Source: an uncultured Bacillota bacterium (lineage in GTDB: Bacteria; Sysuimicrobiota; Sysuimicrobiia; Sysuimicrobiales; Segetimicrobiaceae). From it: 64,000 nucleotides of DNA. Under the pieces are notes generated by a model that was not told the origin of the DNA, did no database searches, and worked only from the letters and a program-made list of their open reading frames with translations. The stretch is taken from positions 32,001 through 96,000 of the forward strand of contig CAWDRG010000018.1 of the NCBI GenBank assembly GCA_963804645.1, read 5' to 3'. This document shows positions 1 through 64,000 of the stretch, in pieces. The stretch's first letter is position 1. Each line of letters opens with the position of its first letter. The translations under genes and the position numbers were made by a program.

Positions 1-930
1 CCGAGCGTTTTCCTTGCTCCGGTCGGCGATATGATGGTGATGTCCGCTGACGTTCCGACGGGTAGCCCGCTCACCCTGACCGTCAGTCCTCCGCGTCCTT
101 GTGCTGGAGGAATCCGTACTCCAGGGATCGCCGTGTACGTTAGCGTCACGGTCGAGGGCCGACCCGCGGTGACCGTGACCCTCTGGCTGGGGGGCGCCGA
201 ATAGCCTGGGACGGCCGCCCCGCCAACGGTGTATATCCCCGGTTCGAGACGGCCCATCGTCTCGCCGGCGCTCGATACGCGGAGCACTTTTTTCGCTCCG
301 GTCGAGGCATCGCCGATGATGACATCGACCGTCGATCCAGCCGCGAGCCCGCTCAATCTTATCGTCAGCGCTCCGAGGGGCTGTACTCCGGGGGGCCGTA
401 CTCCCGGGGGTTGTACTCCGGGGGGCTGTACTCCCGGGGGCTGTACTCCGGGGGGCTGTACTCCGGGGGGCTGTACTCCGGGGGGCTGTACTCCGGGGGG
501 CTGTACTCCGGGGGGCTGTACTTACTCCCGGGGGCGCCGTGTAGGTGAGGATCACGGTCGAGGGCTGGCCCGCGACGATCGTGACTCTCTGAGCGGGGGG
601 CGCCGAATAGCCTGGGATTGCGAGCCCGGTGATCACGTATATCCCCGGCTCAAGCTTCACGCTCATCTCACCAGTGCCGGACAGGTGAAGCACTCTCGGC
701 GGCCCTGTTGAGCTAGCGGTGATCGTAACGTCAGCCGACGTTCCCGTGGGTACCCCGCCCAATCTAATCGTCAGCGCGCCAAACGTCCGGGACTCCTGTG
801 CATTGACGTTTTGCGCCAGGGCAAGAATCCCGATGGCCACGATCATTACGGTCGCTGTCGACACGAGGCAGCAGGCACGCAGGACGGACCGTGTCCGTAT
901 TCTCAACCAGTACGCGACAGTATGCATCAT
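1..930 (-). CDS. Secreted repeat protein (PEGA/carboxypeptidase-regulatory-like beta domains joined by a VQPPG linker); runs off the window; apparent 4-bp frameshift near 520
   Basis: Manual minus-strand translation from ATG at 930: signal-like N-terminus (..MIVAIGILALAQNVNAQ), then at least 2.5 repeats of GxLT(I/V)RxxG.P.G.S.D(V/I)TI...LEPGIY...PGYSAPP.QRVT..AG.PSTV.LTY. Confidence 0.7.
   Translation of the reverse strand, partial: MMHTVAYWLRIRTRSVLRACCLVSTATVMIVAIGILALAQNVNAQESRTFGALTIRLGGVPTGTSADVTITASSTGPPRVLHLSGTGEMSVKLEPGIYVITGLAIPGYSAPPAQRVTIVAGQPSTVILTYTAPPGVSTAPRSTAPRSTAPRSTAPRSTAPRSTAPGSTAPRSTTPGSTAPRSTAPRSADDKIERARGWIDGRCHHRRCLDRSEKSAPRIERRRDDGPSRTGDIHRWRGGRPRLFGAPQPEGHGHRGSALDRDANVHGDPWSTDSSSTRTRRTDGQGERATRRNVSGHHHHIADRSKENAR
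381..535. repeat. 15-bp tandem repeat (ctgtactccgggggg), about 10 copies, encoding (VQPPG)n on the minus strand
   Basis: Nine full units at 381-515, plus one unit carrying a duplicated 'tact'. Confidence 0.95.
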
Positions 931-1102
931 CGCAGTGTCCCCTCGGCGCGACGGCATGTCGCTAGTCCGTATCGGCTCAGTCGCACGATTGCTCGGCGCC
1001 CGGCGGCGTACTCCCCTCGCGTTCGGTGTGCCGTCACCCCGACCATTGGCGTTTCATTAGCAGCGCTCGCAGTAGTATTGAAGAATAGGGGTGCCGCGCC
1101 GG

Positions 1103-1155
1103 GCGTACCCCTGATAAGGGTGAGGTCCGTGGTTCGAGTCCACGAGGGCCCACCA
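1103..1155 (+). tRNA. tRNA-Ile(GAT) 3' fragment (anticodon arm to CCA), no 5' half; att-like remnant
   Basis: ACCCCTGATAAGGGT anticodon arm, GTGGTTCGAGTCCAC T-arm and GGGCCCACCA end; no D-arm or acceptor 5' strand upstream. Confidence 0.85.
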
Positions 1156-1195
1156 TTTCAATCACCGCAGGGTTTTCAGCCTACTTCTGCACCCC

Positions 1196-1220
1196 ACGAT
1201 ACCATTGCAAGGGGTATCGT
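1196..1220. terminator. Hairpin, possible terminator of the small minus-strand ORF
   Basis: ACGATACC-N9-GGTATCGT inverted repeat. Confidence 0.4.
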
Positions 1221-1290
1221 TTCTGCTGCCGCGCAGGGCGTACGTCGCCACTTGCAACCGCGCGTCCGTCCGAACCCTTGCGAGCCATCG

Positions 1291-1389
1291 TCACTTGAAC
1301 TGCATCAGGCCTCCCCCGAACGTGTGCAGGTCGTAATAGGCAAGGTAGCAGAAGACCACGGCCAGAATAAGCAGGAGCCATCGCAGCAT
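1291..1389 (-). CDS. 32-aa hydrophobic small protein MLRWLLLILAVVFCYLAYYDLHTFGGGLMQFK
   Basis: GGAGGT RBS 9 nt before ATG; one TM-like helix; too short for the ORF track. Confidence 0.55.
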   Translation of the reverse strand: MLRWLLLILAVVFCYLAYYDLHTFGGGLMQFK

Positions 1390-1537
1390 CCGCCCGTCAC
1401 CTCCTACGTCCACCGCTGCTCATGTTGCCCCGGTGTCATTTCGCCACCACGGCACTTATCCTGCAATCTCCAGGGTGGCTCGACTCAAGGGATTTCGCGG
1501 CACTCTTCTCCACTCAGTTACTCACACGTAGGTATCC

Positions 1538-1575
1538 GGGTGAGGTCCGTGGTTCGAATCCACGAGAGCCCATCA
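1538..1575 (+). repeat. Second, more degenerate copy of the tRNA-Ile 3' end (att-like remnant)
   Basis: GGGTGAGGTCCGTGGTTCGAATCCACGAGAGCCCATCA matches 1118-1155 with 3 mismatches. Confidence 0.85.
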
Positions 1576-1651
1576 TTCCAAGAGCCGCAGAGGCTGCCCC
1601 GCGACCGCGGTTGAGAGATTTGGTCCCAGCCGCTTTGCGCACAACTAGGCG

Positions 1652-2218
1652 TCAACCCCTAGTTTGACGCCCGAGCCTTTTCGGGACGCGCCGAGTTGGC
1701 TGCCGTACGGTACGCGCTTTTCTAGGCGACGTTCTTTTGGAGCGCTCCACTGTTCCGGATTCGGAACGGCTGGAGGCGTCACGCTCCATTTGGCGCACCT
1801 TGTCGAGCCGCCTCGTGAAAACTGCACCTCCACTGAAACGCGCTTCCAAGTACGTGCGCACCAAATCGACCGCCAACCACGGCCCGACGATTTGCGCCCC
1901 AATGCACATGACGTTGACGTCGTCGTGCTCGACAGATTGGTGTGCGGTGTGCCCATCGTGACAGACCGATGCGCGGATCCCCGGGATCTTGTTGGCGGCG
2001 ATCGCTGCCCCCACCCCAGTGCCGCAGACCAACACCGCCCGGTCGGCGCGTCCCTGGAGTATGGCCTTGCACACTCGCTGGGTGATATCTGGAAAGTCCA
2101 CCGGCGCGCCATCATACGTCCCGTGGTCGGTCACCTCGTGACCGAGATTCCTGATAGCGCCGACGATCACGGCCTTGAGCGGAAACCCCGAATGATCTCC
2201 ACCGACTGCGACTCGCAT
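1652..2218 (-). CDS. rpiB: RpiB/LacA/LacB family sugar-phosphate isomerase
   Basis: GGDHSG, DFPD, CGTGVG, ANKIPGIRA and EHDDVNV motifs. Confidence 0.9.
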   Translation of the reverse strand: MRVAVGGDHSGFPLKAVIVGAIRNLGHEVTDHGTYDGAPVDFPDITQRVCKAILQGRADRAVLVCGTGVGAAIAANKIPGIRASVCHDGHTAHQSVEHDDVNVMCIGAQIVGPWLAVDLVRTYLEARFSGGAVFTRRLDKVRQMERDASSRSESGTVERSKRTSPRKARTVRQPTRRVPKRLGRQTRG

Positions 2219-2297
2219 GCCGCCTCCCTCCCAAGCTTCGCCGATCCTCGGCGCGACGGCGCGCTCGGACTGCGCACCGAAGCCGTCGGCGTGTCGC

Positions 2298-3188
2298 TCA
2301 TTTAATCCCCGTCGTCGAGATCCCCTCGGTGAGCAATTTCTGGAACGACACGAAAATCATGAGAATCGGGATGAGGCTCACCACGGACATCGCAAAGAGC
2401 GGCCCCCATTGAGATGTTTCATTGAGATCAAGAAAGAGATTCAGACCCAACGGCACCGTGTACATGGTGGGCTTCGCCAAATAGAGCAGCGGTCCCAAAA
2501 AGTCGTTCCAGGAGTTCAGGAACGTGAAGATCCCCGTGGTGGCCATCGCCGGCATCGCAAGCGGCACGATGATGCGGTAGAAGACCTGCACGTGGCCGCA
2601 CCCGTCGATGATCGCGGCTTCGTCGAGCTCCCTCGGCAGGCCGCGGATGAACTGGACGACCAGGAAGATGAAGAACGCATCGACGGCGAGGAAGCGGGGC
2701 ACCACCAGCGGCAGATACGTGTTCAGCCATCCAAGCCGCAGGAACAGGATGTACTGCGGAATGATCAGGACTTGATAGGGCAACATGATCGTGAGCAGCA
2801 TGATGGCAAAGAGGACGCCCTGAAACCGAAATCGCAGTCGGGCGAATGCATAGGCCGCCATCGTGCAGGACCAGACGTTCCCGATGACCGCCAAGCCGGC
2901 GATGATGACGGAGTTTGCGAACAGACGGCTGAACGAGAGGTTCTGCATTGGGTACCAGCCGTCCCTGTAGTTCGAGAACGTCCAACTCTGCGGCAGCAGG
3001 CCGGCGTTCACGAAGATCCGGGCGCTGGGCTCGAACGAAGCCCCCAGCATCCAGAACAGGGGATACAGCGTCACGATCAGCAGCGCGATGAGCAGCAGAT
3101 GGCGGGCGCCGACTCCCACGACGCTGCGCCGCCGGGCGGCGGTGCGGGCGCCCGACGGGTAGTTCGTCCGAATCGTGGCGGTCCCCAT
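2298..3188 (-). CDS. Carbohydrate ABC transporter permease (MalG-like)
   Basis: EAAIIDG loop, WNDFLGPL, multiple TM segments. Confidence 0.9.
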   Translation of the reverse strand: MGTATIRTNYPSGARTAARRRSVVGVGARHLLLIALLIVTLYPLFWMLGASFEPSARIFVNAGLLPQSWTFSNYRDGWYPMQNLSFSRLFANSVIIAGLAVIGNVWSCTMAAYAFARLRFRFQGVLFAIMLLTIMLPYQVLIIPQYILFLRLGWLNTYLPLVVPRFLAVDAFFIFLVVQFIRGLPRELDEAAIIDGCGHVQVFYRIIVPLAMPAMATTGIFTFLNSWNDFLGPLLYLAKPTMYTVPLGLNLFLDLNETSQWGPLFAMSVVSLIPILMIFVSFQKLLTEGISTTGIK

Positions 3189-3193
3189 TGGAG

Positions 3194-4141
3194 TTACGTC
3201 GTGTCCCCGTAATGCACCCAGAATCGCGCGCTGAAGAAGGCCATCCCCGTCAGCGCCGCAATGATGACCACGAGCACCCACGCCATGGCGGCCGCATAGC
3301 CCATGTCGTAGTTCACGAAGCCCTGCTGGTAGAGATAGAGCGCGTACAAGAGCATCGATCCGGCGGGCCCCCCGTTGCCGTTGCTGATCACGTACGCGGG
3401 AGTGAACACCTGGAACGCCCGAATGAGGCCGAGGACGGCGTTGAAGAAAATCACCGGCGACAGCATCGGCACGGTGATGTACCAGAACTGCCGCCACATG
3501 CGGGCACCGTCCACGGCCGCGGCTTCATACAGGTCCTGGGGGATTTGACGCAGGCCGGCGAGGAAAATGATCATGGCGGCCCCGAACTGCCACACGTTCA
3601 GCGCCACGAGGGTGTACAGGGCGGTGCCGGGGCTGCCGATCCAACTCTGGCCGGCGATGTGGACGAGCGCGAGGATATGGTTGAGCATGCCGTCGATGCC
3701 GAACACTTGCCGCCACAGGACCGCGATGGCGACGCTGCCGCCCAGCAGGGAAGGCAGATAGAAGAGCCCCCGGTAGAGCGTCAGGCCGCGCAGCCCGCGG
3801 TTCAGCAGCAGCGCCAGCGCCAGCGAGATCACCAGCACGGCGGGCACCGACGCCGCGACGTAGAGGACCGTTACGCTGAGCGACTGGCCGAAGGCGGGGT
3901 CCCCCGACGCGATCCGATGGTAGTTCGCGAGGCCTGTCCACCTCGGGGTGGACAAGAGATCGTAGTGCGTGAACGAGAGGCCGAGTGATGCCAGCAGGGG
4001 CCCGATGGTGATGCCCACGAGCCCGAGCAGCCAGGGGGCCAGGAACAGATACGCGACGCGGTCATCCCGTCGGCCGAGTCGCGCGCGCCCGCGGCGGCCC
4101 GGCCCGACCGACCCCACTATAGATCCGACGGGGACCGTCAC
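3194..4141 (-). CDS. Carbohydrate ABC transporter permease (MalF-like)
   Basis: LYEAAAVDGA EAA motif, MGYAAAMAW. Confidence 0.9.
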   Translation of the reverse strand: MTVPVGSIVGSVGPGRRGRARLGRRDDRVAYLFLAPWLLGLVGITIGPLLASLGLSFTHYDLLSTPRWTGLANYHRIASGDPAFGQSLSVTVLYVAASVPAVLVISLALALLLNRGLRGLTLYRGLFYLPSLLGGSVAIAVLWRQVFGIDGMLNHILALVHIAGQSWIGSPGTALYTLVALNVWQFGAAMIIFLAGLRQIPQDLYEAAAVDGARMWRQFWYITVPMLSPVIFFNAVLGLIRAFQVFTPAYVISNGNGGPAGSMLLYALYLYQQGFVNYDMGYAAAMAWVLVVIIAALTGMAFFSARFWVHYGDTT

Positions 4142-4216
4142 GTGCGTGGCCCCACCGCTGGATCGCGCCGGTGTCGCCCGGCCCGCATGGGTTTATTCCG
4201 CGTCCGGAGCCATCGC

Positions 4217-5614
4217 CTAGCTCGTGACGGCGTTGACTTGAGAGAAGAATGCGTCCACGGAGGCCTCCACCGTGGCCTTCTCGAACGCCACGTTGGAGTA
4301 GTTGTTCGCGAGCGCCTGGACGACCGCGCTGTAGTTGGCCGGAAAGTCGATGACGGTTGGTCTGCTGTTGATCATGTCCTTCAGGAACTGCAGGTACGCC
4401 TTGACCGGTGAATCGGGGGCGCTCCCGGCGATTTGCCCGGCCAGCAAGCTCGTCACGGTGACCGCGCCGTTGTCTGAGGAGTAGACTTTCGCGCCGTCCG
4501 GGTCGTTGGTAAAGAAGTTAATCCACGCCGCCGCCGTCGGGATGTTCGTGCAGTTCGCCGCAATCGACAGGCCGTTGTTTACCAAGACCTGCCCGTTGCC
4601 CTTGGGAAGCACGGGGAACGTCGCGAGCTTCAGCGTCCCTTTCCCGCTCGCCGTGAGCGGCGCCTGAATCGCAGCAAGCTGGTTGGCCGGCCGCTCGTCG
4701 AACATCGCTCTCCCGAGCGTGAGGTAGCCCTGCTGATTGTCGGTCGGCTCCTCCTGCATCATGGCCGCCGTCACCGTCGCGCCGGCCTTGCGCAGCGTCT
4801 CCCACCAGTTCCAGTAGTCCACCATCAGCTGCTTGGGAAACGCGAGCTTCCCACTCTTGTTGAAGAGGACCTGCCCGTGGGACGCCACCCACGCCCACAG
4901 GATGGAGTCGTCGGCGCCGCGCAGGTCGCTGGCGTACACGCTGGACGGCAGCTTGTCCTTCGCGTCGAGCAGCCACCGCTGCAGTTGCTCCCAGGTCATG
5001 TTGGATCGAAGCACGGGCAGGCCGGCCTTGTCGGCCATCGTGGTATTGTACATCCAGTTGTTGGTGGCGGACCCCGTGGGTATCATGTAGAGTTTGCCGT
5101 CCCGCCCTCTCCCGGATTCCACGGCCACTTTCGGGATTCCGGATACGTCGATCGCGCCCGACTGCACCAGATCGTCGAGCGGCCGGAGGGCATGCCGCGT
5201 GGCGTACACCGTCAGGTACCTCACCTGCATTTGAGGCACGTCCGGCATGTTGCGTGCCGCGGCCTCGACGGTGAGCTTCTCCCAATAAGTATTGAAGTCG
5301 CCGACCGGCTCGCCGTCTAACTGCGCCTTCGGATACTTCTGTTGGAACAGCGTCATGACGGCCTGGGTCTTCCGGCTCCGCTCCCCGGTCCCCCACCAGC
5401 TGAAGCCGATCTCACCCTGGATGGGTCCGGGGGGCGGCGCCGCTGCTGCCGGCTGCTCGCCGCCGAACTCGTGCAGGAGCGCCGCTAGCCCGCCGCTGGC
5501 CGCCAAGGCGATCGCGCCGTTACGAGCCAAAGCGAGCAGCTCGCGTCGGCTCCGGGCGGTACGGGCCGCAGGATGGCGAGCATCGGCTGACCTTAGTTCA
5601 TCCACCGAGACCAC
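4217..5614 (-). CDS. Sugar ABC transporter substrate-binding protein with Tat-like signal
   Basis: SRRELL Tat motif, FSWWG, PDVPQM, GKLYMIP. Confidence 0.85.
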   Translation of the reverse strand: MVSVDELRSADARHPAARTARSRRELLALARNGAIALAASGGLAALLHEFGGEQPAAAAPPPGPIQGEIGFSWWGTGERSRKTQAVMTLFQQKYPKAQLDGEPVGDFNTYWEKLTVEAAARNMPDVPQMQVRYLTVYATRHALRPLDDLVQSGAIDVSGIPKVAVESGRGRDGKLYMIPTGSATNNWMYNTTMADKAGLPVLRSNMTWEQLQRWLLDAKDKLPSSVYASDLRGADDSILWAWVASHGQVLFNKSGKLAFPKQLMVDYWNWWETLRKAGATVTAAMMQEEPTDNQQGYLTLGRAMFDERPANQLAAIQAPLTASGKGTLKLATFPVLPKGNGQVLVNNGLSIAANCTNIPTAAAWINFFTNDPDGAKVYSSDNGAVTVTSLLAGQIAGSAPDSPVKAYLQFLKDMINSRPTVIDFPANYSAVVQALANNYSNVAFEKATVEASVDAFFSQVNAVTS

Positions 5615-5687
5615 CTCCCTCGCGCATCTCCCGGATCCAGCGCGCTCGCACGACCGGCTGCCCGGCGTGTCGCCCGCGTGATCAGGG

Positions 5688-5710
5688 GGTTCAGCCTGAT
5701 TTCCTGAACC
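5688..5710. promoter_or_regulatory. Inverted repeat upstream of the sugar SBP (possible operator or hairpin)
   Basis: GGTTCAG-N9-CTGAACC. Confidence 0.3.
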
Positions 5711-5766
5711 GCTGGCTTGCCGCTCATCACGCTGATCCCGTCGACCGCGCCGGGCCGGCGGGCTGG

Positions 5767-6537
5767 TTACAAGCCCGCGTAAAAGGCTTCCATCTCTTCA
5801 ACCGCCACGGTCGCGTCCATCGCCATGCCCAAGCGCTGATACAGTTTCCGCCGCTTGACCACGTCGTCGAGCAGGATCCCCTTGGCGATACGCACGACGT
5901 CGTCCACCACTTCTGCGGGGACGACGACACACCCGTCACCGTCGCATCCGATGATGTCGCCCGGCCGCACCAGCACTCCGCCGCAGCCGATCGGTTCATT
6001 CACCCCGGTGAAAATGACGCGTCCCGGGATGATCGTCCGACCCCGTCCGCGGCAGGCCACGGGAGTCTTCTGCAAGATCAGCTCGTCGGTATCCCGAGCA
6101 TGGCCGTCCGTGAGCACGCCCACCGCGCCCCTGGCGACGAGGTCCAAGGAGTTATTCGAGCCCCAGATGCCGGTCTCGACCCCGTCGGTGGACGTGACGA
6201 CGACGCAACCGGCTTTGACGGCGCCTCCAACTTCATTGCGGCCGTGCTCGGCAAACCAGATGGCATGCGACTTGACCGCGTCTTCGGCGGTGAGCTTCGG
6301 CATGCGCACGTTGGCCGGCAGCGCGCGGACCGTCACCGCCGGGCCCCAGAACCGCAGGCCCTCCCACAGCGGTCGAATGCGCTCGTCCATGAGCGTTAGG
6401 TCCTGCCTGCCCACCGCATCAAGTGCGTCGGTCACGTCGGTAACCCGAAAATGCTTGAACCAGCGCGCGAGTGCATAGGTATCGCTCACGGCTTCGGTCC
6501 ACCCCCATTCGTTTGAATCGACCTGATCCACGTGCAT
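5767..6537 (-). CDS. RraA/HMG-CHA aldolase family protein
   Basis: RVTDVTDALD, WGSNN, TDGHARDTDE, GGVLVRPGDIIGCDGDG. Confidence 0.85.
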   Translation of the reverse strand: MHVDQVDSNEWGWTEAVSDTYALARWFKHFRVTDVTDALDAVGRQDLTLMDERIRPLWEGLRFWGPAVTVRALPANVRMPKLTAEDAVKSHAIWFAEHGRNEVGGAVKAGCVVVTSTDGVETGIWGSNNSLDLVARGAVGVLTDGHARDTDELILQKTPVACRGRGRTIIPGRVIFTGVNEPIGCGGVLVRPGDIIGCDGDGCVVVPAEVVDDVVRIAKGILLDDVVKRRKLYQRLGMAMDATVAVEEMEAFYAGL

Positions 6538-6669
6538 TCGCGACCGTCGACGCGTTGCAGTTGCAGCGCGCGCGGCGCCAACACTGTCTACTGCCCGCTG
6601 GCGCGAATTCCTGCACCCAACGCGTGTCCTTCGGCGCCGTCGGTCCGTTCGGCGCTTCGCGAGTCGGGC

Positions 6670-7398
6670 CTATCCTCGGGTGAGCTCCGACAACGGAACC
6701 ACGGTGTCGTCCTCCGAAAACCCGGCCTGCTTGAAGAGGGCGCGCCGCTTGACTCGATCGCCGTCCGCCACTTCCCGAGCATACTTCGCGACCTCCTCCG
6801 CGATATCGCGCGGCACGACCACGACCCCGTCGCCGTCCGCCACAATGACGTCCTCCGGCTTCACGAGCGCGCCGCCGCAGTTGATGGCGACCTGTTCAGC
6901 GTTGAACTCGATACGCGCGGGACGAATCGTTTTCTCGATGCGGGCGCAGTACACCCGGCACCCCTGGCGGATCTGTTCGTCGGTGTCCCGGGCGCCCCCG
7001 TTGGTGACCACACCGAACGCGCCCCGCAGGATCCAGCCTAGGGTATTGTTGGACCCGGTGAACCCGACGTGCGTATCCGCCCCGTCGATTACGATGACGT
7101 CGCCCGCGTGGATCTCCATCTGGGGTCCGGCCGCCAGGTCCCTGTACCAGGCGCGGATGAACTCGCGCATTTCATCGGGTGTTCGCGCGGTGACCGGATG
7201 ATTGGTGGGAACCCAGCGAAGCGTGTGGGCAAAGCCGACCAGCCGGTGTTTGAAGCCGACGACGTCACGCGCGAGCGGACGGATCGCTGGATCCATCAGG
7301 CCGATGTCCTGGTACCCCACCATGTCGAGCCCGTCCGTGACATCCGTCACCCGGAGGTCCTGATACAGTGTGAGCAACCGCTGCCGCTCTGCATCCAT
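6670..7398 (-). CDS. RraA/HMG-CHA aldolase family protein (second paralog)
   Basis: RVTDVTDGLD, GSNN, NGGARDTDE, VIVADGDGVVVVP. Confidence 0.85.
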   Translation of the reverse strand: MDAERQRLLTLYQDLRVTDVTDGLDMVGYQDIGLMDPAIRPLARDVVGFKHRLVGFAHTLRWVPTNHPVTARTPDEMREFIRAWYRDLAAGPQMEIHAGDVIVIDGADTHVGFTGSNNTLGWILRGAFGVVTNGGARDTDEQIRQGCRVYCARIEKTIRPARIEFNAEQVAINCGGALVKPEDVIVADGDGVVVVPRDIAEEVAKYAREVADGDRVKRRALFKQAGFSEDDTVVPLSELTRG

Positions 7399-7630
7399 AC
7401 GTACGCCTCCTTTCGCCCTTCTTGCAGTGCCTTTACTGTGCCGCTTCGCTGTGACGGGGCGAGTTCCCCGTGCTCGGCTTCGCCCCGTTTGGACCGGTGA
7501 TGTGTGGGCTAGGTATATCAGCGGCGAGGTGCATGAAGATGCGTGACGTAGGTCGTGCAGTGGATCGGGCCGGTCGCCGTGGTGGCGCTCGGTATGACTC
7601 CGGCCCTCGCACAGACACGCGTACCTGTGT

Positions 7631-7770
7631 TTGTTGGCGTCGCATCCATTTCGCCGATTGTCGCCTGATCGCGGGTGTTTTGATCTTGGTAGCGCCGGCC
7701 TCCTGAACTATATCGTGGCGCTCTACTTGATCGTGATCGGCCTGACGCGACGGCAACCATGCCCTGACCG
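7631..7770 (+). pseudogene. DUF3096-like small membrane protein, frameshifted
   Basis: Joining frames gives SISPIVA/LIAGVLILVAP/LLNYIVALYLIVIGL, the typical DUF3096 pattern. Confidence 0.55.
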
Positions 7771-7967
7771 ACCGCGCGCGAACCCACGTGGTCCGCGGCC
7801 AGCAGCGTCGCCATCGCACGGTGAGTTGTGAGGAGGATCTGTCGTACATTGCGCGTATAGAACGCGCGAACCAACCGGCACCGACCCGCGAGGGATCGGG
7901 ACCGTACGACCTCGGGCGCTCCTCGCGGCGGCCAGGTCCGAGATGCGCGGTTGGATGGGAGGAACGC

Positions 7968-8660
7968 GTGGACCCCAGAGTCGTACAGTTCGTCGGCGAG
8001 TTGACCCTGACCTTCGCCGCGTTATTTCCGGTGGTCAACCCAATCGGCGACGCCCCGATCTTTCTCGGCCTCACGCGGCGCTACCCGCAGTCGGTGCAGC
8101 GGATGTTGGCGAGGAAGATCGCGGCCTACGGATTTGCCTTGCTCGCAGGGTCGCTCCTGTTTGGCAGCGAGATCCTGAACTTTTTCGGCGTCACCCTGGC
8201 GATTGTGCAGATCGCGGGCGGGCTGGTCCTCGCGAACACGGGATGGCACCTGCTGAATCAGTCGGACGCCGCCCCCGCTGGCACGCAGGCACCGGCGACG
8301 CTCGAGGACGCAATGTCGCACGCGTTCTATCCGCTGACGCTGCCGATCACGGTCGGCCCGGGCTGCATCACCATCGCGGTGGCGATCGGCGCGCACCTGC
8401 GACAGCAGCCGGGCTTCGGGTTTGACCACGGCGTCCCGCTCCGGTTCGTGGCCGCGTTGGTCGGCATGGCGCTGGTGTGCCTCCTGGTGGTCGTGTGCTA
8501 CGGGAACGCCGAATGGCTGGCGCGGACCCTGGGCCGGTCCGGCACGGTGATCCTGGTGCGTCTCTCCGCCTTCATCCTGCTGGCAATCGGAGTGCAGATC
8601 GCGTGGGACGGGCTGAGCACCAACCTCCTCGAACTGCTCTCGCGGGCGCCGGTGCATTGA
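7968..8660 (+). CDS. MarC family membrane protein
   Basis: VVNPIG, IAGGLVL, FYPLTLPITVGPG; GGAGG RBS before GTG. Confidence 0.9.
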   Translation: MDPRVVQFVGELTLTFAALFPVVNPIGDAPIFLGLTRRYPQSVQRMLARKIAAYGFALLAGSLLFGSEILNFFGVTLAIVQIAGGLVLANTGWHLLNQSDAAPAGTQAPATLEDAMSHAFYPLTLPITVGPGCITIAVAIGAHLRQQPGFGFDHGVPLRFVAALVGMALVCLLVVVCYGNAEWLARTLGRSGTVILVRLSAFILLAIGVQIAWDGLSTNLLELLSRAPVH

Positions 8661-8947
8661 GCGGCGTCGCGCCGCCCGCGTTCCGAGCCCGATGACGGCC
8701 GCCGCCCGCTACGCGCGTTTGCGGCGAGCGGGTTTGCGCTTGCGGCGGCGAGGCGGGTCCGCCGCGGATGCCAGCCGGCCGAGCAGCCGGGCGCTGGCGC
8801 CGCGGACACGCATGCCGTAGCGCGCGCGCCGGCGCATTGCCTCTCGTCGAGCTGCGTGTGCATCGTGAGACGGTTCGGGCGTCTTCATCGCACGGTCCGA
8901 CGATTCTCGCCGTGGACCGGAAGTTCCCGGTCGGCGGGCGCCCGCCG

Positions 8948-11900
8948 TCAGTGGAAATCGCGGCTGCGGAGGGTCGTGGGGCCGCGGCGCACGCGGGGCG
9001 TCCACAGCGTCTTGGCGATGATATGGACGACATCGTCCTGCCGCTGGATCGTGCCGGAGACGCCGAGGAACACCGCGGTTTTGGCCAGGGTGACAAATTG
9101 TTCGAACACACGCTCCCAGACGACGAGGTTCACAAAGCCCGTCTCGTCCTCGAGCGTCATAAACGTGACGCCCGACGCGGTGCCGGGCGTCTGCCGGCAG
9201 ATGACGAGCCCCGCGTACCGGACGCGCCGGTTGTTCGGGAGTGTGCCCACGGTGCGCGCGTCGGGCAGCCCGGCGGCCCGGAGTTCTTCCCGCAGGGATT
9301 CCAGCGGATGGCCGCGGGGGCTGTGGCCGGTGGCGCGGTAGTCCCAGGAGATCTCTTCGCCGGGGGTCAGGGGATCGAGCGCGGGGGTGGGCTCTTGGAT
9401 GGCCAGGGAGAGCCGGATGTCCCGCCGGCGTGAGAGGCCGTGGACCTGCCAGAGCGCCGTCCGTCGATCGGCGGCGAACCCGTCGAACGCCCCCGCCTCC
9501 GCGAGCGCAGCAACCGCGCTCCGGTCGAGCCCGGCCCGCCGCACGCAGTCGTCGAGCGACGCGAATGGAACGGCCGTCCGCGCACGGGTGAGGCGCTCGC
9601 CGTCGCCCTCGCCGAGCCCATGGACGTACCGCAGTCCCATGCGCACGGCGAACTCCCCGGCGCGGTCCGCGCGCGGCTCGAGCGTGCAGTCCCACGCACT
9701 GTGCCGGATATCCACGGGCCGGATCGTGACGTCGTGGCGTTTGGCGTCTTCGATGATCGTCGCGGGGCTGTAGAAGCCCATGGGCTGGGCGTTGAGGAGC
9801 GCGCAGGTGAACTCGGCGGGGAAATGGCACTTGAGGTACGCGGTCGCGTAGGCGATGAGGGCAAAGCTGGCCGCGTGCGAGTTGTGCACGACGAGATCGT
9901 TGGCGAGGAAATTGTGGTCGCCCTCCACCTGCAGATCGTACGTGTCCTGGAGGCCTCGCGGCTCGATCGCCGTGACGCGATCCCAGGACACATCGGACGC
10001 GGCCCACGCGCGACACTCCGGAGCCGCCCCCACGCAGTCGCCCGCCCGCAGCGCGCCGAGCGGACGCCAGCCGTCCGGAGTCAGCACGGGATGTTCGGCC
10101 GTCGCCGTGACCGATCGGCCGTGCGCCGTGCGCAGGTGGAAGACCGGGCGGCGTCCGCTCGAGGTGGCGCGGAGCACCCGGCGCACGCGCAGACGCAGGT
10201 CCGCACCGCAGGCCCAGGTGCACCGAAGACGGGCCCGCCCCTGCGCGACGTCCCCGATCGCGATCCGGCTCCCGGTGGCGGCATCGATGACGCGGGTCTC
10301 GGCGGTCACACACTGCGGGAAGCCGTAGTCCCCAAACCCGCGAATTTGATTGAACACCCGCTCGGCGAACTCGGGCGCGATGCCCTTCGCCTGCATGCGC
10401 GACATCAAGAGATCGCGGTGCCGCTCGATGCGGCCCGATCGCCGCCACGCCGCCATGTCCCGCCGCAGCTGATCCGCCTCGCCCGGCGTATAATCGGCGG
10501 CGACGACGGCGAGGCGCATCACCTGTTCCTGAAACAGCGGCACCCCGAGGGTGCTTTCAAGGACGGGAATGAGGGACGGGTGGGGATACTCCACCGGCTC
10601 CTCGCCGTTTCGCCGGCGCAGATAGGGATGCACCATCCCCCCGGTGATCGGCCCCGGGCGGACGATGCTGATCTCGACGACGAGATCGTAGAAATGGCGG
10701 GGGCGCAGACGGGGGAGCATCGCCATCTGCGCGCGGCTTTCGATCTGAAACACCCCGACCGTGTCGGCGCGGCTGGCCATCGCAAACGTCGCCGCGTCAT
10801 CGGAGGGCAGCGTCGCCAAGGACGCCGCGAGGCCCCGGTGCTCCCGCAGGAGCCGAAACGACAGGTCGAGCAGGGTCAGCGCGCCCAGCCCGAGCAGGTC
10901 GACTTTGAACAGCCCGAGGTCCTCGAGATCCTCCTTGTCCCATTGGATGACGGTCCGGCCGTCCATCGTGGCGTTCTCGATCGGGACGATCTCATCCACG
11001 GGAGAATCGCCCAGCAGAAACCCGCCCGGGTGGATCGAGAGGTGGCGGGGAAATCCCAGGATCTCGCGGCTCACCCGGCGCAGATGCTGGTGCGCCGGCA
11101 CCTCGGGGTCCAGTCCGGCCTGCCGCAGCGCCTCGGACGGGATGTCGCCGCCGTAGTCGAGGAGCCGGGCCAGACGGTCGAGGGATGTTTCCGGAATCCC
11201 GAGGACTTTCCCGACGTCCCGCACGGCCGACCGGGGGCGGTAGCGGATCACGTTCGCGACCATCGCCGCGTGCGCGCGCCCGTACCGGTCGTAGACGAAC
11301 TGGATCACCTCCTCGCGGCGGTTGTGCTGGATGTCCAGGTCCACGTCGGGCGGCTCGGCGCGTTCCCGCGAGAGGAAGCGCTCGAACAGGAGGGAGATTT
11401 TCGTGGGGTCGACGGCGGTGATCCCAAGACAGTAGCAGACCGCGGAGTTCGCGGCGGACCCTCGGCCCTGGCAGAGGATGCCTTCCCGGCGGCAGAACTG
11501 CACGATCTCCCACATCGTCAGGAAATAGCCGCCGTAATCCAACTCGTCGATCAACGCCAGTTCCTTGTCGAGCTGCCGCCTGACGTCGGAGGGGACCGCG
11601 CCCTGGTACCGCTCCTCGGCGCCCTCGGCGACCAGCCGGCGGAGCCAGGCGTGGGGGCTCGTGCCCTCGGGGACCCGTTCCTCCGGATAGCGGTACCGCA
11701 GGGTGCCGAGCGAAAACGTGCACCGCGCGGCCACCTCCTCGGTGCGGGCCACGGCAGCCGGGTCGTCGCTGAACAGGGCCTCGAACGCGTACGGCGCCAG
11801 CAGGGCGTGTTCGGCGTTCGGCTTGATCGTCCGCCCCGCGCCGGCGAGCTGGATTCCCTGGCGCAGACAGGCGAGCACGTCCTGGACCGGCCGCCGCGCC

Positions 11901-12469
11901 GGCGTATGATAGAGCACCTCGACCGCGGCGACGAGGGGGAGGGCGTAGCGGGCGGCGCGATCGCGCACCCGTGCCTCCTGCCGGGTCTCGGCGGCTCGCC
12001 GGTGGCGCGCGACGAGCGCGTAGATCGCATCGCCGAACGCGTCCCGCAGGCGCCCGGCGGTCTCGTCCGGCGCCGCCTCGCCGGCCAGCAGGCTGCGGTC
12101 TCCGCCCCACAGCGCGAGGAGGCCGCGCGCGTGCGCGCAGAGTTCGTCCCAGTCGACGGCGCACTCGCCTTTGGGCGACCGCCGCCGCCCCACCGTCAGG
12201 AGCCGGCAGAGGTTCGCGTAGCCGTCGCGGTCCCGTGAGAGGAGGACGAGTGCGGAGCCGCCCGTGATCGTGACCTGCGCGCCGACGATCAGGCGGCACC
12301 CCAGGTCGCGCGCCGCCACGTGGGCGCGCACCATGCCGTGCACGCCGTCGCGGTCCGTGAGCGCGATAGCCTCCAGGCCGTGGCGGTGGGCTTCGCCCAC
12401 CAACTCCTCGGGCTGCGAGGCGCCTTCCAAGAACGAGAACGCGCTTTTGCACCACAGCGGCGCGTACAT
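8948..12469 (-). CDS. dnaE2: Error-prone DNA polymerase III alpha (DnaE2/ImuC) containing an intein
   Basis: PHP start ([11 protein letters not shown]), [35 protein letters not shown]-terminal SRDFH; downstream of imuA-imuB. Confidence 0.95.
9881..10312 (-). mobile_element. Mini-intein (144 aa, no homing endonuclease) in DnaE2
   Basis: [12 protein letters not shown]...TATAEHP (block B TxxH)...[27 protein letters not shown]; interrupts the conserved GFP(E)SHA motif. Confidence 0.95.
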
Positions 12470-12473
12470 CGCC

Positions 12474-13970
12474 TTACTCCACCTGCCCGTGGAGAAACCA
12501 GCGGCGTCGGCGGCGGTCGTGGTAGATCCACAGCACATGCCCGCGCCGGGTCCGGGCGAAGTGGTAGGCGCGGTCCGCTTCGCGCACCCACCAGCCGCCG
12601 GAGACGATGTAGGGGCCGAGCAGTTCGTCCACCGATCCGTACGCGGTGCCGAGGAGCAGCCATCCGTCGTGGCGCGGGTCGGTCGGGGCGGTCCCGATCG
12701 GCTGCGGCCGCTGGAACAGGCGGCGGACGAGCGTGCGCCGCGGGACGGAGACCGGGCGGGGGACGGCGAGCGCGGTGATCGGCTCCCACGCGATCCTGGC
12801 CTCGGGGAGATGTCCGTCCCGCACCCGGACGCGCACCACCGCGTGGTCGCCCAGTTCGGCCCGAAGGCGTGCCAGGGCGCGGTTGCCGGCGGCGAGATCG
12901 CGCGGGTGGACGTTCAAGAATCGGAGCTGCTCATGGGAGGCGGGGACGCGTTCCGCGGTGAGGACGATGTCGGTGATCCCGCCCTCCGCCGTTCGGGCCC
13001 CGGCGCCCGACGCTTCCAGGCGCAGCCGGATCAGGTCCAGGACCTGGACCGGGTCGAGGGTCGGGGCGGCCGGGCGGATCCGTTCCACGTGCCACTCCTG
13101 CCGGTCGAGCTTGATCCGCATCGTGAGCCCCGCGAGCGCTTCTCCCCGGGCCGCGAGGGCGGCCAGCATCGGGTCGAGCCGCTGCTTCAGCAGGAAGAGG
13201 CATCGGATGAGGTCGGATTCCGGGGCGTCGAGCACCAGCTGTTCGCGAAGCGGCTCGAGGTCGGCGGCCGGACGGAGCGGGGCCCGCTCTTGTCCGCTTG
13301 CCGCACGGTGCAGACGGTACGATTCGATGCCGAACCGCTCGAGCAGCCCGCTCTCCGGCAGCTGCACCAGGCCGCGCACGGTCGTCACGCCGAGCTTCTC
13401 GAGCGTGTCCCGGACCTCGGGGTCGATCGCGAGACGGACGAGCGGCACGTCCAGCGCCGCGGCCCGCTCCTCGCGGGGATCGTGAAAGATCCGCACCCCG
13501 GAGGAGACCTGCGCGACGGCGTAGGTGCCGAAGCGCGTGAATCCGATCACCGCGTCGGCGTGAAAGCCCGCGTCTCGGAAATCTCCAAGGACCGCCTCGG
13601 CCCACCGGGTGAGCGAAGGATGCAGCCGGGCAAGCCCGGCGAGGCCGGCCCAGAAGACCCCGGGCTCATCCCCCGGCTCCACGTCGGGGGTAAACCGATG
13701 GAGCCGGACGGTGAGCGATTCTCGTGCCTCAAGGGTCTCCGATGGAGCGACCGCCCCCGCTCTGAGGCCGGGGGCCAGCGCCAGCGCGGCGGCGTACCGC
13801 ATCCCGGGACGCACGCCGGCCCGGCGGGCCTGCTCGTTGACCCTGAGGACCGGACTTTGGGGACGGTCCTCCTCGACGACGGCGGCCGGCGCGCCGCGCC
13901 AGTCGGGATGCGACCGGAGGAGGAGTTGGAGCGGGAACGCCGGGACGCTAACGCAGGCCAGCGGGTCCAC
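12474..13970 (-). CDS. imuB: ImuB, catalytically inactive Y-family polymerase
   Basis: [41 protein letters not shown]; lies between imuA and dnaE2. Confidence 0.9.
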
Positions 13971-14607
13971 GGCACAGTTCCTCAAACGTCCAGGGGCCCC
14001 GGCGTTTGTCCTTGACGACGGACAGCGAGCACCTGAATGTATCCGGCGCCACGCGCTCGCGCCGTGTGCTGCCGCGCAGTGCGATCAATGAGCCGAGCGA
14101 CGGAGCGTCCTCGTCTTTCTGCGTCACGAAGACGATCGCCGTGTGATGCTGCTGCGCCAGTCCCGCGAGGCGCGCGAGCGCGGCCAGCGGCAGCGCGGCG
14201 GAGTCGTGCAGGTCCAGGACCAGCAGGCCGAAGGCCCCCGATCGCGCGAGCCGGTCGGCACTTCGCGCCGCGGCGATCGTATCGGGGACCCGGATGACCA
14301 CGAGCGTCTCGAGGTCCACGCCGCTTTCGGCCACGTCCACGGGGTAGAAGATCCGGTCGGCGGGGGTGATCCACGCGGCGATCTCACCGCGCTGTTGGGC
14401 ATCCAGAATGAGCCGCGTCGCCATCGTCAAACCGGCGGTGTCTCCCAGGCCGGAAAACTCGCTCAACTGGCTCTTGAGTGCGGCAAGCGTCAGCGTGCCG
14501 GGGGAACGGGGTTCGGTGAGATGCGGGAACGATGACAGGTATTTCAGCAGTTCTCGCTCGGGGGCCGGCATAGGGATATCCGTTGTGAGACCTGACCCTC
14601 TTGGCAC
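13948..14607 (-). CDS. imuA: ImuA/RecA-like protein with degenerate Walker A
   Basis: LSEFSG..TAGLT, AESGVDLETL, ARSGAFGLLVLD, SLGSL; first gene of the cassette. Confidence 0.85.
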   Translation of the reverse strand: MPRGSGLTTDIPMPAPERELLKYLSSFPHLTEPRSPGTLTLAALKSQLSEFSGLGDTAGLTMATRLILDAQQRGEIAAWITPADRIFYPVDVAESGVDLETLVVIRVPDTIAAARSADRLARSGAFGLLVLDLHDSAALPLAALARLAGLAQQHHTAIVFVTQKDEDAPSLGSLIALRGSTRRERVAPDTFRCSLSVVKDKRRGPWTFEELCRGPAGLR

Positions 14608-14656
14608 GGCGTTGAGTCTCGGTGAGGGAGGCCCGAATCTAGTCCAGTATGTATAT

Positions 14657-14670
14657 CGTACATATGTTCG
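14657..14670 (-). promoter_or_regulatory. LexA (SOS) box overlapping a putative imuA promoter
   Basis: CGAAC-ATAT-GTACG, one mismatch to GAAC-N4-GTTC, inside TTGCAT-N18-TACGAT. Confidence 0.75.
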
Positions 14671-14823
14671 GTATTGTTATGCAAGAGGGATTTTTGGGAT
14701 TTCTTAGCCTAATGCAGGCCTGTCGGATCACCAGACCCTATTCGAGCCCATGCGGCTCTCGATCCATGAGCCTCTCATGGGGATTAACTATTACGGAGCG
14801 GACGTACATCGTCGACGCGATCC

Positions 14824-16110
14824 ATGCTTGATTCCTTCGACGCGCGAACCCTCGCCGGGTTCGTGGTATTTCTTTCGGTCATCGCGCTCGTGGTTGCGAG
14901 GCCGCGGGGCCTCAACGAGGCCTGGCCCGCGGCCGCCGGGGCCGCGGCGCTGCTTGTCCTCGGCGTTCTGCGGCCGGTCGATCTGCTCATCGTGGGCCGG
15001 GAGACCGGCGGCGTCCTGCTGTTTCTGCTCGGGATGATGATCGTCTCGGGAGTCCTGGACCTCGCGGGAGTGTTCGCCTGGGCCGCGTCCTACGCCGTCC
15101 ACGCGAGCGGCACGAGCGGCCGGCGGCTGCTCGTCAACGTCTTTGTGCTCGGCGCCGTGGTCACGGGGCTGCTCTCGCTTGACGTCACCGTCGTCATCCT
15201 GACGCCGGTCGTCTACGCTGCGGTTACCGCACTCGAGATCGATCCGCTGCCGTACCTGTACGCGTGCGCCTTCGTCGCCAACACCGGGTCGCTCGTGTTT
15301 CCGATGAGCAATCTCACCAATCTGTTGGTCGTGGACCGTCTGCGTCTGCCGTTCTGGCCGTTTGCGTGGACGATGGCGATCCCCAACGCCGTCGCCGTGG
15401 CGGCGAACATCGCCCTGTTCCTGTGGCTGTTCCGTGACCGCCTTCAAAAGACGCTCGTCCCTCCGGCCGCGCTCGCCATCACCGGGGTCCACGACCCCTT
15501 CTTCCGCCGCTCCCTGGCTGTGCTCGGGCTCGTGCTGGCCGGGTTGTTCCTGTCCGGCTTGGGCGCGCGCCCGCTCTGGCCGGTCGCCCTCGCGGGGGCG
15601 CTCGTGCTCCTGTGCGCGGCCCGCGCGGCGGGGGTGCCCGTGGCCGGCGCCGTGATGCGCGAAGTGCCCTGGTCCCTGTTTCCGTTCGTGTGGGGGATGG
15701 CCGCGATCGTCCGCGGCGTCGAGCACGCCGGGCTCACGACCGAGCTGGCCCGGTTCGTGCTCGGCCACTCCGGCGGGTCTGTCGGGGATCTCGTCGCGGC
15801 CGGCGGGATCAGCGCGCTCGGCGCGAATCTGTTCAACAACATTCCGATGACGCTGGTGATGTTGGGCGTGCTCGCCGGCGGCGCCCGCCCGGAGCTCGGC
15901 GGGCTCGTGGCGGCGACGCTGATCGGCGTCAACATCGGCCCGGCGCTCATCCCCGTCGGCTCGCTCGCCACCATCCTGTGGCTTGCGATCGTGCGCCGGC
16001 GCGGCATCGACGTCCCCGTGCTGCAGTATCTGCGCATCAGCGCGGTCACGGTGCCGCTGGTTCTCGCGGCGGCGCTCGCCGCGCTGGTCCTCGAGCGGCT
16101 TGTGCGGTAG
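14824..16110 (+). CDS. ArsB/NhaD family ion transporter
   Basis: SLDVTVVILTP, ANTGSLVFPMSNLTN, NNIP, GVNIGP..GSLATILW. Confidence 0.85.
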   Translation: MLDSFDARTLAGFVVFLSVIALVVARPRGLNEAWPAAAGAAALLVLGVLRPVDLLIVGRETGGVLLFLLGMMIVSGVLDLAGVFAWAASYAVHASGTSGRRLLVNVFVLGAVVTGLLSLDVTVVILTPVVYAAVTALEIDPLPYLYACAFVANTGSLVFPMSNLTNLLVVDRLRLPFWPFAWTMAIPNAVAVAANIALFLWLFRDRLQKTLVPPAALAITGVHDPFFRRSLAVLGLVLAGLFLSGLGARPLWPVALAGALVLLCAARAAGVPVAGAVMREVPWSLFPFVWGMAAIVRGVEHAGLTTELARFVLGHSGGSVGDLVAAGGISALGANLFNNIPMTLVMLGVLAGGARPELGGLVAATLIGVNIGPALIPVGSLATILWLAIVRRRGIDVPVLQYLRISAVTVPLVLAAALAALVLERLVR

Positions 16111-16137
16111 GGCGACGGTCCGCGGATCCGCGCAGGC

Positions 16138-16281
16138 CGCGGTCAGGGGGAGCGGATCGAGCGGCTGTCCGTCCCGCCGTAGTTCGAAGAACAGGTGTGG
16201 CCCGGTGCTCCATCCGGTGCTGCCGACCCGGCCGATGATCTGGCCGCACCGCACGCGGTCTCCGACCCGGACATCGTACGA
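16138..16281 (-). repeat. Orphan diverged copy of the last ~46 codons of the HlyD-M23 gene (matches 17292-17437)
   Basis: Reads SYDVRVGDRVRCGQIIGRVGSTGWSTGPHLFFELRRDGQPLDPL versus SYDVRVGDRVRRGQVIGRVGSTGWSTGPHLFFELRQDGQPLDPLEP. Confidence 0.92.
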
Positions 16282-16424
16282 TGTCTGGACGAAGATGCGG
16301 TGGAGGAGTTGCTAGACAGGACGATTGGTAAGCGACGGGTCTATCTGCTGGTAAGACGGTTTCGACGGGGACGTGCGTGACTCTCGAATTACGTGACTCT
16401 ACCTTCAGCGAGCGGCTTCGACCA

Positions 16425-16850
16425 TCATGCAGGCAGGATGCGAAATCCGAGCTCTCTTGCGGCACCGCGGAGACGGTCATCCAGGCTGAGAAATTCTAGA
16501 CCTCGGATGGCTCGGCGTCCGGCCAGCGCGCTCGCGAGGTGGAGGGCGTCGAGCGTTCGGATCGGTTCCCGCGGGAGTGGACGGCGTGCACGTTCGAGCA
16601 CTTCGTCGCCGAGCCGGAGCAGGGTCCATTGGCTGGCGGCCTCATTCAGTGCTGCACGACACTGGGCGGCATCACCTTCTTCGAGCGCGTTGAGGACAGT
16701 CGACCGAATTAGGACGCGGTCGCACTCGACCAGGGTCAGCTCGGATGTGACTACGATGTCGGCACCGGCAATGGCGTCCCTCACAGAACCGCCCTCGGGT
16801 TCACCCAGGAGCCACGAGAGCACCGCGCTTGACTCCGCGTACACGCTCAC
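16425..16850 (-). CDS. vapC: VapC/PIN-domain toxin
   Basis: YAESSAV, SELTLVE, RTLDALHLASA, SLDDRL; overlaps the antitoxin stop. Confidence 0.88.
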   Translation of the reverse strand: MSVYAESSAVLSWLLGEPEGGSVRDAIAGADIVVTSELTLVECDRVLIRSTVLNALEEGDAAQCRAALNEAASQWTLLRLGDEVLERARRPLPREPIRTLDALHLASALAGRRAIRGLEFLSLDDRLRGAARELGFRILPA

Positions 16851-17140
16851 CGAGCGCCTCGTTCCTGGTCGAGTAGCTCCCGGGAGGTGATCCCTCTGAG
16901 ACGGTGTGGCATGATCGGATAGCGAGTCGCGTCGTTCTGACCGCCTGCGGACGCGAGCCCCCGCCTCACGAGATCTCCGAGCCCCGGTGGGAGGTTGCTG
17001 AGTCCGCTCAGGTCACCAGGCGGACCAACCTGCGCCACAACTTTCCCTCGATCTGTAACCAATACCGTCTCTCCCTGCCGCACGCGACGGAGGTACTCGC
17101 TGAGCCGGTTCTTCAACTCGCGGACCCCAACGACAATCAT
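16847..17140 (-). CDS. Phd/YefM family antitoxin
   Basis: VGVRELKNRLSEYLRRVRQGETVLVTDRGKVVA. Confidence 0.9.
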   Translation of the reverse strand: MIVVGVRELKNRLSEYLRRVRQGETVLVTDRGKVVAQVGPPGDLSGLSNLPPGLGDLVRRGLASAGGQNDATRYPIMPHRLRGITSRELLDQERGAR

Positions 17141-17147
17141 GGGCAAA

Positions 17148-17169
17148 ATTGTAGCATCATGTGGCTACA
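17148..17169 (-). promoter_or_regulatory. TA promoter: extended -10 with overlapping palindromic operator, probably leaderless
   Basis: TGTAGC-N8-GCTACA inverted repeat; TGcTACAAT lies 7 nt before the ATG; no SD. Confidence 0.65.
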
Positions 17170-17296
17170 TTTTTCAAGCATCAGAATTTGCACAGAAACT
17201 GCCACTGCCGTCGGGTTCACCGCTGGCGGGGCATCGACGTCTCATGTCTCTGCGCATCACCGCGGTCGCGGGTTCACTGGCCCGTTGGCGTCGCGG

Positions 17297-19411
17297 TCAG
17301 GGCTCAAGCGGATCCAGCGGCTGCCCATCCTGCCGCAGTTCGAAGAACAGGTGCGGACCCGTACTCCATCCGGTGCTGCCGACCCGGCCGATGACCTGGC
17401 CGCGCCGCACACGGTCTCCGACGCGGACGTCGTACGACGAGAGATGCGAGTAGGTGGTCGACACGCCGTTGCCATGGTTGAGGACGATGAGCTTTCCGTT
17501 CGCGGGCATCTCGCCGGTGAAGATCACCGTGCCGTCGTCCGCGGCCTCGACGGGCGCTCCCCACGACGCCGCGATATCGATCCCAGTGTGAAACTCCGGC
17601 GTGTGAAAGATGGGATGAACGCGCCACCCGTACCCGGAACTGACGGTCCCCTCGACCGGCCACGCGAGGCCGTCGTTCGGGAAGGAGGGGATCGCGCCGC
17701 CGTGCGGCCCCGGCGCCGCGCCGACGGCGATGGCGCGAATCTCTTCCGACTCGGCGTTGAGTTGGGCGAGTACCTCGCGCTCCTGCTCGACGATCCGCGC
17801 GCGCTGCGGATCGTCGGACTCAATCCGGACCGGCGCGGCGGCCTCGATCAACGGCGACCGGGACGGCGTGGGTCCTGCGTCCGGGCCGCTCGACATCGCG
17901 GACGACGGGGTCCCCCGCGTCTCGATCGCGACCGCGGCCGGCAGTCCACCCGGGAGCTGACCGCGCCCCGCGTTCTGGTCGAGGCCGATCTGGACCTCTA
18001 CGGTCCGGTCCGTGCGTCCCGGGCCCGCGCCGACGCGCAGTACCCGGCCGAGCCAGACGTGTCCCGCATACCCGTCCACCGTCACCAGTGCCGCGCTGCC
18101 GACGCGGATCTTCGGAGCCGCCGCCGGGGGCACGTCCGCCGCCACCCAGGTCCGTCCCTGGATCGACAGGGCCATCAGGGTCTGGCCGCGGTGCACCGCT
18201 TCGCCTGCGGCGGCGGTGCTGCCCGTCACCCACCCGTCCACCGGGGCTCGGATGACGGTCTCGCCGAGGGCGACCTTGGCGGCTTCCAACGCGCGGTCGG
18301 CATCCACGGCCGCGAGCTGGGCGGCGGCCAGCGCCTGGGCGCGGAGCTGCGCGTCGGCGATCGTCGCCTCCGCTTGGCGCGTCAGCCGATCCTCGGAGGC
18401 GGCCGCCGCGTGCACGACGGGCTGCGTCGACCGGGGCGTTGCGTGTGCGGCCGCGAGCTGCGCCTGCGCCACCCGCACGGCGGCGGTGGCCGCGTCGACG
18501 CGGGCCGACGCCGCGTCAGACGCCGCGGTGTCCGTGTCGACTTGATGCGCCGGAATCGCGCCGTCTGCGAGCAGGGTCCGATCCCGCGCGAGGCGCTGCG
18601 CCGCTGCGGCCTGGGCGGTTTCGGCCGTATCCAGCGCCGTCTGGGCCGCCGCGAGCGCGGCACTGGCCCGGGTCGCCGCGCGTCCATCCGGGGCGACGGG
18701 CGTCATCGTCGAGGACGGAGCGGCCGCCGCGGTCTGAGCGTCGCGCACCGCCGCGGCAGCGCCAGCCGCCTGCGCGCGGGCCGCATCCAGGGCCTGCGAG
18801 TCGGCGGCCATCTCCCGCGGCGAGATCAATCCCTCTGCCAGGAGTGCGCTGTCGCGATCGAGCGTCTGCTGCGCCGCCGCGACCTGCGCGTCGGCGATCC
18901 GCCGCACGCGGGTTTCCGCGGCGGCCGCCTGCCGCTCGGCCTCGACGAACGCGGGTGGGGCGGACGCTGCGGCGTGCGGTGTGTGCAGGGGCGTGACGCG
19001 CAGCGGCGCGGCGCGCAGCGTCGTCAGTGCCGCGCGCACCTGGCTGCTGGCGGCGCGTTCCTGTGCCGCCAGCGCGGTCAACGAATCGCGGACGCGGGCG
19101 CGCGCCGCGCGGCTCTGCGCCGCGGCGCGCGCCAGGGCGGACCGCTCGTGCGCGGTGCTCAACGCGATCAGCACGGTCCCCGCCGTGACGTACTGACGGT
19201 CGACGGCGCGGACGCTGACCACCGTGCCGGCGATCGGCGCGCGCACCGGGGCGAACACGCCGGCGGTGCGCCCGCGGTCGGCCACGATGAGCCCCTGGGA
19301 CGGCTGTCGCACCGTCCCCGTGCCCAGCAGCGCCGCGAGCAGCGCGACGCCGAGCAGCACCGCCGCGTACCGGGCCGCGCGCGGATGTGTGCACCACTGC
19401 CTCATGCGCAT
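17297..19411 (-). CDS. HlyD/EmrA-like membrane-fusion protein fused to a C-terminal M23/LytM domain
   Basis: N-terminal TM; lipoyl halves VRAPIAGTV..QYVTAG and IRAPVDGWV..GEAV; Ala-rich coiled coil; WVAADVP beta-barrel; WPVEG..SSGYGWRVHP..HTGIDI..YSHLS..GPHLFFE. Confidence 0.82.
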   Translation of the reverse strand: MRMRQWCTHPRAARYAAVLLGVALLAALLGTGTVRQPSQGLIVADRGRTAGVFAPVRAPIAGTVVSVRAVDRQYVTAGTVLIALSTAHERSALARAAAQSRAARARVRDSLTALAAQERAASSQVRAALTTLRAAPLRVTPLHTPHAAASAPPAFVEAERQAAAAETRVRRIADAQVAAAQQTLDRDSALLAEGLISPREMAADSQALDAARAQAAGAAAAVRDAQTAAAAPSSTMTPVAPDGRAATRASAALAAAQTALDTAETAQAAAAQRLARDRTLLADGAIPAHQVDTDTAASDAASARVDAATAAVRVAQAQLAAAHATPRSTQPVVHAAAASEDRLTRQAEATIADAQLRAQALAAAQLAAVDADRALEAAKVALGETVIRAPVDGWVTGSTAAAGEAVHRGQTLMALSIQGRTWVAADVPPAAAPKIRVGSAALVTVDGYAGHVWLGRVLRVGAGPGRTDRTVEVQIGLDQNAGRGQLPGGLPAAVAIETRGTPSSAMSSGPDAGPTPSRSPLIEAAAPVRIESDDPQRARIVEQEREVLAQLNAESEEIRAIAVGAAPGPHGGAIPSFPNDGLAWPVEGTVSSGYGWRVHPIFHTPEFHTGIDIAASWGAPVEAADDGTVIFTGEMPANGKLIVLNHGNGVSTTYSHLSSYDVRVGDRVRRGQVIGRVGSTGWSTGPHLFFELRQDGQPLDPLEP

Positions 19412-19571
19412 ACGGGATTGTTCTCCTGCTGCGGCGGCCGTCACGGCGGCCTGATGCCGGCCGGTGACGCCCATCCCCGTCGAAGAGCGCCGTCGCGGGG
19501 GATGACGCCCATCAATTCTAGCATTCCCGCGTCGCCCCGTGCCTCTCGCGGGGGGCGCCGAGGGCTCCGGT

Positions 19572-20315
19572 TCAGCCCAGGACCTCGTAGCCCTTGCCCA
19601 GGTAGGCCGATCTGACCCCCGGATGGGCCAGCAGCTCATCCGGCCGGCCCCGGAGGACGATCCGGCCGCGCTCCATGATGCACAGTCGGCCGGCGATCGT
19701 CATCGCGGCCTTGAGGTTTTGTTCGACGAGCACCACGGCCAGGCCCTCGGCCGCGCACAGCTGCGCGAGCGTCCGCATGATCTCCCGCACCACGCGAGGC
19801 GCGAGGCCGAGCGACGGCTCGTCGAGCAGCAGCACCCGGGGCCGCGCCATCAATCCCCGGCCGATCGCCAGCATCTGCTGTTCGCCGCCGCTGAGATGGC
19901 CGCCGAGGCGGTGGACCAGCTCGCCGAGCCTGGGAAACAGGCGCAGCGGGTAGGCGATGTCCGCCCGCACGCCGCGGCGGTCGTGCCAGTACCGGTGATA
20001 GCCGCCGAGGATCAGGTGTTCCTCCACCGTGAGGTCGTTCCAGATCTGCCGCCGTTCCGGGACGAGGCACAGCCCGAGCGGGACGATCTGCTCGGCCGGC
20101 CATCCCGTCACGTCGCGTCCCGCGAGGCGGACCCGCCCGGCCGACGGCGGGTACACCCCGGCGATCGCACCGACCAGCGTCGATTTCCCGGCCCCGTTCG
20201 GGCCGGTGATCGCGAGCACCTCGCCGGCCGACACGTCGAGATCGATCGCGCGCAGCACCTCGACGCGCCCGCGGCGCGCGTCCATCCCGGAGACGTCCAA
20301 GAGGGGAGCGGTCAC
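19572..20315 (-). CDS. livF: Branched-chain-type ABC ATPase (LivF-like)
   Basis: GPNGAGKST, LSGGEQQMLAIGR, LDEPSLGLAP. Confidence 0.9.
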   Translation of the reverse strand: MTAPLLDVSGMDARRGRVEVLRAIDLDVSAGEVLAITGPNGAGKSTLVGAIAGVYPPSAGRVRLAGRDVTGWPAEQIVPLGLCLVPERRQIWNDLTVEEHLILGGYHRYWHDRRGVRADIAYPLRLFPRLGELVHRLGGHLSGGEQQMLAIGRGLMARPRVLLLDEPSLGLAPRVVREIMRTLAQLCAAEGLAVVLVEQNLKAAMTIAGRLCIMERGRIVLRGRPDELLAHPGVRSAYLGKGYEVLG

Positions 20316-21115
20316 GCGCGCGTCCCGTCCGCGTCGTCGGGGTCGTCCCCGAGATACGCGGCGATCACCCGCGGGTCGCGCTGGATCTCCGCCGGGGTGC
20401 CGTCCGCGATCTTCTCGCCGTAGTCCAGCACCACGACCCGGTCGGCCGCGTCCATGACCACGTCCATGTTGTGCTCGATGATCACGAACGTCATCCCGCC
20501 GGCGCGCAGCGACCGGATCACCGCGAGCAGGCGCTCCGCCTCTGCGGTGCTGAGGCCCGCCGCGGGCTCGTCGAGCAGCAGGAGCGACGGGCGCGCCGCG
20601 ATCGCCCGCGCGATCTCGAGCAGGCGCTGCTGGCCGACCGGGAGATCCCGCGCCGGATCCAACGCGCGCGCGGCGAGGCCAACCCGCGCGAGGCCCTCCA
20701 GCGCGGCGTCGCGCACGACGCGGTCCTCCCGCGCGGCGGAGCGCAGCCCGAGCGCCGCGGCGGCGAGCCCCGTGTGCGTCCAGCGGTGGCACCCGACCAT
20801 GACGTTCTCGGCGACGCTCATCTCGTCGAAGATCATGAGGTTCTGAAACGTCCGGATGACGCCGAGGGCGGCGACCGCCTCCGGGGCCCAGCTCGTGATG
20901 CGGCGGCCGTCGAACCGCACCTCGCCCGAGGTCGGCCGCAGCAGTCCGGTGACCGCGTTGAACAGCGTCGTCTTGCCCGCGCCGTTCGGTCCGATCACGG
21001 CCACGATCTCGCGACGCGCCACCGTGAACGTTACGCGGTCGACGGCGGTGACGCCGCCGAACCGGCGCGTGAGCGCGTCGACCTCGAGCAGCGCTTCGGC
21101 GGGGGAGCCGCTCAT
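20312..21115 (-). CDS. livG: Branched-chain-type ABC ATPase (LivG-like)
   Basis: GPNGAGKTT, RTFQN, LDEPAAG, IEHNM. Confidence 0.9.
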   Translation of the reverse strand: MSGSPAEALLEVDALTRRFGGVTAVDRVTFTVARREIVAVIGPNGAGKTTLFNAVTGLLRPTSGEVRFDGRRITSWAPEAVAALGVIRTFQNLMIFDEMSVAENVMVGCHRWTHTGLAAAALGLRSAAREDRVVRDAALEGLARVGLAARALDPARDLPVGQQRLLEIARAIAARPSLLLLDEPAAGLSTAEAERLLAVIRSLRAGGMTFVIIEHNMDVVMDAADRVVVLDYGEKIADGTPAEIQRDPRVIAAYLGDDPDDADGTRA

Positions 21116-22101
21116 GTCTCGCCGCCGGCCTCGCGGCGGGTCCGTCCGAGGTCGAGCGCCCGGCGCACGAGCCCCGCGGGAAAGAAGAGCATGATCACGA
21201 TGAGCAGGATCCCGTAGATCGCGGTTTGGTACTCGCCGCCGACCCGCGGGAAGACGAGGGGCATCTCGGCGCGAATCACCTGGTCGAGGACGGTCACGGC
21301 CGCCGCACCGACGAGGCCGCCCCAGATGTTGGTCAGGCCGCCGACGACCGCCATCACCAAGAAGAACAGCGAGGCATACAGCGAAAACGGGGAAGGCGAG
21401 ATGAACCGCACGTAGTGCGCGTACAGTGCGCCGGCGAGCGCCGCGTACGCCGCGCTCAGGACGAACACCTGCATCTTGTACCGGGCGACGTCGATGCCGA
21501 GGGCCGCCGCGCCGACCTCGCTGCCGAGGATCGCGCGCAGCGCCCGACCGGTCCGGTGCGACGTCACGTTGCGCGCGACCAGGACCGCGGCGAGCACGCA
21601 GGTCCAGACGACGTAGTAGAATTGGCGGTCCGTGGTGACCCGCAGTCCCCACGCGCCGAGCCCGGGGATGTCCCTGAGGCCGCTGGCCCCGCCCGTCACC
21701 GGGACCATCTGGATCATGAGGACGTTGACGATAATGCCCACGCCGAGCGTGGCCAGGACGAAGAAGTGGTCGGCCAGGCGCAGTGTCGGAAGGCCCACGA
21801 GATACGCCGCCCCGGCCACGCAGACGATCGCGAGCGGGACCGTCGCGAGCGTCGACCACCCGAGGTCCTTGGCAAGCAGGGCCGAGACGTACGCGCCGAT
21901 GCCGTAAAACGCCGCCTGACCGAGCGAGACCTGGCCGCTCGAGCCCAGGAGCACCAGCCCGACGGTCACGATCGCGTACAGGCCGATGATATTGAACAGG
22001 GTGAGCGCGTACGCGCTCGGCGCGGCGACCGGCAGCGCCGCGAGCGCCGCGCCGAGCGCCACGAGCCAGAGCGTCCTACGCCGCCCGCCGCCGCGCGCCA
22101 C
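21112..22101 (-). CDS. livM: Branched-chain-type ABC permease (LivM-like)
   Basis: GQVSLGQAAFYGIGAY, TGGASG, GRALRAI. Confidence 0.9.
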   Translation of the reverse strand: MARGGGRRRTLWLVALGAALAALPVAAPSAYALTLFNIIGLYAIVTVGLVLLGSSGQVSLGQAAFYGIGAYVSALLAKDLGWSTLATVPLAIVCVAGAAYLVGLPTLRLADHFFVLATLGVGIIVNVLMIQMVPVTGGASGLRDIPGLGAWGLRVTTDRQFYYVVWTCVLAAVLVARNVTSHRTGRALRAILGSEVGAAALGIDVARYKMQVFVLSAAYAALAGALYAHYVRFISPSPFSLYASLFFLVMAVVGGLTNIWGGLVGAAAVTVLDQVIRAEMPLVFPRVGGEYQTAIYGILLIVIMLFFPAGLVRRALDLGRTRREAGGET

Positions 22102-22951
22102 GCAGGAGCCCTTCCCGCTGCAGGAACAGGACGACGAGGAGCACGAGGAACGTGATCGCGTCGCCGTAGCCCGGGGTGAGGTAGCCGGTCGTGAGGGTCT
22201 CGATCAGCCCGACCGCGTACCCGCCGACGACCGCCGCGGGGGCGCTGCCGAGCCCGCCGATCACGGCCGCGACGAACCCTTTCAGGCCGAGCGCCAGCCC
22301 CATGTCGTACGTGGCCCCCGAGATCGGGGCGATCACGATGCCCGCGAGCGCGCCGAGCGCCGCACTCAGCGTGAAGGCGAAGAGCGACATCCGGCGCGGG
22401 CTGATCCCGACGAGGCGGCTCGCGAACGCGTTGTCGGCGCACGCGCGCAGCGCGGCCCCCCACACGGTCCGCGTGAAGAAGGCGAAGAGCACCGCGACCA
22501 CCCCGACCGACAGACCGATCGCCCACAGCGCCTGGCGTCCCAGCACGCCGCCGAACAGGATCAGCGGCGGTCCCGGCGTGAACTCGGGCAGCGCGTACGG
22601 ATCGGCGCCCCACACCATGAGCGCGATCCCCCGGTAGACCATCGACGCGCCGAACGTGATGATGATGAGCGTCAGCGGATGTCCGCCGAACGCGGGCTGG
22701 ACCACGAGCCGTTCGGTGGCGGCGCCGACCGCCGCGACGGCCGCGACCGCGGCGAGCGCGGCGAGCGCGAGCGGCGCGTGGGTGGCCAGCAGCGTGGCGC
22801 AGATCAGCGCGCCCAGCATCGAGAACTCGCCCTGCGCGAAGTTGAAGATGCCGGTGACGGTATAAATGAGGACGAACCCGAGCGCGACGAGCGCGTAGAT
22901 GCTCCCGACCGTGAGCCCGGTCAGGACGAGTTGCGGCAGCAGCGCGAGCAC
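22076..22951 (-). CDS. livH: Branched-chain-type ABC permease (LivH-like)
   Basis: GSIYALVALG..FNFAQGE, KGFVAAVIGG. Confidence 0.9.
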   Translation of the reverse strand: MLALLPQLVLTGLTVGSIYALVALGFVLIYTVTGIFNFAQGEFSMLGALICATLLATHAPLALAALAAVAAVAAVGAATERLVVQPAFGGHPLTLIIITFGASMVYRGIALMVWGADPYALPEFTPGPPLILFGGVLGRQALWAIGLSVGVVAVLFAFFTRTVWGAALRACADNAFASRLVGISPRRMSLFAFTLSAALGALAGIVIAPISGATYDMGLALGLKGFVAAVIGGLGSAPAAVVGGYAVGLIETLTTGYLTPGYGDAITFLVLLVVLFLQREGLLRGARRRAA

Positions 22952-22994
22952 GAGGAGCGCGGGGCGGAGCGGGCCGCCACGCGGCCCGGCGCCG

Positions 22995-24149
22995 CTACTT
23001 CCACTGCTGCCAGTGGCCGTCCCGGATGACGACGAGCGCCATGTCGTTGGTGGTCAGGCCGTTGTGGTCCTGGGGCGACATGTTGAAGACCCCGCCGATC
23101 CCCACGAACCCGTGCACGTGCTCAATGTAGTCCCGCATCTTGGCCCGATCGGGCCCGACCGCGCGGATCGCCGCGAGCAGCAGATTGATGCCGTCGTACG
23201 CGTGCCCCCCGAACGTGTTGGCCGGGTAGTGATTCGCGGCGTTGAAGTCCTGCGCGTAGCGCTGCAGCACCGCCTTCTGCGGATCGGCCGCCGCGAGGGA
23301 CCCGACGACCAGGAGCCTGCCCGCGGGGAACACCACGCCGTTGGCGGCGGGGCCGGCGAGATCGATGAACGCCTGGTTGGCGACGCCGTGGCTCTCGATG
23401 ATCGGCGCCGCGATGCCGAGCTGCCGGATGTTCTTGGCCGCGGTCGACGCCGTCGGCGGCGTGCTCCAGACCACCCACGCGTCCGGGGTATGCACGCGCG
23501 CCCGGGTGACCTGCGCGGTCAGATCCGTGGCGGTCGCTTCGAACGGCTCGGTGTCGACGATCGTGATGCCGTCCCGCGGGAGGTACGTCTGCAGGGCCAC
23601 GAGTCCGTCCTGGCCGAAATCATCGTTCCGGTACAAGAACACAATCGTCCGCACGTGGGTGGCGGCGAGATAGCCCGCGACCTTCGCCGCGGCAATGCTG
23701 TTGCGCTGCGGAGTCTGAAATACCCACGTCCGCGCCGGCACGCTCAGCGTGGTGCTCGCCGCGAGCGACATATAGGGGATGCCGGCCTGCATCGCGTAGT
23801 CCGCCATCGCCTGCGCTTCCGGGCTGCTCGTGCCGCCGACGACGGCCACGACGTTGTCTTCGCTCACGGTCTTCTTCATGAGGAGGAGCGCCTGCGTGGG
23901 GTCGCTCTCGCTGTCGTAGACGACGAGCTGGATCTGGCGTCCCCCGATCGGGTCGAGCTGGGGCACGAGCATCGTGGCGGTGTCCTTCTCGGCCTTGCCG
24001 AGCGAGCTCGCCGGTCCGGTCACGGCGACGACGACGCCGATCCGGATCGGGGCGCCCTGGCCCAGCACCGGCGTCCACGGGCTCACGAGCGCCGCGGTCA
24101 GCATGGCGGCGACGAGCACGACCACGAGCCTCGGAACCAGGCGCCGCAC
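22995..24149 (-). CDS. Liv-type periplasmic binding protein, possibly for aromatic acids
   Basis: IRIGVV..TGPASSLG, YDSESDP, DDFGQDG; GGAGGT RBS; divergent from hpaBCD. Confidence 0.85.
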   Translation of the reverse strand: MRRLVPRLVVVLVAAMLTAALVSPWTPVLGQGAPIRIGVVVAVTGPASSLGKAEKDTATMLVPQLDPIGGRQIQLVVYDSESDPTQALLLMKKTVSEDNVVAVVGGTSSPEAQAMADYAMQAGIPYMSLAASTTLSVPARTWVFQTPQRNSIAAAKVAGYLAATHVRTIVFLYRNDDFGQDGLVALQTYLPRDGITIVDTEPFEATATDLTAQVTRARVHTPDAWVVWSTPPTASTAAKNIRQLGIAAPIIESHGVANQAFIDLAGPAANGVVFPAGRLLVVGSLAAADPQKAVLQRYAQDFNAANHYPANTFGGHAYDGINLLLAAIRAVGPDRAKMRDYIEHVHGFVGIGGVFNMSPQDHNGLTTNDMALVVIRDGHWQQWK

Positions 24150-24439
24150 CACGATCACCTCCAGAGGATGCGTGCTGTCCATGTCGTTCGGTCGGTCGTG
24201 TTCCCGGTGCGGGAACGCCGCGCCCGGTCGCGGCGCAACGCCGTCGCGGCGGGGCGCGTGCCGCGGGGCCTGGTCCATCGCATTTACACGGGTGGGCGGG
24301 AAACCCCTGCCCGACCGGGTTCCCCGCGCGAAGGCCCGCGGGCCATTGGGGGGGAGGCAGGGACGGCGCCGCACCCCCCGAACTCAATCGAGGTGAGTCC
24401 GGCGGGCTTCCAACCGGCGCCGGGGAAACGGTGAACCCA

Positions 24440-24964
24440 ATGGCATGCCCAGATTGTCAGGCGCAACTTGAGCAGCTGAACTATAAGGGCGTGGCATTCG
24501 AGGAGTGCCCGAACTGCCGCGGACGCTGGTTTGACCGGGGGCAGCTCAAGGCGGCGAAGGATCGAACCGACGAGGACCTGCGGTGGCTGAACTTCGACCC
24601 GTTTGGGGAAGACGCGGACAAGTACGCGGTCGCCGCCCCCCGGGTCGTCCTGTGTCCCAAGTGCGGCCGGCAGATGGTTGCGCTGCGGTATGCGGCCTCG
24701 GGCGTCACGATCTACAAGTGCCCCGTGGGGGACGGCGTCTGGTTAAGTCACGGCGAGTTTGCGGCGATCGTCGCGTACTTGGAGAAGCTCGTCGATTCCC
24801 AGTCGGCCGAGGCGCTCACCAAGGACGCGGTCAAGCAGCTTGAACGGGTTGACGTGCGGGACTTCCTGACCGTCATGAAGCTGTTGAACGTCAGGCTCGC
24901 GGTCGAGCACCCTCGCCTCGCGCGCGCGGTCGAGAAGATCCAGGAGTATTCGCCGCTCAAGTAG
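24440..24964 (+). CDS. Double Zn-ribbon (zf-TFIIB-like) protein
   Basis: CPDC..CPNCRGRWFDRG and CPKC..CPVGDGVWLSHGE. Confidence 0.8.
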   Translation: MACPDCQAQLEQLNYKGVAFEECPNCRGRWFDRGQLKAAKDRTDEDLRWLNFDPFGEDADKYAVAAPRVVLCPKCGRQMVALRYAASGVTIYKCPVGDGVWLSHGEFAAIVAYLEKLVDSQSAEALTKDAVKQLERVDVRDFLTVMKLLNVRLAVEHPRLARAVEKIQEYSPLK

Positions 24965-25058
24965 CGACCGGCCCGCGCGGACGTCGACCTCGCGCCCGCC
25001 CGGCGCCCCCCCGGGGCGGACCGGCGCACTTGGCGCGGCGGGTGGGAGGGGTGGAGCG

Positions 25059-26543
25059 ATGCCGGCGCGGACCGGGGCGCAGTTCCTCCAGGGCCTGCGG
25101 GATCGACCGCGGGACCTGTGGCTTGAGGGCGAGCGCGTCCGGGATCCCGTCGAACACCCGGCCTTCCGCAATGTGCTGCGGAGCCTCGCCGCGCTCTACG
25201 ACCTCCAGCACGACCCGGCGCACCGGGACGAGATGACGTATGTCTCGCCCACCACGGGGGAACGCGTGGGGCTGTCGTTCCTGACGCCCTACACACTGGA
25301 CGACCTCGTGCGCGTGCGGACGATGATGGCGCGGTGGGCAGACCTCTCCGGCGGGTTCCTCGGGCGGACGCCGGACTACTTGAACCGCGCCCTCGTGGGT
25401 TACGCGTCGGCGGCGGCGTACTGCGCCGATAACGATCCGCGGTTCGGCGAGCACATCCGCCGGTACTACGAGTACGTGCGCGAGCACGACCTCTGCCTCA
25501 CGCACACCCTGATCAACCCGCAGGCCAACCGCTCGGTCGGGCCGTCCCAGCAGGCGAACCCCTACCTCGCCGCGCGGATCGCCGAGGAGAACAGCCGTGG
25601 GATCACACTGCGCGGGGCGCGGATGCTCGCCACGCTGCCGGCGGCCGACGAGATCATGGTGTTCCCCTCCACGCTGCTCCGGGCCGGTCCCGACGACGCC
25701 CCGTACGCGTACGCGGTGGCGCTGCCCACCGACACGCGGGGGCTTCGGTTCCTGTGCCGGGAGTCGTTCGACTACGGCCGCTCGCACTTCGACCACCCGC
25801 TCGGGTCGCGGTTCGAGGAGATGGACGCGGTCGTCGTCTTCGACGACGTGCAGGTGCCGTGGGAGCGGGTGTTTCTCCTGCGCGACGTGGAGAAGTGCAA
25901 CAAGGCGTTCGCGGCGACCGGTGCGGTGGCGCACATGGCGCACCAGGTCGTGACGAAGAACGTCGCCAAGACGGAGTTCCTGCTGGGGGTGGCGTCGTTG
26001 ATCGTCGATGCAATCGCGATCGAACCGTTCCAGCACGTCCACGAGAAGATGGCGGAGATCATCGTCAACCTCGAGACGATGCGGGCGTTTCTGCGCACGA
26101 GCGAGGTCGACGCCCAGGTCAACCGCTGGGGCGTGATGCAGCCCGCGTGGCCGCCGCTGGACGCGGCGCGCAATGTGTACACGCGGATGTACCCCCGGAT
26201 GATCGAGATCCTGCAGCAGCTGGGGGCGTCGGGGTTCATGGCGATCCCGACCGCGCGGGACCTCGCGGGCGCGCAGGGGGAGACGATCCGCACCTACTAC
26301 CAGGCGGCGCGCGCCGACGCGGTCAGCCGCGTTCAGCTGTTCCGGCTGGCCTGGGACATCGCGATGAGCGCGTTCGGGTCGCGCCAGGTGCTCTACGAGC
26401 GGTACTTCTTCGGCGACCCGGTGCGGATGGCCGGGGCGATGTTCAACGCCTACGACCGGCGGCCGTATATGGAGCGCGTCCGGGCGTTCCTCGAGCGCGC
26501 GGAGGATGAGGCGCCCGGGCTCGAGTCCGCCCCGGGCGAGTGA
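25059..26543 (+). CDS. hpaB: 4-hydroxyphenylacetate 3-monooxygenase, oxygenase component
   Basis: GRTPDYLN, HTLINPQANR, GARMLATL, RFEEMDA, RQVLYERYFFGDP. Confidence 0.93.
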   Translation: MPARTGAQFLQGLRDRPRDLWLEGERVRDPVEHPAFRNVLRSLAALYDLQHDPAHRDEMTYVSPTTGERVGLSFLTPYTLDDLVRVRTMMARWADLSGGFLGRTPDYLNRALVGYASAAAYCADNDPRFGEHIRRYYEYVREHDLCLTHTLINPQANRSVGPSQQANPYLAARIAEENSRGITLRGARMLATLPAADEIMVFPSTLLRAGPDDAPYAYAVALPTDTRGLRFLCRESFDYGRSHFDHPLGSRFEEMDAVVVFDDVQVPWERVFLLRDVEKCNKAFAATGAVAHMAHQVVTKNVAKTEFLLGVASLIVDAIAIEPFQHVHEKMAEIIVNLETMRAFLRTSEVDAQVNRWGVMQPAWPPLDAARNVYTRMYPRMIEILQQLGASGFMAIPTARDLAGAQGETIRTYYQAARADAVSRVQLFRLAWDIAMSAFGSRQVLYERYFFGDPVRMAGAMFNAYDRRPYMERVRAFLERAEDEAPGLESAPGE

Positions 26544-26559
26544 GCGACCCGTGGAGCCG

Positions 26560-27111
26560 ATGACGGCGCCCGACCCGATCGAGTTCCGCCGCGCACTCGG
26601 GCTATTCGCCACCGGCGTGACGGTCGTCACCGTCCAGGCGGGGGCCGAGATGCACGGGATGACGGCGAACGCGGTGATGTCGGTCTCGCTCGATCCGCTG
26701 CTCGTGTGTGTCTCGGTCGGCCGGCGCGCGCGCATGGACGAGCTGTTGAGCCGGGCCGGCGGCTTCGCCCTCAACATCCTGTCCGCCGACCAGGAGGTGC
26801 TGTCCACGTACTTCGCCGGCACGTGGCCGCATGCGGGTCCGCCCGAGTACCGGCTCGAGCCGTGGGTCGGGGGGCCGCGCCTCGTCGGGTGTCTCGCCGC
26901 CGCCGGGTGCGAGATCGCCGCGGTGCTGGACGGCGGCGATCACCGGTTGTTTCTCGGACGCGTGCTGGCCCTCCACCGTGCGCCGGGCCCGCCCAACCCG
27001 CTGGTGTTCTTCGGCGGCCGATACCACCGTCTCCGGGAGCCCGCGCAGGCTCCCCGCGACCCCGTCGAGGTGTGGAATCCCGAGGAGGTGCAGATCTACT
27101 ATGAGCCGTGA
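26560..27111 (+). CDS. hpaC: Flavin reductase (HpaC-like)
   Basis: FATGVTVVT, GMTANA..SVSLDP, GDH. Confidence 0.88.
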   Translation: MTAPDPIEFRRALGLFATGVTVVTVQAGAEMHGMTANAVMSVSLDPLLVCVSVGRRARMDELLSRAGGFALNILSADQEVLSTYFAGTWPHAGPPEYRLEPWVGGPRLVGCLAAAGCEIAAVLDGGDHRLFLGRVLALHRAPGPPNPLVFFGGRYHRLREPAQAPRDPVEVWNPEEVQIYYEP

Positions 27112-28117
27112 GCCGGATCTGGCGGCGGGGCATCCCCCGTTCACCGTGCTGCGGGCCGCCCATATCGAGTTCCTGGTGACGGATCTCGAGCGGGCCCGCG
27201 CCTTCTACGTCGACCTGCTCGGATTCGTCGAGACCGAACGCGACGGAGACCGGCTGTACCTGCGCGGCTATGAAGAGCGGGACCACCACGGCCTCGTGCT
27301 GCGGCGGGCGCCCGCGGCGGGGGTCGGACACCTGGCGTTCCGGGTCGCCTCAGAACACGACCTCGACCTGCTCGAGCGCCTCTACCGAACCCACGGCCTG
27401 CCCACGCGCTGGGCGCGCGGCGAGGCGGGGCAGGGGCGGGCCCTGCGCGTCCAGGACCCCGCGGGCCTGCCGGTCGAGTTTGTGTACGAGATCGCCCAGG
27501 CGGAGTGGCTCTTGCAGCGGTTCGATCGGTACCGCGGGGCCTTCGTGATGCGCCTGGACCACTTCAACTGCCAGGTCCCAGACGTTGCGGCCGCCTCGCG
27601 GTGGTACCGGCAGGAACTGGGATTTGCCTGTTCAGAGTACATCACCGACGGCGCGGACGCCTCGTCGGGGCTGTGGGGCGTGTGGCTCCACCGGAAGCAG
27701 ACCGTCCACGACATCGCCCTGATGAACGGGGTCGGTCCACGCGTGCACCATGCGGGGTTCTGGGTGCAGGATCCCGCGAGCGTGCTGCGCGCGTGCGACC
27801 TCATGGCGGCCGCCCATCTCGCCGACCGGATCGAGCGGGGACCCGGACGGCATGGGCTCGCCAACGCGTTTTTCGTGTACCTGCGCGATCCCGACAACAA
27901 CCGGATCGAGCTGTACACGAACGACTACCTGATCGCCGATCCGGATTGGCGGCCGGTGCGCTGGGCGCTCGACGACCCGCGGCGCGGCACGTTCTGGGGA
28001 CACCCCGCCCCGGCGTCCTGGTACGGGGAAGCGTCTCCGGTCGAGACCATCGAGGGGGGGCAGTTTACCGAGACGCGGCCCCCGGTGCTGCGCGACCGAC
28101 CCAGCGTGACGCGCTGA
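27101..28117 (+). CDS. hpaD: 3,4-dihydroxyphenylacetate 2,3-dioxygenase (VOC extradiol)
   Basis: YLRGYEE, RLDHFN, TVHDIA, ERGPGRHG..NAFFVYLRDPD..RIELY. Confidence 0.92.
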   Translation: MSREPDLAAGHPPFTVLRAAHIEFLVTDLERARAFYVDLLGFVETERDGDRLYLRGYEERDHHGLVLRRAPAAGVGHLAFRVASEHDLDLLERLYRTHGLPTRWARGEAGQGRALRVQDPAGLPVEFVYEIAQAEWLLQRFDRYRGAFVMRLDHFNCQVPDVAAASRWYRQELGFACSEYITDGADASSGLWGVWLHRKQTVHDIALMNGVGPRVHHAGFWVQDPASVLRACDLMAAAHLADRIERGPGRHGLANAFFVYLRDPDNNRIELYTNDYLIADPDWRPVRWALDDPRRGTFWGHPAPASWYGEASPVETIEGGQFTETRPPVLRDRPSVTR

Positions 28118-28336
28118 GGCACACGATCCGATGCCGCTGCGCAGGGCGAGGAAGCGGCGGCTGTTCCGGTTGAGCCGATCACGGTGGACACCCGAGGACG
28201 CCGCGGTGCATGCGGCGGCCGGACCATCACGGAGCCACGCCCACCCCAACTCACGCCAGCGGCCCGAGCCTCGGCTCGGGCCGCTGGGAACGTGTCACCG
28301 CACGCCCGGTGATCGCCGGGCGCCGGCGAGGTCGAC

Positions 28337-28642
28337 TTACTTGACGCCGATCGCTACCTTCGTCTTCTCGCCGATGACTTCGCCGGTCACGACATGTGTG
28401 GCCGTCGGGAGCACGCCGGGGTTCTTCTTCACCCAGTCCGATGCGACCCGATTGGATTCGTCAGCGTTCGCCTTCGAGTCGAAGATGCTGGTTGCGAGTA
28501 CCTTTCCGTTGCCAGTGTCCGTGAGGTAGTAGCCCACGAACCCCGGAACCGCGCTGATCAACGGAGCAAAATCCTCGCGAAAGTGCTGTCCCAAGCCGCG
28601 CGGGTTCGAAACGTTCTCGTACTGCCGGACGCTCATATACAT
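28337..28642 (-). CDS. Small dimeric alpha/beta-barrel (ABM-like) protein
   Basis: FAPLISAVPGFVGYY..SIFDS..ADES pattern; GGAGG RBS. Confidence 0.7.
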   Translation of the reverse strand: MYMSVRQYENVSNPRGLGQHFREDFAPLISAVPGFVGYYLTDTGNGKVLATSIFDSKANADESNRVASDWVKKNPGVLPTATHVVTGEVIGEKTKVAIGVK

Positions 28643-29171
28643 AATGCCTGACCTCCGTCCCCATGTGGGGAGCGTGACGCTGTGGAGCTTTCTCCTCCGA
28701 GAATTGGGGCCGACTGTGAGTGGACTGGCCGATGAACATCAGGAAGAAGAACCAACGTCAGTGTAAGCTTGCGCGCGCCGAGACGCGAACGCGGTATGCC
28801 CCCTCATCTGCCCAAACGCTCGCGTTCTGCCTCGTTTGGACCATGCTTCCGGTCCTCCAGCCTACGCCACAGACACCCTGCGCGGCCCAGCGAGGTCGCA
28901 GAGACATCGGGGTGCGCGGTCGTGCCGCCCCGGCTCGGTTGAGGGTCGCCTTGACGCGTGTTTGGGCCGGTGGGATAGTGAGGGCGCCGGCGATGGGCCA
29001 ACCCGCGTACGACGCTGAGCCGTCAGTGAGACGCGCGGCTGTTCCGCATCCTGGTGTCGGGTAGGCAGACCAGGTTCGGGGTCGACCGGCGCCGGACGAG
29101 CGGCCGCGACGCGACACGTTCGGGCATTCCAGCGCGCGTGCGCGCGGGACGCCCGGGATTGAGGGGATTGG

Positions 29172-29726
29172 TTGCGACATCGTCTCCCGCTGCCGCGACG
29201 ACGAGATGCCCGGGCGCCTCGCGCGAGGACCGCGACGCTCTGGGGCCGCGCGCTGGCGGCGTGCGCGCTGTGCCTCGCGCTTGCCGCGGCGTGGCCGCCG
29301 TCCGCCCGCCCCGCCGCCCCGTGCGCCACGACGCTTGATGCGCTGACGGGCGCCGAGAGGTTCGCGACCGCACTCGAGGCCTTTCGCGCCGCCGGACTCG
29401 ACTCGGTGTTGTCGCAGGCACGGTCCGTCACGGTGTTCGCCCCCGACGAGCAGGCCTTCGCAAAGCTGCCCGCGGGAGAGTTGCGCGGGGCGCTCGCGGA
29501 TCGGCGCGTCCTGGCTCCCGTGGCGGCGTATCACATCGTCAGCGGGACGGTGCCGCCCGAGGCGCTTCGCCGCGCCCGCGATCTGCCGACCCTGAACGGG
29601 AAGCCGCTTCGGGTCGGCGTCGTGGACGGCGCCGTGGTGCTCGACGGACGCGCGACCGTCCGCGACGCGGGCACGCGCTGCGGCAACGGCATCGTGTATG
29701 AGATCGACGCCGTGCTTCGACCGTGA
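29172..29726 (+). CDS. Fasciclin (FAS1) domain secreted protein
   Basis: TVFAPDEQAF, YHIV, NGIVYEIDAVL; start uncertain. Confidence 0.85.
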   Translation: MRHRLPLPRRRDARAPRARTATLWGRALAACALCLALAAAWPPSARPAAPCATTLDALTGAERFATALEAFRAAGLDSVLSQARSVTVFAPDEQAFAKLPAGELRGALADRRVLAPVAAYHIVSGTVPPEALRRARDLPTLNGKPLRVGVVDGAVVLDGRATVRDAGTRCGNGIVYEIDAVLRP

Positions 29727-29854
29727 TGGCCCCGCCGATTCGGACGGGCGGCGCGCCCGCGCACCGCACCGGGGCATCGACCCGCGCGGTTCAGGGCGCG
29801 CCGCGTTCGGGTAAAAGTTCCGCGCATCGGTCGCAGCATCCAGGAGACGCCGCC

Positions 29855-30040
29855 ATGGCGACGAGGCCGGAAGATCACGCGACGCGGCGGGTCCCGTGGG
29901 CCGACGCTCGCGGCTACCACGCGCGCGACGGCCCACGGGTCTGGGACCGGATCACGGACCGCGTGCGCGAGGCGTGGCAGGGGGATTACGGGACACCGCG
30001 AGAAGTGACCGGTCAAACCGCCGGCCGAGGTGTGCGATGA
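29855..30040 (+). CDS. Small hypothetical protein coupled to ku
   Basis: AGGAG RBS; ATGA overlap with ku. Confidence 0.45.
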   Translation: MATRPEDHATRRVPWADARGYHARDGPRVWDRITDRVREAWQGDYGTPREVTGQTAGRGVR

Positions 30041-30843
30041 AACCCGTGTGGTTCGGGACCCTGGGATTCGGGTTGGTGACGATTCCGGTTCGCTTGTACG
30101 CCGCGGTCGAAAGCGTGCGGACCGTTCGGTTTCGTCTGCTCGATCGTGTCACCTCCAAGCCCATCAAAGAACTCCGCGTCAACCCGGACACGGGCAAGGA
30201 AGTGCCGTGGGACCACGTCGTGCACGGGGTCGAACGGGCGAAGGGCCGTTTCGTCGCTCTCACCGACGAGGAGCTGCGCGCGCTGCCCCTGCCGAGTACC
30301 TCCACGATCGCGCTGACAGGATTCGTGCAGCCGCACGAGATTGATCCCCGCTACTACGAGCAGCCGTACTTTCTCGGGCCCGGGAAGGGCGGGCAGCGCG
30401 CGTACGCGCTGCTGCGCGAGGCCCTCGAGGCGGCGGAGCGCGTGGGCATCGGGAAGGTCGCGCTGCGCCAGCGCGAGCACCTGGTGGCCGTGCGTCCGAC
30501 TGACCGCGCGCTGGTGCTGCACACGCTGCACTACGCCTCCGAACTCCGGGACGAGGCCGACATTCCGGATCTGCCCGCTCGGGTGACGCTCCATCCCAAC
30601 GAGCGGAAGATGGCCCGGCAGTTGCTGGAGAGCATGGCGGCGACGTTTGATCCGACCGAGTTCCACGACGACTACGCCGACGCGCTGCGCGCGCTGGTCG
30701 ACGCCAAGGAGCGCGGGGCCGTGCCGGAGGCGCCGGCCCGCGCGCGCGCCGGCAAGGTCGTGGACCTGCAGGCGGCGCTGCGGGCCAGCTTGAAAGGCGC
30801 CCGTGCCGCGGGTGCTCCCCGCCGCCGGCGCGCCGCCAGTTGA
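30037..30843 (+). CDS. ku: Ku protein (NHEJ)
   Basis: WFGTLGFGLVTIPVRLYAA, YYEQPYFL, FHDDY, KVVDLQAALRASL, basic tail. Confidence 0.93.
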   Translation: MKPVWFGTLGFGLVTIPVRLYAAVESVRTVRFRLLDRVTSKPIKELRVNPDTGKEVPWDHVVHGVERAKGRFVALTDEELRALPLPSTSTIALTGFVQPHEIDPRYYEQPYFLGPGKGGQRAYALLREALEAAERVGIGKVALRQREHLVAVRPTDRALVLHTLHYASELRDEADIPDLPARVTLHPNERKMARQLLESMAATFDPTEFHDDYADALRALVDAKERGAVPEAPARARAGKVVDLQAALRASLKGARAAGAPRRRRAAS

Positions 30844-30884
30844 ACTCACGGCCAGACGGCGGGTCGCCGGCGCCCGCCGGGCGG

Positions 30885-31928
30885 CTACAGCGGGGGCAGC
30901 GACAGGTCGCTCGCGAGCGCGTTCAGGTCGGTGAGGATGTTGTCGTCGAGCGGAATGCCGTCGCGCCGGCGCGTCTCCGCCAACTCGAACTCGATCTCCC
31001 CAGGGACGTAGACGCGCTCGCCCCCGGCGACCGGCGGGACCGCGTGCACGGTCCTGACGTAGGCGTCGACCTCGTTCAGAAACTCGTCGAGCGGGCGGAA
31101 CTGCGCGATGTCCAGCGCCATGAAAAAGTGCCCCACGTGCTGCGGGCCGGCGTGCTTGGGCAGCGCCATGCTGGTGACGCCCGATGACCATCCCGCGCCT
31201 GTGAGCGGCCCGCACAGCAGGTCGAAGACGACCGCTAGGCCAAACCCCTTGTAGCCGCCGGCGGGGAGTAGCATGCCGCCGTCCATGATCGCCTCGGGGC
31301 GGTCCGTGGGGCGTCCCTCGCGATCGACGCCCCAGCCGAGCGGGATCCGCTTCCCCTGTCCGCGCGCGCGCTGCAGCTTGCCCTGCGCCACGACGCTGGT
31401 GGCCATGTCCAGCACGACCGGGCGCTCGCGTCCCGCCGGGATGGCGTACGCGATCGGGTTGTTCCCGACCACGGGGGCGGCGCCGCCTTCGGGCGGCATG
31501 AGCGGGATCGTGTTCGTCACCGCGACCCCGACCATCCCCTGGGCCGCGGCACGCATCGCGTAGTAGGCGGCGGCGCCGAAGTGCGTCGATCCGCGCACGC
31601 CGACGAAGCCGACGCCGGCGGCGCGCGCCTTCGCGATCGCGATGTCCACCGCGCGCACGCTCACCACCTGGCCGAGGCCGTCGTGGCCATCGACCTGGGC
31701 GAACGCCGGCCCCTCCCGCGTGATCGTGACCGTGGCGGCCGCCGGGACGACTCCGGCCTTGACCCGTCGGACGTAGATCGGCAGGCGCATCACCCCGTGC
31801 GAGTGGACGCCCCGGAGATCCGCCTCGACGAGCGTGTCGGCGACGAGGTCGGCGTCCGGAGTGGGCACTCCCACGCGCTGGAACGCCGCGCTGGTGAACG
31901 CGGCCAATCGGGACGCGGCGATCGGCAT
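30885..31928 (-). CDS. Ldh_2 (AllD/ComC/malate-lactate) family oxidoreductase
   Basis: ADLRGVHSHG, HFGAA, GNNPIA, LDMATS, GGYKGFGL, PGEIE. Confidence 0.9.
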   Translation of the reverse strand: MPIAASRLAAFTSAAFQRVGVPTPDADLVADTLVEADLRGVHSHGVMRLPIYVRRVKAGVVPAAATVTITREGPAFAQVDGHDGLGQVVSVRAVDIAIAKARAAGVGFVGVRGSTHFGAAAYYAMRAAAQGMVGVAVTNTIPLMPPEGGAAPVVGNNPIAYAIPAGRERPVVLDMATSVVAQGKLQRARGQGKRIPLGWGVDREGRPTDRPEAIMDGGMLLPAGGYKGFGLAVVFDLLCGPLTGAGWSSGVTSMALPKHAGPQHVGHFFMALDIAQFRPLDEFLNEVDAYVRTVHAVPPVAGGERVYVPGEIEFELAETRRRDGIPLDDNILTDLNALASDLSLPPL

Positions 31929-32156
31929 GGCGGTCCTCCTGATCGGGATAGTGGGGAGTTCTTGCGCGGCGCCGGCCCTTCCTGGCGGCGCGGCGCAGCG
32001 GCGCGCCTGCCTTGCGAGTCCACGCCCAGGCGGGGTATACTTGCCTGTGGGCCCGTTGATTGCCGGCCGACTGGTTGGGGTGGTTGAGTTGGGACAGCAT
32101 GAACGGCCGGTCGCAGCCAAAGTCGCAGCATACGTTGCAGCAGAGAGAGGCCCACG

Positions 32157-34601
32157 GTGAACAAGCCGCCTCAAACGTCTGGGACGCCCCGGTCCGGGCC
32201 GGGGAAGAGGGCGCGGAAGCCGCCGTCGCGCGGTCCGTGGAAAGCCGTCGGGCGCCTGGCGATGGTCGTCGCGGCCGGTGCCGTCGCGGTTGCCCTGGTC
32301 CTGGGGGGACTCGTCGTCGGGGCGGCGATCTCGATCGCCGCGCACTTGCCGTCCGTGGACGCGCTGTATTCCCCTCCGAGCGAGGCCACCCGCATCTACG
32401 CGGCGAGCGGCGAGCTGATCGCCAGTCTCTACCAGGAGAATCGCGACAGCGTATCGCTGTCGGCCATGCCGGTCGCCCTGCAGCGCGCCGTCGTGGACAC
32501 CGAGGACGCGGACTTCTACCGAAACCCCGGGATCTCGGTGCGCGGGATCCTGCGGGCCGGACTGCGGAATGCGCTCGAGGGCGGATACGCTGAAGGCGGC
32601 AGCACGATCACGCAGCAGCTCGCCCGCAACCTGTTCCTCACCAGCCAGAAGTCGCTGACGCGCAAGATCGCCGAGATCATGCTCGCCGTCCAGATCGAGC
32701 GGCGGCTGACCAAAGACGAGATTCTCCAGCGCTATCTCAACCAGGTGTACCTGGGCGAGGGCGCCTACGGCGTCGAGACCGCGGCCGAGGTGTACTTCGG
32801 CAAGCCGGCCAAGGACTTGACCCTGCCGCAGTCCGCGATGCTCGCGGGCCTGATCCGCGCGCCGTCCCTCTACTCGCCGTACGAGCATCCCGCCCGGGCG
32901 CATGAGCGGCAGGCCGAAGTGCTGCAGCGCATGGTGGACCGCGGAGACCTCACCGACGCGCAGATGCGCACCGCCCTGGCGTCGCCGCTCCAGCTCGCGG
33001 CGAAGGGCAACGGCGGCCTGATCGGCGTCCGCGCGCCGTACTTCGTGAGCTACATCCTGCCGGGGCTGATCCAGCGCTACGGCGAGGACGAGCTGTACAA
33101 GGGCGGGCTGCGCATCTATACGACGCTCGACCTCGACCTCGAAGCGAAGGCCACGGCGGCGCTCCGCCAGGGGATCGACGCCGCGCAGCGGCAGCACGAG
33201 AACGTGAGTCAGGGCGCGATCGTCATGGTCGACCCGCAGACCGGGGCGATCCGCGCGATGGTCGGCGGCTACGACTTTCGCACGAGCCAGTTCAACCGGG
33301 CGTGGCAGGCGCACCGCCAGCCGGGCTCGGCGTTCAAGCCGTTCACGTACACGGTCGCCCTGATGCAGGGGATGTCGCCGTCGCATCTCGTGCTCGACGC
33401 GCCGATCGAGTTTCAGCTGCCGGACGGCAAGGTGTGGAAGCCGCTGGACTACGACCGGACGTTCCACGGATGGATCACGGCGCGCTACGCGGTGGAGAAC
33501 TCGATCAACACCGCGGCCATTCGGGTGGAGCAGCAGGTCGGCCCGCGCGCGATCGTCCGGCTCGCACAGCGGATGGGCATTCAAAGCCCGCTCGAACCAA
33601 CGCTGTCGCTGACGCTCGGGGCCTCCGACGTCACGCCGCTCGAGATGACGACCGCGTACGGGGTGTTCGCCGACAACGGCATCCGGGCGGATCCGATGCC
33701 GATCCTCAAGGTCACCGACGCGAGCGGCAAGGTGCTGGAGGATCACACCCCGGTCCGCACGGTCGTGTTGAGCCCTGAGGTCGCGTACGTGATGACCGAC
33801 ATGCTGAAGGGCGTGATCCTGCGGGGCACGGGCGTCGCGGCGAACATCGGCATTCCGTCCGCGGGCAAGACCGGGACCGCCGACGACTACCGCAACGCGT
33901 GGTTCATCGGGTACACGCCGTACCTGGTCACCACCGTCTGGGTCGGCAACGACGACGACTCCGCGATGAACAAGGTGACGGGCGGCGAGGTGCCCGCGGG
34001 GATTTGGGCGGCGCTGATGAAGCAGGCGACCGCGACGATGCCGCACGACGACTGGACCCAGCCCGACGGCGTCGTGCAGGAAGCCGTCTGCGGCAACACC
34101 GGACTGCTCGCGGGGCCGGGATGTCCCAATCCTCACACCGAACTGTTCATCAAGGGCATGGAGCCGGCGACGTACGCGCCTCCGCCGGCGCCAGCCGTGA
34201 CTCCGGCGGCCGCGGCGAACGCGGCGCAGCCCGCGACCGCCGTGGGGACCCAGCCCGCCGGCGATGCGGCGTCGACGCCCGCGGTGGCGGCATCCGACGG
34301 ACCGCTCGCGGTGACGCTGTCCACGCCGGCCGACGGGAGTCAGGTCCCGATGCCGTTCATGGTCCAGGGGACGACGCAGCCGGCGGCGACCGTCCATATC
34401 GTGGTGCAGGCGCAGGGGTTCCCGGCGGGCATGTCGGGCGCCCAGGTGGCGGACGTGTACCTGCGCGCCGACTCGTCGGGGGCGTTTGCGTTTCAGGTGA
34501 GACCATGGACCACGTCGACGGCAGCTGCGTACGTGGTGACGGTGACCGCGTCGATGGGGCTGCAGAGCGGTACGGCGACGGTGACGGTGAAGCCGCAGTA
34601 G
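32157..34601 (+). CDS. Class A penicillin-binding protein (PBP1A) with Pro/Ala linker and C-terminal Ig-like domain
   Basis: ED.DFY, GGSTITQQ, RKIAE, SAFK, SIN, KTG. Confidence 0.92.
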   Translation: MNKPPQTSGTPRSGPGKRARKPPSRGPWKAVGRLAMVVAAGAVAVALVLGGLVVGAAISIAAHLPSVDALYSPPSEATRIYAASGELIASLYQENRDSVSLSAMPVALQRAVVDTEDADFYRNPGISVRGILRAGLRNALEGGYAEGGSTITQQLARNLFLTSQKSLTRKIAEIMLAVQIERRLTKDEILQRYLNQVYLGEGAYGVETAAEVYFGKPAKDLTLPQSAMLAGLIRAPSLYSPYEHPARAHERQAEVLQRMVDRGDLTDAQMRTALASPLQLAAKGNGGLIGVRAPYFVSYILPGLIQRYGEDELYKGGLRIYTTLDLDLEAKATAALRQGIDAAQRQHENVSQGAIVMVDPQTGAIRAMVGGYDFRTSQFNRAWQAHRQPGSAFKPFTYTVALMQGMSPSHLVLDAPIEFQLPDGKVWKPLDYDRTFHGWITARYAVENSINTAAIRVEQQVGPRAIVRLAQRMGIQSPLEPTLSLTLGASDVTPLEMTTAYGVFADNGIRADPMPILKVTDASGKVLEDHTPVRTVVLSPEVAYVMTDMLKGVILRGTGVAANIGIPSAGKTGTADDYRNAWFIGYTPYLVTTVWVGNDDDSAMNKVTGGEVPAGIWAALMKQATATMPHDDWTQPDGVVQEAVCGNTGLLAGPGCPNPHTELFIKGMEPATYAPPPAPAVTPAAAANAAQPATAVGTQPAGDAASTPAVAASDGPLAVTLSTPADGSQVPMPFMVQGTTQPAATVHIVVQAQGFPAGMSGAQVADVYLRADSSGAFAFQVRPWTTSTAAAYVVTVTASMGLQSGTATVTVKPQ

Positions 34602-34735
34602 CGACGACATGCCGGCAGGTCGCGGCGGCCCCGGGCGCCTTGCGCGCCACGGGGCCGCCAGTCTATAGTAGATGGTGGATACGCTCCGCGGGGCCGGGAG
34701 TGCGGGTGCGCGGTCGACGATCGAGGGGGTTTATT

Positions 34736-35476
34736 GTGTCCGGACACTCAAAGTGGCACAACATCAAGATCAAAAAGGGCAAGACGGACCAGCAGCGCGG
34801 GAAGTTGTTCAGCAAGCTGGCCCGGGAGATCATCATTGCCGCCAAGGATGGGGGCGCGGATCCGAGCGGCAACATGCGGCTGCGCGCCGCGATCGACCGC
34901 GCACGCGAGGCCAGCATGCCCAACGACAACATCAAGCGCGCGGTGGCGCGGGGGGCCGGCGGCGCCGAGGGCGAGAGCTACGAGGAGGTCACCTACGAGG
35001 GGATGGGCCCCGGGGGCGTCGCTGTGCTGGTCGAGGTGCAGACCGACAACCGCAACCGGACCGTGTCCGAGATCCGGAACGTGCTGACCAAGGCGGGCGG
35101 AGCGATGGGGGCGTCGGTCGCGTGGATGTTTGAGAAGCGGGGGCTGATTACGATCCCGCGCGCGGCGGCCTCCGAGGATGAGGTGCTGGCCAAGGCGGTC
35201 GACGCCGGCGCGGAAGACATGAAGACCGTCGGGGATGAGTACGAGATCACGACGGCGCCCGAGGACTTCGCCGCGGTGCGGAAGGCGCTCGAAGACGCCG
35301 GCTACAAGCCCGCGTCCGCCGAGATCACGATGGTGCCGAAGACGACGGTGCCCCTCGCCGGCAAAGAAGCGCAGCAGGTGCTCCGGCTGATGGAGACGCT
35401 CGAAGACCACGACGACGTGCAGCACGTGTACGCGAACTTTGACATTCCCGATGAAGTGCTGCAGCAGGTCGGATGA
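34736..35476 (+). CDS. yebC: YebC/PmpR family protein
   Basis: SGHSKWHNIK, TDNRNRT, DDVQHVYAN. Confidence 0.95.
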   Translation: MSGHSKWHNIKIKKGKTDQQRGKLFSKLAREIIIAAKDGGADPSGNMRLRAAIDRAREASMPNDNIKRAVARGAGGAEGESYEEVTYEGMGPGGVAVLVEVQTDNRNRTVSEIRNVLTKAGGAMGASVAWMFEKRGLITIPRAAASEDEVLAKAVDAGAEDMKTVGDEYEITTAPEDFAAVRKALEDAGYKPASAEITMVPKTTVPLAGKEAQQVLRLMETLEDHDDVQHVYANFDIPDEVLQQVG

Positions 35477-35489
35477 GCGGAGGACGTCG

Positions 35490-35951
35490 ATGGGACTTCG
35501 CGAGAACGTACAGGCCGGGTACCAGCTGATCTGGAACACCGCGCAGAAGAACGTGGAGGCGATGCCCGACGGCGGGATGGAGTTCACGCCGCCGGGGCTG
35601 GACACCCGGCCGTTCCGGGCGATCGCGGTGCACATGGCGAACGCGAGCGTGATGTTCGGGGAGAACATCGGCAAGGCGACGTGGGAGCGGATCGTCACCT
35701 ATCCCATGGACAAGCCGATGGCGAAGGCAGACGTGCTGGCGACCATGCGCCAAGCGGGGGAGCGATTCCTGGCCGGCCTCTCCCGGCTCACGGACGAGGA
35801 GGCGGCCCGCACCGTGCGCGTGCCATGGGGCGCCGAGATGCTGCAGGGCGCCGTCGTCGCGGCGAACGTGTCGCACCTGTTCTACCACAACGGCCAGCTC
35901 TCCATTTATCTCCGGATGCAGGGGGTCCAACCGCTGTTTCTCGCTCGGTAG
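35490..35951 (+). CDS. DinB/YfiT family protein
   Basis: H..(H)LFYHNGQLSIYLRMQG. Confidence 0.8.
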   Translation: MGLRENVQAGYQLIWNTAQKNVEAMPDGGMEFTPPGLDTRPFRAIAVHMANASVMFGENIGKATWERIVTYPMDKPMAKADVLATMRQAGERFLAGLSRLTDEEAARTVRVPWGAEMLQGAVVAANVSHLFYHNGQLSIYLRMQGVQPLFLAR

Positions 35952-35993
35952 GCTCCGGACGCCGCGCCGCCGGAGGAATGTCCGGCCAGGCGG

Positions 35994-36007
35994 CGAACGT
36001 TGGTTCG
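35994..36007. promoter_or_regulatory. LexA (SOS) box upstream of ruvCAB
   Basis: CGAAC-GTTG-GTTCG, perfect GAAC-N4-GTTC, about 55 bp before the ruvC ATG. Confidence 0.7.
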
Positions 36008-36060
36008 TGGGTGCGCCGCACCGGCGCAGCCGTGATCCACGCCGACTCGGAGCCGTGTGC

Positions 36061-36571
36061 ATGCGCATTCTTGGAATCGATCCGGGACTCTATCTGACCG
36101 GGTACGGGATCGTCGAGACGACAGGGCGCGGGATCGCCCTCGTGGAAGCCGGGTTGATCCGCACCGAACGTCCGGGCGTCGCTGCCGGATCGGCTCCACG
36201 AGCTGTACGCCGGCGTCCGAGACGTGCTGGCCGACGGCCGCCCGACCGCGATCGCCCTCGAGGACGTCTTTGTCCACCCCGCATTTCCCAGAGCGGCTAT
36301 CATCATGGGGCACGTGTGCGGGGTCATCGGTCTGAGCGCCGCGCAGGCGCGCGTGCCCGTGGACACGATCCCGCCCGCGGCCGTGAAGCGCGCGATGGTG
36401 GCGTTCGGGCAGGCCGGCAAGCGCCAGGTGCAGCGCATGGTCCGCGTGCTGCTGGACCTCGACGACGAGCCAAGCTCGCACGTGGCCGATGCGCTGGCGC
36501 TCGCGCTCGTCGCGGCTTCGCGCCGGGGCGCCGTGCTGGGCGCCGCGGCGGGCGTCCGAGGGTCCGCGTGA
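36061..36571 (+). CDS. ruvC: Holliday junction resolvase RuvC; single-base frameshift near 36178, probably a sequence error
   Basis: MRILGIDPG..TGYG in one frame; ALEDVF..VKRAMV..HVADALALA in the next. Confidence 0.9.
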
Positions 36572-37200
36572 TCGCGTTTCTGCGCGGCCCGATCGTGCGG
36601 CGCACCGACGAGTTCCTGGTCATCGAATGCGGGGGCGTCGGGTATGAAGTGCACCTCCCCGGATTCCTTCGCGACCTCCTGCGCAGCGATCCTCAGCACA
36701 TCGGCGAGACGGCCGAGCTGCACGTGTCGTACCACGTGTCCGCGAATCAGCCGCGCCCGCTGCTGGTGGGGTTTCTGCGTGAGATCGAGCAGGAATTTTT
36801 CGAGCGGTTCATCACGGTCGACGGGTTGGGCCCCACGAAGGCGATGAAGGCGATCGTGCATCCGGTCGAACAAGTCGCGGACGCGATCGAGCGCAAAGAC
36901 GTGGCGTTTCTCCGCCGGCTCCCGGGGATCGGCGGGCGGACCGCCGAGAAGATCGTCGCGTCGCTTAACGGGAAGATGGGCAAGTACGCGCTGCTGCGCA
37001 CCGAAGCCGCGGTCCCGGCCGAGGCGACCGCCGAGGACTTCCGCGAGGAGGTGCTCGAGGTGCTCACCGGACAGCTCGGGCACCGCAGCACCGAAGCCAA
37101 GCGCATGGTCGACGAGGCGCTGCGGCGCAACCCCGCGATCGCGTCGGCGGAGGACCTGTTCCAAGAAGTGTACCGTGCGGAGCGGGGGGCCCCGGCGTGA
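36568..37200 (+). CDS. ruvA: Holliday junction branch migration protein RuvA
   Basis: [30 protein letters not shown]. Confidence 0.92.
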
Positions 37201-38269
37201 CGCGCGAGCGCGTCGCCGGCGGGAAGCCGGTGTCCCGTCCGGGGGGGCGGTGCCGCCGCCGGCGGCGGGGGCGGAGGACGAGCAGCTCATCCGCAGCCTG
37301 CGGCCCAAGCGGCTCGATGAGTGCATCGGGCAGGCGCGCGTGATCAGCGCGCTGAAGATCGGCCTCCAGGCGGCGCGCGATCGGGGCGAGGCGCTCGACC
37401 ACGTGCTGCTGCACGGGCCGCCCGGCTTGGGTAAGACGACCTTCGCGAACGTGATCGCGACCGAGATGGCGACGGGGATTGTGACCACGTCGGGGCCCGC
37501 GCTCGAGCGGGGCGGCGACCTGATGGGGATCCTCACGAACCTGAACCGGGGCGACGTCCTGTTTATCGATGAGATCCATCGGCTGCCGCGGGCGGTGGAG
37601 GAGTTTCTGTATCCTGCGATGGAGGACTTCTGCGTCAATTTCGTCATCGAGAAGGGCGCGCACGCGCGGTCGCTGCGCTACACATTGCGCCCGTTTACGC
37701 TCGTGGGCGCGACGACGCGGGCGGGGCTGCTCTCGTCGCCGCTGCGCGATCGGTTTGGGATCACCCAGCACTTGGACTTTTATCCGGTGGAGGACCTGAC
37801 GCGCGTGGTGCACCGCTCGGCTTCAATCCTGGGGGTCCCCGTGACCGACGAGGGGGCGGCGGAGATCGCCCGCCGCTCCCGCGGCACGCCGCGGATCGCG
37901 AACCGTCTCCTGCGGCGCGTCCGCGACTTCGCCCAGGTCCGCTCCGATGGGGCGATCTCGGTGGAGATCGCGCGGGAGGCGCTCGAGTTCGAGGGCGTCG
38001 ACCCGCTCGGGCTCGACGGGCAGGATCGGGACGTGCTGCGGACCATCATCCAGGTGTACGGGGGCGGTCCGGTCGGCATCGAGGCCCTCGCGGCGACGCT
38101 CAATGAAGAGGTGGACAGCCTCGTCGAGATGGTGGAGCCGTACCTCCTGAAGATCGGATTCCTGACGCGCACCCAGGCGGGCCGACGGGTGACGGCGCAG
38201 GCGGCGGAACATCTCGGCCTCGCGGTGCCGGAGCGCGGCGGTCGCGGGCAGGGCACGCTGTTTTCGTAG
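37197..38269 (+). CDS. ruvB: Holliday junction helicase RuvB; start uncertain, with a probable indel after the MTRERV N-terminus
   Basis: [44 protein letters not shown]. Confidence 0.95.
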
Positions 38270-38271
38270 CC

Positions 38272-38481
38272 ATGCCGCAGATCGGACGGTTCCTCGTCAC
38301 CCTCGGCGTCTTCCTGATCATCATTGGCGGGCTCGTCATGGTGCTGGGCGTGCTCCCGAGATTTCCGGGGGACATCTACGTGCAGCGGAAAGGCTTCACG
38401 CTCTACGTGCCGATCCTCGGAAGCCTGCTCCTGAGCATCGTGCTCACCATCCTCTTGAACCTGTTTTTCGCGCGGCGATGA
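38272..38481 (+). CDS. DUF2905 family membrane protein
   Basis: PGDIYVQR..FTLYVPI..LLSIVLT; typical position after ruvB. Confidence 0.8.
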   Translation: MPQIGRFLVTLGVFLIIIGGLVMVLGVLPRFPGDIYVQRKGFTLYVPILGSLLLSIVLTILLNLFFARR

Positions 38482-39623
38482 TGCGCCCGGTCCTGTGGAT
38501 CGCGGTCGCGGCGGCCGTGGCGGTGCTCGGTGCGACGGCCCCGGGGCCGGCGCGGGCTACCGAGGAGATGATCGTGCGGGTGGCGGTCCAGGTCGATCAG
38601 CCCGCGGTGATGCTCGGCGCGGACGGGCCGGTGCAGATCGTGCAGACCGACACCGGGTCGGCGGTGACGCTCGCGGGGACCGCGTGGACGGTGACCCCAT
38701 CGGCCGGCGGGTTGAGCATCGCCGGCACCGCGTTCGGCCAGACCGTACGCGTGTCGACGGGGACCGGCCTGCTGCGGATCGCCGGCAAGCCGTATCGGGG
38801 CACCATCGAGCTGCAGCGCAGTCCCCAGGGGCACGTCACCGCGATCGACGAGCTGCCGCTCGAGGCGTACCTGTACGGGGTGATCAAGGGCGAGATCGAT
38901 CCGGGGTGGCCGCCGGCGGCCGTGCAGGCGCAGGCGGTGGCCGCCCGGACGCTCGCGGTCGAGCGCATCGCCGAAGTGCACGCGGGCGTCACGGGGTACG
39001 ATCTCACCGCCACCACCGACGCGCAGGTCTATCTCGGCGCGTCCGCCGAGACCCCCGCGGCGACGGCCGCGGTCGACACGACCCGGGGCCTCCTCGTCAC
39101 CTACCAGGGCCAGCCGATTTTCGCGGCGTACCATTCGAACTCCGGCGGCCACACCGAAGACAGCGAGAATGTCTGGGGGACCGCCTATCCGTATCTGCGC
39201 GGGGTCGCCGATCCGTACGCGATGAGCGCCCCGAGCGTGAATTGGAGTGTGACGCTGCCGCTCGGGACGCTCGAGGCCACGCTGCAGCGGGGTCAGGTGC
39301 CGGTCGCCGGGCTCAGCGACGTGTCGCCCGGGCGCGTGACGCCCTGGGGGCGTGTGGTCACCGTGCGCCTGACCAGCGGAGACGGCTCGGTGCAGGAGAT
39401 CAACGCCAATCGCTTCCGGCTGCTGGTTGGCGCCGGCGTGCTTCGGAGCACGATGTTCACCGTGCTCCGGGACGGCGCGGGGGAGGTGTTCTCCGGCCGG
39501 GGCTCCGGACACGGCGTGGGCCTCGATCAGTGGGGCGCGCGGGCGATGGCCGCGCAGGGGGCGACGTTCGATCAGATCCTGAAGTTTTACTACACCGGCG
39601 TCGGCATCGATCAGCTGTACTGA
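38478..39623 (+). CDS. SpoIID/LytB domain protein
   Basis: LEAYLYGV..E, QAQAVAART, QVY, GHGVGLDQWGA, ILKFYY. Confidence 0.9.
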   Translation: MMRPVLWIAVAAAVAVLGATAPGPARATEEMIVRVAVQVDQPAVMLGADGPVQIVQTDTGSAVTLAGTAWTVTPSAGGLSIAGTAFGQTVRVSTGTGLLRIAGKPYRGTIELQRSPQGHVTAIDELPLEAYLYGVIKGEIDPGWPPAAVQAQAVAARTLAVERIAEVHAGVTGYDLTATTDAQVYLGASAETPAATAAVDTTRGLLVTYQGQPIFAAYHSNSGGHTEDSENVWGTAYPYLRGVADPYAMSAPSVNWSVTLPLGTLEATLQRGQVPVAGLSDVSPGRVTPWGRVVTVRLTSGDGSVQEINANRFRLLVGAGVLRSTMFTVLRDGAGEVFSGRGSGHGVGLDQWGARAMAAQGATFDQILKFYYTGVGIDQLY

Positions 39624-39754
39624 TGGCGTGGGCGCCGCCGCCGCGTCTCACGCGGACGGCGGCGGGTCCGAACGCGCCGCCCGCGCTCGGCGCGGCGCAC
39701 GCGCGGGGGTCGCGCGTCTCCTGATCCCGACCGCCGGCGCGGCGGCCTGCGCGT

Positions 39755-40681
39755 CTACCCCGCCGACGGAGACGGAGCCCTCGGGTTCGGCAGCGGCGTG
39801 AGCGTCCGCTCCAGCTGCGGCCGCAGCGGCTCGAACGTCGGCGGCAGCGAGAGCGACTCGCCGAGATGCGCGAGCGGCTCGTCGACGGTGAATCCGGGCC
39901 CGGCCGTGGCGATCTCGAACAGGATGCCGCTCGGCTCTCGGAAGTAGATCGACCGGAAGTAGAAGCGGTCGATGACCGGCGTGGCGTGCCCGCCCGCCCG
40001 GATCACGCGCTCGCGCCATGCGTCGTGCTCGTCCATCGTGGAGGACCACGCGACGTGGTGGACGGTGCCGGCGCCGGCTCGGCCCATGCCCGGCGCGCGA
40101 TCATACGTGTACGTCGCGCCGCGGGTGGCGCCCCTGGCCTCGAACCGCGCGGTCCCGTCCGCCCGGAATCCGACCGCCTCGTCGAGGAAGCGGCGGCTGC
40201 GGTCCGGGTCGCTCGCGTAGGCCCGCACGCCGTCGAACCCCTGCAGCGCAAACTCGATCGGAATCGCGGGGTGCACGGCGACGAGCGGCGCATCGTCCAC
40301 CGTTGAGACGCGGAGTTCATGCGCGAGCCCCTCGGGATCGTCGAAGCGCAGACCGCCGTCCTCCCACCGCGCCTCGATGCGCTCGTTCCGCAGCCGCGAG
40401 GTCCAGAACTCGAGCGCGTCCGCGGTCCCGACGCGCCAGACGATGCGGTGCACCATCCCATCGCCCGCGCGCCCGCGCGGCGCGCCCGGATACTCGAAGA
40501 ACGTCAGGTCGGCCCCCGGGCTGCCGTGTTCGTCCGCGTAAAACAGATGGTATGCGGTCGGGTCGTCCTGATTGACGGTCTTTTTGACCAGCCGCAGCCC
40601 GAGCACGCGCGTGTAGAAGTCGAGATTGCCCCGCGCGTCGCCCGTGACGGCGCTGATGTGGTGGATCCCGTTCAGCGTCAT
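39755..40681 (-). CDS. Ring-cleaving dioxygenase/glyoxalase (MhqO-like)
   Basis: GIHHIS, VKKTVNQDDP..YHLFY, HHVAW, DRFYFRSIYFREPSG.LFEIAT. Confidence 0.9.
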   Translation of the reverse strand: MTLNGIHHISAVTGDARGNLDFYTRVLGLRLVKKTVNQDDPTAYHLFYADEHGSPGADLTFFEYPGAPRGRAGDGMVHRIVWRVGTADALEFWTSRLRNERIEARWEDGGLRFDDPEGLAHELRVSTVDDAPLVAVHPAIPIEFALQGFDGVRAYASDPDRSRRFLDEAVGFRADGTARFEARGATRGATYTYDRAPGMGRAGAGTVHHVAWSSTMDEHDAWRERVIRAGGHATPVIDRFYFRSIYFREPSGILFEIATAGPGFTVDEPLAHLGESLSLPPTFEPLRPQLERTLTPLPNPRAPSPSAG

Positions 40682-40776
40682 GGAGCGCCTCCGCCTGCGT
40701 TCTGGGTGCGTCTGTTACTACCGCGCGGCGGCCACGTCTATTCCCGACGGCGGCCGGGCCGGGCGCCGCGTGACGG

Positions 40777-41559
40777 TCAGCGTCCGAGGGCGTCGAGGCG
40801 CGCCATGTCCTCGGGGGAGATCATGAAGTCAAAGACGTCGGCGTTCTCGCGGATGTGGTCCCGCTGGCTCGACTTCGGCAGCGGCACCGTGCCGTGCTGC
40901 AGGGCCCACCGGACGAGGATCTGGGCCGGGGATTTCTCGTACGCCTGCGCGAGTGCGGCGACGCGCTGGTCCCCGAGACGGTGTCCCCGCGTCAGGGGGC
41001 TGTAGGCTTCCACGACGATGTGCTCTCGCGCGCAGTACTCGAGCAGCCGCGCGTCGTACCCGAACGGCGAGCACGGCACCTGGTTGACCGCCGGGCGGAC
41101 GCGGGCGGCGCGCAGGATGTCGCCCACTTGTCGGACCGAGTGATTGCTGACGCCGATCGCCCTGCACCGGCCGTCGCCGACGAGTTGCTCCATTCCCTTC
41201 CAGGTCCGGGTCACGAGGCCCGGCGTGGGCCAGTGCACGAGGTACAGATCGATGTAGTCGAGGCCGAGCCTCGCGAGGCTCCCCTCGAACGCCCGCCGCA
41301 CGTGCAGTTGCTCGGTCGGCCACAGTTTGGTGGTCACCCACACCTGCTCACGGGGAAGACGGCTCTGGCGGACGGCCTCGCCGACGCTCGCTTCGTTGCC
41401 GTAGAACTTGGCCGTATCGACATGGCGGTAGCCGGCGTCGAGCGCCCACGCGACCGCCTCGACGGTTGGCGCGCCGTCTGGAATCTCCCACACACCGAGG
41501 CCGAGCACCGGGATCGCGGTGCCGTTGTTGAGCGGACGCGTGGACTGAGCGGATTCCAT
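40777..41559 (-). CDS. Aldo/keto reductase
   Basis: GYRHVDTA..Y.NE, TTKLW, DLYLVHWP, IGVSN, LPKS. Confidence 0.92.
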   Translation of the reverse strand: MESAQSTRPLNNGTAIPVLGLGVWEIPDGAPTVEAVAWALDAGYRHVDTAKFYGNEASVGEAVRQSRLPREQVWVTTKLWPTEQLHVRRAFEGSLARLGLDYIDLYLVHWPTPGLVTRTWKGMEQLVGDGRCRAIGVSNHSVRQVGDILRAARVRPAVNQVPCSPFGYDARLLEYCAREHIVVEAYSPLTRGHRLGDQRVAALAQAYEKSPAQILVRWALQHGTVPLPKSSQRDHIRENADVFDFMISPEDMARLDALGR

Positions 41560-41814
41560 GACTCCCTCCGCGACGCGGCGTCGTCTGGAGCCTATTATAC
41601 GAGCCGCCGGCGCGTCCGGCGACGCGCGCGACTAGGCGTCCGCATAGGCATGCGTGCCGGTGCCACACCGGATGACCGCGCGTTCCCGTGGTCCACTGTC
41701 TCCTCGGGCGATCGCTCCCTTAAGGACCACGCCGGTCCGGATGTCCCATGGTTCGGGTCCTGCGACGGACGTACGCTCACCTTGGGCAATCGAAGTGCAA
41801 CAGAGGTGTGCAAG

Positions 41815-42381
41815 ATGATCACTCGTTTCGTCCGGGGGGCCGAGGCCGGCCACACGCTGATTGAACTGACGGTGACCACGGCGCTCATCGGATTGATGGT
41901 GAGTCTGATGATGCCGGCGTTTCAGGGCTATCAGGAAAACTCGCAGGTGCGGACGGTCGCGTGGGAAGCGGTCACGCAGATGCGGCGGGCGCAGATGACG
42001 GCCGAGGCGCTCGACGAGCAAATGAACGTGCTGTTCGATCCCACCGGCGACCTTCCATCGCGCGGCGACGTGCAGGGGTGGGAGATCTGCGCGCCCGGCG
42101 CGAGCTGCTCGTTCTCGTCCACGTGGTCCACGTCGGATCCGGCGCTGATGCGGACCATCGTGCCGAACTCCGTGAACATGACGGCGTACTGCTACCGGGG
42201 GGCCTACACCCCGACCGGCACGTACCTGAACTGGACCGGCGTGTGCTCGAGTCCCGGGACCTCCACCGAAGCGATGTGCTTCAACAGCATCGCGGCGAAC
42301 CCGACCAAGATCTACGTGACCATCCAGCTCGCCACGGGTGGTACGACCCTGAGCGGGGTGAAGTCCGGCACCTGTCCGTAG
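41815..42381 (+). CDS. Type IV pilin-like (FimT/GspH-like) prepilin
   Basis: AG|HTLIELTVTTALIGLMVSLMMP class III signal with E5; six Cys in the C-terminal part; GAGG RBS. Confidence 0.75.
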   Translation: MITRFVRGAEAGHTLIELTVTTALIGLMVSLMMPAFQGYQENSQVRTVAWEAVTQMRRAQMTAEALDEQMNVLFDPTGDLPSRGDVQGWEICAPGASCSFSSTWSTSDPALMRTIVPNSVNMTAYCYRGAYTPTGTYLNWTGVCSSPGTSTEAMCFNSIAANPTKIYVTIQLATGGTTLSGVKSGTCP

Positions 42382-42485
42382 CGACCGACCTGCCTGCGCC
42401 GGGACCCGGCACGGCCGCACGGACCTTCGCCTGGGATCCCTCCCGCCGGGCGCAGGCATGGCGCCCGAGTTGCTACGATAGCGGC

Positions 42486-43509
42486 ATGCGCTTGGCGGAC
42501 TTCGACTACACGCTGCCCCGCGACCGGATCGCGCAGTCGCCCGCGGTCCCGCGAGACAGTGCGCGGCTCCTCGTGCTGTCCCGCGCGAACGGAGCGATCG
42601 CGCACCGCGCGTTCCGGGATCTCCCGGACGCGCTGCGGCCGGGTGATGTCCTCGTGCTGAACAACACGCGCGTCCTGCCCGCGCGGCTCCGCGGTCGCCG
42701 GGACACCGGCGGGGCGGTGGAACTGCTCCTCCTGCGCCCCGCCGGCGACCACGCCTGGGAGGCGCTCGTGCGGCCGGGTCGGCGGGTTGCGTGACGGGCA
42801 GCGCCTGATCTTCGGGGATGGCCTCCTCGAGGCGACCGCTGGCCCGCGGACGTCCACCGGGCTGCGCGTCGTGACGCTGGAGTGCCGGGGTGACCTCATG
42901 ACCGTCCTCCGCGAGATCGGAGAGATGCCGGTGCCGCCGTACATCGAACGGCGTCTCGACGATCCGGAGGCGTATCAGACGGTCTACGCGGAGCACGAGG
43001 GCGCCGTGGCGGCGCCGACCGCCGGGCTGCACTTCACGCGCGCGCTGCTCGAGACGGTGCGGACGCGCGGCGTCGACCTCGCGGTGGTGACGCTGCACGT
43101 GGGGCTCGGGACCTTCCGCGCGGTCGAGGTCGACGATGTGACCGCGCACCGGATGGACGCCGAGTGGTACGAGGTTCCCCAGGCCGCCGCAGACGCGGTG
43201 AACCGGGCGCGCGCGCGGGGCGGGCGCGTCGTGGTGGTCGGGACCACCGGCGTGCGCACGCTGGAGTCGGTCGCCCGAGATGACGGGACGGTGCAGGCGG
43301 GGAGCGGGTGGACGGACCTCTTCATCACGCCGGGGTTCCGGTTTCGCACGACCGACGCGCTGATCACGAACTTCCACCTGCCGCGGACGACGCTGCTCAT
43401 GCTCGTGAGTGCCTTCGCGGGCCGGGAACGCGTGCTCGCGGCGTACGAGGTGGCCGTCCGGGAGGGGTACCGCTTCTACAGTTTTGGAGACGCGATGCTG
43501 ATCGCGTAG
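42486..43509 (+). CDS. queA: tRNA preQ1 SAM ribosyltransferase-isomerase QueA; +1 frameshift near 42786, probably a sequence error
   Basis: DFDY.LP..IAQ.P..RD, NNTRV.PAR / PPYI, YQTVYA, AAPTAGLHF, TNFHLP, YRFYSFGDAM. Confidence 0.93.
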
Positions 43510-43555
43510 CCGCGCGCGATCGCGGCGACGCGGCCGCGGCCACCGTGCGAGTGCG

Positions 43556-44122
43556 TCAGCCGCCGCTGAAGACGATGTGCGCGTCCGTCATGCGTCGCTG
43601 GAACGCGTACTCCGCCGCGATCCGTCTCGCTCCGTAGAACAGCTCATCGAAGCCGTACCAGATCGCGTACCATCCACCGGGCTCAAGAACCACCGTCAGG
43701 CACGCGGCGGCCAAGTCATTGTGCACGTACGTTCTGACCAGCGCGCTCCCCAACAGCATCAGCGTGCCGATCAGCGACAGTACGATTCCCTGGGTGACCG
43801 CGTGGTGCCGCTGCGCCTGCAGCGCTTCGGCCCGCTCCTGAAAGTGCCGATGGAGACGTTCGCGAATCACCGCCTCATCCCCGGCGTTCCGCTCGGAGCC
43901 CCGAAGCTCGAGGTCGAGCTGCGGGGCCCCTGTCGAATGCGGCACGCGCGGTCTCGCAATTTCCGTGAGAAGGTCGTCCGAGAGGGCCCGGGCGGCATAC
44001 GGGCGTGGGTCGAAGTGGGAGAAGAGATCGCCGTAGGTCGAGAGCCGGATCGCGATGGAGTGCCCGTCCGAGGATACGTCCGTCGTGCCGCGAGCGTGCC
44101 CTTCAGGGACGGACTCAGACAC
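43556..44122 (-). CDS. Conserved hypothetical protein with two C-terminal TM helices
   Basis: DLFSHFDPRP..LSDD pattern; hydrophobic C-terminus. Confidence 0.65.
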   Translation of the reverse strand: MSESVPEGHARGTTDVSSDGHSIAIRLSTYGDLFSHFDPRPYAARALSDDLLTEIARPRVPHSTGAPQLDLELRGSERNAGDEAVIRERLHRHFQERAEALQAQRHHAVTQGIVLSLIGTLMLLGSALVRTYVHNDLAAACLTVVLEPGGWYAIWYGFDELFYGARRIAAEYAFQRRMTDAHIVFSGG

Positions 44123-44126
44123 CGGG

Positions 44127-44643
44127 CTAGGCGCGCCGGGTCCAGCCGCGATCCTCGGCGACCCACTGCGAGAGCGGACGCCCGAGGTAGTCCGTCCCGT
44201 CCACCCGGTAGCCCGCGGCCTGCAGCCGCCGCACCGCCTCCGCGTAGTACCGGTAGTCGACCTGCCATGCCCCCCGCAGCGGATTCTTGTAGAGGCCGAG
44301 GCCGCCGAGGATCTTGGCGAGGTTGGCGTCCTCGCTGGCGTCGCACGTGAACTCGACCGCTTGGGTCAGCGTGCCGAACGCGCGGATCTCCGAATGCTGT
44401 GGCGCGACGACAGGTGCGCCGCCCGGGTTCCGCGAGGCGACGAGCGGTTTGACCCCGCCGGATGGCGCCGGCGGCACCGTGGGAGCGGCGCCCGCCGCGG
44501 GCGCGGGCGCGGCGGCGCGCTGCGCCTTGAGCGCCTCGGCGCGCGCCTTGGCCGCGGCGATGCGCTCCTCGCGGCTGGGCTCGCCGGCCGCGGCGGGGCT
44601 CGGGGCGGTTGGCTCGGGGGTGCGTGGGCTTCTCGTCGGTCAT
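44127..44643 (-). CDS. Hypothetical protein with Ala/Pro-rich N-terminus; apparent frameshift near 44618
   Basis: RBS plus MTDEKP, continuing as SREERIAAAKARAEALK into ORF 44127..44477. Confidence 0.55.
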
Positions 44644-44785
44644 GTCTCTCTCCCTACACGGGTTTCGTCCTCTGCATTCTACCGAATGGAGGGTCGGGAG
44701 GCGAGGGCACCGTCGTCCTCGTCCCGGTGGACGCCGTGGACGTTCTGGCGCCGTGGGCAGCAGGATCGCGTGCTATACTCCAGCC

Positions 44786-45901
44786 GTGGCCTTTCGCTTT
44801 ACGTTGAGTCACGTCGACCGCGAGACCGGCGCCCGGGCGGGCGTTCTCGACACTCCCCACGGGTCCGTTGAGACACCGGCGTTCATGCCCGTCGGCACGC
44901 ACGGCACGATTCGCGCGCTGACGCCGGAAGAAGTGCGCGGCGCCGGCGCCGAGATCGTGCTCGCCAACACGTTCCACCTGATGCTGCGCCCCGGCGCCGC
45001 GCTGATCGCGAAGGCCGGCGGTCTCCACACGTTCATGCATTGGGACGGGCCGATCCTCGTCGACAGCGGGGGCTTCCAAGTGTTCAGTCTGCCCCACCTC
45101 CGTCAGGTGAGCGATGACGGGGTCATCTTCCGCTCGCCGATCGAGGGGAGCGAGGTGCGCCTGACGCCCGAGCGCGTGACCGAGATCGAGGAGGCGCTCG
45201 GCGCCGACATCATCATGCCGCTCGATGTCTGCCTCGGGTTTCCAATGAGCGCGCGCGACGCCGAGGAGGCCCTCCGCCGCACGGCGGCCTGGGCGGTACG
45301 CGCCCGGTCCGCGCAGCGGCGCACGGACCAGACGCTGTTCGCGATCGTCCAGGGCGGGTTCGAGGCCGGGCTGAGGCGGCGGGCCGCGGAGGAGATGGCC
45401 GCGCTCGAGTTCCCGGGGTACGCGGTGGGCGGCCTCTCGGTCGGGGAGCCTCGGGCCCTGACATACGATCTCGTGAGCGAGGTGACGGCCTGCCTTCCGT
45501 CGGCCAGGCCCCGGTACCTGATGGGGGTCGGCGTGCCGCCGAGCGTGATCGAGGCCGTGGCCCGCGGGGCGGATATGTTCGACTGCGTGCTGCCGACCCG
45601 GGTGGGGCGCAACGGGATTGCGCTGACGCCGGACGGCCGGCTGAACCTCCGGCACGCCGCGCACGCCGACGCGCTCGCCCCGCTCGAGGACGGGTGCCCG
45701 TGCCCCGCGTGCCGGGGGTACTCGAGGGCCTACCTCCGACATCTCTTTAAGGCAGGGGAGATGCTCGGGCCCAGGCTCGTGAGCCTCCACAACCTGACGT
45801 TCATGGCGCGCCTCACGCGGGCGATGCGGGCAGCGATTCTCGAGGACCGGTTCGCGTCGTGGAGCCGGGGCGTGCTGGACCGGTACCAGACCGCGTGGTG
45901 A
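44786..45901 (+). CDS. tgt: tRNA-guanine transglycosylase
   Basis: TPAFMPVGT, DSGGFQVFS, IVQGG, DMFDCVLPTR, CPCPAC..H. Confidence 0.95.
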   Translation: MAFRFTLSHVDRETGARAGVLDTPHGSVETPAFMPVGTHGTIRALTPEEVRGAGAEIVLANTFHLMLRPGAALIAKAGGLHTFMHWDGPILVDSGGFQVFSLPHLRQVSDDGVIFRSPIEGSEVRLTPERVTEIEEALGADIIMPLDVCLGFPMSARDAEEALRRTAAWAVRARSAQRRTDQTLFAIVQGGFEAGLRRRAAEEMAALEFPGYAVGGLSVGEPRALTYDLVSEVTACLPSARPRYLMGVGVPPSVIEAVARGADMFDCVLPTRVGRNGIALTPDGRLNLRHAAHADALAPLEDGCPCPACRGYSRAYLRHLFKAGEMLGPRLVSLHNLTFMARLTRAMRAAILEDRFASWSRGVLDRYQTAW

Positions 45902-45979
45902 CCGCCGCCCCGGGGGAGGGAATCGTTTTTCCGTGCGAGAACATTGGTGCCCAATGCTGACGCCTGGAACGCGCGCGTG

Positions 45980-46258
45980 ATGACGCAGCAACTCGTGCAG
46001 CTGCTCCCCCTTGTAGCCTTCTTCGCGCTGCTGTACGTGATGATGATCCGACCGCAGCAGGTCCAGCAGAAGAAGTACCGCGAGATGCTGTCGCGCCTGA
46101 AGAAGGGCGACCGGGTGATCACGCGCGGCGGGCTGTTCGCGGTGGTGCTCGAGGTCAAGGACCAGCAGCTCACGCTGGAGCTCGCGCAGAACTTGAAAGT
46201 GCGCGCGGAGCGCAGCGCCGTGCAGGCCGTCGTCAACAAGGGAGGGACCGGCGCCTAA
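45980..46258 (+). CDS. yajC: Preprotein translocase subunit YajC
   Basis: MIRPQ, LKKGDRVITRGG; follows tgt. Confidence 0.92.
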   Translation: MTQQLVQLLPLVAFFALLYVMMIRPQQVQQKKYREMLSRLKKGDRVITRGGLFAVVLEVKDQQLTLELAQNLKVRAERSAVQAVVNKGGTGA

Positions 46259-46275
46259 TCGGCGCCGATGCTACG

Positions 46276-46989
46276 ATGCCGGATCCGCAGGGCGTAGCGG
46301 CGGGCGTCACCCCGGAGGTACGGCGCCGGGCGGTCACCCTGGACGAGGTGAAGCGGGACCGCGAGGTCGAGGCGTACATCGCGAAGGCCGACGAGTACAC
46401 GGGCGCGATCGGGTACACGGAGCACGGGCTGCGCCACGCGAACCTGGTCGCGAGCATTGCGTCCAACATCCTGCGCCTCCTCGGCCGCGCCGAGCGCGCG
46501 ATGCAGCTCGCGGCGATGGCGGGCTATCTGCACGACGTCGGCAATCTCGTGGGGCGCGTCAGCCACGAGAACACCGGCGCGCTCCTCGCGGGCAGCATCC
46601 TGGCCCGTCTCGGCATGGACCCCGTGGAGCGGGCGATCGTGATGGGCGCGATCGGCAACCACGAGGAGCAGACGGGCGAGCCAGTTAGCGAGGTGGGCGC
46701 CGCGTTGATCCTCGCGGACAAATCCGACGTGCACCGGACCCGCGTGCGCAACCCGGACCCGCGGACGTTCGATATCCACGATCGCGTGAACTACGCGGTG
46801 GAGCACTCGTTCCTGCGCGTGGACGACCGTGCGAACACCGTAACGCTGGAACTCACGATCGATACCGGGCTCTCGCAGGTCATGGAGTACTTCGAGATCT
46901 TCCTCCCGCGCATGGTGCTGTGCCGGCGCGCGGCGGCATTTCTCGGCTCGCAGTTCAAGCTGCAGATCAACGGCACAAAGCTGCTGTAA
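46276..46989 (+). CDS. HD-domain phosphohydrolase
   Basis: GYTEHG.RH, LHDVGN, GNHEE, ADKSDVHR. Confidence 0.88.
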   Translation: MPDPQGVAAGVTPEVRRRAVTLDEVKRDREVEAYIAKADEYTGAIGYTEHGLRHANLVASIASNILRLLGRAERAMQLAAMAGYLHDVGNLVGRVSHENTGALLAGSILARLGMDPVERAIVMGAIGNHEEQTGEPVSEVGAALILADKSDVHRTRVRNPDPRTFDIHDRVNYAVEHSFLRVDDRANTVTLELTIDTGLSQVMEYFEIFLPRMVLCRRAAAFLGSQFKLQINGTKLL

Positions 46990-47021
46990 GGGGCATCAGT
47001 CCGGAGTAGAAGGAGGACACG

Positions 47022-47351
47022 ATGGCGATTGTGATGTACCGGTGTCAGTCCTGCGGTGGGTTGCACGAGGCCTCGGTGCGGCCCGGAGGAGGCTCGGTGT
47101 ACCTCCGCTGCGTCGTCACGCGCGCTTGGGCGTGGCATGAGCCGTCCAACTTCCTGACGGCGTCGGCGTCCGCCGCCCCCGCCGCGTCGCGGCCGGCGCC
47201 GGCGCAGGCGAAGGCCGCGCCCGCGCGCAAGGCGGCCGCCCCGAAGCGGGCCGCGGCGGCGCGCACGCCGGCCGCGCGGAAAGCGGCCCCGCGCAAAGCG
47301 GCCAAGAAGGCGCCCGCGCGGACGGCCAGCGTGAAGCGCCGCAAGCGCTAG
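47022..47351 (+). CDS. Small protein with Zn-ribbon-like head and histone-H1-like Lys/Ala/Pro tail
   Basis: AGGAGG RBS; CQSC..H..C..H; KAAPARKAAAPKRAAAARTPAARKAAPRKAAKK..KRRKR. Confidence 0.8.
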   Translation: MAIVMYRCQSCGGLHEASVRPGGGSVYLRCVVTRAWAWHEPSNFLTASASAAPAASRPAPAQAKAAPARKAAAPKRAAAARTPAARKAAPRKAAKKAPARTASVKRRKR

Positions 47352-47366
47352 GCGGGGCTGTTCCGG

Positions 47367-47417
47367 GAGGGTCCGGCGGGTTCCGGGGCTCCGGGATCCC
47401 CCGGGCCCTTCTGTTTT
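47367..47417 (+). terminator. Rho-independent terminator
   Basis: GAGGGTCCGG...CCGGGCCCTTC stem followed by TGTTTT. Confidence 0.6.
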
Positions 47418-47455
47418 CGTGCGTATTTTGGCCAGAATTCCGCCCCGGATCCGCC

Positions 47456-47565
47456 CCGAAGGCCGCCGCGCCCAAGCGGGCGGCGAAGGCACGCAAGCCG
47501 GCGGCTCGCCGGGCGGCTGTGACAGGGTCGGGGGCGGAAGGCCGCCGAAGGGCCGCAAGCGCTAA
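47456..47565 (+). repeat. Orphan diverged copy of the histone-like tail of the upstream gene
   Basis: PKAAAPKRAAKARKPAARRAA...KGRKR-TAA; 13-bp exact match GCCGCAAGCGCTA with the gene end. Confidence 0.7.
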
Positions 47566-47831
47566 ACAGGCGCACTCCCGGAGGGCCGGCGGGTCAGTCT
47601 CTCGGGAGTGGGTAGGGCGGTGCTGGGCGGACTAGGAGGGTTCTCGACGCTGGCGCTCGACGGGAAATCCAGACGCGGGCGCGCGGCGAGCACGGACGTT
47701 GGCACAGCAGACGGCTCCTCGCACACGATTCTTTCCGCATCAGGGCGAGACATCGGCAGGTACGGTTGCTGCATCGAGACAGTCAGATCGGCGGCGCATC
47801 TTGGGTTTCTCGATCGTGCGCGACGCCACGA

Positions 47832-48575
47832 TCACGACGACGTGGCATCCTCGACGTTTCTTTTGGTTGCGAACGCACGCAGGTTGACTGGACTCTTGTG
47901 TGTGAAACACATGAGCTCGGCGTGTTTCATAGGTAGTGCGGTGTGGAGGTCGACGTCGGACGCCAGATCGAATCCTAGCTTCACGTAGCGCAGGGCCACG
48001 GCGGGTGCTTCGCGATCTGCCTGGCAACGGCGAGCGCGTCTGCTCCAGCTCGCTCGGCTGGACACGCGAGTGACAAGCCGATCGTTGGCCTGCGCGCATC
48101 GATGGTCTCCCGGTAAATGCAAGGTACTTCGCCAGCCATGCGATGACGCGGGGCAGCAGGTACGTCATGCGCTGGTTGGCGCTATGCGACGGGGTATCGG
48201 GGAGGCCGATCACGGCAGTGGCGGCTGCGATGCGAATATCGCAGATCAGGGCCAGTTCAAAGCTCCGGCAACGCGTAGCTGTGAATGGCGCGATGCTCGG
48301 CTTGCCAGGCGGCGCATCTCGGCGCTGAGGTGCTGAGCAACAGGATGTACTCGCGAAACTCCTCTTGGTATGGAGAGCATCGCCTTGAGATCGCGCGCAC
48401 TGAAGGCTCGGCGTTCGGTGACGATGACACATCGGACTCCTGATCGCGGCGTGCGCGATCGACGCGCGATCAGGGACTCGAGTAGCGATGGGTTCAACGC
48501 GTTGAGCGCGCGCGGACGGTTCAGGCGCATGACGCGACGCGTCGCTCTTGCTGACTGCAACACTTCCTCGTTCAT
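47832..48575 (-). pseudogene. Enoyl-CoA hydratase/isomerase, many frameshifts
   Basis: LNRPRALNALN, RAFSA.DLK, FELALICDIRIAA, TYLLPRVI. Confidence 0.75.
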
Positions 48576-48579
48576 GGTG

Positions 48580-49764
48580 TATCCCTGATAGAGACGGTAT
48601 AGGCGTTTGGCTTGCGTTCGTGTGCGTGAGGGTGCCGGCGCGAGGAGCTCGATCTTCGGGCTGAAGACCAGGGTGTGCGGATCGGCGCGCGAGACGATCA
48701 CCAGGCCGGCAAGCTCCTGAGGGTGAATCCTTCGCGTACTCGCTGCAGGAGCATCGACAATGGGCGGTGGCTCTGTCAACACGATGCGGAACTCGCGGTA
48801 GCGCGGGTGCATGCTGTAGACCACATCCTGGACGCCAGCGGATACACGTTGATCCTTTGACGATGAACATGTGTCGCTGCGGCGAGGACGGAAGCGAAAG
48901 CGGTGCGTTCACAGGCATGTGCCGGTGCCACACTTGGACGTGATCGTGGGACGATAGCGGATGAGCGGATGCGCTTCGCTCGATTGTGGTGAAGACCAGT
49001 TCGCGACGCGCCTCGGTGGAGGCATGACGCGCGGAGGCAGGGTGATCAGTTCACGATGAACAGGCCTGGCGAGCAGTGCAGTGTGATGCTGGCACTCCGC
49101 GCCACGGGCTCAACTCCCCGAGCCATAAATGTCGCGAGCTCCATGTTCACGTGGCTTCAATCTGTTCCGGTAGCGGGGATGGCCAGTCGGCGTCGCCGAG
49201 AACAGGCCTTGCGCACGCCAGCGCGGCGGCGCGACACCTCACTTTGCGCGACGTGCGCAAATGCAGCGCGTACGAGGGCGTCGAGTAGAGCGCGACGGCA
49301 TCTGCATGTTTGCATGATGTCGATCAGACGTTAGATTGGCGATCCGACGGGTGCGACGCACGCGCGATCGTCTCAAACGTATATGGTGTTGATCGCCGCA
49401 TACAGGCTGTAGTTCATCATTCAAAGAGGACATCGGGCGCAAGCGGCGGCCAGGCGCGCGGGCTCGACTTCGTTGTAGACGGCGACGTGCGTGCGTAGTG
49501 CGGTGCAGGGGACGCCGTGGTGCTCGTGGCCTGCATGCGTACATCGATGCAAGGGGCGCGCATTGGTTCTGTCAAACGGCGGCGGACGGTTGCGCGTTCT
49601 GCAGCTCGGCTTTTCAGTGAACGGCAGCGCGGGAGGTCTCGAGGCCGGTACGCCGGGGACGACGCGGCGTGTCCACTTGCGGCGATAGAACGGGCTCGTG
49701 CGCAGCACGTAGTCGATCTGGCGCGCAGCTTCTCTTCTTCGATCGTGGAGGCATCGGACGACAT
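48580..49764 (-). pseudogene. Phenylacetate-CoA ligase (PaaK-like), many frameshifts
   Basis: SPFYRRKW, LPFTEK, RMQATS, ELVFTTIEREAHPLIRYR and NVYP fragments. Confidence 0.7.
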
Positions 49765-49829
49765 GGTTTCAAGTTCTGGTTCAGCACGTGCAGTTGGAGC
49801 GGCATCAGAGCTCGCGCAGCGGAGCGCAC

Positions 49830-51729
49830 TCATTGAACTACGTGGGTGCGGCGCGTCACGCGCTCGGCGCGTGGAGGTTATGGAACGCCTCGAACGTCGA
49901 GATCCACGATCGGTGGTCAACAAGCGGCGTGACGCACGGCGCGGTGAGATGCAATCGCTGGAACCGCTCGACGCCTCCGCACGAACGATCTTGCAGCTCG
50001 GCGTTCGACACGATCGTCTGGGCCCGCAGGGTATGTCTGCGGGAGACTCGCGGCGATCGCGGCCTTTGTGTACAGATCGGACGCAGGACTGTCGCGTCGG
50101 CCAAACACGTCCCGGGTGACCGTATGATCCGCTTGAGTGAACGTGAGCGCGGTGGCCTCATCACGCCGCGCCGGCTCGAATACGAGTCCCGGATCGCACC
50201 GGACTCCCGCGGCGGCAAGCGGGAGCCTCAATCGGGACCGGAAGCGTCCGGTGCGGTACACGGTCAGCACCGGATTGCGGGGCGCCGGAAACAGGACCGG
50301 AAAGTGCGCACCGGCAACGGCGACCCTCAGGCGATGCCCCGCTGGTATTTGGTATGACGTGGGCAAGCACGGGACCCGCATTCTCATAGACCCGTGCCGA
50401 CTGGAGCACCTCGCCGACGACGTGCGTCGGGCGAATCCATCCTTGACAGACTAAGGTCGAGACGCCCGTTGGCATCACGTCGCTCAACCACGCCACGAGC
50501 GGGAAGTCCGGTTGGTCCGCCGAGATGAAGACGATCAGCTCTGGGTCGCCGACGATCGAGACGTCGGCCGCGAGCGGCGGGTTGTATAGGTCAGCGGACC
50601 GTGGTCGTCCGGAGAGATGTCGGGAGGGGCGGCCGCTGTCGGAGTCGTCCAATCCCGAGGTAAGTGGGCGAGCCCCACGGTGGGGTCGACGCGGTAGGTG
50701 TCGGTGCCGTCCTGCGTCGGCGGTTCGGGCAGGAGTTCGCCGCCGGACTGTAGATAGTAGTCGCGGACCGCGGTGTGCGGGGGCGGCCATCCTGGCTCGT
50801 ATCGCCACCCCCCCGGGTGATGGTACAAGATGGCGGGCGGCTCGTGCATGACGCCGGTGTCGATGTGCTTCAGCCACTGGTCCCACCAGCGAGTCATTTC
50901 GTGCAGAAAGCCGATGGGGTGATGAGTGGCGCGGTCCGGATGCTCGTGTTTCCAGGGGCCGATCAGCACACGCTTCGGCGCCGAGATCGTGTTGTAGATG
51001 CGAAGGGTCTCACGCGGGTAGGCGTCATGCCATGCGGAGACCAGATACGTCGCGCCCGAGATCGCATCGACGTTGGCGCGCCACGTGCGCCACGTGGCCG
51101 GAGGGAGCCGATGCCAGGTGAACAGCCAGGGGTCGAGGCGCTCCAGCCGTTCGCGCCATAGCCGCATCCCGCGGTCTCCCCCGTCGACGCGAAGCGGCGG
51201 CAGGAGTTGATTCCCAAGCATGCGGAAGCCCCAGTCGAGTTCTGACCACAGCGCCCCTGGGCATTGGTGCGGGTAACACACCCCCGTAAACTCATCATCG
51301 GTGGGATGGATCGGGATGATCGCGTCGAGCGACCGGGGCCGCGTGGACCCGACGGACAGCGCCGTGTCTCCTCCGTAGGAGACGCCCCAGATCCGGTGCG
51401 CCCGCTGCACCACGGTTGCGCGGCCATCCATTCGAGCGCATCGCCGCGTCCCGTTGCTCCGGCGCGGAGAACGGGGGGTTCGGCATACTCTCGGACGCGC
51501 CGAACCCGCGCATATCCAACGTGAGACAGGCGTAACCGCGCCGGGCAAAAAAGAGTTGCGCGGCCTCGGTTGGCCCCCGACCGCCCGGTCCGCTTGAGGT
51601 ACGGCGTGTACGCAGGAGCGCCGGCACGGGTCCCGCGCCGACGGGAAGATAGAGATTGCCGGCGAGCCGCGTGCCATCGCGCATCGGAATCAGCACGTCG
51701 TGTACGACCTCAACCGCGTGTGCGTTCAC
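49830..51729 (-). pseudogene. CocE/NonD family hydrolase, frameshifted
   Basis: IPMRDGTRLA, RGYACLTLDMRGFGASE, WGVSYGG, IGPWKH, PAGHRLRVAV. Confidence 0.85.
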
Positions 51730-51791
51730 GAGATGGCGCTCCTCCCTTGGGCTGCGGCGGTGTGACCGGTCGGTCCGAGCCCCTGCGACGC

Positions 51792-53440
51792 TCAGGTGCG
51801 CGACATGAGCGACACGTCTGTCCACCACATGGAGTTGGAGACGACGCCGTGGAGATCCGCGCGATACGCGACGCGCTGAACGCCTTGTAGCAGCGGCACC
51901 CAGGGGCTGTCCTTCATGAGCTCCCGCTGGACCTGCTGATATAGGTCGGTCCGCTTCGCCGCGTCGACGGTTCGGATCGCCTGCGCGGTCATCTGGATCG
52001 TCCGGTTGTTGGGATAGTTCCACCCGAGCCGCTTTGACAGGGTGCCGCCCGGGATGTACAGCTCGAGCCAGTTGCTCGCGTCCGGGTAATCAGCCACGTA
52101 CTGCGAGATGACCATCTGGGCCTTTTGTGCCTTATATTTCGCGCTGAAGACGCTCGGGGCGAGCGGTTCAAGTGTGAGGCGGATTCCGATCTGCCCAAGA
52201 TCCGCCTGGACTTTCGCGGCGAGCACATCGCCTCCGACCGTTCCCGTCAAGGTGCTCGTCGAATAGCTCACGACCGCGTCGAAGCCGTTCGGATACCCGG
52301 CTTGGGCGAGCAGTTCCTTGGCCCGCCTGACGTCGGTCCTGATCCCGTCTCGCTGTGGATCCAGGACCCCGGCGAACCCGATCGGCACGATTGAGGGCGG
52401 TGTCACGGCACCCGGCACGAGACTCCGAAGGCCAGTGTAGTCGATGGCGTACCGAATGGCGTATCCAACGTCCGGCTTGACGAGTGCTTCGTGCACTTGG
52501 GGGACACGCGTGAGCCCCAGATACGGGAACCCAGCAAACAGCGTGGACGCGATCTTGACGTTCTGGTTGCTGTTGAGCTCGGCGAACTGCTCCGCCGCCA
52601 GGTTCGTCACGACATCCACGTCGCCGCGTTCGAGCAGCAGTTTGCCCGTAGCCGATTCCGGTACCGCCTTGTAGACGACTTCGTCAAACCAGCCAGGTCT
52701 CCACGAACCCGGAACGCGCTTGAGCGTCACTTGCGTGTCCCTGGTCCACCCGGTCATCACATACGGCCCCGTGCCGGCGGAGTTCGCGTTCAGCCACGCG
52801 TCGGCCGTGTCACTGCCGATCGTAGTCCCGCCCTTGGTCCTGAGGAACGTGCTGTCCAGGATCGACAGGTTGGTACTGATGAGCACCGCCAGATACGACA
52901 CGTCGGGGGCCTTCAAGCGAATCGTCACGGTTCGCGGATCCGGGGTCTCGATGGACTTGATGGGGTCGACCAGCCAGGCCGGGCTCGCGTTGACATTCCC
53001 GACCCGCAGCAGCGACCAGCGGACATCGGCCGAGGTCAACGGATTCCCGGTGACAAACTTCACGTTGGGGCGCAGCTTGAACGTCAGCGCGGAGGCGTCC
53101 GGAGCGATGGTCCATCCGGTGGCGAGCATGGGCGTGATCCGGTCGATGCCGCTCGGCGGGACCGTGACCAGGGAATCGTAACACGCCGGAAGATGAGATA
53201 CTGGAAGATCTCGTACGCGCGCGCCGGATCGGCGCTTGACAGCGTCATGGTATCGGCCACGACCAAGCGCTTGACGGGCGTCGCCGGGGCTTGTGCAAGG
53301 AACGGTGCGGCCACGGCGCGGCCGGTCGGCGCGAGTGCTCCTCCACCGAGCGCCCCCACACCGGCGAGGGCCGCGAGGCGGAGCACCTCCCGTCTGGACG
53401 TCCGTGCCAGGCGCTCAGATTCGCTCATGTCCCGTGCCAT
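51792..53440 (-). CDS. Dpp/Opp-type substrate-binding protein with Tat signal; frameshift near 53170
   Basis: SRREVL, LATGWT..TFKLR..KF..G.PLTSADV, GTGPY, AKELLAQAGYPNG. Confidence 0.85.
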
Positions 53441-53517
53441 CGCTATCCCCTCCTCCTGACGAAGTCTCGCCTCGTCTCGCGGACGGCGAGCTCAACTGGC
53501 TGTGCGCGTGTCATCGG

Positions 53518-54453
53518 TTAGCGCCGGAGTTGCTGCAGACGCGGATCCAAGGCGTCACGAAGCGCATCTCCGATGAGGTTGAAGGCCATCACCACGGTCA
53601 GGATCGCGAATCCCGGAAACGCCGCCAACCACCAGCGATCGAGCAGGTGCGCGCCTTCCGCCACCATCGAGCCCCATTCAGGCGTGGGCGGCCGGACGCC
53701 GAGCCCAAGAAACGACAGGGCGGCGGCGGCGGTGATGCCGCTGCCGACATCGATCGTCGCCAGTACGAGGACCGGCGTGTAGGCGTTCGGCAGCACGTGG
53801 CGGAACAGGATGCGGAGACGGCTCGCGCCGACCGCATATGCGGCGAGGACGTACTCGCGCTCCCGGACCGAAAGGGTCACGCTCCGCATCATCCGTGCGT
53901 AATACGGCCACCACACCACGACCAAGGCCAACACGACGTTCCGGAGATCCGGGCCCAGAGCCGCCGCGATCGCGAGGGCCAGGATGATCGGGGGGAAGGC
54001 CAGATGCGCGTCCGCGACGCGCATCGCGAGCTCGTCGACCCAGCCGCCACCGAAACCAGCCAGCGCTCCCAACGCGGTCCCGATCAACGCGGTCAATGCG
54101 ATGATCGTCAGCCCGACGGGAATAGAGATCCGACCGCCGTAGAGTACCCGTGAGAGGATGTCGCGCCCGAGCGTATCCGTCCCGAACGGATGGACGCCGT
54201 CCGGGGCATGGAGCCGTTCCGAAAAGTTCTGTTGCAACGGGCCGTCCTTCACCAGCATCGGGGCGCCCGCAAGCGCGACCAGCCAGGCCACGATGACGAG
54301 CACGCCAGCGGTCCCCAGCAGGTTGTGGCGCACACTTCGCGCGGCCCGACGTGCCCTCGATTTCGTTCGCCCGCGGCTCCGGGCCAGGCCGGCCGCGGCC
54401 GCAGGAACGCCCTGTGCACGCACATGCTCGGGCGCTCCGCCGTCCGGACTCAT
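53518..54453 (-). CDS. Dpp/Opp permease (DppC-like)
   Basis: HPFGTDTLGRDILSR, HVLPN, LSFLGLGV.PP.PEWG. Confidence 0.9.
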   Translation of the reverse strand: MSPDGGAPEHVRAQGVPAAAAGLARSRGRTKSRARRAARSVRHNLLGTAGVLVIVAWLVALAGAPMLVKDGPLQQNFSERLHAPDGVHPFGTDTLGRDILSRVLYGGRISIPVGLTIIALTALIGTALGALAGFGGGWVDELAMRVADAHLAFPPIILALAIAAALGPDLRNVVLALVVVWWPYYARMMRSVTLSVREREYVLAAYAVGASRLRILFRHVLPNAYTPVLVLATIDVGSGITAAAALSFLGLGVRPPTPEWGSMVAEGAHLLDRWWLAAFPGFAILTVVMAFNLIGDALRDALDPRLQQLRR

Positions 54454-55470
54454 GCAATGCGGATGCGCGGGTCGAGCATGAGCTGCAGGAGGTCGACGAT
54501 CAGGTTCACGCAGACATAGATCCCCGCGACGACGATCGCGACGCTCATGATCGCCGGGAAGTCGAGCGTCGTGGCGGACTGAAACGCATAGCGACCGACG
54601 CCCGGCCAGGCAAACACCGTCTCGATGATCACCGCGCCCGACAGCAGACTTCCGAACGCGAGGCCGATGTAGGCGGTCGTCGGGATCAACGCATTGCGGA
54701 GCGCGTGACGGTACAGGATCAGTCGCCTGCCGAGCCCCTTGGCCCGAGCCGTCCGGATGTATTCCTGCGCGATCACGTCGAGCACCGACGAGCGCGTGAT
54801 CCGGGCGATGAACGCCGTCTGCTGCAGTCCGAGGGTCAGCGCCGGTAGCGCGAGGTGCCCGAGCGCGTCCCAGAAGACGGCCGGGCGGCCTGCCAGCAGG
54901 GCGTCCACGGTGAGCAGGCCGGTCACGGCCGGCGGAGGCTGCAATGTCGCGCTGAGCCGACCCTCGGGGGACGGAAACCACCCCAGACGCCCGTAGAACA
55001 CGTACAGTGCCACCAACGCAAGCCAGAAGATCGGGGCAGAGCGCCGACCAGTGTGCAGACGCGCACCGCTCGGTCCAGAAGCCGCTCGTGATAGCCGCCG
55101 CCACCACGCCCAAGGGAATGCCGAGGAGCACGCTGAGCGCCATCGCCGCTAGCGCGAGCTCGATCGTGGCGGGCAGATACTCCTTGAGATCCTCGGCGAC
55201 CGGGCGCCGGCTTCGGATGGACACACCGAGATTGCCATGGATGATGAGCCCCATATACCGCATGTACTGCTCGTAGAGCGGTCGATCGAGCCCCCATTCC
55301 TCCTTGAATGCCTTCACGATCTTCGGGTCGTCGAGCGCCCTGTCGCTGAGATTTGCCACGATCGGGTCCGCGGGGACGAGGTGCGAGACGACAAACGCGA
55401 CGAGCGTGACGGCGAGTGCCAGCGGCACCATAAGGAGGATGCGCCGGACCACATACCGTTGGACGCTCAT
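54450..55470 (-). CDS. Dpp/Opp permease (DppB-like); frameshifts near 55020-55090
   Basis: GLDRPLYEQY, LPATIELA / EYIRTARAKGL, HALRNA, ETVFAWPGVG. Confidence 0.85.
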
Positions 55471-55507
55471 GCGCTACCGCGCCATCGGCCGGACTCGGTC
55501 GGCGACG

Positions 55508-56283
55508 TCAGATCCTGGGGCCATCGCCCGGGACGGCGCGTTCGTCATCCTCGGGCTCCCCGCGGGCCAGGAGCCCGGCGTAGCATCGGTAGATCTCCTG
55601 TGTATGCACCCGCACGGCAAGTGCCGCCGCGTCCTCGTTCTTGTCTTTCACACCCTGGAGTATGCGATCATGCCCCGTGGCGGCGATCACGTGGAGTTGT
55701 GCGTAGTGCCGCGACAGGCGGACTCGGAACGAACGCCCACACCTGCGCATCGAGCTTTTGGTACGTTGACACCAAGTATGGGTTCCCGGACAGCTCCACG
55801 ATGTAGCAGTGGAAGCGACTGTCAGCTTCAAGAAGGACGGAGACGGCACCGAGGGGATTTGGTCCGTACGCCAAGGTTTGTTCTGCCGTTTTCCACTCGG
55901 TGAGTATCTGCTCGGCATGGGCGAGGTCCGCGTCTGTCCGGCGTTGTGCGGCCAGGCGCGCCGAGTATCCTTCGACCGCCTCACACGCGTCAAAGAGCTG
56001 GCGAATACGTTCCTCGCCGACATCGATGACGAACGTGCCCTTTCGGGGCAAGATTTCGACCAGCCCCTCCTCAGACAGGCGCAGGATCGCCTGCATGATC
56101 GGGGTCGCACTCGTCTTCAACTGCTTCGCCAGATCTCGCACAACGAGTTGCGCGCCCGGCTTGAACTGGTGCGTGACGATCGCACCCCTCAGGCTCTGAT
56201 AGACGAGGTCTCGAATGCTGCTGGGGATAATTGGTTTCAGGGATGATGGCGGGTCGACGGTGCTTTCGCGTTGCAGATACCAT
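55508..56283 (-). pseudogene. GntR/FCD family regulator, frameshifted
   Basis: VRDLAKQLKTSATPIMQAILRLSEEGLVEILPRKGTFV; DSRFH..LSGNPYL. Confidence 0.8.
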
Positions 56284-56298
56284 ATTTGGCCGCACCCA

Positions 56299-56326
56299 CT
56301 GAAATTTCAGTTTGCTGAAATTTCTG
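56299..56326. promoter_or_regulatory. Tandem palindromic operator upstream of gntR
   Basis: CTGAAATTTCAG-tttg-CTGAAATTTCTG. Confidence 0.65.
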
Positions 56327-56542
56327 CTCTGACTTCCAAACTCCTGCAGGCAGCGGATCACACGAAGTATCGGTCTGGATCTTACGGAGCGTCATACCCG
56401 AGGCCGCCGGCCAGCCTCGCCGGCGGGGTTCCCGGTCCGGACCGGAATCCTAGCCTCAATCCAATCCAAACGGACAGGTTTTGCGTAGTTACTCATAGAA
56501 TTCCAGAGATTCGTGGGGGCATCCGAGTCCGGTGAGCGAACC

Positions 56543-57148
56543 ATGAGTGAGTGGCTGACCCTGGGCGAAGCCGCGCGGCTCCTCGGCGTTGATGAGACCA
56601 CCCTGCGGGGGTGGGCCGATGCTGGGAAGGTGCGCGTCTACCGGACGCCCGGGGGTCACCGCCGGTTCAACGCGTCCGATCTGGCCGGGCTCCTGAGCTC
56701 GCCGGAGCCGACTCCCGCCGGGGCGGATGCGCTGCGGGATAGCCTGCTTCCGTCGGAGCGCGGGGAGTCCGCCAGGGAGTGGATGACCTCGCGCCCCTGG
56801 TTCGCCGGGATCGACGCGGAAGCACGCGGACGGGCGCGCGCGCAGTGCGGCAAACTGATGGAGGCCCTTGCCACGTATCTAGAGGCGGATGACGCGTCCC
56901 GAGGCGGGCAGATGTCCAGCGCGCGCCTGATCGGGACCGAGCTCGGGCGGGAGGTCGCGCGCTGGGGCCTGACCCCGGCGCAGTCGACGGACGTGTTTCT
57001 GCACTTCAAGCGCGGCGTGACCGAGATGCTTGCGGCGTCGCGGCGCGGCGGATCCGGGCAGATTCGCTCGATGCGGGATGCCGACGCGTTTCTGGGGGAT
57101 GCGCTCCAAGCGATGATGGAGGCGTATGAGGAACGGCGTCCTGCGTAG
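56543..57148 (+). CDS. MerR/excisionase-like (BldC-type) HTH protein with helical C-terminal domain
   Basis: WLTLGEAARLLGVDETTLRGWADAGKVRVYRTPGGHRRF. Confidence 0.85.
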   Translation: MSEWLTLGEAARLLGVDETTLRGWADAGKVRVYRTPGGHRRFNASDLAGLLSSPEPTPAGADALRDSLLPSERGESAREWMTSRPWFAGIDAEARGRARAQCGKLMEALATYLEADDASRGGQMSSARLIGTELGREVARWGLTPAQSTDVFLHFKRGVTEMLAASRRGGSGQIRSMRDADAFLGDALQAMMEAYEERRPA

Positions 57149-57182
57149 GAGCAGCGGAGGGAGCGCACCGGGGGCAGCGCCA

Positions 57183-58430
57183 GTGACGCACGGCGTGCGG
57201 GAATACCTCGTCGTCGGCGTCAGCCACCGTACCGCGCACGTGGGCCTGCGCGAACGGTTCGCGGTGGACGCGGCCCGGCTGCCGGCCGTCCTCGACGCGA
57301 TCCGCGCCTGCGAGGGGATTGACGAGGCGGTGCTGCTCTCGACCTGCAATCGGGTGGAATGGTACCTCGCTGCGGAGCGCCCCGACGCGGCGGCCGCGGC
57401 GGCGACCGCCTTCTTCGGCGCGGCCGGGTCCGACGCGGAGTCCGCGGTGCGCGTTGCGGTCGGCGTGGACGCGGTGCGCCACGCGTTCCGCGTGGCCGGC
57501 GGGCTCGAATCGATGATCGTCGGCGAGTGCCAGATCCTCGGGCAGATGCGCGCGGGGTTCGGGGCGTCCCAGGCGGCCGGGTCTGTCGGCCCCTCGCTCG
57601 ACGCGCTGTTTCGGGCGGCGCTCGCGGCGGGGCGGCGCGTCCAGCGGGAGACGGAGCTTGGGCGCGGGGCGGCGTCGGTGCCGGCCGCGGCGGTGGCGCA
57701 CGCCCGGCGCCTGCTGGGTTCGCTCGCCGACCGCCGCGTCCTGGTGATCGGAGCCGGCAAGATGGGCGAGGTGACGGTGCGCGCGATGGTGGACGCGGGC
57801 GCGCGCGCCGTGGTCGTCGTGAACCGGACCGCGGAGGCGGCCCGCGACCTCGCCGCGATGTTCGGCGGCGCGGTGGCGCCGTTTGGCCAGCTCGCGGACG
57901 AGCTGGCGCGCGCCGACGTCGCGATCGTCAGCACCGGGGCCGGCAGCATTCTCCTCGATGCATCGACCGTGGCCGCGGCCGCGGCGGGACGGACCACGCC
58001 GCTCGTCATCGTGGACATCGCCGTCCCGCGGAACGTCGAGCCGGCGGCCGGCGCCATCCCCGGCGTGCACCTGTGCGACATCGACGACCTGATGGACACG
58101 CCGGACGGTGCCGGTCGCGACAGCCTGCGCCGCGCCGAGGCGCTCGTCGAAGACGACGTGCAGGGGTTTCTGCGCGCGCGCGCGGCGCGGGGCGCCGCGT
58201 CGGCGATCGCCGCCGCCCGCGCGGATGCCAACGCGATCCTCGAACAGGAGTGGGGCCGCGCGCGAGGGCGCCTGGCGTCGCTCACCCCCGAGGAAGCCGA
58301 GACGGTGCGGATGGTGCTGCAGCGCATCGTCAACAAGGTGCTCCACCGGCCGATCACCGCGCTGACCGCGGCCGCGGAGACGGGTCACCTCGCCGGCGGG
58401 CCTGCGGCCGATGCGGGGGAGGGCGGATGA
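57183..58430 (+). CDS. hemA: Glutamyl-tRNA reductase
   Basis: STCNRVE, GECQILGQ, GAGKMG, DIAVPRNV. Confidence 0.95.
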   Translation: MTHGVREYLVVGVSHRTAHVGLRERFAVDAARLPAVLDAIRACEGIDEAVLLSTCNRVEWYLAAERPDAAAAAATAFFGAAGSDAESAVRVAVGVDAVRHAFRVAGGLESMIVGECQILGQMRAGFGASQAAGSVGPSLDALFRAALAAGRRVQRETELGRGAASVPAAAVAHARRLLGSLADRRVLVIGAGKMGEVTVRAMVDAGARAVVVVNRTAEAARDLAAMFGGAVAPFGQLADELARADVAIVSTGAGSILLDASTVAAAAAGRTTPLVIVDIAVPRNVEPAAGAIPGVHLCDIDDLMDTPDGAGRDSLRRAEALVEDDVQGFLRARAARGAASAIAAARADANAILEQEWGRARGRLASLTPEEAETVRMVLQRIVNKVLHRPITALTAAAETGHLAGGPAADAGEGG

Positions 58431-59389
58431 CGGGCGTGCGCCTCCGCGTCGGGACGCGCGGAAGCCAGCTGGCGCTCCGGCAGACCGGCCTCGTTATCGA
58501 CGCCATCCGGCGCGTCGCGCCCGGGATCTCGCTCGAGACGACGATCGTCACGACGGCGGGCGACCGGGCGGTGGACGTGCCCCTCGAGCGCCTCGACGGC
58601 GTGGGATTCTTCGCGAAGGAACTTGAGGCGGCGCTGGTCGACGGGCGCTGCGATCTCGCAGTCCACAGCGCGAAGGATCTTCCGACGTCGCTGCATCCCG
58701 GGCTCATGCTCGGCGCGGTGCCGCGGCGGACGGAGCCGCGGGATGTCCTGATCTCGCGGGGCGGGGAGCGGCTCGGAGACCTGCCGCCGGGCGCCCGGGT
58801 GGGGACGAGCAGCCTGCGGCGCGCGGCGCAGCTCAGAGCGCACCGCCCGGATCTCCGGCCGGTGCCGATCCGCGGGAATCTCGACACGCGCCTCGCCAAG
58901 CTCGGGCGCGGTGAGTGCGAAGCGTTGTGTGTGGCGGGCGCGGGGTTGGTGCGCATGGGATGGCAGGACCGCATCACCGAGTGGCTCGCTCCCGCGGTCA
59001 TGCTGCCGGCGCCCGCGCAGGGCGCCCTCGCGGTGGAGATCCGCGGCGCCGACGTCGAGCTCGCTCAGCTGCTGCGGCCGCTGGATGACGCGGCGACGCG
59101 CGAGGCGGTGGCGGCGGAGCGGGCTTTCCTCGCGAGGCTCGAGAGCGGCTGCCGCGCACCCGCGGCCGCGCTCGCCGACGTGGGGCCGGGCGGACTCGTG
59201 CTCGAGGCGCTCGTCGCGCGCGAGGACGGGACCGCGGTGCGCCGCCACCGGAGCCGCGGTCCGCTGGGATCCGCGGAGTGGCTGGGCACGGCGGCGGCGG
59301 ACTATCTGCTGGCGCACGCGGGCGGCGTCCTCGCGTCGGTCCCGGACGCATCCCGCGCGCTCCCGGTCGGCGGGCCAGGCGCCCCGTGA
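58427..59389 (+). CDS. hemC: Hydroxymethylbilane synthase
   Basis: GTRGSQLA, VHSAKDLP, GTSSLRR, RGNLDTR, GCRAP. Confidence 0.95.
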   Translation: MTGVRLRVGTRGSQLALRQTGLVIDAIRRVAPGISLETTIVTTAGDRAVDVPLERLDGVGFFAKELEAALVDGRCDLAVHSAKDLPTSLHPGLMLGAVPRRTEPRDVLISRGGERLGDLPPGARVGTSSLRRAAQLRAHRPDLRPVPIRGNLDTRLAKLGRGECEALCVAGAGLVRMGWQDRITEWLAPAVMLPAPAQGALAVEIRGADVELAQLLRPLDDAATREAVAAERAFLARLESGCRAPAAALADVGPGGLVLEALVAREDGTAVRRHRSRGPLGSAEWLGTAAADYLLAHAGGVLASVPDASRALPVGGPGAP

Positions 59390-60195
59390 GCCGGTCGTCC
59401 GGCCCGCTCGCGGGCCGGCGGATCCTCATCACGCGCGCCCGCGCACAGGCGGGACCGCTGCGCGATCTGCTCGAGGCCGACGGGGCCGAGGTGCTGGAGT
59501 TTCCGACGATTCGGGTCGGACCGCCGGACGACCCCGGGCCGCTCGACCGCGCGCTCGCGGAGATCGACCGGTACGGGTGGATCGTGTTCACCAGCCGGAA
59601 CGCGGTGCAGGCGGTCTGCGACCGGTTGCGCGAGACAGGCCGCACGCCGTCGGCGCTCGGGGGCGCGAAGCTGGCGGCGATCGGGCCGGGCACGGCCGAG
59701 GCGCTGCGGTCCGCCGGGCTCTCCGTCGATCTGGCTCCTCGCGAGTACGTGGCGGAGGCGTTGGTGGACGCGTTTGGGGGGATCGCGCTGCGCGGCGTCG
59801 CGGTGCTGCTGCCGCGCGCGGCCAGCGCACGCGGGGTGCTTCCCGACGGCCTCCGCGCCCGGGGCGCGGCGGTCGAGGTCGTCGCTGCCTATCGGACCGA
59901 GGTCGAGCGGGATCACGCGCCGGAGGTCCGGCGGCGTCTCGTTGCACACCCGGTGGACGCGGTCACGTTTACGAGTTCGTCGACGGTGACCCACTTCGTG
60001 GAACTGCTGGGTAGCGAGGTGGACCGGGTGGTCGGGTCGGCGCTGGTCGTCTGCATCGGGCCGGTGACGGCGGCCACCGCGCGGGCGGAGGGGCTCCGCG
60101 TGTCGGTCGTCGCCACCGACTACACGATCCCGGGGCTCGTGGCGGCGCTGCGACGCGCGCTGGCCGGCACGGCCCGGACGTCCGCGGGCGGCTGA
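59386..60195 (+). CDS. hemD: Uroporphyrinogen-III synthase
   Basis: ILITR, FTSRNAV, IGPGTA, FTSSSTV, IGPVTA. Confidence 0.92.
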   Translation: MSRSSGPLAGRRILITRARAQAGPLRDLLEADGAEVLEFPTIRVGPPDDPGPLDRALAEIDRYGWIVFTSRNAVQAVCDRLRETGRTPSALGGAKLAAIGPGTAEALRSAGLSVDLAPREYVAEALVDAFGGIALRGVAVLLPRAASARGVLPDGLRARGAAVEVVAAYRTEVERDHAPEVRRRLVAHPVDAVTFTSSSTVTHFVELLGSEVDRVVGSALVVCIGPVTAATARAEGLRVSVVATDYTIPGLVAALRRALAGTARTSAGG

Positions 60196-60219
60196 CCGCC
60201 GGCCAAGGGGAGGAGAACG

Positions 60220-61203
60220 GTGATGTCGTTTCCGCGTTCCCGGCTGCGCCGCCTGCGGCGCACGCCGACGCTGCGGGCAATGGTGCGCGAGACGGTGCTC
60301 GAGCCGACCGATCTGATCGCGCCGCTGTTCATCAAGGAAGGGCTGTCCCGGCCCGTGCCGCTCGAGGCGCTGCCCGGGCAGCAGCAGCATACCCTCGGCA
60401 GCCTGGTCGAAGAGTGCGGGCGCCTTTTCGAGCACGGGGTGCCGGGGGTGATTCTCTTCGGCATCCCCGCGCTCAAAGACGAAGCCGGATCGGCCGCGTG
60501 GGATCCGGAGGGGATCGTCCAGCAGGCCGCCCGGCGCGTGCGGGCGGAGGTGGGCGACGGGCTCGCGCTGATCGCGGATCTGTGCCTGTGCGAGTACACC
60601 GCGCACGGACACTGCGGCGTGCTGCGGGGCGACGAGGTCGACAATGATGCGACGCTCGCCGCGTACGGGCGGATCGCGGCGTCCTACGCCGAGGCCGGGA
60701 TCGACATCGTGGCGCCGTCGGGCATGATGGACGGGCAGGTGGGAGCGATCCGCCGGGCCCTCGACGACGGCGGACGTCAGGAGGTCGCGATCCTGGCATA
60801 CGCCGCCAAGTACGCCTCGGCGTTCTTCGAGCCGTTCCGGCACGCCGCGGAGTCCGCGCCGCGATTTGGGGACCGGCGCGCGTATCAGATGGACCCCGCC
60901 AACGTCGAGGAGGCGCTGCGCGAGGTGCGCCTGGACATCGAGGAAGGCTGCGATCTCGTGATGGTCAAGCCCGCCCTGCCATACCTCGACGTGCTGAGCC
61001 GCGTCAAGGCCACGTTCGGGCTGCCGACCGCGGCCTACCACACGAGCGGGGAGTACGCCATGCTCAAGGCGGCCGCGGCACGGGGGTGGCTCGACGAGGA
61101 CCGGGCGATGCTCGAACTCCTCGTCGCGATCCGGCGCGCCGGCGCCGATCTGATCCTGACGTACTGCGCGGGAGCCGCCGCGGAACGGCTGCGCCGCGGA
61201 TGA
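60220..61203 (+). CDS. hemB: Porphobilinogen synthase
   Basis: DLCLCEYTAHGHCG, PSGMMDGQV, YQMDPAN, MVKPA. Confidence 0.95.
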   Translation: MMSFPRSRLRRLRRTPTLRAMVRETVLEPTDLIAPLFIKEGLSRPVPLEALPGQQQHTLGSLVEECGRLFEHGVPGVILFGIPALKDEAGSAAWDPEGIVQQAARRVRAEVGDGLALIADLCLCEYTAHGHCGVLRGDEVDNDATLAAYGRIAASYAEAGIDIVAPSGMMDGQVGAIRRALDDGGRQEVAILAYAAKYASAFFEPFRHAAESAPRFGDRRAYQMDPANVEEALREVRLDIEEGCDLVMVKPALPYLDVLSRVKATFGLPTAAYHTSGEYAMLKAAAARGWLDEDRAMLELLVAIRRAGADLILTYCAGAAAERLRRG

Positions 61204-62537
61204 CGGACGGCGGCGGCACGGACGTGCGCGCGATGACGTCTGACGCGCTGTACGCTGAGGCGTGCGGGCTCATGCCCGCCGGCGTGAACAGCCCGGTGCG
61301 GGCGTACGGGGCCGTCGGCGGCACGCCGCTGTTTGTGGCCCGGGGCGCCGGCTCCCGGGTCTGGGACGTCGACGGCCACGAGTACGTCGACTACGTGGGG
61401 TCATGGGGGCCGCTGATCGTCGGCCACGCGCATCCGTCGGTGGTGCGGGGCGTGATCGAGACAGCCTCGCTCGGCAGCAGCTTCGGCGCGCCGACCCCCC
61501 TCGAGGTGGCGCTGGCGCGCGTGGTGATCGAGGCCGTGCCGTCGATGGAGCTGCTCCGCATGGTGAGCTCCGGCACCGAGGCCACGATGAGCGCGCTCAG
61601 GCTCTCGCGCGCCGCGACGGGCCGGCGGTTCGTCGTCAAGTTCGACGGGTGCTATCACGGTCACGTCGACTCGCTGCTGGCGCGGGCCGGCTCCGGGGTG
61701 CTGACGTTCGCGCGCGCCGCCGTCGACGCCGGGGCGCCGCCCGACAGCGTGCCCAGCAGCGCCGGCGTGCCAGCGGAGGTGGCGGCGCTGACGCTTGTGG
61801 TGCCGTTCAACGACCCGGCGGCGCTGCGCGCGCTGTTTGCGGCGCGGGGGCCGGAGATCGCGTCGGTGATCGTCGAACCGATTCCCGGGAACATGGGCGT
61901 CGTGCCCCCGCGCGAGGGATTCCTGGAGCTGCTGCGCGATCTGTGCCGGGAGGCTGGCGCGCTCCTGATCTTCGACGAGGTGATCACCGGATTCCGGGTG
62001 GCGCGCGGGGGCGCGCAGGCGCGCTACGGCGTGCGTCCGGACCTGACGTGTTTGGGCAAAGTGATCGGGGGCGGCTTCCCGGTCGGCGCCTACGGCGGGC
62101 GCGCGGACGTGATGCGCCAGATCGCGCCGCTCGGGCCGGTCTACCAGGCCGGGACGCTGTCCGGCAACCCGGTCGCGATGCGCGCCGGCCTCGAGACCCT
62201 GCGGCTGCTCGACGCGGACGCGTACCGGCGTCTCGACGAGCTGGGGGCCGCGCTCGCGGACGGGCTCGCGTCCGCCGCGCGCCGCGCCCGGACTCCGCTC
62301 GTCGTGAACCGCGTCGGGTCGATGCTGACGCCGTTCTTGACGGACGCGCCCGTGACCGACGCGGTGTCGGCACAGCGCGCGGATGTCGGCCGGTACGCGC
62401 GCTTTTTTCACGGACTGCGCGACCGCGGCGTCATGGTGCCGCCCTCGCAGTTCGAGGCGTGGTTTCTGTCGCTGGCCCATTCGCACGACGACGTCCGGCA
62501 GACCGTCGACGCGGCCGCCCTCGCCTTTTCGGCGTGA
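61200..62537 (+). CDS. hemL: Glutamate-1-semialdehyde 2,1-aminomutase
   Basis: GVNSPVRA, SGTEATMSA, FDEVITGFR, GKVIGGG, YQAGTLSGNP. Confidence 0.95.
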   Translation: MTDGGGTDVRAMTSDALYAEACGLMPAGVNSPVRAYGAVGGTPLFVARGAGSRVWDVDGHEYVDYVGSWGPLIVGHAHPSVVRGVIETASLGSSFGAPTPLEVALARVVIEAVPSMELLRMVSSGTEATMSALRLSRAATGRRFVVKFDGCYHGHVDSLLARAGSGVLTFARAAVDAGAPPDSVPSSAGVPAEVAALTLVVPFNDPAALRALFAARGPEIASVIVEPIPGNMGVVPPREGFLELLRDLCREAGALLIFDEVITGFRVARGGAQARYGVRPDLTCLGKVIGGGFPVGAYGGRADVMRQIAPLGPVYQAGTLSGNPVAMRAGLETLRLLDADAYRRLDELGAALADGLASAARRARTPLVVNRVGSMLTPFLTDAPVTDAVSAQRADVGRYARFFHGLRDRGVMVPPSQFEAWFLSLAHSHDDVRQTVDAAALAFSA

Positions 62538-62916
62538 GCCCGCGCGTTGGAACGAACGTCCACGCGTTCGCCCTGGCGATTCACGCGCGCGGTCTCGGCG
62601 TCATCGGTGCTTCGACGGTGTCCGTCGCCCCGACGCGTCCGCGTATTGCGATCCTCTACTGCCTCACGGAGCACACGTCGGGCGGTAAGGGGCCGAGAAG
62701 GGGGCAGTGTCCGAGAAATCGAACGAAGTACGTCCGTGCCTAGCGGGAACGGTCGCGGGCGGATCACACGGGCTTTCGCGGGTGGGTGCTGGACGCGGGC
62801 CAGCCCGAAGGCCGGATCAGAGCCTCTCGTAGGCGAAACTCGGAAACGCAAAACGGAGAATCCCGTCAACATCTGATGACGATGGGACGGGCTCAACGCT
62901 TCGGGAGGCGGATGCA

Positions 62917-63438
62917 ATGAACCGGACACGCGTTGCTCTCGTTGCGGCCACGCTGGGAGTACTCGGTCTCATCGGTGGCTTTTGGACGGTCAGCACCACC
63001 GCCTCGGAACCGGACAAACTGATTGTTCCGGGCAAGCAGCTTGGGGTGGTGCGGATCGGGGAAACGCCCGAAGAGGTCGGCCGCTTGTTGGGGGCGCCCC
63101 TGCACAAGGGCAGCGCAGCGGCGGCGGGCACGACGGATTATGTGTACAATCATGCCGACGCGTGCAGCATCGACGATGTCGAGTTCACCGCGCCCCCGGG
63201 AGTCCAGGTGCTCGCCGTCTCGACGGTGAGCCCCGCCTGCATGACCGCGAAAAGCATCCGCGTCGGAAGTTCGGGGCTGCAAGTGATCAATGCCTACGCG
63301 AAGGGTGGCCCGGGATATGTGGAGACGCGTCTCCCAGACGGGTCCGTCAGGGTATGGTACAAGAATCTCGGGATCGTCTTCGTGATTTCCCCGCGAGACA
63401 CCGTCATCAAGCTCCAGGTGAGAAAGTCGGGATACTGA
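62917..63438 (+). CDS. Secreted hypothetical protein
   Basis: Signal peptide; IVPGKQLGVVRIG..LG.P; GGAGG RBS. Confidence 0.7.
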   Translation: MNRTRVALVAATLGVLGLIGGFWTVSTTASEPDKLIVPGKQLGVVRIGETPEEVGRLLGAPLHKGSAAAAGTTDYVYNHADACSIDDVEFTAPPGVQVLAVSTVSPACMTAKSIRVGSSGLQVINAYAKGGPGYVETRLPDGSVRVWYKNLGIVFVISPRDTVIKLQVRKSGY

Positions 63439-63703
63439 CGAGGGAGGAATTCGCCCGTCGTATGATCGGCTGAGTCCTTCCCGAAGAAGAAGCCGCGTGC
63501 GTCTTCGCTGCATGCGGTTCCGACCGGCACTGTGTTTCGATCGACCGGACACATTCGGCCTTCAGAAGCACACCCGCAGGGCACCCGCGGACGGGTGAGT
63601 CGGCATGGTCTCGACGCGGGGTCGGACGGCCCGGGACGGGTGCCATCCGGCGGGCATAGCCGGCGCTGCCCGGTCGTTCTCCCCCTCGATGAACGAGATG
63701 CCG

Positions 63704-64000
63704 ATGCGCGCGCTGGTCATTATGCCGATGTACAACGAAGCGCCCACCCTCGCGCGGGTCCTCGACGAGGTGCGGCGGCACACGGACGCCGAGATCCTCG
63801 TCGTGAACGACGGGTCGACCGACGGGTCGGGGGAGATCTTGGCGCGGTATCTGCCCGCGATCGACGTCCTCACCCACGCGCAGAACGAAGGGTACGGGCA
63901 GTCCCTCATCGACGGCTTTCAGTTTGCCGTCTCGCGCGGATTTGAGGCCGCCGTCACGATCGACTGCGACCTGCAGCACGAACCTCGGATGATCCCGCAG
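63704..64000 (+). CDS. Glycosyltransferase family 2, partial (runs off the window)
   Basis: VIMPMYNEA, VVNDGSTDGS, NEGYG, DCDLQH. Confidence 0.88.
   Translation, partial: MRALVIMPMYNEAPTLARVLDEVRRHTDAEILVVNDGSTDGSGEILARYLPAIDVLTHAQNEGYGQSLIDGFQFAVSRGFEAAVTIDCDLQHEPRMIPQ

Follow-up and report, generated by a model that had tools for sequence, protein, structure and literature searches.

How an intein comes to lie within an error-prone polymerase of the SOS response, and whether it does anything there, is the question raised by a dnaE2 (imuC) gene in the stretch of DNA analysed here, the window, which is 64,000 nucleotides long. A preliminary description of the sequence proposed that the insertion might serve as a post-translational gate on mutagenesis. 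The simplest way to approach this proposal is to begin with the host gene, and then to consider the insertion, its relatives and the constraints on its residues.

The gene occupies positions 8948..12469 on the minus strand, from a probable start at Met24 to a TGA stop (both codons were checked). The longest open reading frame, 8948..12538 on the same strand, encodes 1196 aa; because the match to the HMM sets in at residue 23-24, and because a database protein 99% identical to the product (P0003) is 1173 aa long, the likely start is the Met24 codon at 12469. Residues 23-742 of the frame align to HMM profile positions 4-738. The N-extein (10313..12469, minus strand) carries the PHP, polymerase core and finger domains (PF02811, PF07733, PF17657) and ends in ...YGFPQ, and the C-extein (8948..9880, minus strand, including the stop codon) begins with Ser+1 (SHAASFAL...) and carries HhH and OB domains (PF14579, PF01336).

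Several close matches of this protein bear the NCBI label "DNA polymerase III subunit alpha", and if the host were in fact the replicative DnaE1, the intein would be an unremarkable one for a replicative polymerase. This is extremely improbable. The host scores 1318.8 bits with the error-prone DNA polymerase model NF004225, above the curated cutoff of 939, and 634 bits with the replicative equivalog NF004226, below the cutoff of 1002, which agrees with the initial assignment to DnaE2. With true DnaE1 hosts of related inteins the scores are reversed, as was seen in all 11 that were tested by NCBIfam. Furthermore, at about 1029 aa the exteins match DnaE2 relatives in length, and directly upstream come the imuA-like and imuB-like genes.

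Judged by gene order and sequence similarity, DnaE2 appears to be part of an imuA-imuB-dnaE2-like cassette, with the insertion at a conserved finger motif. The imuB-like gene (12474..13985, minus strand), immediately upstream of dnaE2, has weak Y-family similarity (DNA polymerase IV models score 23-32 bits, far below their cutoffs), and the imuA-like gene (13948..14607, minus strand) has weak ImuA/RecA similarity (NF033429, 28.4 bits against a cutoff of 150). Gene order is the same in the nearest genome relative, L001, where the imuB-like and imuA-like neighbours are 92% and 90% identical. Searches by tblastn with the ImuB-like and ImuA-like proteins (E<1e-5) matched 24 of 80 and 2 of 80 loci, respectively, counts that tell nothing about cassette conservation, given the divergence of the proteins and the short flanks at many loci. 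Upstream of the imuA-like gene, a pattern match in the promoter region marks a candidate LexA operator, CGAACATATGTACG (14657..14670, minus strand), which is Cheo-box-like. All 24 bases around this site are identical in L001, and the sequence further upstream diverges. LexA-like boxes as a class are not above chance in the 64-kb window (3 found, 4.45 expected from shuffled sequence); enrichment was rejected on that count, and what favours CGAACATATGTACG is its position and its conservation in L001.

The insertion itself (9881..10312, minus strand) translates into 144 aa with no stop, in frame between YGFPQ and SHAASFAL, and is a class 1 mini-intein that consists of a HINT splicing domain only. 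Its profile matches are far above chance level: 59.6 bits with Pfam Intein_splicing (cutoff 35.8), 33.5 with TIGR01445 (cutoff 24.5) and 30.7 with TIGR01443 (cutoff 15.6). A codon-level check was passed by every splicing residue, all encoded on the minus strand, namely the block A nucleophile Cys1 (codon TGT, 10310..10312), which all 120 relatives share, the block B motif TAEH from Thr71 to His74 (10091..10102), Asp126, His133 and His143-Asn144 of blocks F and G (9881..9937), and Ser+1. Among 57 other mini-inteins, Thr71 is found in 55 and Asp126 in 56, and His74, His133, His143 and Asn144 are found in all 57. Alignment with P0004, P0006, P0012 and P0273 shows that a linker, PECRAWA (10001..10021, minus strand), replaces the homing-endonuclease region of about 280 aa present in full-length relatives, and a domain search of the intein for LAGLIDADG (PF14528) and other nuclease families found none. 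The AlphaFold2 model has a pLDDT of 95.8 throughout, and its top Foldseek matches are all inteins, the best being the splicing domain of the Mtu RecA intein (3ifj; TM 0.91/0.94, rmsd 1.4 A, 36% identity).

The site is uninterrupted in P0274, a relative without the intein whose N-extein is 83% identical, so the insertion in dnaE2 is exact. The preliminary description was correct about the 144-aa insertion, its class 1 splicing residues, its lack of an endonuclease and its junctions, which split GFP(E/Q)|SHA with Q at -1. At 7 of the 80 genome loci with an intein, the -1 residue is Gln. The idea that this residue is an adaptation to the intein was ruled out, since P0274 and P0275 have it and carry no intein; it belongs to the host lineage.

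Inteins of this kind are widespread. A related intein at the same site of a DnaE-type polymerase (GFP[E/Q]|C...HN|SH) is present in 119 of the 120 best protein-cluster matches, and all of the species-genome loci that were kept (n=80) have one at exactly the same site. Scanning 185,579 species genomes gave 317 pattern matches, 289 of them confirmed by tblastn, a number that is biased as a frequency. Among the 120 proteins closest to the N-extein, an intein is present in just 10 and absent from 110, which is again a biased estimate of how often DnaE2 is interrupted. The preliminary description could not judge the rarity of DnaE2 inteins and had staked its proposal on the allele not being widely catalogued; the DnaE2-site intein is not rare, and the allele is widespread in public data.

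The same relatives reveal a range of sizes. Among the best 120 DnaE2-site inteins, including that of the window, lengths run from 137 to 443 aa, with 59 inteins of at most 160 aa, 12 of 161-379 aa and 49 of at least 380 aa, and the LAGLIDADG domain PF14528 is annotated on many of the best protein-cluster matches. One long copy, of 422 aa (P0108), belongs to Sulfurifustis variabilis, a culturable species. Decay of the endonuclease can be followed even among hosts that are about 82-83% identical, where the intein measures 429 aa in P0006, 219 aa in P0273 and 144 aa in the window and is missing from P0274; close relatives of the host gene thus comprise full, partly deleted, mini and intein-free alleles. 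The earlier remark that the intein has been kept without homing finds its explanation in the usual intein life cycle, because LAGLIDADG endonucleases are still present in sister alleles.

Outside DnaE2, the nearest sequence relatives are inteins of the replicative DnaE1, which make up 28 of the top 150 representatives at about 40-50% identity. They lie at GFN(K/R)|SH in a host of the same superfamily, at an insertion point that is homologous residue for residue, which bears out the earlier statement that replicative DnaE carries inteins near the same motif. Unlike DnaE2, the host of these inteins is the essential replicase and not an SOS translesion paralogue, and those seen are mostly large, with hosts of 1428-1805 aa. 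In a midpoint-rooted FastTree phylogeny of 260 splicing domains (144 columns), the DnaE2-site inteins (n=131) appear as one clade with a modest support of 0.712, and this clade nests with 11 and then 21 DnaE1-site inteins (supports 0.947 and 0.879). Such nesting agrees with the transfer from DnaE1 that had been suggested, and the element probably jumped from DnaE1 to DnaE2 through the motif common to these paralogous polymerases; given the midpoint rooting, the 144 columns and the FastTree method, the direction is tentative. Within the clade, the window's intein and that of P0003 are sister to 17 inteins (support 0.91) that are all 353-443 aa long, arguing that the 144-aa form is a recent derivative produced by endonuclease loss. 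A Fitch count gives 26 changes between mini and long forms among the 131 inteins; on so weak a tree, this is no more than a crude indication that the endonuclease was lost repeatedly.

The intein is under relaxed but purifying selection. In a single pairwise comparison, window against L001, dN is 0.128 and dN/dS 0.40 for the intein, compared with 0.028 and 0.13 for the N-extein and 0.049 and 0.17 for the C-extein, so that nonsynonymous divergence from this nearest relative is 2.6-4.6 times that of the host. The +1 residue is Ser in every intein-bearing allele (119 of 119 from protein clusters and 80 of 80 genome loci) and, among the 110 intein-free relatives, 96 have Ser there and 14 have Ala, a pattern that fits selection for splicing. 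The GC content of the intein (0.731, GC3 0.861) resembles that of the host (0.705, GC3 0.89), which marks it as long resident; a recent foreign import was rejected on the same comparison.

The cysteines deserve separate treatment, since the gating proposal draws on them. Translation and the codon check agree that there are five, at positions 1, 31, 35, 93 and 100, with CTWAC spanning 31-35. Of the four extra cysteines, three lack conservation among the 120 DnaE2-site inteins: Cys31 occurs only in the window's intein and its 99% identical copy, Cys93 in 6, and Cys100 in 5, with Arg already at position 100 in P0003. Because of the distribution of Cys31, CTWAC was rejected as a redox motif. The intein of L001 has cysteines only at positions 1 and 35. 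Cys35 (10208..10210, minus strand) is the one extra cysteine that favours the preliminary description, being invariant in the alignment of all 120 DnaE2-site inteins and in each of the 15 representatives; of the 80 genome loci, 79 have Cys at raw position 35. At this position the DnaE1-site inteins (n=25) have mostly Leu (13), with Cys in 6 and Val in 3, and the most common residues in inteins of other hosts are Leu (46), Val (10), Ile (8) and Met (5). Cys35 falls within a beta strand of the AlphaFold2 model, and since related inteins have a hydrophobic residue there, a cysteine that substitutes in the core is the simpler reading.

The intein is very probably the remnant of a selfish element and persists without a regulatory role; it is a class 1 mini-intein whose lineage is widespread and specific to DnaE2. 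An ancestor bearing a LAGLIDADG endonuclease would have invaded DnaE2 by homing at the conserved finger motif GFP(E/Q)|SH, with the homologous DnaE1 site GFNK|SH as its probable source, and would then have spread through soil and groundwater bacteria; the lineage of the window would later have lost the endonuclease of about 280 aa and kept the 7-aa linker. Transcription and translation of the SOS-type cassette would produce a precursor DnaE2 with 144 extra residues in its fingers. An N-S acyl shift at Cys1, helped by Thr71 and His74, would be followed by attack of Ser+1 on the thioester and by cyclisation of Asn144 with His143 and Asp126, and the joining of the exteins would restore an uninterrupted finger motif. 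The element would persist not for regulation, but because an imprecise deletion within its motif would destroy the polymerase. We infer splicing itself from the sequence, and its constitutive nature is an assumption of the selfish-remnant reading.

The intein could instead act as a conditional gate that holds DnaE2 as an inactive precursor and thereby places a post-translational checkpoint on SOS mutagenesis. The proposed cues are a redox shift, metals, ssDNA or DNA damage, and Cys35 would form a disulfide with Cys1 or bind a metal together with it. We consider such a gate unlikely. The invariance of Cys35, in place of the Leu, Val or Ile of related inteins, argues for a gate and also counts against the selfish-remnant reading, under which a neutral core residue might vary. 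Insertion within a conserved finger motif probably leaves the precursor inactive, a conserved Cheo-box-like site lies upstream of the operon, and for PI-MtuI, the RecA intein of Mycobacterium tuberculosis and the closest match in structure, DNA damage promotes splicing in the native host (PMC11377839). Conditional splicing being documented for that intein, a regulatory by-product of the DnaE2 intein is conceivable. PI-MtuI shares with it the class 1 HINT fold and an SOS-pathway host protein, but resides in another protein at another site; the natural element has an endonuclease domain, and the matched structures represent the splicing domain only. Set against a gate are the unconserved Cys31, Cys93 and Cys100, the two-cysteine intein of L001, the hydrophobic, beta-strand character of position 35 and the elevated nonsynonymous divergence of the intein, as well as its sporadic presence and its endonuclease-bearing and intein-free sisters, which are typical of a mobile parasite. 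The proposed gate on mutagenesis gained no specific support, and two of the findings that the preliminary description had named as refuting it were made, namely that the extra cysteines are mostly unconserved and that the allele is widespread; the specific pointer to conditional splicing is one invariant cysteine and nothing else. It is very unlikely that the DnaE2-intein lineage fixed Cys35 to trap Cys1 in a disulfide or metal site, so that the SOS-made precursor would need particular redox or metal conditions to mature; if it did, the family would be a natural brake, acting after translation, on the mutagenesis that ImuABC brings about in soil bacteria.

At the opposite extreme, the element might not splice at all, and this copy of dnaE2 would then be decaying or non-functional, or its product would work while still interrupted. 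Degeneration can befall mini-inteins at a late stage of the homing cycle, and the Gln at -1 and the divergent N-terminus (CVTAE instead of the usual CVVGE) could slow the first step. However, the catalytic residues are all intact, the structural model is confident, the exteins are under strong purifying selection and the dN/dS of the intein is also below 1, Gln at -1 recurs at 7 of 80 other intein-bearing loci, and Ser+1 has been kept despite the Ala found in some intein-free relatives. A dead intein is accordingly highly improbable.

Comparison with other known inteins places the element further. The model for the gating idea is provided by redox- or stress-responsive inteins, in which a non-catalytic Cys pairs with a catalytic Cys, and the mycobacterial DnaB intein is reportedly a sensor of oxidative stress. 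The M. smegmatis DnaB intein (6bs8, TM 0.70) is of class 3, unlike the class 1 intein of DnaE2. The best sequence match among solved structures is the Synechocystis DnaB mini-intein (1mi8, E 2.3e-21), which is likewise a mini-intein of similar size but has another host and site, with Ile aligned to Cys35; the top non-DnaE hosts of related inteins were DnaB helicases in 19 of 19 cases tested. The Ssp and Npu DnaE split inteins share the polymerase superfamily and the HINT fold (4kl5, TM 0.80), whereas they are split and trans-splicing, reside in DnaE1 at another insertion point and are only 17-21% identical. Cyanobacterial split DnaE inteins do fall in the same finger region (PMC4760082). In that survey, PolIII-alpha ranks as a major host of bacterial inteins; it is credited with 116 of them, 75 residues of its fingers contain several insertion points, and no line is drawn between DnaE2 and DnaE1 (Novikova et al. 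2016, PMC4760082).

In the literature searched on inteins in DnaE2/ImuC, no description of an intein in DnaE2 was found. The matches concerned cyanobacterial split dnaE nomenclature or methods that excise inteins, and polymerase surveys remove inteins prior to analysis. Because DnaE2 is not singled out as an intein host in the literature searched, and because surveys excise inteins, a short note or census could be useful to those who study inteins and translesion synthesis. The family illustrates the intein homing cycle neatly, with full, half-deleted, mini and empty alleles in closely related hosts. Conditional splicing, if true, would matter more because it would add protein-level control to stress-induced mutagenesis.

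The polymerase that carries the intein matches the error-prone subfamily model NF004225 with 1318.8 bits (cutoff 939), and its 634 bits against the replicative DnaE equivalog NF004226 fall under that model's cutoff of 1002 (both NCBIfam). Its Pfam domains are PHP, polymerase core, finger, HhH and OB, together with Intein_splicing. The longest dnaE2 open reading frame (8948..12538, minus strand) would encode 1196 aa. The HMM match to the family begins at residue 23-24, and a database copy 99% identical to the window's DnaE2 (P0003) is 1173 aa long and begins at Met24; the likely start is therefore Met24 at 12469, 5 bases past the stop of the upstream gene, and the 1196-aa version probably extends too far upstream. 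The 23 extra codons (12469..12538, minus strand) overlap the 3' end of the imuB-like gene.

Immediately upstream of dnaE2 and in its orientation, a 503-aa open reading frame (12474..13985) has weak similarity to Y-family polymerases and a 219-aa one (13948..14607) has weak ImuA/RecA similarity, both with scores far under the family cutoffs. The gene order matches that of the imuA-imuB-dnaE2 cassette, with putative identities for the two upstream genes. The same order is found in the nearest genome relative of the locus (L001, on MAG contig CAWBBU010000012.1; locus 1697..3836 and 6001..6441), where host proteins are 90-95% identical (ImuB-like 92%, ImuA-like 90%). Upstream of the imuA-like gene, the intergenic stretch contains CGAACATATGTACG, which resembles the Gram-positive-type LexA box; the window holds 3 such boxes against 4.45 expected, not above chance. 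The box and 24 bases around it are identical in L001, and the sequence farther upstream differs. SOS control is plausible. Elsewhere, an open reading frame (36007..37200, plus strand) has at its start a perfect palindrome of the LexA/Cheo-box type, CGAACGTTGGTTCG (35994..36007), and may be another SOS-regulated gene. The window also holds a MarC/NAAT-family membrane transporter gene convergent with the end of dnaE2 (7788..8660, plus strand; TIGR00427, 123.5 bits, cutoff 99.2) and two adjacent paralogues (5767..6537 and 6670..7398, minus strand) of an RraA / 4-carboxy-4-hydroxy-2-oxoadipate aldolase-like family, with sub-cutoff scores.

The element at 9881..10312 (minus strand), which translates to 144 aa between YGFPQ and SHAASFAL, is a genuine, well-formed class 1 mini-intein, and the preliminary description of it was right in all details. 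Codons were verified for C1, T71-A-E-H74, D126, H133 and H143-N144, for Ser+1 in the C-extein, and for the five Cys residues (1, 31, 35, 93 and 100). Both NCBIfam intein end models score above their cutoffs, and a Pfam profile search found no match to an endonuclease family. An AlphaFold2 model built from 15 aligned mini-inteins (pLDDT 95.8) superimposes on the splicing domain of the Mtu RecA intein with TM 0.91/0.94 and rmsd 1.4 A, and the remaining top matches are inteins too.

Queried with the intein part, 5.8 billion protein clusters gave 228 matches (hosts of 657-2093 aa, E<=0.001), and 119 of the best 120 are DnaE-type polymerases with the intein exactly at GFP[E/Q]-C...HN-SH, the other being a DnaB helicase. 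Three of three GFPE-C representatives checked are NF004225-positive. A scan of 185,579 species, one genome each, with two C-terminal motifs from the alignment of 15 mini-inteins matched 317 stretches, 289 of them confirmed by tblastn. The 80 loci that were kept share this insertion site without exception (GFPE 73, GFPQ 7), and all are metagenome-assembled genomes, with labels that include Rokubacteria/Methylomirabilota, Steroidobacteraceae and other Gammaproteobacteria, Myxococcales/Kofleriaceae, Acidobacteriota, Limnocylindria, Verrucomicrobiia and Phycisphaeraceae; among the protein matches listed, one cultured carrier is Sulfurifustis variabilis (P0108). The site is occupied in 10 and empty in 110 of the 120 nearest N-extein relatives (70-100% identity). 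The DnaE2-site intein is sporadic yet far from rare.

Many such proteins are already deposited, auto-named 'error-prone DNA polymerase', and we found no description of an intein in error-prone DnaE2 in the literature searched. Novikova et al. (2016, PMC4760082) list 116 PolIII-alpha inteins under COG0587, at several insertion points in the fingers, and treat the host as a replicase; the searchable part of the supplement (all but one file) has no entry for 'dnaE2' or 'error-prone'. Inteins were excised ahead of analysis by Timinskas et al. (2014, PMC3919608) and again in a 2019 paper of theirs (PMC6511836).

The proposed link to DnaE1 inteins gained support. When 1.84 billion representatives were searched exhaustively with HMMER, 5582 proteins matched the intein (E<=0.001), some of the top ones being very long and carrying more than one related intein (P0123, 5631 aa, has 10 matched stretches); the best 150 comprise 18 at the DnaE2 site, 28 at the homologous GFN(K/R)-C...HN-SH, 2 in other DnaE-like hosts and 102 in other hosts. 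All 11 GFNK hosts checked fit the replicative Pol III alpha models best and score under the error-prone cutoff, and all 19 other hosts checked are DnaB helicases. In a midpoint-rooted tree of 260 splicing domains (144 aligned columns; FastTree, LG+gamma), the 131 inteins of the DnaE2 site all group in a single clade (support 0.712), which is nested with 11 DnaE1-site inteins at the inner node and with 21 at the next (0.947 and 0.879). The pattern suggests a single jump from DnaE1 to the paralogous motif of DnaE2, in a tree that is weakly rooted.

The preliminary description had raised the possibility of a post-translational gate on mutagenesis involving the extra cysteines, and here the cysteines divide. 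Among 120 DnaE2-site inteins, Cys1 and Cys35 are invariant, and the others are not conserved: Cys31 is confined to the window and P0003, Cys93 is found in 6 and Cys100 in 5 (Arg in P0003), and the L001 intein has Cys1 and Cys35 only. Position 35 lies within a beta strand of the AlphaFold2 model and is hydrophobic in related inteins (commonest in other hosts Leu 46, Val 10, Ile 8, Met 5; in 25 DnaE1-site inteins Leu 13, Cys 6, Val 3), with Ile at the aligned position of the Ssp DnaB mini-intein. The simplest reading makes Cys35 a lineage-specific core substitution; its full invariance remains the one lead toward a redox or metal role, and a gate is still conceivable with that residue alone in its favor. 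Divergence from L001 (Nei-Gojobori, a single pair) gives no hint of a regulator under fine tuning: the 147-aa L001 intein is 79.2% identical to the window's (dN 0.128, dN/dS 0.40), against 94.7% for the N-extein (0.028, 0.13) and 91.3% for the C-extein (0.049, 0.17), so that nonsynonymous divergence is 2.6-4.6 times the host's. The intein is nonetheless constrained, as expected of an element still needing to splice. Ser+1 is present in all 119 intein-bearing protein matches and all 80 genome loci, a pattern that fits selection for splicing competence, with related sequences as non-independent observations. The +1 residue is Ala in 14 of the 110 intein-free relatives (P0275, an intein-free DnaE2, and 13 others), which read GFP(E/Q)-AH. 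An inserted intein could not splice next to Ala, and these alleles may be protected from invasion or be the outcome of an earlier intein loss. In GC and GC3 the intein is like its host. Ordinary autocatalytic splicing, which would rejoin GFPQSHA in the DnaE2 fingers, is most likely the mechanism.

The endonuclease is indeed absent, and the notion of an intein kept without homing needs no new function, since full, partly deleted and empty sister alleles exist. Lengths of the 120 same-site inteins, the window's among them, run from 137 to 443 aa (mode 423), with 59 of at most 160 aa, 12 of 161-379 aa and 49 of at least 380 aa; many matches of the protein-cluster search carry a database LAGLIDADG domain (PF14528). 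In the tree, the sister group of the window's intein plus its 99% copy consists of 17 inteins, all of 353-443 aa (support 0.91). In an alignment, the long relatives have about 280 aa separating ...AAARRL from ...SDVYWDRV where the window has the linker PECRAWA, and L001 has a similar short linker there. Among hosts whose N-exteins are about 82-83% identical, P0006 has an intein of 429 aa, P0273 a partly deleted one of 219 aa and P0274 none, so that all stages of the classic homing cycle, invasion, endonuclease decay and loss, are represented. The window's intein is a late homing-cycle stage of a widespread intein lineage, previously deposited and little discussed.
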